From IMG/VR virus record IMGVR_UViG_3300000096_000017: DNA of 8,463 nt, one strand, 5' to 3'. This document shows positions 1 to 8,463 of the stretch, piece after piece. The notes beneath the pieces are model-generated. The model ran no database searches and was not told the DNA's origin. It saw nothing but the letters and a program-made list of their open reading frames with translations. This stretch comes from a virus. Taxonomy: Duplodnaviria > Heunggongvirae > Uroviricota > Caudoviricetes. Both the position numbers and the translations under genes were made by a program. How positions within the stretch are numbered: the first letter of the stretch is position 1; the number at the start of each line of letters is the position of its first letter.

Positions 1-9
1 TTCCCCTGA

Positions 10-1716
10 TTACTCAGAGTCACCGGCATCAATCGTGTCGCCGCTTATAAAGTTAAGCCCGCCTTTTTTGGCCATTGTCAGCGTTACACGAGTGAAGTAA
101 TCAGCGCCGTTGCGTGGGTGCATATCGTTGATAGCCGAACCCCACAGCGTGGTACGGTTGACCAGCGCCGGAGTGGTCGGATGCTGGAACGGGATGGCCG
201 GGACAGCATCACCAGTCACGAAGCCTGCTTTACCCGGATTTTCATCACGGACGTAGCACAGCACATCCATCGAGCTGAACTGAATGTTCTCTGTCGTTAA
301 GTTCTTACAAATACCAGCAGGTACTTCGTACACTTTCACGTTACCGAACAGGGTACCGATGTAGTGAACATACGGAGTCTGGATATAGTCTTCGGCTGAC
401 TGGAAGAAATCCTTCGGCAACTGTTTGAAGAAAGATGCTGCATCAGCACCAGCAAACATCCCCATCGCACCAGAAGATTTAACGCGCTCAATAATGTCGC
501 GATATACAGTCTGGAATTTGCCACGAATGATGGTTGCCCATACATCAAAGGACTGGTTAACCGGCAGAGCGATGTCAAAGGTGTCGGTCGCAAGAGTACG
601 CCAGATCATGATGCGAAGACGCAGCATATCCTGTTCATGAGACAGGTATTCCTTCAGGGTGCGGAACTGTAGGGAACCCAGGTCCAGACCAAATTCACGC
701 TGTGCTTCATACGCCGCCTGTACCGTGTGCTCAGCCGCGATAACGAACTGACTTGGGAACAGGGTGTATTTCTTCATTTCGTGGTTGATCAGCGGGATCA
801 GCTCAGGAGCGGCTTCAATATTGATTTCCGTCTCAATTGCGATCTCAGTGCCTTTATCCGGCGCTTTGGAGAACGACAGGGCAATCTGACCAATGTTGTA
901 GTTCAGAGAGCAGGTAACAGTGATTTGCTCACCAGCAGCATTAGTAAACGAGTGAAGTAGGCTGCCGGAACCGTTATCAACAACAGACTTAATACGGTTA
1001 ACGTAGATGTTAGTGCGACCTTTTCGGATTGGTACATTCTGGCCTTCGAAGTCTTCCATCTTGAAGGTTGCGGTTTTGCTGGTGCCATCGGAGCTTGCCA
1101 CCAGCACATAGCGGCGACGTAACTGGCTGTACACACCGACGGATTGCATGTCCAGAACATCACCAGCAGCATAAGAACCAAAAGATGAACCTGCCACGTT
1201 AAAGACTTCATAGATGTCGGACTGGTCACGCGTAACCGGAATGAAGGTACACGCATCAGCGGTAGCTGCCCCCAACTGAACAGGCAGGATCATCGCGAGG
1301 AATAAAGGCAGACGCATAACACCGTCAGAAACGCTCATCATCTCTGCTGCGACGGATTCCAGCATCGCTTTATTAGTGGCATCCATGCTATTGCGGGTGG
1401 ACTCAATCAGGCAGTTTTCCAGCGTCTGGTGGCAGGAGGCCAGAATTTCCGGACGCGGCATAGATTTATGTGCTGCGGCGTAGTCAGCCAGTGCACTTGC
1501 CCACGCTGTAGCGATTTGAGCGGTGGCATTATCAGAGATACCCGCAAAAACCGGGTCTTTACGTGCAGCTTCAAGGATAGATGCGGCACGCGCGGCATCA
1601 TCTTTAATGAATTGGTTATCAGTACCGAACTGCGCAGTGCTTGCCCAGCCAAGCACAGCTTTAGAGCGTTTTGCGATATCTGCAATACGATTCTGGTATT
1701 CGCGTAAGTTACTCAA
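10..1716 (-). CDS. Large structural protein, probably major head (capsid) protein precursor, analogous by position to P1 gene 23
   Basis: Single long minus-strand ORF (track 10..1737, 575 aa) with no in-frame ATG in its first ~90 codons. The track start at 1737 is TTG with no ribosome-binding site; a second in-frame TTG at 1716 follows AGGAAG by 6 nt, so 1716 is the likelier start. Ala-rich N-terminal region resembles a cleavable scaffold-like domain. Product call rests on size, position next to parS as I recall for P1, and the palindromic promoter upstream; no catalytic motif was recognised. Confidence 0.5.
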   Translation of the reverse strand: MSNLREYQNRIADIAKRSKAVLGWASTAQFGTDNQFIKDDAARAASILEAARKDPVFAGISDNATAQIATAWASALADYAAAHKSMPRPEILASCHQTLENCLIESTRNSMDATNKAMLESVAAEMMSVSDGVMRLPLFLAMILPVQLGAATADACTFIPVTRDQSDIYEVFNVAGSSFGSYAAGDVLDMQSVGVYSQLRRRYVLVASSDGTSKTATFKMEDFEGQNVPIRKGRTNIYVNRIKSVVDNGSGSLLHSFTNAAGEQITVTCSLNYNIGQIALSFSKAPDKGTEIAIETEINIEAAPELIPLINHEMKKYTLFPSQFVIAAEHTVQAAYEAQREFGLDLGSLQFRTLKEYLSHEQDMLRLRIMIWRTLATDTFDIALPVNQSFDVWATIIRGKFQTVYRDIIERVKSSGAMGMFAGADAASFFKQLPKDFFQSAEDYIQTPYVHYIGTLFGNVKVYEVPAGICKNLTTENIQFSSMDVLCYVRDENPGKAGFVTGDAVPAIPFQHPTTPALVNRTTLWGSAINDMHPRNGADYFTRVTLTMAKKGGLNFISGDTIDAGDSE

Positions 1717-1768
1717 TTTACTCTTCCTTAAACACAAGGCACTTGTGTGAATCCCTTTTCGGAAGAGA

Positions 1769-1796
1769 TTTTATTGAAAGTCACTTGTTGACTTTC
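1769..1796 (-). promoter_or_regulatory. Candidate late-type promoter for the structural gene: 8-bp inverted repeat plus -10 hexamer
   Basis: Perfect inverted repeat GAAAGTCA (1776-1783) / TGACTTTC (1789-1796) with a 5-bp spacer. On the minus strand a TAAAAT hexamer (plus 1769-1774) lies about 14 bp downstream of the palindrome centre, roughly 25-45 nt upstream of the candidate start codons. P1 late promoters are described as a -10 element plus an upstream inverted repeat bound by the late activator; the exact consensus is not recalled. Confidence 0.35.
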
Positions 1797-1853
1797 TCGT
1801 GACAAGCAATTTTTTTATTTTTTTCGGGAGTAGGGGAGGAAGGTAAAATCCAA

Positions 1854-1940
1854 GGTGAAATCGTGGCGATTTCACCTTGAAATTTTAGAGGGATTTACTT
1901 TAAAAACAGTAGGTTAATAGTGAAATTTGAATGGCGAAAG
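1854..1940 (-). other. parS: parS partition site (centromere) of the P1 type
   Basis: Begins immediately after the parB stop codon. Read on the minus strand it contains the P1 parS motif layout: box B TCGCCA (plus 1932-1937), box A ATTTCAC (1920-1926), an AT-rich ~35-bp spacer where IHF binds in P1, then ATTTCAA (1877-1883), GTGAAAT (1869-1875), box B TCGCCA (1864-1869) and box A ATTTCAC (1855-1861). Confidence 0.85.
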
Positions 1941-1941
1941 T

Positions 1942-2943
1942 TTAAGGCTTCGGCTTTTTATCGAGGCTCTTTCTAAGGATATGCCCAATCATCCTGTCGA
2001 GTTCTTCCTGTAGCTCTTTTGAAAGTCGATTAAACTCATAAGAAAATGCACGGCCTTTCACGCGCTTCCTTGCAAAGCGATCCTTGTCCTCAAATTTCCA
2101 TAATTCAGTAACTACGGACTTATCTTTAGAACCTTTATCCGTGAGTAGTGAGGCTTCCTTTGTTATCAAGCGCAGGATTTTATTTTTAACTTCATCTTCG
2201 GCCATTTCTTCAATGGATAAGATGTCGTTTATTTCCGGGGATATGTTTTGAATAAGCTGATCAAACTCTAAATTCTTGTTCCCCATTTCGTCGCCAACAG
2301 CACAAAGCGTTTTGTAGTCCGAAAAGGTTAATTCCGACTGCACAGGGAAAAGGGCGACTAATTCTTCCGGAGCACTCGCTGCCTGGAGAGCACGCGTGAC
2401 CTTCGCCTGAGACAGCCCTTCTTTGGCTGCAATATCCTTCTGACTCATCCCATCATTTTTCATTCGCATCAAACGCAGACCTATTTCTCGAATGCTGTGC
2501 TGCAATGCTGTCTGAACGTCTTTCGCTAAATTTTGCGCTTCCTGAACGCTGATCTCCTGGTCCGTGACTAAAACCCGCAACCCTACGTTCTCTAAGATGG
2601 CAGAAGCTCGACGCCGGGAACCATCCAAAATTTCAATTTTCCCTGTAGCCCGTCTAACACCTATTGCAGGGTAAAATTGCTGATGCTTAATAGTGCTTCG
2701 GATACTTTTTAATGATTTTGGCGTAAGAGATGCCTGGTCACGCCCGTTGTTATGCTGATCAACAAAGGTATCGCTTTCTACCTGGTTCGGAGGTATTACC
2801 TCTTCAATAAATGTGGCCTGGCGACCAGTTGATAACTTGAATACCTGCTCGACTCGATCGCCAGAGGCTGAAGAACTATCAAATCCGCTTAATATTGAAG
2901 GATTAAGGGTTCGCCCAATTGTTGGTCTGTTTTTCTTTGACAT
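1942..2943 (-). CDS. parB: ParB centromere-binding partition protein, 333 aa
   Basis: ATG start at 2943, TAA stop at 1942-1944; lies 16 nt downstream of parA with GGAG immediately after the parA stop. Length, position directly upstream of parS, and the translation (MSKKNRPTIGRTLNPS...) match what I recall of P1 ParB. Confidence 0.95.
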   Translation of the reverse strand: MSKKNRPTIGRTLNPSILSGFDSSSASGDRVEQVFKLSTGRQATFIEEVIPPNQVESDTFVDQHNNGRDQASLTPKSLKSIRSTIKHQQFYPAIGVRRATGKIEILDGSRRRASAILENVGLRVLVTDQEISVQEAQNLAKDVQTALQHSIREIGLRLMRMKNDGMSQKDIAAKEGLSQAKVTRALQAASAPEELVALFPVQSELTFSDYKTLCAVGDEMGNKNLEFDQLIQNISPEINDILSIEEMAEDEVKNKILRLITKEASLLTDKGSKDKSVVTELWKFEDKDRFARKRVKGRAFSYEFNRLSKELQEELDRMIGHILRKSLDKKPKP

Positions 2944-2959
2944 GGGGGTTTCTTACTCC

Positions 2960-4156
2960 TCAGTTAGATCTGATAAATTCAATACGGTCAAAAACTGCTT
3001 TAGCAAAATCTTCCGCAGCAATTCGCGCGTTCTTCAATGCATCAGCACTACCAACATACGTTGCCGGGTTAGCTGAAATAACAGTGTCAAAAGACTCGCC
3101 GCAGCGTTCAAAACCGTCAAGGCGAGGGAGGACAACATCAAGCATATCCCCACCGAACACTTCTTTAGCCAGGCTATGGCAATACTTATGGTCTGCCTTG
3201 TTACTCAACTTGGACATAAAACCAATGTTAGTTGCAAGCTGACACTCGCAGCCTTCATCCGAAATGAGTTTCACCAACTCAGGAAGGCGGGCAACGTATT
3301 TAAGCGATGAGTGGAAATCAACCGTTGCAGGCGGCAGAGGTGTAAACAGTATATTGGCCGAGGCCAAAGCATTTTTCAGGAAGGCGTCAAGGTGAGGACC
3401 ACTATCAACGAGGATAAAGTCATAATCGCTCTTCAGCTTATCAATCACATTTTCTTTCAGGACTGCATGGATGTTCTGACCCGGTAGATGCTCATTGCAC
3501 AGCTCTCTCCAATCGGATGCAATAAAGGCATCGTCAATCGACGCAGGCATAACGTCAACCCCAGGTACAACAGAAGGAACAATAAACTCCTCTAACAGCT
3601 CTTCACGGCTTACATTCTGCAACATAGCCTGTGCAGATGTTGCGTTTACGATACCAATAGAGTGTTTATGGCTTAAAAACATCGTTGCTGAAGATTGCGG
3701 ATCAAGGTCAATAACCAGAATCCTTAAATCTTCCATCAGAAGATGAGGATGAGCACGCATTGCATGCGCCAGAGAAACCGTCGATACAGTTTTTGACACA
3801 CCGCCTTTAAGATTGGAGATGAAAATCACATACGCTTCGCTGTAGCGATCCCGGTATTTTGGCACTCCGCGATGTTCATATATGTCAATGATGTTCTGAA
3901 TTGACATCGCATATTTCATTGAAGAGCCAGCAGGGCGTTTATCGAAAACATAACCCTTTTCTTCCATTTCACTTACGGCATAGTCAACGTTCGCACGAGT
4001 CAGTAGAGGCAATTTTGCCAGTGCCGCTTTCGCATAGACCTGGTAAAACTCGTTCGCGTGTAGCTCATCCTTTTGCAACTGTACTTGTTCAGTCAGAACA
4101 TTGAGCATTCTATTTGCTCTTTGAGCAACCTTGTGAAGCTGGCTGGAATCACTCAT
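2960..4156 (-). CDS. parA: ParA partition ATPase, 398 aa, type Ia with N-terminal DNA-binding extension
   Basis: ATG at 4156 preceded by AGGA at 9-nt spacing. Deviant Walker A motif KGGVSKT within NLKGGVSKTVST, and a ~100-aa N-terminal extension typical of autoregulatory type Ia ParA. Translation (MSDSSQLHKVAQRANRML...) matches my recollection of P1 ParA. Confidence 0.95.
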   Translation of the reverse strand: MSDSSQLHKVAQRANRMLNVLTEQVQLQKDELHANEFYQVYAKAALAKLPLLTRANVDYAVSEMEEKGYVFDKRPAGSSMKYAMSIQNIIDIYEHRGVPKYRDRYSEAYVIFISNLKGGVSKTVSTVSLAHAMRAHPHLLMEDLRILVIDLDPQSSATMFLSHKHSIGIVNATSAQAMLQNVSREELLEEFIVPSVVPGVDVMPASIDDAFIASDWRELCNEHLPGQNIHAVLKENVIDKLKSDYDFILVDSGPHLDAFLKNALASANILFTPLPPATVDFHSSLKYVARLPELVKLISDEGCECQLATNIGFMSKLSNKADHKYCHSLAKEVFGGDMLDVVLPRLDGFERCGESFDTVISANPATYVGSADALKNARIAAEDFAKAVFDRIEFIRSN

Positions 4157-4169
4157 CGAAAGTCATCCT

Positions 4170-4209
4170 TTATGCTGTATTTTTGAATTTAATTAAAAAT
4201 GCTGCATAA
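4170..4209 (-). promoter_or_regulatory. par operator/promoter region (imperfect 40-bp inverted repeat)
   Basis: TTATGCTGTATTTTTGAATT (4170-4189) is a near inverse complement of AATTAAAAATGCTGCATAA (4191-4209), with 2 mismatches and 1 indel, in an AT-rich stretch 14-53 bp upstream of the parA ATG. In P1, ParA binds a large imperfect palindrome overlapping the par promoter. Confidence 0.55.
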
Positions 4210-4296
4210 AATAATAATGTATGCGTAGATGCTTGTACATAGCATTCTCTGCATGTTTGGTTCATTTTGCACGATTGAGAGTTACAAGGAGGGCAC

Positions 4297-4317
4297 AAAA
4301 AAGCCCCGTTCAGGGGC
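4297..4317 (-). terminator. Rho-independent terminator after the 269-aa gene
   Basis: Stem GCCCC (4303-4307), loop GTTCA, stem GGGGC (4313-4317), starting 8 nt past the stop codon at 4325-4327. On the minus strand the hairpin is followed by a TTTTTT run (plus A-run 4297-4302). Confidence 0.6.
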
Positions 4318-4324
4318 ATCAGTG

Positions 4325-5134
4325 TTATTTGCTAAGAGCAGCGAATAATCGTTCGAAATCGATAGTATCTATAGCACGCGTAAGCGCCGGAAGTTCAGCC
4401 TCAAAGTACCCGTGTCGATCGTAAAAGAAGGGACCGAAGAGCGAGGCATGTTGGATTCTACTTCGCCCCAGCCCGGACACACAGTTAAGCCCATTACCGG
4501 CTAAAAGGCTAAAAAACTTCTCTGGATTATCGTGGTAAAGCTGGGAATCAATGGTGGCGGTTAACTCTTCCATAGGGAAGCACACCCGCCCTGTATCCCA
4601 GGGATATTTAGTCCGAAGCATAAACATTGCTTTCAGCAATTCACATTGAGCGCGGATCGCGTCCGGTTCATAGCCAGATATGGAGACATAAGCCACGTCC
4701 CTCATTCCTGCGTCATCTTTGAAAGTCACGATAGAAGTAACATCCAGCTCTTTTTCGAAAGAGCAAGCAGCATCTACTGGACGCTGAAGTAAATCATTCG
4801 ACTTAATGCGCTCGAGAATCCCTCCCCACATATCATTTAGATATTCGATATGAGCCAAAACCTTATCAAGACACTCTCGTGTAAACCATTCAGTATGCCC
4901 GCCACCGGCGCTTTTCTCCCACGGCGCATTCCAGGGGAAAAAGGTTGCGTGTAAAGCCCGCTCAAGATTAACCATTGCCAAACGCGTACCACGATAGACC
5001 CGTGAAAGCGCAAAATCGGGACTCACTTGTAGCCCTTTAAACCGTGCCAATGGACCACATGAAATGCCGATTTTAAAAGTATCTCCGTTCTCTGGCACCA
5101 GAACGTAGAGGTAGTGTTGTTTCTCTTCTTGCAT
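4325..5134 (-). CDS. Standalone 269-aa protein with GIY-YIG-like (T5orf172/MUG113-type) N-terminal domain and uncharacterised C-terminal domain
   Basis: ATG at 5134, TAA at 4325-4327, own terminator downstream. Residues 8-25 YLYVLVPENGDTFKIGIS fit the GIY-x(9-11)-YIG spacing, followed by a conserved-position Arg (GPLAR), LERALHATF and GGGHTEWF, matching the pattern I recall for T5orf172-type domains. The C-terminal ~170 aa have no motif I recognise. Weak ribosome-binding site. Confidence 0.75.
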   Translation of the reverse strand: MQEEKQHYLYVLVPENGDTFKIGISCGPLARFKGLQVSPDFALSRVYRGTRLAMVNLERALHATFFPWNAPWEKSAGGGHTEWFTRECLDKVLAHIEYLNDMWGGILERIKSNDLLQRPVDAACSFEKELDVTSIVTFKDDAGMRDVAYVSISGYEPDAIRAQCELLKAMFMLRTKYPWDTGRVCFPMEELTATIDSQLYHDNPEKFFSLLAGNGLNCVSGLGRSRIQHASLFGPFFYDRHGYFEAELPALTRAIDTIDFERLFAALSK

Positions 5135-5167
5135 ATCAATACCACTGCTTGATGAGAACCGCGCAAA

Positions 5168-5425
5168 TGTTGACTATGCGCGAAGGTTAATGTGAATAGT
5201 TGACTATGCGCGATGTGACTACAGTCAAAAGTTGACTGTAGTCGATTTAACTCCACCAAAGATCGACTATGTAAGATATTGTCGGGAGAAACGTTGACTA
5301 TACGCGATGAAATGCCCCTAAAAGCCATCTCAATAGCGACTTGCAGAATATTGACGCCAGCAAAAATCCACCAGCGTCAACGAATGTCGCCTATAGTCAA
5401 CTTCTCGCTATCGCATATAGTCAAT
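5168..5425. repeat. incA-like iteron array downstream of repA, about 9-10 copies in both orientations
   Basis: Core AGTCAA/TTGACT with flanks matching the origin iterons. Reverse-orientation copies at 5168-5183, 5198-5214, 5231-5243, 5293-5308 (perfect reverse complement of an origin iteron) and degenerate 5263-5275, 5348-5360. Forward copies at 5217-5228, 5388-5401, 5410-5425 and degenerate 5372-5385. Confidence 0.8.
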
Positions 5426-5426
5426 A

Positions 5427-6311
5427 TTATGGATTGCGCTTATGGATCTGGAAGCCGATTTTCCTGCCGTTTTTTATCTCTGAAAATTTAAGATATTCAA
5501 TAGCTTCCAAATCTTTCATGGCTTTTCTGATAACGCTATTTTGCACGCTAACGGATGATTTGAGATTAAGCCTCGCTCTAAGGCGCTCAATGCTGACAGG
5601 TGCCGGGTTGGCGGGTAGAGCCTCAAAGAATGTATACAGTACCTTGGCCGTCTCTTTGCGCCCTAGTTTATCCAGCATCTTCAGCTTCAGGATTCGCTTA
5701 TAGTCAACATAGTAAAGTTCAGATAGCTGTTTCTGCGGCTGGATCTCGATAACATCAAGCTCGGTATTCAGGCTGCTATATGCCAACAAGTTGACGTTAA
5801 TGTTATTGAGATGACCTTTTGCCGCCGGGAAGCGGAATTTGACAACTGTCTGCTGAATGCGTGTCAGAGAGTCATCAATACTTTTACGGAACGCCTTTGA
5901 AAGGCGCTTACGTGGATAGCCGCATCGATCGGCAAACTCGGAGAATGGCAGGGTGATTATGCCGTCATCATCAGGTGCGTAGTCAAACAACGCGGAGGTT
6001 ATGCCCACCCACACCTTAAAATCAGTATCCATATCCAGGCGTGGACCATGAATTTCAATTCCCTCATAGCCTTCCTGCTCAACAATTTTGAGGCTTGATA
6101 GTTCTTCAGTTGCGTTCGTTGTGTTTGTTGTAACTGACGATCCGCGACGTAGCGCCACATTGGTAGATTTTAAGGTTGGCACAAACACACCTAAGCGCAA
6201 CAAAGCGATGGGTTGTATAGTGCTGTTGTTATTGGGCTTCAGGCTGTGGATTTCTCCTGTATTTCCTGCAACTTCTTCAACGCTAAGGAAGCCTTTACTT
6301 TCTTCCGGCAT
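5427..6311 (-). CDS. repA: Iteron-binding replication initiator RepA, P1 RepA family
   Basis: Track ORF 5427..6347 starts at TTG; an in-frame ATG at 6311 is preceded by GGAG at 8-nt spacing (GTG at 6314 also possible), giving ~294 aa. Motif-by-motif similarity to P1 RepA as I recall it (QPIALLRLGVFVP, GPRLDMDTDFKVW, YTFFEALPANPAPVSIERLRARL, C-terminal HKRNP) but clearly diverged. Flanked on both sides by iterons. Confidence 0.9.
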   Translation of the reverse strand: MPEESKGFLSVEEVAGNTGEIHSLKPNNNSTIQPIALLRLGVFVPTLKSTNVALRRGSSVTTNTTNATEELSSLKIVEQEGYEGIEIHGPRLDMDTDFKVWVGITSALFDYAPDDDGIITLPFSEFADRCGYPRKRLSKAFRKSIDDSLTRIQQTVVKFRFPAAKGHLNNINVNLLAYSSLNTELDVIEIQPQKQLSELYYVDYKRILKLKMLDKLGRKETAKVLYTFFEALPANPAPVSIERLRARLNLKSSVSVQNSVIRKAMKDLEAIEYLKFSEIKNGRKIGFQIHKRNP

Positions 6312-6359
6312 CACGGTTTCTCCATGTGTGGCGCGGCCTGACGTCAATTTGGATGGCTG

Positions 6360-6603
6360 TTATCAACAGCTGTGAATATTCAGACTCTAAAATCGCTTAC
6401 AGTCAATGTTTCTGTCGCGTATAGTCAACAATAAATCGCGTGCAGTCAACAATAAATCGTGCACAGTCAACATAAAATCGCGTATAGTCAATGTTGATCC
6501 CATTTCAGGCCAGTAATGACGCGGCTTACAGCGATCCGGGATCTTCTTTGGATCTTCCTAGGTTCTCTTTAGGATCTGTTTATTGGATCTATGCTGTGGA
6601 TAA
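6360..6603. other. Vegetative plasmid origin (oriR-like): DnaA boxes, GATC cluster and iterons
   Basis: Perfect DnaA box TGTGGATAA at 6595-6603; six GATC sites at 6496, 6533, 6540, 6551, 6573 and 6586, several in a GGATCT context; the five iterons; and an 8/9 DnaA-like box TTATCAACA at 6360-6368 between iterons and repA. Same module order as P1 oriR. Confidence 0.7.
6392..6493. repeat. Origin iterons: five direct repeats of ~17-19 bp at 21-bp spacing
   Basis: Copies at 6392-6408, 6415-6430, 6435-6451, 6456-6472 and 6477-6493, consensus approximately ATCGCGTRYAGTCAAYR, all in the same orientation. AGTCAA cores start at 6401, 6423, 6444, 6465 and 6486. Confidence 0.85.
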
Positions 6604-6611
6604 GTTGAATA

Positions 6612-6632
6612 AACCGGCCAACAAAGCCGGTT
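6612..6632 (-). terminator. Possible intrinsic terminator for the upstream minus-strand operon
   Basis: Stem AACCGGC (6612-6618), 7-nt loop, stem GCCGGTT (6626-6632), 15 bp downstream of the 130-aa gene stop. On the minus strand it is followed by a T-rich but interrupted tract (TATTCAACTTAT), so it is weak. Confidence 0.35.
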
Positions 6633-6646
6633 GGAAGGAAGTCATA

Positions 6647-7039
6647 TTATTCTACGCTTTCGATAAGAAGACCATGTTCATAACATTTAAGCTCATCGCC
6701 TTCATACAGGAATTGGTATCCAACACCACCATCTTCATGGACATTAGGGAATAACTCATAACTCACTGAAGAGCAAATCACACCAATGCAGCGATCAACT
6801 CCTTCTCGTTCTTCAGTGCTGAAAAAATCCTCTTCGGTAAGAACATGAGTACATTGCTCATCAGCATAGGTCGGAAATACATGCTCGATACAATCCGGAT
6901 GTTTTAAACCAAGTTGATCGGCAAGTTCGAAAGCATGACGGTATTGTTCAGATCCTGGCTTGCCAACAGTGATGTGCTCAATTTTGTAGATTGAAGTCGC
7001 TTTGTTGATAGTTTGCTTAACTGTTACTTTATCAGACAA
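6647..7039 (-). CDS. Hypothetical acidic Cys-containing protein, 130 aa
   Basis: ORF with TTG start at 7039 (no in-frame ATG or GTG anywhere), preceded by AAGGG and beginning 10 nt after the lipoprotein gene stop (TAA 7049-7051), suggesting translational coupling. No motif recognised. Confidence 0.6.
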   Translation of the reverse strand: MSDKVTVKQTINKATSIYKIEHITVGKPGSEQYRHAFELADQLGLKHPDCIEHVFPTYADEQCTHVLTEEDFFSTEEREGVDRCIGVICSSVSYELFPNVHEDGGVGYQFLYEGDELKCYEHGLLIESVE

Positions 7040-7048
7040 AAATCCCTT

Positions 7049-7381
7049 TTAGTTACCGCTGATAGCGCGGTTGTAATCATTAACGTTGCGATTCTTCCTG
7101 TTAATCCCCATCAGCATCGTTTCTGTATCGAGGATATACGCTGGCAGATCATCAAAATATTCACTGCTAAACTCCGGCATCCTGCACATAAATGCACTTT
7201 TGGGGTCAGAGTGCTTAACCTTTGTCGGCGTCGGCGTTAAATTCGCTGATCGACTCCCGGAGCAACCGCTGAGTGTCAGCAGGAATACGCTGGCGAACAT
7301 TACCCGCCGCAACCAGTTGTTTCTGAACTTCAGCTTTTCGTTCCATTTGCCTGTCAGCATACTTGGCTTGTTCTGATTCAT
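7049..7381 (-). CDS. Outer-membrane lipoprotein, 110-aa precursor; candidate o-spanin
   Basis: ATG at 7381 preceded by AGGAAG at 6-nt spacing. Basic N-region, hydrophobic stretch VMFASVFLLTL, lipobox LSGC with Ser at +2 (outer-membrane sorting rule), then a Pro/Thr-rich mature region (TPTPT) with one further Cys. Overlaps the 3' end of the preceding gene in a different frame (7215-7381). Alternative internal ATGs at 7360 and 7300. Confidence 0.7.
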   Translation of the reverse strand: MNQNKPSMLTGKWNEKLKFRNNWLRRVMFASVFLLTLSGCSGSRSANLTPTPTKVKHSDPKSAFMCRMPEFSSEYFDDLPAYILDTETMLMGINRKNRNVNDYNRAISGN

Positions 7382-7637
7382 TTTTCACTTCCTGGCTGTG
7401 AAAATGTTGCTCTGCTTTGTTCATCGTCTCAATGGTCTGGTTAAGATCCATTATTGACTTATCACGTTCCTTAACAGCCTGATCAAGACTGCCAATTTTC
7501 TCCATGGCTTGCTTTAGCAGATGACGTTCCCATGCAAACCCAGCACCAACAAGTGCGCAAATCAGAACAAGAACACCAGTAGCAGCAAGTTTCTCCTTCA
7601 AAGACAAAGCTGTTTTTAACGTAGAAAAGAATGACAT
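7215..7637 (-). CDS. Membrane protein with N-terminal transmembrane segment and coiled-coil-like domain, 140 aa; candidate i-spanin
   Basis: Track ORF starts at TTG 7664, but an in-frame ATG at 7637 is preceded by AGGAGG at 5-nt spacing. One hydrophobic segment (ATGVLVLICALVGAGFAW) followed by a K/E/Q-rich helical region. Its last 167 nt overlap the lipoprotein gene. Confidence 0.7.
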   Translation of the reverse strand: MSFFSTLKTALSLKEKLAATGVLVLICALVGAGFAWERHLLKQAMEKIGSLDQAVKERDKSIMDLNQTIETMNKAEQHFHSQEVKNESEQAKYADRQMERKAEVQKQLVAAGNVRQRIPADTQRLLRESISEFNADADKG

Positions 7638-7676
7638 GTCTTCCTCCTGAAGAAAAATTATCAATGAAGTCCTTTG

Positions 7677-8339
7677 TTACCGTGCCGCTTTGTTTAATTC
7701 ATCAAGAACAGAATCAGGAACCAAAGCGGCGACTGCGCTGGCTGTACTGGCCTTATTTGCTGATGCTTCCGCAAGCGCGGTACCGATAGCATGGTTATAA
7801 GCAGTTATGGCTACGTTGGCGCTTTCCTTCACCCGTTCATACTGCTGTTGCAATGCAACTGTGGGCGCTGTTGTCTGGTTGAAAACAACCCCAAACTGTT
7901 CAGTTGCTACTTTCAGAGATTCAATTTGCTCTTCTGTTAGTGCTGGTGGGGGAGTGGCAGTGCCACCGCCAGAACCAGAGCCTGACGAGCTTCCTGAGCC
8001 AGTGTTAAGGGTCTGGTTAATCTCCCCCATAGCAGCGACTAAACTTGATGTATTAAGCGCGTTTACAGCGTCCTCAAGCGATTTAGTAATAGTCACATCA
8101 CCAATGGCAATAGAGATCGGCAGTTCTGATACTTCTCGCTCATTAGCATGGCAGTAAACATCCCAACCAATATCGAGTTGAAGCAGCATTGACAGATCTG
8201 CATAACCAGCCAACAGGTCCGCGTGCTTAGTTGCCAGTTCTACAATGTTCGTTAAGCCGGTTGTGGTTGTTCTGATCGTTGAAACATAGCTGGTAATAGT
8301 GTCGGGATAGACAATTGTATCCAGAATTAATCCGGTCAA
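7677..8339 (-). CDS. Hypothetical two-domain protein with Gly/Ser-rich linker, 220 aa from the track start
   Basis: Open frame ending at TAA 7677-7679, 39 nt upstream of the next gene. Start is uncertain: the frame is open from 8447, the first start-like codon is TTG at 8339 with no ribosome-binding site, and the first ATG is codon 51. Central linker NTGSGSSSGSGSGGGTATPPP. Confidence 0.6.
   Translation of the reverse strand: MTGLILDTIVYPDTITSYVSTIRTTTTGLTNIVELATKHADLLAGYADLSMLLQLDIGWDVYCHANEREVSELPISIAIGDVTITKSLEDAVNALNTSSLVAAMGEINQTLNTGSGSSSGSGSGGGTATPPPALTEEQIESLKVATEQFGVVFNQTTAPTVALQQQYERVKESANVAITAYNHAIGTALAEASANKASTASAVAALVPDSVLDELNKAAR
7807..8157 (+). other. Plus-strand 116-aa ORF antisense to the 220-aa gene, probably non-coding shadow ORF
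   Basis: Lies entirely inside the minus-strand 220-aa ORF; its translation is low-complexity (the antisense of the Gly/Ser linker reads as PPPEPEPDELPEP). Listed only for completeness. Confidence 0.1.
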
Positions 8340-8374
8340 TTCTTCTGCAAGCAGTTTTGGGTGATGCTGCCAAC

Positions 8375-8463
8375 TTACTGATTTAGTGTATGATGGTGTT
8401 TTTGAGGTGCTCCAGTGGCTTCTGTTTCTATCAGCTGTCCCTCCTGTTCAGCTACTGACGGGG
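8375..8463 (-). CDS. 3' end of an upstream minus-strand gene (partial, start beyond window)
   Basis: A different minus-strand frame is open from the window edge to TAA at 8375-8377 (…PSVAEQEGQLIETEATGAPQKHHHTLNQ*). Only 29 codons are visible, so this is weakly supported. Confidence 0.3.
   Translation of the reverse strand, partial: PSVAEQEGQLIETEATGAPQKHHHTLNQ

Follow-up and report, generated by a model that had tools for sequence, protein, structure and literature searches.

The window, by which we mean the whole 8,463-nucleotide stretch of DNA analysed here, very probably comes from a P1-like phage-plasmid whose replicon is of the p0111 type, and in which a block of ~2.4 kb has replaced the P1 incA-repA-oriR region by recombination. 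The p0111 element and its mosaic nature are not new, since both are published and found in hundreds of sequenced plasmid records. What is added here is modest: the iterons are mapped, the junctions are placed exactly, an iteron within repA is shown to be conserved, and a sister replicon with 85% identity is described from another slot, in D6-like phage-plasmids.

Positions 1–8359 of the window were 98.7% identical at the DNA level to pO111_2 (NC_013370, which we take to be the RefSeq copy of AP010962) and 98.2–99.4% identical to the full-length phage matches, P1-like records among them (RCS47, 98.2%; SJ46, 98.9%; JL22, 98.9%). These are essentially the same sequence with strain-level differences only, and the differences from known p0111-type elements include an IS1 insertion at position 8360 of the window. 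RepA matched that of pO111_2 at 292 of 294 residues, as befits a member of the p0111 type, and was 100% identical to that of RCS47.

The type is named after plasmid pO111_2 of E. coli O111:H- 11128 and is handled by PlasmidFinder as a separate type (PMC9603915, PMC11165635), with AP010962 as the pO111_2 reference in PMC11165635. The IncY repA was replaced by a p0111 repA' together with an unknown gene in 24 of 55 P1-like phage-plasmids (PMC9603915), and ~17 switches between IncY and p0111 were inferred on the phage-plasmid tree (PMC11165635). No description of the iterons of the p0111-type replicon was found in the searchable p0111 literature.

The exchanged block and its junctions with P1

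The window was 99.3% identical to P1 over positions 1–4258 in blastn, and no DNA-level match to P1 was found over 4259–6508. At the left junction, 19 bp upstream of the Ppar -35 element, the identity to P1 dropped from 1.00 to <0.45 within ~25 bp. On the other side, the sliding identity profile remained at ~74% over 6506–6640 and then reached 92% or more, which places the right junction at the 3' end of upfA (stop codon at 6647), where the identity to P1 and P7 stepped from ~0.74 to at least 0.92. The block thus extends from 4259 to ~6640 between sharp identity cliffs, with flanks 93–99% identical to P1, and includes, besides the T5orf172 gene, an entire replicon that has a DnaA box and a cluster of GATC sites of its own (Table 1). 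The recombination would have left untouched the P1 parA-parB-parS operon with its promoter on one side and upfA on the opposite side.

Table 1. Features of the partition module, the exchanged block and its junctions in the window.
Feature	Position	Strand	Basis or detail
parS centromere, P1 type (four boxA, two boxB, IHF site)	1855..1937	-	position from NC_005856 annotation
parB, 333 aa	1942..2943	-	Pfam ParB PF08775
parA, 398 aa, type Ia (N-terminal HTH and Walker ATPase)	2960..4156	-	Pfam HTH_54 and AAA_31
par operator and Ppar promoter, P1 type	4154..4239	-	position from P1 annotation
Left recombination junction	4258..4259		blastn boundary and sliding identity profile
Hairpin and T-run, 3' of T5orf172 gene	~4300-4322	-	read from sequence
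T5orf172 (GIY-YIG superfamily) gene, 269 aa	4325..5134	-	Pfam T5orf172, E 4.7e-6
Downstream (incA-like) iteron array	5166..5428		pattern search and weight-matrix scan
Downstream iterons, opposite sense	5290-5311, weak 5259-5280, 5228-5249, 5196-5217, 5166-5187	+	
Downstream iterons, repA sense	5407-5428, 5383-5404, weak 5363-5384	-	pattern search/weight matrix
repA (p0111 type), 294 aa	5427..6311	-	ATG at 6311, GGAGA before ATG
Intragenic iteron, repA codons 202-206 (VDYKR)	5690..5711	-	weight-matrix score 23.7
DnaA-box-like TTATCAACA, 1 mismatch, between iterons and repA	6360..6368	+	sequence scan
Origin (incC-like) array, five iterons, repA sense	6389..6495	-	pattern search and weight matrix
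GC-rich spacer and GATC (Dam) cluster	6496..6589		sites 6496, 6533, 6540, 6551, 6573, 6586
Perfect DnaA box TTATCCACA at outer origin end	6595..6603	-	sequence scan
Right recombination junction	6625..6650		sliding identity profile

The partition module was of the P1 type throughout. ParB was 100% identical to that of P1 (43% to P7) and ParA 99.75% (58% to P7), and 104 of the 105 nucleotides from 4154 to 4258 were identical to P1. In parS, all four boxA heptamers and both boxB hexamers (TGGCGA) were equal to those of P1 and differed from those of P7, and the central IHF site carried 2 substitutions relative to P1. These features, together with the ParA and ParB domains, are those of a P1-type ParABS system. 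In contrast, RepA shared 42.3% identity over 272 aa (blastp, E 9e-71) with the RepA proteins of P1 and P7, which are 100% identical to each other; a value of 42% was also reported for the RepA of SJ46 against that of P1 (PMC5241659).

A preliminary description of this DNA had proposed a mosaic of a diverged RepA-based replicon and a P1-type parA-parB-parS cassette, and the protein identities, the iteron comparison (see below) and the sharp junctions with P1 bear out this proposal. Its span for the replicon, 5168–6493, runs exactly from the first to the last iteron, whereas the exchanged block is larger, including also the T5orf172 gene and the DnaA-box/GATC half of the origin (6496–6603). The limits that it suggested for a mini-replicon, 6603 to 5160, fit the perfect DnaA box at one end and the outermost iteron at the other.

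The T5orf172 gene is a passenger of the block, located between the downstream array and parA. Its product matched phrog_2876 (unknown function) and, weakly, the endonuclease family phrog_681; PADLOC gave no match to it and the NCBIfam search found nothing. The gene was present in 401 plasmid records, compared to ~395 with a p0111-type RepA (at least 95% identity) in the plasmid collection search. It was intact in the window and split in pO111_2.

Iterons, origin and initiator

The 15-nt iteron core TCGCGTATAGTCAAC, searched with up to 3 mismatches, occurred 12 times in the window, always inside 5169–6492, whereas shuffled sequences contained 0.12 copies on average and never more than 1. Five copies were located upstream of repA, one within repA, and six strong copies downstream in two orientations; a weight-matrix scan added two degenerate downstream iterons (scores 8.9 and 10.1). 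TTGACT and CGA were invariant in all 12 copies (2.0 bits per position), and the core can be written as TTGACTrYrnnCGA. The five origin iterons (consensus AATGTTGACTATACGCGATTTA; core starts at 6393, 6415, 6436, 6457, and 6478) were phased by 21, 21, 21, and 22 bp in the repA sense, representing the tandem, helically phased direct repeats beside rep that characterize a Rep_3 replicon. The ~21-bp phasing and the TTGACT hexamer in every iteron were therefore found as previously described.

The earlier view that the iteron does not resemble the P1 19-mer also held. The P1 iterons, taken from NC_005856, appear unrelated to those of the window: the 19-mer GATGTGTGCTGGAGGGAAA matched nowhere in the window with 3 or fewer mismatches, and at just two sites, a chance level, with 5 mismatches. 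Neither RepA nor the iterons were thus identical to those of P1 or P7. An ordinary P1/P7 (IncY) replicon, with the P1 iteron misstated in the preliminary description, would account for the P1-like gene order (parS-parB-parA, incA-like array, repA, incC-like array, DnaA box/GATC, upfA); with a RepA just 42% identical to the P1/P7 protein, no P1 iteron within 3 mismatches, and no DNA-level match over 4259–6508, this reading is refuted with near certainty.

The origin half outside the iterons retained the elements expected beside Rep_3 iterons, namely DnaA boxes and a GATC-rich opening region, and these are kept in the relatives. The perfect DnaA box was conserved in L004 and pO111_2. Of the GATC sites, five were clustered at 6533–6586 and one, at 6496, adjoined the outermost iteron; this region was ~74% identical to the Dam-site region of P1 oriR and near-invariant in the relative with an 85%-identical RepA. 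The second, DnaA-box-like sequence aligned with a perfect TGTGGATAA in that relative, the rest of the leader having diverged.

No sigma-70-like promoter was detected on the repA strand in the consensus scan, which gave three plus-strand matches, equal to the shuffle expectation. In the relaxed scan, the best repA-strand candidates matched only 3 of 6 positions of the -10 element, and the comparison with the 85% relative revealed no -10 element by conservation, the leader not being conserved there. In P1, PrepA is annotated within the iterons, whereas no promoter was recognisable within those of the window. Autoregulation by RepA binding at the -35-like TTGACT is plausible by analogy to P1. An Rfam search of the whole window returned nothing, and hence no antisense-RNA family.

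RepA is homologous to P1 RepA and RepFIB RepA, which assigns it to this Rep_3 subfamily, and it matched phrog_775 (E 2.6e-134). Pfam Rep3_C scored 27.3 bits, over the cut-off of 21.1, and Rep3_N 22.0 bits, just under the gathering cut-off of 22.4; the NCBIfam search found nothing, and the PDB sequence search with RepA returned noise only. In the AlphaFold model, residues 91–294 had a mean pLDDT of 67–93 (10-residue blocks), and the N-terminal 70 residues were of low confidence. The top Foldseek matches of the model were RctB, RepE, the MSBI1.176 WH1 domain, Pi, the pPS10 RepA WH1 domain, and TrfA, with probabilities of 0.95–1.0 and low global TM scores (0.2–0.37). These domain-level matches indicate that the modelled RepA has the two winged-helix domains (WH1-WH2) of such initiators.

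The intragenic iteron was identical at 15 of 15 nucleotides in the 85% relative, where only 121 of the 251 codons for the same residue were identical, and P1 repA had no counterpart.

In the downstream array, the opposite-sense iterons were phased by ~31 bp, and the 3+5 layout in two orientations mirrors the 3+6 layout of P1 incA. Alternatively, the array could have no part in copy control, its repeats being functionless copies of the origin iterons, decayed or duplicated, or else operators of the T5orf172 gene. The two degenerate copies among the eight, an outer part whose DNA does not align with that of the 85% relative, and the position immediately upstream of the start of T5orf172 (5134) would fit this alternative. 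However, six copies kept the invariant TTGACT...CGA core, the phased two-orientation layout resembles that of P1 incA, and the D6-like relative retains an equivalent array though it is without the T5orf172 gene. We therefore consider this alternative improbable, and a copy-control array the preferred reading.

Relationship to the P1, RepFIB and D6-like replicons

The p0111 replicon is paralogous to the P1 (IncY) and RepFIB replicons, whose architecture it shares. In P1 and P7, the homologous initiator gene likewise lies between parA and upfA. Their origin shares with the window a DnaA box, five GATC sites, and five iterons at ~21-bp phasing in the repA sense, and in both cases a downstream array in two orientations with ~31-bp phasing abuts the repA stop codon. 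Conversely, the iteron of the window, TTGACTATACGCGA, is unrelated to that of P1/P7, the downstream iterons number eight (6 strong, 2 weak) compared to nine, and the intragenic repA iteron and the T5orf172 gene are extra in the window. The defining IncY features, a RepA near-identical to that of P1 and P7 and the P1 iterons, were thus not found.

The RepA proteins of the RepFIB (IncFIB) plasmids belong to the same family, with 44–49% identity to that of the window. The IncFIB replicon of pAA (E. coli O104:H4) also has five upstream iterons at 21 bp and more downstream in both orientations, but its iteron, ATAAACTGTAGTCAGTGAA, differs from that of the window. In addition, RepFIB RepA proteins are longer (~325–340 aa) and are encoded by conjugative or mobilizable plasmids, unlike the phage-plasmid examined here. 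Capture of the replicon from an F-type plasmid of this group might be suggested by several database records that label the protein 'RepFIB replication protein A', and by its similarity to thousands of IncFIB-type initiators. However, RepA is equally distant from IncFIB and P1 (42%), the pAA iteron is unlike that of the window, relatives of at least 80% identity were found only in P1-like and D6-like phage-plasmids, and p0111 is a separate type in PlasmidFinder. Such a capture is accordingly extremely improbable. A Proteus relative had an iteron matching that of the window at 14 of 21 positions.

A sister replicon was found in D6-like phage-plasmids (NZ_CP085065 of E. coli; also in E. marmotae), with an 85%-identical RepA and 77% DNA identity over window positions 5364–6603. 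Its iteron, GTTGACTATrYGCGA, is of the same type, its layout of five upstream, one intragenic, and downstream iterons is that of the window, and its DnaA-box/GATC region is near-identical. Its downstream array has one iteron in the repA sense and four in the opposite sense at 30–32 bp phasing. The slot of this replicon, flanked by pmgB-like and tub-like tail genes, is not homologous to that in the window, and the replicon has neither an adjacent parAB (a ParM-type gene lies elsewhere) nor the T5orf172 gene, which is also absent from P1. Phage D6 itself was rejected as the replicon source: it carries an unrelated F/RepE-like replicon in the pmgB/tub slot, with F-like iterons and a RepA that gave no blastp match.

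The first BLAST boundary, at 6509, had prompted the idea of a chimeric origin, in which new iterons would be fused to the P1 GATC/DnaA half of oriR. This was rejected, because that half has only ~74% identity to P1 and is closer to its counterpart in the p0111-like replicon of the D6 lineage; the origin as a whole is therefore part of the cassette that came in.

Vertical divergence of the P1 replicon in place, instead of a cassette exchange, would be in keeping with the homology of RepA, of the GATC/DnaA origin half, and of the overall layout to P1. It is very improbable in view of the abrupt identity steps at both junctions, the extra gene inside the block, the sister replicon with the same iteron in the D6-like slot, and the repeated IncY/p0111 switches in the published phylogeny (PMC11165635). 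Furthermore, no graded IncY-p0111 intermediates were seen in the plasmid collection, in which 392 RepA matches had at least 99% identity, 3 had 95–99%, 1 had 90–95%, 2 had 80–90%, and the other 4602 were below 60%. These results argue for replacement of the P1 replicon by recombination.

Predicted copy control and incompatibility

In the repA sense, the architecture reads as a DnaA box, a GATC cluster, a GC-rich spacer, five iterons, a second DnaA-like box, repA, and a two-orientation array of ~8 iterons. By homology with P1, RepA monomers, with their two predicted winged-helix domains, would bind to the five iterons of the origin and open the adjoining GATC-rich region together with DnaA, and initiation would be timed by Dam methylation and SeqA. 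The downstream array would titrate RepA and pair with the origin (handcuffing), keeping the copy number near one, and RepA may repress its own synthesis, as the P1 system suggests. The copies would then be segregated by the P1 ParA, ParB, and parS.

Since the iteron is unrelated to the P1 19-mer, the equivalents of incA and incC should differ in specificity from those of IncY, whereas incB/parS stays P1-specific. The different incompatibility specificity proposed in the preliminary description can thus hold for the replicon determinants only. Because parS is of the P1 type, incompatibility with P1 through the partition system should persist. The 'pO111' plasmid of PMC13596339 is an IncFIA virulence plasmid, and that study was therefore rejected as evidence of IncY/p0111 co-residence.

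A further and rather unlikely proposal is that the p0111 replicon is a discrete portable cassette of ~1.3–1.4 kb that begins at the DnaA box, ends with the downstream iterons nearest to repA, and was installed independently in the P1-like parA/upfA and D6-like pmgB/tub slots. On this proposal, its spread over IncY in P1-like elements was perhaps aided by the tightly linked, GIY-YIG-like T5orf172 protein as a homing-type nuclease, and the DNA-level conservation of the intragenic iteron might reflect an additional site of control by RepA binding, absent from P1.

Because the element and its mosaic structure are already published with hundreds of records, the window itself amounts to routine annotation, and the iteron map and junctions are a modest aid for designing mini-replicons or incompatibility tests. 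P1-like phage-plasmids spread resistance genes, CTX-M and mcr-1 among them, and are typed as IncY or p0111. The exact extent of the exchanged DNA, together with the unchanged partition specificity, points to which incompatibility barriers would be lifted between co-infecting P1-like elements, namely those of replication control, and which would be kept, namely parS and presumably immunity.

Genes of the window and its nearest relatives

All genes of the window lie on the minus strand, in the same order as in P1 (table). In a megablast search of phage genomes, RCS47, SJ46, JL22 and several records labelled P1 were 98.2-99.4% identical to positions 1-8359; the matches to reference P1 (NC_005856) fell into two pieces that together covered only 72% of the window, against 44% for P7. 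The phage-plasmid pO111_2 (NC_013370), after which the PlasmidFinder p0111 type is named, was 98.7% identical to the window (292/294 in RepA).

The IS1 left end interrupts upfB. P1 and all of the close relatives cease to match after 8359, which makes the insertion a peculiarity of the window's source. In the metagenome scaffold ERZ28622530, an IS1 end abuts window position 6876, parA is broken into two ORFs, and the RepA call is shorter (266 aa) and 90% identical, in an otherwise P1-like context with 99% identity. This scaffold probably represents the same element, altered by assembly or by a frameshift, rather than a distinct replicon.

Features of the window; origin parts (from the first DnaA box on) are listed in the repA sense, hence in descending coordinates
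Feature	Position	Strand	Remark
gp23	10-1716	minus	
parS	between gp23 and parB		
parS IHF site	1904-1916		
parB	1942-2943	minus	
parA	2960-4156	minus	
Terminator-like hairpin	~4300-4322		GCCCCTGAACGGGGC + T-run, after the T5orf172 gene
T5orf172 gene	4325-5134	minus	269-aa ORF
repA	5427-6311	minus	
Intragenic iteron	5690-5711		codons 202-206 of repA
upfA	6647-7039	minus	
mlp/ppfA, then upfB	after upfA	minus	
IS1 left end	8360-8463		GGTGATGCTGCCAACTTACTG...
DnaA box	6603-6595		TTATCCACA
Five clustered GATC sites	6586, 6573, 6551, 6540, 6533		
GC-rich spacer	between GATC cluster and iterons		
Sixth GATC	6496		beside outermost iteron
Five origin iterons	6495-6389		
DnaA box	6360-6368		one mismatch; perfect in the sister replicon L004
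GGAGA, then repA ATG	ATG at 6311		start following the RCS47 annotation

Iterons and architecture of the origin

The iteron repeat is confirmed and far from random: TCGCGTATAGTCAAC, with at most three mismatches, occurs 12 times in the window, all within 5169-6492, whereas 200 shuffles averaged 0.12 copies and never gave more than one. The weight matrix built from these copies gave the repA-sense consensus AATGTTGACTATACGCGATTTA, in which TTGACT and CGA are invariant, bearing out the preliminary description, which had placed TTGACT in every iteron. That description had also judged the repeat unlike the P1 19-mer: NC_005856 has 14 annotated P1 iterons, all GATGTGTGCTGGAGGGAAA-like, and nothing similar was found anywhere in the window.

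Five copies lie upstream of repA, with a phasing of 22, 21, 21 and 21 bp. The downstream array, in which the weight matrix located two more degenerate iterons, abuts the repA stop and comprises two strong iterons and one weak in the repA sense, and four strong and one weak in the opposite sense with a phasing of ~31 bp. The arrangement is that of P1 incA, the array downstream of P1 repA (3 + 6 iterons). A full-strength iteron also lies inside repA, whereas P1 repA contains none. L004, a carrier of a sister replicon with an 85%-identical RepA, has this intragenic iteron unchanged at 15/15 nt, and the flanking synonymous sites are mostly changed, with identical codons at 121/251 (48%) of the same-residue positions (p ~0.03, a rough value from a single comparison).

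The architecture of the origin is P1-like throughout, with an entirely different recognition sequence. A consensus promoter scan gave no hits on the repA strand, and in a relaxed scan the best -10 matched at 3/6 positions only, nothing convincing. Between the window and the 85% relative, conservation of the leader past the last iteron is confined to the DnaA-like box. The proposal that the iteron TTGACT could serve as the -35 of an autoregulated promoter is reasonable by analogy, since P1 PrepA lies inside incC, the P1 origin iteron array.

By homology with the P1 plasmid replicon, as established, RepA monomers would bind the five origin iterons, and DnaA at the flanking boxes would help to open the GATC-rich region, the methylation state of which would gate re-initiation. 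The downstream array would lower initiation through RepA titration and origin handcuffing, and the products would be partitioned by P1 ParA/ParB/parS.

Extent of the swapped block and the partition module

In blastn, identity to P1 was 99.3% over 1-4258 and 93% over 6509-8359, and no P1 DNA match was found over 4259-6508. In a sliding profile, P1 identity fell from 1.00 to <0.45 at 4258/4259. The drop falls 19 bp upstream of the -35 element of Ppar, so that the P1 versions of the par promoter and operator are retained (104/105 nt). On the right side, identity was 0.70-0.76 across 6506-6640 and stepped to at least 0.92 at ~6640, where upfA has its 3' end. The idea of a chimeric origin, in which new iterons were joined to the P1 Dam/DnaA half, is ruled out by the values across 6506-6640, and also by the near-invariance of the Dam/DnaA region in the L004 sister replicon. 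These comparisons indicate that the whole origin arrived with the cassette. The swapped block, estimated at ~2.4 kb, spans the T5orf172 gene and its own terminator-like hairpin, the downstream and origin iterons with repA between them, and the GATC/DnaA-box region.

The T5orf172 gene, of the GIY-YIG superfamily, corresponds to phrog_2876, a phrog without assigned function. Among P1-like plasmids, its segment was found in 401 records and p0111 RepA in ~395, with near one-to-one co-occurrence. The gene is frameshifted in pO111_2 and hence dispensable for maintenance, and it is missing from the D6-like element with the sister replicon.

For the partition module, ParA is 99.75% identical to P1 and 58% to P7, and ParB 100% and 43%, respectively, in both the window (1942-4156) and RCS47 (2441-4655); all parS boxA and boxB elements of the window equal those of P1. 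Together with a RepA only 42.3% identical to the P1 and P7 RepA, which are identical to each other, and with iterons of a different sequence, these results support the mosaic proposed earlier, namely a clearly diverged replicon of its own joined to P1-type parA, parB and parS. The ParA and ParB of RCS47 (= SJ46) have been relayed as matching P7 exactly and lying far from P1 (PMC5241659), a statement that appears to be inverted; the boxB elements of parS are likewise P1-type. In the parS IHF site, two substitutions relative to P1 fall in the IHF-binding core (AAACAGTCAGTTA to AAACAGTAGGTTA), and two further ones lie in the spacer; all ParB boxes are unchanged.

Distribution of the replicon and predicted incompatibility

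In Pfam, RepA matched Rep3_C above the cut-off and Rep3_N marginally below it. An AlphaFold model, with a 34-sequence alignment as input, had mean pLDDT values of 67-93 in 10-residue blocks from residue 91 onward, and its best PDB matches were iteron initiators (RctB domains 2-3, RepE, Pi, pPS10 RepA WH1 and TrfA). In the plasmid collection, 392 records were at least 99% identical, six were at 80-99%, and all others were <60%; in a clustered protein database, the next relatives were at 85-94%, followed by Proteus at 53% and a large RepFIB cloud at 44-49%. Both distributions indicate that p0111 RepA forms a distinct, tight clade about equally far from P1 and IncFIB. The iteron sequence tracks this divergence: the Proteus relative has TTGTTGATGCTAGTCGATAAA, matching the window iteron at 14/21 positions, and IncFIB pAA has ATAAACTGTAGTCAGTGAA.

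The 85% RepA occurs in both E. coli and E. marmotae (L004, L005, NZ_CP085065 and their relatives). In iteron type and layout, this replicon agrees with that of the window; the DNA identity is 77%, limited to window 5364-6603. The element that carries it is D6-like, at 76% identity to phage D6, and has a partition gene of the ParM type; the replicon lies between pmgB-like and tub-like genes. In this slot, NZ_CP085065 (9814-13074) has a p0111-like RepA with TTGACT...CGA iterons, whereas the initiator of phage D6 (1900-3050) is unrelated, a 251-aa protein of the F/RepE-like kind that goes with GGTGTAAGATTTGCCCTCAA iterons. Replicon cassettes are thus exchanged in both the P1-like and the D6-like lineages. 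A solitary P1-type iteron-like 19-mer, TATGTGTGCTGGAGGGTTG, adjoins the tub-like gene of D6 (3008-3026) and matches the P1 iteron at 15/19 positions (estimated chance expectation for the locus, ~0.02).

The preliminary observation is confirmed; the feature belongs to a replicon type that had been catalogued before and is represented by hundreds of records. SJ46 RepA, the same as that of RCS47, was described as just 42% identical to P1 RepA (PMC5241659, 2017), and repA' (p0111) with an unknown gene was reported in place of repA (IncY), with p0111 in 24/55 P1-like phage-plasmids (PMC9603915, 2022). Elsewhere, 63/119 P1-like phage-plasmids were typed p0111 (PMC10879196), and ~17 switches were inferred between the IncY and p0111 types, two types that "can theoretically be compatible" (PMC11165635, 2024). 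An explicit p0111 iteron map, in itself routine annotation, appears absent from the literature searchable in full text, where p0111 and iterons were mentioned together in a single review-type paper.

Because the iterons and RepA differ, the incA- and incC-type determinants are predicted to differ from IncY. Partition-based incompatibility with P1 should persist, given a parS whose P1 type extends to both boxB hexamers; this qualifies the "different incompatibility specificity" proposed earlier. The residual novelty is small, and lies in the conserved intragenic iteron in repA, the tight linkage of the p0111 replicon to a GIY-YIG-like gene, and the portability of the cassette between P1-like and D6-like elements.

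Follow-up and report, generated by a model that had tools for sequence, protein, structure and literature searches.

The locus considered here raises the question of whether a perfect palindrome whose arms share sequence with the surrounding iterons is a regulatory site in its own right or a by-product of the way in which the iteron array evolved. In the window, by which we mean the whole 8,463-nt stretch of DNA that was analysed, positions 5217-5243 read GACTACAGTCAA-AAG-TTGACTGTAGTC. The preliminary description reported an exact 27-bp palindrome at this position, and this is correct: the reverse complement of 5217-5228 equals 5232-5243, so that the arms match at 12/12 positions across a 3-bp spacer. 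The palindrome lies 83-109 bp upstream of the ATG of a gene for a 269-aa protein, because this open reading frame occupies 4325-5134 of the minus strand, in agreement with the distance of about 85-110 bp given previously. Measured from the stop codon of repA (5427), its position is 184-210 bp downstream. When arms of at least 12 bp and loops of no more than 10 nt were required, the window contained only two perfect inverted repeats (5217-5243 and 1851-1879), and arms of at least 12 bp appeared in one of 200 dinucleotide-preserving shuffles. The single-stranded DNA fold of a 41-nt stretch over the palindrome has an energy of -11.6 kcal/mol (z = -5.6).

Hundreds of plasmids of E. coli, Salmonella and Shigella share more than 99% identity with the window, as do P1-like phage-plasmids including RCS47, SJ46 and JL22. 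The genes on the minus strand encode, in order, P1 gp23, ParB and ParA of the P7 type, the 269-aa T5orf172/GIY-YIG-like protein and a Rep_3-family RepA, after which come UpfA, Mlp, PpfA and UpfB. Comparison with P1 itself showed that the repA-incA module is replaced in the window. The replicon is of the type named p0111, one of the two replicon types in P1-like phage-plasmids (PMC9603915, PMC5241659). Its initiator gene, repA, occupies 5427-6311 of the minus strand and encodes 294 aa from an ATG, with a possible TTG start at 6347. The Pfam profile Rep3_C matches the protein with 27.1 bits, above the cut-off, and Rep3_N lies just under its cut-off.

A 15-bp iteron, TTGACTRTRCGCGAT, occurs in 12 copies that score 23-32 bits on one position matrix, five of them at the origin, six in the array downstream of repA and one inside repA. 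The five origin iterons, the equivalent of incC, are located at 6392-6491 on the minus strand with a spacing of 21-22 bp. The rest of a P1-type oriR lies at 6530-6603 on the same strand, with a DnaA box (TTATCCACA, 6595-6603) and a cluster of GATC-containing repeats. The iteron within the repA coding sequence (5693-5707, 25.3 bits) has the origin orientation, and an iteron is retained at the matching place (about 3613-3630) in the 84%-identical repA of L088, another P1-like element. Downstream of repA, two proximal iterons are also in the origin orientation on the minus strand, one directly past the stop codon (5410-5424) and the other at 5386-5400. A degenerate iteron-like element on the minus strand, TTGACGCTGGTGGAT (5366-5380), forms a third proximal site and is conserved in all four lineages, that is, in p0111 and in the three sister lineages described below. 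Five distal iterons lie farther from repA on the plus strand, opposite to the origin orientation, with start-to-start spacings of 30, 32, 31 and 31 bp. These are iteron 1 (5170-5184), iterons 2 (5200-5214) and 5 (5294-5308), iteron 3 (5232-5246), and the degenerate iteron 4 (TCGACTATGTAAGAT, 5263-5277, 7.2 bits). The 269-aa gene starts 35 bp past the outermost of them. Iteron 1 is missing from variants of the same lineage (L003, L036 and L043) in which a precise 30-bp deletion (5170-5199 of the window) leaves four distal iterons rather than five, and four is also the count in the sister lineages L050 and L088. Thus, the number of control iterons varies by unit-length recombination.

The term incA-like array, used for this region in the preliminary description, holds. 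Origin-type iterons lie downstream of a RepA that is homologous to that of P1 (42% identity, E = 9e-71), and P1 incA shares the plan of an inverted distal group, at a spacing of about 31 bp (about three helical turns), and an origin-oriented proximal group; the term is therefore a fair one. The order of oriR (DnaA box, GATC cluster and five iterons), repA, downstream array and par operon is common to both replicons. They differ in that P1 incA has nine 19-bp iterons in groups of 6 + 3, whereas p0111 has 5 + 2-3, and in that the iteron core is GATGTGTGCTGGAGGGAAA in P1 and the 15-bp TTGACTRTRCGCGAT in p0111. In addition, p0111 has an extra T5orf172 gene between the array and parA, and it has an inverted half-iteron between iterons 2 and 3 that has no counterpart among the nine annotated P1 incA sites, to which this comparison was confined. 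RepFIB (F, P307, pO157) is similar in that its repA, whose product is about 45% identical to the p0111 RepA, has iterons on both sides, the upstream BCDD' and the downstream E-K iterons. The downstream block of RepFIB is the control and incompatibility determinant, and the downstream iterons alone suffice to displace a FIB plasmid (PMC11983097). The iterons themselves differ from those of p0111, and no iteron-derived palindrome is described for this block (PMC11983097). In the literature searched, no palindrome is described in RepFIB or P1 control arrays, and p0111 iterons are not mentioned in the literature searched on P1-like phage-plasmids (including PMC9603915 and PMC5241659). The array of p0111 is an undescribed but ordinary control array of the P1 incA/RepFIB class. 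Homology supports the prediction that it lowers copy number and exerts incompatibility through RepA titration and handcuffing. An array much larger than those of P1 and p0111 was seen in a Proteus mirabilis contig (L053, RepA 53% identical), in which about 22 tandem iteron-like units lie downstream of repA (3920-4420) and alternate, at about 21 bp, between GTTGAAGCAAGACGAT and GTTAACGCTGGACGAT. Inverted copies follow farther on, and among them is a pair arranged head to head, about 12 bp apart.

The palindrome of p0111 had been regarded as two opposed iteron cores. Comparison of the arms with the iterons showed that they are not equivalent, the dyad being made up of one full iteron and one inverted, out-of-phase half-iteron. 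Distal iteron 3 (TTGACTGTAGTCGAT), whose first 12 bp make up the right arm, is in phase with its neighbours and scores 23.4 bits when the matrix is derived from the remaining 11 iterons. The same 12-mer recurs as an origin iteron in L088. The left arm (5217-5228, minus strand) repeats the 12-mer that opens the neighbouring iteron, in inverted orientation, and occupies the 17-bp spacer that separates distal iterons 2 and 3. Both arms contain TTGACTGTA, the 5' half of the iteron. The left arm consists of this half plus GTC, without the conserved CGAT half or the flanking bases preferred in iterons, and is out of phase with the array. It scores -3.7 bits on the position matrix, compared with 23-32 bits for all 12 iterons.

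Three sister lineages keep the iteron consensus and the array layout of p0111, and the palindrome is absent from each of them. The spacer before iteron 3 is AAAATGGCTATCAAAAG in pHum4b (L004, 80% nucleotide identity), AATGGCTTACAACTAATG in L050, L056, L057 and two PLSDB plasmids (RepA 85% identical), and GGAAAAATGCTTATG in L088 (RepA 84% identical). With three sister replicons devoid of the palindrome, there is therefore no sign of a conserved regulatory switch. The comparison with pHum4b is weakened because its repA looks fragmented. In this IncHI2 plasmid, the repA homologue (about 2790-3700) has no long open reading frame and is represented by fragments of 70 and 117 aa; the replicon copy may be decaying, or the assembly may contain frameshift errors. 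A scan of IMG/VR for the iteron-pair pattern yielded two extra loci only, both of the L050 type, and a search of genome contigs with RepA yielded a single identical locus and no added diversity. No intermediates between p0111 and its sisters were found by tblastn of the L050-type RepA against PLSDB or by blastn against complete E. coli genomes, so the conversion cannot be dated.

The direction of the change is apparent from the spacers. The motif AAAATG(G)CT(T)AT is common to the spacers of the three sister lineages, AAAATGGCTATCAA being a sister spacer in place of the p0111 left arm; the motif is therefore ancestral and the left arm of p0111 is derived. After the spacer, L050 has the iteron TTGACTGTACTCGAT at the homologous position and L088 has TTGACTGTACGCGAT; the right arm of p0111 is thus close to the ancestral form. 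No other 12-nt stretch of the array is as diverged as the left arm (8/12 positions, compared with a mean of 21%). In pHum4b, the homologous position already holds the short inner dyad TCAA-AAG-TTGA, with the 3-bp spacer AAG found at the dyad centre in p0111 (5229-5231) and the inner TCAA and TTGA on its two sides. Each of the six differences between the left arm and pHum4b creates a base complementary to the right arm, a pattern with a probability of about 0.0014 under random substitutions. Template-switch mutations associated with quasipalindromes are well established in E. coli and phage genetics, and their signature is a cluster of simultaneous changes that perfect a pre-existing quasipalindrome. 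The p0111 palindrome resembles them in its pre-existing short dyad and in having its substitutions clustered in one arm, each of them bringing it closer to full complementarity; it differs in that the event is deduced from comparative sequence only. On this evidence, the left arm is most likely the product of a single template-switch event during replication. A template switch can account for a perfect palindrome without selection, which does not in itself prove neutrality, and complementary substitutions are also expected under selection for the dyad.

Variation within the p0111 lineage was analysed in 79 loci from IMG/VR, metagenomes and plasmids. The exact palindrome is present in 75 of them, and the remaining ones are of two variant types, GACCACAGTCAA in the left arm (T5220C, two loci) and TTGACTGTAATC in the right arm (G5241A, one locus). 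Both variants disrupt a pair, and neither carries a compensating change. The iteron cores are constrained, with 3 segregating sites in 105 positions, compared with 27 in 175 in the spacers (Fisher p = 6e-4). The corresponding test of the left arm (1/12) is powerless because the lineage is nearly clonal. The array is present in 409 of 5426 complete E. coli genomes, in all but one at an identity of at least 95%. The palindrome is thus nearly fixed in a very successful lineage, and weak selection may therefore act on it. A separate variable segment directly precedes the start codon of the 269-aa gene: ten segregating sites fall within 24 bp (5139-5162), a density far above that of the rest of the intergenic region. 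A module junction is suggested here by the end of the homology with pHum4b near 5147.

Taking these observations together, we lean towards the view that the palindrome is a templated by-product without a separate role, a young and lineage-specific quasipalindrome in an ordinary incA-type array. The best-surviving alternative is that a RepA dimer binds the two facing TTGACT half-sites, 9 bp apart from centre to centre, through its C-terminal winged-helix domains. The palindrome would then serve the control array as a dimer sink or an enhancer of handcuffing, or it would be the operator of the 269-aa gene. The preliminary description had pointed out that initiator dimers bind inverted repeats related to iterons, and this is borne out for F RepE and pPS10 RepA (PMC13028717, PMC4857107, PMC2367726). 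The arms of the Rep-dimer operators (F repE, pPS10 repA, pSC101 and R6K) reproduce one half of an iteron, as both arms of the p0111 palindrome do with the TTGACTGTA half. An inverted half-iteron is the exact design of the operators of F and pPS10, and the two half-sites of the palindrome are about one helical turn apart. The near fixation of the dyad in the p0111 lineage also argues for a dimer site. However, such operators are placed upstream of rep, at its promoter, and act to repress the gene (PMC13028717, PMC4857107, PMC2367726), whereas the p0111 dyad is located inside the control array, downstream of repA and away from the repA promoter and leader (6311-6391). No promoter toward the 269-aa gene was detected in the scan described below. 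Moreover, the dyad is unconserved among replicons with the same iterons (pHum4b, L050/L056/L057 and L088), including L088 with its homologous downstream gene, and the natural variants break it without compensation. In RepFIB, autoregulation by Rep proceeds via the interaction of Rep with iterons (PMC11983097).

A second inverted repeat derived from iteron sequence, TTGACGC-N15-GCGTCAA (5352-5380), might reflect a trend instead of chance. It is found in p0111 only, with its left arm at 5352-5358 and its right arm in TTGACGCTGGTGGAT; the left arm is derived, as pHum4b and L088 carry ATGG(G)CGAC there. The half-sites of this repeat face outward across a 15-bp gap, a geometry opposite to that of the dyad at 5217-5243. 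Thus, a single dimer geometry is unable to fit both inverted repeats. Dimers of P1 RepA are not known to bind DNA. Binding of a RepA dimer to the palindrome is therefore considered unlikely, and it is doubtful indeed that the p0111 control array gained a true RepA-dimer site in the form of an inverted half-iteron beside iteron 3. The operator or special handcuffing role proposed in the preliminary description is accordingly unsupported rather than refuted, given the location downstream of repA, the failure to detect a promoter, the lack of conservation and the uncompensated variants. Binding of RepA dimers would add a modestly new element to iteron control. It would constitute the first dimer site of the operator type inside an incA-type array of a P1-family replicon, and the control locus would sense or sequester inactive RepA dimers, which could tune copy number or link the RepA level to expression of the downstream T5orf172 gene by read-through.

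A dimer operator at the repA promoter was considered separately and rejected. The leader contains the palindrome TGACGTCA (minus strand, 6337-6346), which overlaps a TTGAC half-site, but this is present in p0111 only and is not conserved in pHum4b, L050 or L088. The leader also contains, at about 6355-6372, a DnaA-box-like sequence, TGTTGATAA, inside the short dyad CAGCTGTTGATAACAGC. The box is kept as TGTGGATAA in L050 and L088.

The search for promoters and terminators covered positions 5000-6600 and was complemented by manual reading of the minus strand. No sigma-70-like promoter toward the 269-aa gene was found on the minus strand between 5135 and 5430 at a threshold of at least 9/12 matches, and in the best candidate read manually, TTGACT-14 nt-CATAGT, the spacer is too short for a promoter; a weak or unconventional promoter may nevertheless be present. 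With no separate promoter found, co-transcription of the 269-aa gene with repA is possible. The palindrome could then form a hairpin with a perfect 12-bp stem and a 3-nt loop in a minus-strand read-through transcript from repA and affect the stability or processing of the mRNA or the passage of ribosomes or RNA polymerase. The predicted minus-strand fold is stable (81 nt, -26.3 kcal/mol, z = -4.4), and T5220C and G5241A would each retain a G-U wobble in the minus-strand RNA. However, two wobble-compatible transitions out of two have a chance probability of 0.25, and the hairpin presumes read-through transcription from repA and is absent from L088 despite the same gene arrangement. The stem has 5/12 G-C pairs; the sequence after it is ACAUCGCG on the minus strand and GAUUUAAC on the plus strand. 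The lack of a U-tract there shows that the stem is no intrinsic terminator, and the scan of 5000-6600 found none at the dyad. An Rfam scan of the whole window gave no match. A function as an RNA hairpin thus appears very improbable.

It is scarcely credible that the palindrome is a site for another protein, such as the T5orf172 protein or a host factor such as CRP: in PLSDB, the palindrome and the 269-aa gene are both confined to the p0111 lineage, and TGTGA-N6-TCAAA at 5214-5229 matches the CRP core at 9/10 positions, but in this putative CRP-like site a key base is missing from one half-site, the motif has no further copy elsewhere in the window, and L088 carries at the same position a T5orf172 homologue (44% identical to the 269-aa protein, starting 27 bp past the outermost distal iteron) and no dyad. 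L088 rules out a consistent co-occurrence of the palindrome with the gene; as its arrangement matches that of the window, the sole hint of a link between the two is therefore removed. Operators for LexA, IHF and phage C1 were also considered by eye, and none fits; only the CRP-like half-match was seen. The T5orf172 gene called in L088 has 311 aa and begins inside the iteron array (4001-4126). Alignment with the window protein places its real start at the ATG at 4124 (MENDKKYYLYILVPENG...).

If the palindrome is a templated by-product, as we favour, the spacer between iterons 2 and 3 of the ancestral array would already have contained the 4-bp dyad TCAA-AAG-TTGA, and a single template switch during replication would have extended it to 12-bp arms, overwriting the ancestral spacer. 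By analogy with P1 incA and RepFIB, monomers of RepA would bind iteron 3, and with it the right arm, as they would the other control iterons. Iteron 3 would therefore add to titration and to handcuffing with the origin iterons. The array would act via its full iterons with no need for the palindrome, which is probably neutral or at most a minor modulator. A perfect dyad derived from an iteron resembles an operator and calls for caution, since the comparison with the sister lineages shows that it is dispensable for this type of replicon. P1-like phage-plasmids with ESBL and further resistance genes (SJ46, RCS47, JL22) owe their maintenance to the p0111 replicon, whose array is found in about 7.5% of complete E. 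coli genomes. As the iterons are unmentioned in the phage-plasmid literature searched, the map of the origin, the control array, the internal iteron and the deletion variants should be useful for incompatibility-based curing or typing.

Two further features of the window were observed outside the replicon. The longest perfect inverted repeat, AAGGTGAAATCG-TGG-CGATTTCACCTT (1851-1879), has 13-bp arms and lies in the A+T-rich gap between parB and the gp23 gene, where P1 and P7 have parS; it is presumably a pair of ParB boxes of a parS-type centromere. The last 104 bp of the window (8360-8463, GGTGATGCTGCCAACTTACTGATTTAGTG...) resemble the terminal inverted repeat and left end of IS1. Many related plasmids and phages match the window only up to 8359, and an IS therefore seems to interrupt the upfB-like open reading frame.

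Follow-up and report, generated by a model that had tools for sequence, protein, structure and literature searches.

An 8,463-nucleotide stretch of DNA from a virus of the Caudoviricetes (IMG/VR record IMGVR_UViG_3300000096_000017; this whole stretch is called the window below) carries a cluster of GATC sites between a set of direct repeats and a DnaA box. The question raised by this locus is whether the cluster belongs to a plasmid replication origin of the P1 type, as an initial annotation had proposed, and whether such an origin would depend on Dam, SeqA and DnaA of the host.

Identity of the window and its replicon type

Sequence comparison identifies the window as the plasmid-maintenance (par/rep) region of a P1-like phage-plasmid that carries a p0111 replicon. 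For the segment 5300–6800, a database search returned many E. coli plasmids at 100% identity, and the phages RCS47, SJ46 and JL22 at 97.5%. Comparison with P1 by blastn gave a left match (943–4258, 99.3% identity), which covers the end of gene 23, parS, parB, parA and Ppar, and a right match (6509–8359, 93% identity), which covers upfA, mlp, ppfA and upfB. The difference between the two flanks shows that the backbone is mosaic as well. Except for a 59-bp patch within repA, blastn found no DNA match to P1 at 4259–6508, and in place of P1 DNA this block holds an ORF with a T5orf172 domain, seven iteron copies, repA and five direct iterons. Relative to P1, the replicon swap thus has its left end at 4259, just upstream of Ppar, and its right end at ~6604–6625, a patch formed by the DnaA-box region and the upfA terminator beside a 7-bp indel.

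The repA gene (5427–6311, − strand; ATG at 6311, preceded by a GGAG ribosome-binding site) encodes a p0111-type initiator of 294 aa with Rep3_N and Rep3_C domains (Pfam), and is transcribed away from the origin. Its product was 42% identical to P1 RepA (BLASTP, E = 1e-70), and the origin iterons of the window could not be aligned with the 19-bp iterons of P1. These two features place the replicon in the p0111 type rather than in strict IncY (P1/P7). RepA was also 100% identical in amino acid sequence to RepA of RCS47 and of an E. albertii plasmid, even though RCS47 departs from the window by 2.5% in the DNA around the gene, and E. albertii by 9% in the origin core. This indicates strong purifying selection on the initiator. 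It has been reported that p0111 replaces the IncY repA in 24 of 55 subgroup-1 P1-like phage-plasmids (PMC9603915). The p0111 type is defined in PMC9603915 and PMC6906374, neither of which analyses its origin, and oriR and iterons go unmentioned in PMC9603915. Similarly, the public records inspected, including that of RCS47, have only coding sequences annotated in this region and no origin feature.

Downstream of repA, in a position like that of P1 incA, we found a second iteron array (5164–5425) with seven copies in both orientations, belonging to repeat families D2, D5 and D6. Five inverted copies occupy 5164–5310 at ~31 bp spacing, two direct copies lie at 5385–5425, and the copies form inverted-repeat pairs with the origin iterons. 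Besides, an iteron-like copy, ATTCGCTTATAGTCAAC, was present at 5692–5708 within the repA coding sequence (82% to the reference iteron). The T5orf172-domain ORF (4325–5134, − strand, 269 aa) is located between these control iterons and parA, travels with the p0111 rep cassette and has no counterpart in P1. Its counterpart in E. albertii is labelled by PGAP as a GIY-YIG nuclease family protein. We take its position to be that of the unknown gene 'gp57' beside repA' in PMC9603915, a match made by position only.

Organization of the origin region

Read along the direction of repA transcription (− strand), the origin begins with a DnaA box (6603–6595), followed by an array of GGATCT repeats (6590–6533), a spacer (6532–6501), five iterons (6495–6390), a leader with weak DnaA-like boxes and repA itself. 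The initial call of an origin at this place is well supported, by collinearity with P1, homology of the core, a Rep3-type RepA, and five iterons together with the second iteron array.

The five direct iterons (6390–6495, + strand; core TCGCGTAYAGTCAAY) start at 6393, 6415, 6436, 6457 and 6478, a spacing of 22/21/21/21, and are presumed to be the RepA binding sites and the counterpart of P1 incC. GATC occurs in none of them. A consensus scan of the − strand at 6250–6720 returned no promoter for repA, and by eye TTGACT could be seen in the reverse complement of the iterons, but no convincing −10 element. On the + strand, promoter-like hexamers were seen inside the iterons at 6396–6425 (CTTACA-18-TATAGT) and 6460–6488 (TGCACA-17-TATAGT), both directed at the GATC array.

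The initial annotation had described six GATC sites at 6496–6589, several of them as GGATCT, between the iterons and the DnaA box. This description proved exact: the sites start at 6496, 6533, 6540, 6551, 6573 and 6586, four of them are GGATCT (6539–6544, 6550–6555, 6572–6577 and 6585–6590), and they lie between the iteron array and the box at 6595–6603. When GATC density was compared with the rest of the window, as had been suggested, the window as a whole was ordinary (36 sites versus 33 ± 5 expected) and the local clustering was far beyond chance. Of 2000 dinucleotide-preserving shuffles, two contained six GATC within 94 bp and none contained five within 57 bp.

Most of the cluster is a phased array (6533–6590), presumed to be the element for unwinding and SeqA binding. 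Tandem Repeats Finder detected an 11-bp array at 6539–6590 with the consensus GGATCTTCTTT. We refer to the repeat positions as slots, beginning with slot A at 6533 (CGATCCG) and continuing with 11-bp-phased GGATCT units at 6540, 6551, 6562, 6573 and 6586. The unit at 6562 is mutated to GTTC, such that GGTTCT at 6561–6566 is an array unit without GATC. At least four GATC-containing short repeats about one helical turn apart are present (6533, 6540, 6551, 6573 and 6586). The remaining site, 6496, is a genuine GATC that had been counted with the cluster, but it lies outside the phased array, at the junction of iterons and spacer (6496–6499, directly 3' of the last iteron). Such a junction GATC is common to RepFIB, IncFIB(K), Cronobacter and IncHI2, at about −87 to −91 from the last GATC, whereas P1 lacks it and reads GATA there.

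Between iterons and GATC repeats is a G+C-rich spacer (6501–6532, CAGGCCAG...GCGCGGCTTACAGC), with a GC content of 0.53–0.60 over 6500–6540. It aligns with a GC-rich stretch of P1, and its motif is kept in P1, RepFIB, IncFIB(K), the APEC plasmid and Cronobacter. This stable block adjoins a repeat region of moderately low stability: its duplex stability is −1.24 to −1.26 kcal/mol per step versus a window mean of −1.37 (sd 0.09), which makes it ~1.2–1.5 sd less stable than the mean, though not the least stable stretch of the window. An exact match to the IHF core WATCAANNNNTTR was absent from the whole window, and an Rfam scan of the whole window gave zero matches. Two other candidates were rejected. 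A likeness of the repeats to the 13-mers of oriC was dropped, as only the 6573 unit came within 2 mismatches, no better than unrelated sites of the window. An ORF on the + strand over the core (6491–6754) was judged spurious; it overlaps upfA on the opposite strand, and its frame is interrupted by indels of 1 bp and 7 bp in the comparison with P1.

At the outer edge of the origin, the perfect DnaA box that had been reported at 6595–6603 is indeed present (TGTGGATAA, which is TTATCCACA on the − strand). It is the only perfect box of the window, and simple arithmetic gives an expectation of ~0.06 such boxes when both strands of 8.4 kb are counted. In the alignment it corresponds to the first of the two tandem boxes of P1 and to the annotated DnaA protein_bind feature of P1/P7. 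At the position of the second, perfect box of P1, the window has a degenerate remnant, GTTGAATAA (6604–6612, − strand, 6/9). A 7-bp deletion relative to P1 follows directly, and rightward of it identity to P1 climbs to backbone level. Next to this, at 6613–6640 on the − strand, a hairpin (stem 6634–6618) with a T-run follows upfA and is kept in P1. It looks like an intrinsic terminator that would keep upfA transcription off the origin.

A second DnaA-like box had been noted at 6360–6368. It is present, with 8 of 9 bases matching (TTATCAACA, + strand), but statistically it is within chance: ~1.8 matches would be expected if up to one mismatch is allowed, another 8/9 match occurs at 974–982, and the mismatch at 6360–6368 falls on a base that is fixed in the relaxed consensus TTWTNCACA. 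What speaks for this box is position only, between the iterons and the repA start, where it is conserved in RCS47 and E. albertii. A 7/9 match on the − strand (ATATTCACA, 6371–6379) accompanies it in the repA leader. P1 has a second array of DnaA boxes on the far side of its origin (PMC4980987), which gives the weak boxes at 6360–6379 a plausible role; they are possibly the counterpart of that array.

Relationship to the P1 origin

The initial annotation stated that the locus mirrors the P1 origin. We found more than a likeness: by sequence, the core is homologous to the region annotated as the oriR core in P1 and P7, with which 6501–6612 aligns base for base. Over 6509–6603, 72 of 95 positions (76%) were identical to P1, in a stretch that includes the GC-rich segment, Dam sites 1–5 and the DnaA boxes of P1. 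The aligned P1/P7 annotation reads 'Dam methylation sites 1-5 in the region of incC' and is accompanied by a DnaA protein-binding feature. Four of the five Dam sites of P1 match GATCs of the window: sites 1, 2, 3 and 5 correspond to 6533, 6540, 6551 and 6586, respectively. Dam site 4 of P1 (GGGATCTG) corresponds to GGTTCT at 6561–6566, where GATC is lost. Conversely, GGATCT of the window with its GATC at 6573 corresponds to GGACCT in P1, which has no GATC. The window therefore lacks one P1 site and keeps a slot that P1 has lost. The tandem boxes of P1 (AGTGGATAA-TGTGGATAA) are represented by the single perfect box, the 6/9 remnant and the 7-bp deletion.

In other respects as well, the two origins agree in architecture and differ in specificity. 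In P1/P7, oriR consists of DnaA boxes, 7-bp GATC repeats, a G+C-rich stretch and the five incC iterons, with repA and incA beyond. Shared features include the order and orientation of these elements, the place between upfA and parA, the position of the DnaA box, a homologous RepA and a second iteron array after repA. In contrast to P1/P7 (IncY), the window has unrelated iterons, so that its incompatibility specificity differs (p0111, PMC9603915), and it has the extra junction GATC and the extra T5orf172 ORF.

A chimera in which the core of P1 itself had been joined to foreign iterons at ~6500, close to the start of the blastn match at 6509, was considered and rejected. The core is 76% identical to P1, whereas binned identity to the right of ~6612–6625 is 94–98%, and non-P1 replicons match the core equally well (IncHI2, 79%; IncFIB(K), ~81%; APEC plasmid, 83%). 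The core therefore arrived with the p0111 cassette.

Occurrence of the core in other replicons

A sensitive search with 6496–6650 as query yielded partial matches at 79–83% identity in 2738 plasmids. The core adjoins an initiator of the 'RepB family' or RepHI2 in IncHI2, IncFIB(K), the APEC plasmid, E. coli IncF RepFIB and Cronobacter, and in all related replicons examined it is flanked by RepA homologs (36–49% identity) in the same relative position. A motif scan with TTATTGGATCTAYNNNGNGGAWAA, limited to one genome per species, found 19 loci, 15 of which were true cores, from Pantoea, Rahnella, Cedecea, Kluyvera, Photorhabdus, Klebsiella, Buttiauxella and Escherichia. Each true core had 4–6 GATC in the preceding 100 bp and ~5 iterons of lineage-specific sequence. 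A RepA homolog (36–49%) was found on the iteron side in the same orientation in 13 cores, and in the remaining two the locus ended before any rep gene. The other four loci were chance matches from unrelated phyla, with 1–2 GATC and the rep gene absent.

Counted from the last GATC, the slots fall at nearly constant offsets (F, 0; E, −12/−13; D, −23/−24; C, −34/−36; B, −44/−46; A, −51/−55). In an alignment of 12 lineages, slots B and F were occupied in all 12, C and D in 10 each and E in 9. All six slots are kept in Cedecea and the APEC plasmid, and individual losses differ among lineages: slot E is missing from P1, D from the window and C from IncFIB(K). A DnaA-like box with 0–2 mismatches was present at the same position in all 12 lineages.

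A closely similar design was that of RepFIB (REPI of pColV-K30) and IncFIB(K) of Klebsiella, whose Rep proteins, at 46–49% identity, are closer to that of the window than P1 RepA is. They share the five iterons, junction GATC, GC-rich spacer, phased GGATC units and then the DnaA box. They differ from the window in iteron sequences, in the slots lost, in the DnaA box, which in RepFIB is ~12 bp farther from the last GATC, and in residing on conjugative plasmids rather than a phage-plasmid. The left part of E. coli oriC also has clustered GATC in the region to be unwound, a 13-mer element that SeqA sequesters, beside a DnaA box (R1). However, oriC works with neither iterons nor a Rep protein, it can do without methylation, and the 13-mer likeness is weak. 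V. cholerae ori2 is likewise an iteron origin with a DnaA box and over-represented GATC, with a strict Dam requirement and SeqA sequestration (PMC2865523, PMC6090056). In ori2, however, the iterons themselves contain the GATC sites and the initiator needs methylation to bind, whereas in the window and P1 the iterons are free of GATC and the sites stand apart in an array of their own.

Two unusual arrangements were seen among these replicons. In IncHI2 plasmid NZ_CP039861, two tandem iteron-plus-core modules (1990–2190 and 2390–2590) lie upstream of repHI2, and several GATC slots in both have decayed (GTAC, GAAC); they may represent a duplicated origin under relaxed constraint. In Pantoea sp. 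R13S299 contig_2, one 8-kb locus holds two different cores, the first returned by the motif scan and the second, with 5 GATC, by a looser search.

Variation within the p0111 lineage

We compared 46 p0111-type contigs representing 13 haplotypes, obtained from an IMG/VR scan and three other loci. Within 6500–6603 there were 18 variable sites, 17 of which were in spacers, outside the 29 bases of GATC sites and DnaA box (hypergeometric P = 0.014). Most of this polymorphism was in the spacer at 6501–6532, and the box at 6595–6603 was invariant in 46 of 46 contigs. The sole change within the 29 bases was a singleton, 6587 A>G in IMGVR_UViG_2703718869_000013, by which GATC becomes GGTC in slot F beside the DnaA box, a slot that is otherwise universal. 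This change is a sequencing error or else a naturally occurring variant of the origin. In the case of the degenerate GGTTCT slot, retention across the lineage argues that it is old and not a sequencing error.

Proposed function and alternative explanations

The anatomy of the core, its homology, the conservation of slots across the family and the constraint within the lineage are the observations on which a functional reading can be built. On this basis, 6496–6603 is very probably the host-factor core of oriR, where RepA and DnaA would open a methylated GATC array and SeqA would sequester it in the hemimethylated state. Several features count against this reading: identity to P1 over the core is no more than 76%, there is a single good DnaA box, the unit matching P1 Dam site 4 has no GATC, the repeats are only modestly unstable, and neither an exact IHF core match in the window nor a − strand repA promoter in 6250–6720 turned up. 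The individual protein–DNA interactions and the dependence on dam, seqA and dnaA are proposed by analogy: as the p0111 iterons and RepA differ in specificity from those of P1, we infer the dependence on Dam, SeqA and DnaA from P1 and RepFIB/ColV-K30. In the proposed sequence of events, RepA monomers would fill the iterons and DnaA would bind the edge box, and the two proteins would jointly melt the intervening, moderately unstable and T-rich GATC repeats, with DnaB loading next. Firing would require full Dam methylation of the GATC sites. After passage of the fork, SeqA would bind cooperatively to hemimethylated GATC pairs on the same face and block immediate re-initiation until Dam restores full methylation.

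Mutational work on P1 is reported to show that in some repeats one change is enough to inactivate the origin. Binding of SeqA to the P1 origin core is reported by Brendler et al. 1995, cited in PMC4081077. Methylation is essential for replication of both P1 and ColV-K30 (PMC2865523, which cites Gammie and Crosa 1991 for ColV-K30). This need does not operate via initiator binding, since the iterons of both have no GATC (PMC2865523), a feature that the window shares. SeqA prefers hemimethylated GATC pairs on one helix face (PMC2691817), and the 11/11/11/13 spacing of the window fits such same-face pairing. The initial annotation had also held that sequestration couples initiation to the cell cycle. 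For P1, the methylation requirement and the binding of SeqA to the hemimethylated core are established, but coupling was an overstatement even for P1.

Among the alternatives, the strongest is that the array serves sequestration only, acting negatively as in E. coli oriC, with methylation dispensable for initiation; replication would then persist in dam− cells with copy number raised or unsynchronised. This would agree with the dispensability of methylation for initiation at oriC and V. cholerae ori1 (PMC2865523, PMC6090056), with the 11-bp same-face phasing, which suits SeqA binding (PMC2691817), and with the loss of individual slots in different lineages that keep the replicon. We consider it unlikely, because both experimentally studied relatives with the same core, P1 and the ColV-K30 RepFIB, need methylation (PMC2865523), and the RepFIB core sequence is shared with the window.

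Much less probable is that the core is an inherited relic, with replication starting elsewhere or ignoring the sites and the motifs persisting by recent ancestry. Many database copies are nearly identical, and shallow ancestry does explain part of the conservation. Against a relic, slots and box are kept across replicons with unrelated iterons and Reps of only 36–49% identity, both are avoided by within-lineage polymorphism, and the position of the module relative to iterons and rep is always the same.

The P1 pac site also uses clustered GATC, and the promoter-like hexamers lie in the neighbouring iterons, but another Dam-dependent function (a methylation-sensitive promoter or pac-like packaging site) or a chance cluster is the least credible explanation of all, given that shuffles exclude chance, homology is to the annotated oriR core and not to pac, 6496–6603 has no promoter-like site, and the same module occurs on non-phage plasmids (IncF, IncHI2).

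With an oriR core as the preferred reading, a broader proposal can be made, one that taken as a whole we regard as a conjecture falling somewhat short of probable. The core would be a portable docking module for host factors, in which the number and phasing of sites are selected, slots are exchanged in a compensatory way and the patch at ~6604–6625 served as swap crossover. In such a module, the core may stay ~76–83% conserved while the surrounding Rep and iteron specificities diverge into incompatibility groups, and selection may keep at least 4 of 6 methylatable slots, always including F and B, rather than each individual site. Loss of the P1 Dam site 4 slot in the window, together with retention of the slot lost in P1, may be an example of compensatory exchange. 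Similarly, the box/terminator patch may be the crossover point of a whole-replicon swap between IncY and p0111 among P1-like phage-plasmids.

Implications for p0111 replicons

The design of this origin core is a textbook one (P1 oriR/RepFIB), and understanding of how such origins work is unchanged by the p0111 core. The p0111 member apparently lacks annotation and a description in the papers found, but its features are just those expected of the kind. Two comparative points are modestly new: the exchange of slots, in which each lineage tolerates a different internal GATC loss while B and F are always kept, and the finding that the replicons were joined at the DnaA-box/terminator patch. The p0111-type origin has been located and can now be annotated, and it can be predicted to depend on dam, seqA and dnaA; several P1-like phage-plasmids in PMC9603915 carry ESBL genes. 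The slot-occupancy table of 12 lineages also provides a natural-variation guide to dispensable GATC positions. Besides, a Dam-like methyltransferase gene, dmt, is located ~3.3 kb to the right of the origin in RCS47 (10809 onward in RCS47), beyond the window, and dmt of P1 is under control of the C1 repressor via the operator Odmt.

Follow-up and report, generated by a model that had tools for sequence, protein, structure and literature searches.

An overlapping ppfA/mlp gene pair predicted to encode the two-component spanin of a P1-like phage-plasmid

The window analysed here is the whole 8463-nt stretch of virus record IMGVR_UViG_3300000096_000017, and it is part of a P1-like phage-plasmid. 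Its gene content is composed of gp23, parB, parA, repA, upfA, mlp, ppfA and upfB, followed by the end of an IS1 element beginning at 8360. The genes ppfA and mlp form an overlapping ORF pair in different frames, located exactly at 7049–7637, where the sequence-only reading had placed it, with its minus-strand orientation left unstated. The gene upstream of ppfA in the operon is upfB (7677–8359, minus strand), which is present as a 3' remnant truncated by IS1. The left end of IS1 (8360–8463, plus strand), positioned by alignment to an annotated IS1 end, splits the pair from the upstream part of the operon; a search of PLSDB returned no single-piece match to the exact junction. The last gene of the operon is upfA (6647–7039, minus strand; phrog_1453, unknown function), which has a TTG start here. 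A terminator-like hairpin immediately 3' of upfA (6618–6634, minus strand) ends the operon ahead of the origin iterons at 6388–6512. Only upfA and this hairpin lie between the pair and the iterons, so the earlier placement of the pair next to the replicon was correct.

The pair exhibits 98% DNA identity to ppfA and mlp of P1. PpfA is 98.6% identical to its P1 counterpart, with two substitutions, and Mlp is 97.3% identical, with three substitutions that all fall just beyond the overlap of the two genes; the overlap itself carries zero substitutions relative to the reference P1 sequence. The window and P1 share the Shine-Dalgarno sites, the overlap and the flanking genes upfB and upfA. The window differs from P1 in its replicon, which has other iterons and another RepA, in a GIY-YIG gene between parA and repA, and in the IS1 element within upfB upstream of the pair.

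The first gene of the pair, ppfA (7215–7637, minus strand), has an ATG start and encodes a protein of 140 aa that is predicted to be an i-spanin, a type II inner-membrane protein. It is preceded by the Shine-Dalgarno sequence AGGAGG (7643–7648, minus strand), which lies 5 nt from the ATG and is AGGAGG in all nine loci compared. The sole strongly hydrophobic stretch of PpfA is aa 17–35 (LAATGVLVLICALVGAGFA; 7533–7589, minus strand), which is the top Kyte-Doolittle window with a mean of 2.35. Three Lys and one Glu precede this segment, predicting an N-in orientation, and in the AlphaFold model it forms the beginning of a long helix. PpfA is thus predicted to have the single N-terminal transmembrane domain and type II topology of an i-spanin. 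The periplasmic part begins with a putative coiled-coil stalk (aa 37–82; 7392–7529, minus strand), in which core hydrophobic residues occupy 69% of heptad a/d positions vs 9% of the other positions, an enrichment reached by 6 of 5000 shuffles. The heptad signal is not significant in the second half of the stalk (aa 83–110). The AlphaFold model (mean pLDDT 69) places a helix at residues 13–110, a break at 111–119 and a second helix at 120–137; together with the heptads of aa 37–82, it predicts the two helical or coiled-coil parts joined by a linker that are expected of an i-spanin. The C-terminal helix (aa 120–137; 7227–7280, minus strand) lies inside the overlap, after a Gly/Pro hinge at aa 111–119. 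It is the best conserved part of PpfA, with invariant columns and 79% identity to the divergent clade, compared to 52% for aa 1–85. PpfA contains zero periplasmic Cys residues. In the table of Kongari et al. (2018), the P1 i-spanin is scored TRUE for a transmembrane domain, and its one Cys lies within that domain.

The second gene, mlp (7049–7381, minus strand), has an ATG start and encodes a 110-aa protein, 71 aa of which make up the mature part; it is predicted to be an o-spanin, the precursor of an outer-membrane lipoprotein. Its Shine-Dalgarno sequence AGGAAG (7388–7393, minus strand) is located 6 nt from the ATG, within ppfA codons Q82-E83-V84. In all seven divergent loci this site is AGGAGG, and the ATG sits one codon further downstream. 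The predicted signal peptide (aa 1–39; 7265–7381, minus strand) is composed of an unusually long basic n-region (aa 1–26, seven K/R) followed by a hydrophobic core. The n-region shows 26% identity across clades, yet it is basic in every case. For the P1 o-spanin, Kongari et al. (2018) commented 'Too long signal sequence; LipoP cleavage at 39'. The signal peptide leads to the lipobox L-S-G-C (aa 37–40; 7262–7273, minus strand), in which Cys40 is the predicted lipidation site and is followed by Ser at +2, a residue associated with outer-membrane sorting. Cys40-Ser41-Gly42 is invariant across the nine loci, so that Mlp has the lipobox, the Cys and the absence of Asp at +2 (Ser at +2, Gly at +3) typical of an o-spanin, with an atypically long signal. 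The only periplasmic Cys of the pair apart from this site is Mlp Cys66 (codon 7184–7186, minus strand), situated in an AFMCRMPE motif that is invariant in the nine loci. Spanins carry at least one periplasmic Cys for an intermolecular disulfide, and Cys66 is the candidate residue here; the counts given by Kongari et al. (2018) are likewise one periplasmic Cys for the o-spanin and zero for the i-spanin.

Much of this anatomy had been described from the letters of the DNA. A 140-aa protein with one N-terminal transmembrane segment and a coiled-coil-like domain agrees with the single segment at aa 17–35 and the heptads of aa 37–82, and the LSGC lipobox, Ser at +2 and extra Cys correspond to Cys40, Ser41 and Cys66, which are present and invariant. 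Of the strong ribosome-binding sites attributed to both genes, that of ppfA stands and that of mlp is moderate here. The mature part of Mlp was called Pro-rich, which is overstated: it has 5 Pro among 71 residues, 4 of them within the first 31.

The two genes share a dual-coding overlap of 167 nt (7215–7381, minus strand), in which mlp is read in the +1 frame with respect to ppfA. The mlp gene begins within ppfA and continues 166 nt beyond the ppfA stop; an o-spanin start inside the i-spanin gene, in another frame and with extension past its stop, defines the overlapped class of spanins in the criteria of Kongari et al. (2018) and, as quoted in later papers, Summer et al. (2007), and the same arrangement is found in all nine loci. 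Spanin genes are usually, but not obligatorily, located in a lysis cassette; this pair is instead flanked by upfB, upfA and the plasmid replicon, and neither a holin nor an endolysin gene adjoins it. Seven relatives of approximately 60% identity keep both the ORF pair and its synteny, and the unlinked arrangement is also kept in this clade.

The best PHROG match of PpfA is phrog_89, 'Rz-like spanin' (E=6e-25), the family that P2 LysB likewise matches best; this score could be inflated because PpfA may itself belong to phrog_89. Mlp matches phrog_30284, also 'Rz-like spanin' (E=2e-76). BLASTP (E=5e-8) and hhalign (86.5% probability, E=4.6e-6) both align Mlp with P2 LysC, and the distant homology of the two proteins is supported by these sequence comparisons. 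Against the NCBIfam LysB equivalog TIGR03495, PpfA scores below threshold (17.8 bits against a cut-off of 92.75; E=0.003). The PpfA profile is not significant by hhalign against the single sequences of P2 LysB and lambda Rz (1–2% probability), so the PHROG profile is the one source of the PpfA–LysB link. A Pfam scan of both proteins returned no Rz, Rz1 or LysC match, only sub-threshold coiled-coil noise and a generic lipoprotein attachment site. Mlp gave no match to the Pfam LysC family PF23793 at E<=1, compared to 64.9 bits and 6e-18 for P2 LysC itself. The pair gave no match to the lambda Rz and Rz1 families (PF03245 and PF06085), and hhalign and BLASTP against the lambda proteins were not significant. 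The protein family is narrow. A word-indexed protein search found matches confined to the P1-like clade, and a scan of one genome per species found three near-identical loci that did not extend the diversity. An exhaustive profile search of 1.84 billion representatives yielded 33 matches, mostly fragments, with three full-length distant relatives. The metagenomic distant relatives of PpfA match several spanin PHROGs and no other annotated PHROGs.

The architecture of the pair is the same as that of P2 lysB/lysC, where the o-spanin gene starts within the i-spanin gene, in the +1 frame, and extends past its end. The protein lengths are also close, at 141 and 96 aa for LysB and LysC compared to 140 and 110 aa for PpfA and Mlp. 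The Mlp–LysC alignment covers approximately 65 residues and includes the signal core, the lipobox Cys, a TPTP-like stretch and a second Cys, which is Cys66 in Mlp. Mlp differs in having a basic extension of 26 residues before the signal core, which LysC does not have, and the P2 genes are located in the lysis cassette behind Y, K and lysA, whereas the P1-type pair is unlinked. The lambda Rz/Rz1 pair, the prototype spanin and the sole one with detailed mechanistic study, has the same predicted roles: one type II inner-membrane protein whose periplasmic domain is helical, and one small lipoprotein of the outer membrane, its gene in the +1 frame. Both pairs consist of late genes. Rz1 is fully embedded in Rz, whereas mlp overlaps ppfA, and lambda Rz carries periplasmic cysteines, whereas PpfA has none. 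The T4 proteins PseT.3 and PseT.2 are also a two-component spanin, but their genes are separated, with no overlap. The lysis genes of T4 are scattered and set a precedent for a spanin pair that is not linked to holin and endolysin genes.

For the P1 orthologues the spanin assignment is already known and the finding is not new. In Table S1 of Kongari et al. (2018), P1 gp064 (ppfA) and gp063 (mlp) are entered as i-spanin and o-spanin of the overlapped class, each in a family named 'P1', and Bednarek et al. (2022) refer to ppfA and mlp as the predicted spanin genes of P1, located in an unlinked operon. That the pair lies apart from the remaining lysis genes is a recognised peculiarity of P1. The sequence-only reading had not recognised the P1-like nature of the window and therefore missed that the finding is in the literature. 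Its proposal of an overlapped two-component spanin like P2 lysB/lysC, outside a lysis cassette, nevertheless coincides with the assignment in both papers and agrees with the distant homology of Mlp to LysC and the best PHROG that PpfA shares with LysB. We consider it very probable that the pair is the two-component spanin of this P1-like phage-plasmid, with ppfA encoding the i-spanin and mlp the o-spanin.

Another interpretation is the older view of P2 lysB/lysC adopted for Mlp in the P1 annotation, in which the pair sets the timing of lysis without disrupting the outer membrane. The P1 record describes Mlp as 'possibly involved in regulation of lysis (by homology)', and the P2 record describes lysB/lysC as 'nonessential; affects timing of lysis'. 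A further point in favour of this view is the unusually complex lysis system of P1, with several holin-like proteins (Bednarek et al., 2022). However, a timing phenotype of the Rz/Rz1 type is now interpreted by the field as loss of the last lysis step, and the predicted anatomy, a transmembrane stalk paired with an outer-membrane lipoprotein that has a conserved Cys, suits a complex spanning the periplasm. A role in timing alone is highly unlikely.

Published RNA-seq of P1vir shows that the operon rises from values of 4.1–5.6 at 10 min to 10.5–11.2 at 30 min. The 27 late genes rise from a mean of 4.35 to 11.2 in these data, and 18 early or maintenance genes average 8.6 already at 10 min. The kinetics of the operon resemble those of lyz and lydAB and differ from those of the neighbouring repA and parAB. 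The pair is thus expressed with the late and lysis genes in P1vir, the phage from which the data come, as distinct from the IS1-interrupted element in this window, where IS1 cuts the operon upstream of the pair. A late-promoter scan modelled on the annotated LP23 recovered LP23 perfectly but did not find a convincing Lpa-type late promoter for the operon. Upstream of upfC, which lies outside the window, the same scan identified a degenerate box that has one mismatch in one plasmid and three in P1, and that is not conserved in the divergent clade.

These data bear on a further interpretation, in which the pair is an envelope-modifying or superinfection-exclusion module, comparable to lambda Bor and the Cor-type lipoproteins, that the plasmid prophage would express for protection of the lysogen and that lies beside the replicon as part of the maintenance region. 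The location of the pair between the replicon and an early operon, outside a lysis cassette, would fit such a module, and the P1 record predicts sigma-70 promoters within upfB. Our sigma-70 scan, however, found no minus-strand site upstream of ppfA, and the total number of sites was not above that in shuffled sequences. Plaque formation by P1 is little affected by CRISPRi knock-down, with EOP values of 0.24 and 0.19 for mlp and 1.3 and 1.2 for ppfA; both genes were scored non-essential, which would speak against a spanin as well, though this is a weak test, as in the same screen the value for the endolysin gene lyz fell no lower than 0.05 and the holin gene lydA and lambda R were scored non-essential. 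Against an exclusion module stand the late expression of the operon in P1vir, clearly unlike that of the adjacent repA and parAB, the homology of Mlp to the o-spanin LysC, and the matches of PpfA and its distant relatives, which among annotated PHROGs are to spanin families only. A search of PADLOC-DB with PpfA, Mlp, UpfA, UpfB and the GIY-YIG protein also identified no family at E<=0.01. The exclusion or envelope function offered earlier as an alternative was not borne out by the PADLOC search or by the P1vir data, where the operon is late rather than prophage-expressed, and we give this interpretation even less credence than a role in timing.

Codon-position nucleotide diversity among the seven relatives of approximately 60% identity shows which frames are under selection. 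Upstream of the overlap, the values at the three ppfA positions are 0.19/0.17/0.41, indicating selection on the ppfA frame, and downstream of ppfA the values at mlp positions 1/2/3 are 0.13/0.09/0.40, indicating purifying selection on the mlp frame. Where the overlap encodes Mlp aa 24–55, the values are 0.12/0.08/0.17, with constraint at all three positions, and ppfA third-position diversity falls from 0.41–0.43 to 0.17. This shows that both frames are selected and that the overlap is doubly constrained from approximately residue 24 of Mlp. In the first 23 Mlp codons, diversity follows the ppfA frame only, with no amino-acid constraint. It is scarcely credible that mlp is instead a chance open frame over the end of ppfA, with a short downstream ORF or nothing expressed: although the first 23 codons are unconstrained, and MH422554, JK004 and most divergent loci are annotated with an ORF of 45–52 aa after ppfA (none in two divergent loci), these short ORFs have no signal sequence, the mlp frame has a coding pattern downstream and double constraint from aa 24, the overlap contains the invariant lipobox, an intact +1 ORF carrying it is found in 9/9 loci spanning approximately 60% protein identity, and the long-form Shine-Dalgarno and ATG are present in all nine, shifted by one codon between clades.

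The comparison also bears on the start of Mlp. Met28 of the P1 protein was rejected as the main start because it is not conserved. Residue 23/24, a potential start, at 7312 in the window, that is TTG in P1, ATG in 5/7 divergent loci and absent in 2/7, was rejected because it has no Shine-Dalgarno and is missing in two loci. It is the start of the long o-spanin precursor, called 'too long' in the census of spanins, that is conserved, and Mlp comes under functional constraint from the signal core onward. The basic extension is unconstrained in sequence, yet it is always there, always basic, and always behind a Shine-Dalgarno and ATG. It may be a regulatory device, with two isoforms or slowed export tuning the timing or amount of o-spanin at the outer membrane, in loose likeness to the holin dual-start motif; we regard this suggestion as unlikely.

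For the two-component spanin, we infer membrane topology, lipidation, complex formation and membrane fusion from a mechanism model taken by analogy from lambda Rz/Rz1. The upfC-upfB-ppfA-mlp-upfA operon would be transcribed late in the lytic cycle. PpfA would be tethered by its N-terminal transmembrane helix in the inner membrane, its helical coiled-coil stalk reaching into the periplasm. Mlp would be exported and receive its lipid at Cys40, and the Ser at +2 would direct it to the outer membrane by the Lol pathway. The two proteins would bind through their C-terminal parts, probably as dimers via a Mlp Cys66 disulfide, and the complex would bridge the periplasm through the peptidoglycan mesh. 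Once the SAR endolysin Lyz degrades the peptidoglycan, the complexes would become mobile and collapse, and the collapsed complexes would fuse the inner and outer membranes and thereby clear the final obstacle to release.

As a discovery the pair carries little weight, since it is the catalogued spanin of P1. The spanin assignment is a prediction in P1 as well, although P1 is among the most widely used model phages. Automatic annotation miscalls mlp in most P1-like records, which hides the o-spanin from surveys of resistance-carrying phage-plasmids.

The ppfA and mlp genes occupy 7049–7637 on the minus strand, precisely the interval in which a sequence-only reading had placed an overlapped spanin pair of the P2 lysB/lysC type. 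The first gene, ppfA (7215–7637), starts from an ATG at 7637 with AGGAGG ahead of it and encodes a 140 aa product with a single hydrophobic segment (aa 17–35). The second gene, mlp (7049–7381), begins in the +1 frame with an ATG at 7381, has AGGAAG ahead of it, shares 167 nt with ppfA and extends 166 nt past the ppfA stop codon. The lipobox of Mlp is LSGC (Cys40) with a Ser at +2, and the second Cys, at residue 66, is the only Cys of mature Mlp and lies within an invariant AFMCRMPE motif; the periplasmic part of PpfA contains no Cys. The Pro-rich character also attributed to Mlp is mild, with 5 of 71 residues being Pro. PpfA is predicted to fold into a helix covering the transmembrane segment and a stalk (aa 13–110), a Gly/Pro-containing break (aa 111–119) and a second helix (aa 120–137), though confidence in this model is modest due to a mean pLDDT of 69. 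A clean heptad pattern is present in aa 37–82, equalled by 6 of 5000 shuffles, and the same test identified no such pattern in aa 83–110.

The spanin interpretation is supported for ppfA/mlp; the pair has been described before as a predicted spanin and is nothing unusual in a P1-like element. The curated P1 record describes ppfA as having a 'possible periplasmic function' and mlp as a 'membrane lipoprotein precursor ... possibly involved in regulation of lysis'. Table S1 of Kongari et al. (2018) lists P1 (NC_005856.1) as 'ovl', with gp064 as overlapped i-spanin and gp063 as overlapped o-spanin; the Shine-Dalgarno sites given there are identical, and LipoP places the cleavage after residue 39. 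Bednarek et al. (2022; PMC9025707) describe ppfA and mlp as partially overlapping P1 spanin genes in a separate unlinked operon, an assignment based on predicted features, for which they cite Summer et al. 2007, without experimental verification. The introduction of PMC9025707 swaps the labels, calling ppfA the o-spanin and mlp the i-spanin, which is contradicted by the transmembrane segment in ppfA and the lipobox in mlp. RefSeq and several GenBank records already name the genes Rz-like spanin or Rz/Rz1.

The window is identified as a P1-like phage-plasmid by megablast, aligning over 99% of its length at 98–99% identity with several 'phage P1' records and with E. coli plasmids numbering in the hundreds. 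Reference P1 covers 72% of the window, a drop caused by the replicon (5164–5425 and 6388–6512), in which the two differ. Iterons of the TCGCGTATAGTCAAC type are found 5' of repA (5427–6347, minus strand) at 21-bp spacing, where the origin iterons span 6388–6512, and extra copies in both orientations lie 3' of repA. The minus strand also encodes the major capsid protein gp23 (10–1737), parB (1942–2943) and parA (2960–4156). Between parA and the repA-downstream iterons is an ORF of 269 aa encoding a GIY-YIG/T5orf172-type nuclease (4325–5134, minus strand), which has no match in NCBIfam or PADLOC; it is absent from reference P1, many P1-like plasmids annotate one, and a counterpart is found in L014, a divergent locus. 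On the other side of the origin, upfA (6647–7039, minus strand) has a TTG start where P1 has ATG, due to a 2-nt deletion relative to P1 at 7037–7048, with the frame otherwise intact. Immediately 3' of the upfA stop is a terminator-like hairpin (6618–6634, minus strand), CCAACCGGCTTTGTTGG followed by a T-rich tail, which probably closes the upfC–upfA operon ahead of the origin.

The pair was compared with Cronobacter phage JK004 and six metagenomic or genomic P1-like loci, in which PpfA is 58–63% identical. Every one of these divergent loci retains an intact +1 ORF with its lipobox, and the gene order upfC-upfB-ppfA-mlp-(upfA)-repA-parA-parB is preserved throughout; the location next to the replicon thus goes back to the ancestor of these elements and is no local accident. 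Nucleotide diversity at ppfA codon positions 1/2/3 is 0.19/0.17/0.41 in the ppfA-only part, showing selection on the ppfA frame. In the overlap encoding Mlp aa 1–23, which are 26% identical, it is 0.15/0.12/0.43, so that constraint acts in the ppfA frame alone, and in the overlap encoding Mlp aa 24–55 every position is constrained (0.12/0.08/0.17). Position 3 of mlp corresponds to ppfA position 1, so the 0.40/0.13/0.09 of the mlp-only part reflects selection on the mlp frame. Both ORFs are therefore genuine genes, ruling out mlp as a spurious ORF, and constraint on Mlp starts at the hydrophobic core of the signal peptide. All substitutions in ppfA/mlp relative to reference P1 fall outside the overlap.

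Kongari et al. (2018) remarked on a 'too long signal sequence' in the P1 o-spanin. The long form of mlp is preceded by a Shine-Dalgarno sequence (AGGAAG or AGGAGG) followed by ATG in all nine loci of both clades, and the shift of this ATG by one codon between the clades is an argument that selection maintains a start at this point. The internal Met28 of P1 is not conserved, and the codon of a possible start at residue 23/24, TTG in P1, is ATG in five divergent loci and AGG in two, with no Shine-Dalgarno sequence. The long precursor is thus the conserved form. Its n-region can vary freely provided its basic character is kept, and carries 7–8 Lys or Arg and 0–1 acidic residues in the loci where these could be counted. 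In most P1-like records, automatic calls give an ORF of 45–52 aa lacking signal peptide and lipobox in place of mlp (10049–10189 in comparison record L002, 5458–5592 in L003, 4431–4589 in L010, 4449–4589 in both L012 and L013, and 3049–3186 in L014), or none, so the o-spanin is systematically missed or mis-started.

A P1vir RNA-seq study provides, in its Table S1, expression values for 10 and 30 min post-infection. The genes upfC, upfB, ppfA, mlp and upfA rise from 4.1–5.6 to 10.5–11.2, 27 structural and lysis genes including lyz and lydA/B have means of 4.35 and 11.2, and 18 early or maintenance genes including repA, parA/B and uhr-hrdC-dmt have a 10 min mean of 8.6. In P1vir the operon thus follows late kinetics, consistent with a role in lysis and evidence against an envelope function expressed from the prophage. 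A CRISPRi screen scored both genes as non-essential, with an EOP of about 0.2 for mlp and 1.2 for ppfA; the same screen lowered the EOP for the endolysin gene lyz only to 0.05 and scored lydA and lambda R as non-essential, making this assay weak for lysis genes. A role for the pair purely in regulating lysis timing is an older interpretation of the same phenotype. The exclusion or envelope module offered as an alternative in the sequence-only reading is argued against by the late kinetics and finds no match in PADLOC.

No convincing Lpa-type late promoter was found for the operon: a scan modelled on LP23, the P1 late promoter annotated 5' of gene 23, recovered LP23 but, 5' of upfC, only a degenerate box. 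LP23 (AAGTGACTT tcaa TAAAAT; 1768–1786, minus strand) is a perfect copy of that in P1 and is likewise conserved in JK004. The element upstream of upfC, about 35–40 nt 5' of the gene in plasmid pPSJ-07_1 (L006, about 11309, minus strand) and P1 (L001, about 12040–12060, minus strand), consists of AAGTAACCT, 4 nt and TAAAAT in the same geometry as LP23, differs from the LP23 box at one position in pPSJ-07_1 and at three in P1, and is not conserved in the divergent clade. In the window, only the 3' part of upfB remains (7677–8359, minus strand), as the gene is interrupted at 8360 by the left end of an IS1 (8360–8463, plus strand, reaching the window end), which removes roughly the first 35 codons and cuts ppfA/mlp off from any promoter 5' of upfC. 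A sigma-70 scan identified no promoter-like site on the minus strand in the stretch from IS1 to ppfA. A search of PLSDB did not recover the exact IS1–upfB junction as a single match. In several near-identical plasmids IS1 lies about 225 bp further upstream, and the junction may therefore reflect a deletion next to IS1 or a separate insertion event.

PpfA does not exhibit significant similarity to single P2 LysB or lambda Rz sequences, scores 17.8 bits against the curated LysB model TIGR03495 (cut-off 92.75), and the Pfam Rz, Rz1 and LysC models match neither protein. The top PHROG for PpfA is phrog_89, 'Rz-like spanin' (E=6e-25), as it likewise is for P2 LysB (E=6e-61), although this profile may include P1's own PpfA. 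The Mlp family, phrog_30284, is P1-specific. P2 LysC and Mlp give weak, reciprocal matches to each other's PHROGs, and LysC exhibits 37% identity with Mlp over 68 residues by BLASTP (E=5e-8) and matches the Mlp profile with 86.5% probability (E=4.6e-6); both alignments span the signal core, the lipobox Cys, a TPTP stretch and the second Cys. An exhaustive profile search of 1.84 billion representatives gave 33 matches, which shows the PpfA family to be narrow, and its three distant full-length relatives match several spanin PHROGs. These similarities point to PpfA and Mlp as distant relatives of P2 LysB and LysC that are predicted to work alike, and the pair is a family of its own, in line with the 'P1' family label of Kongari et al.
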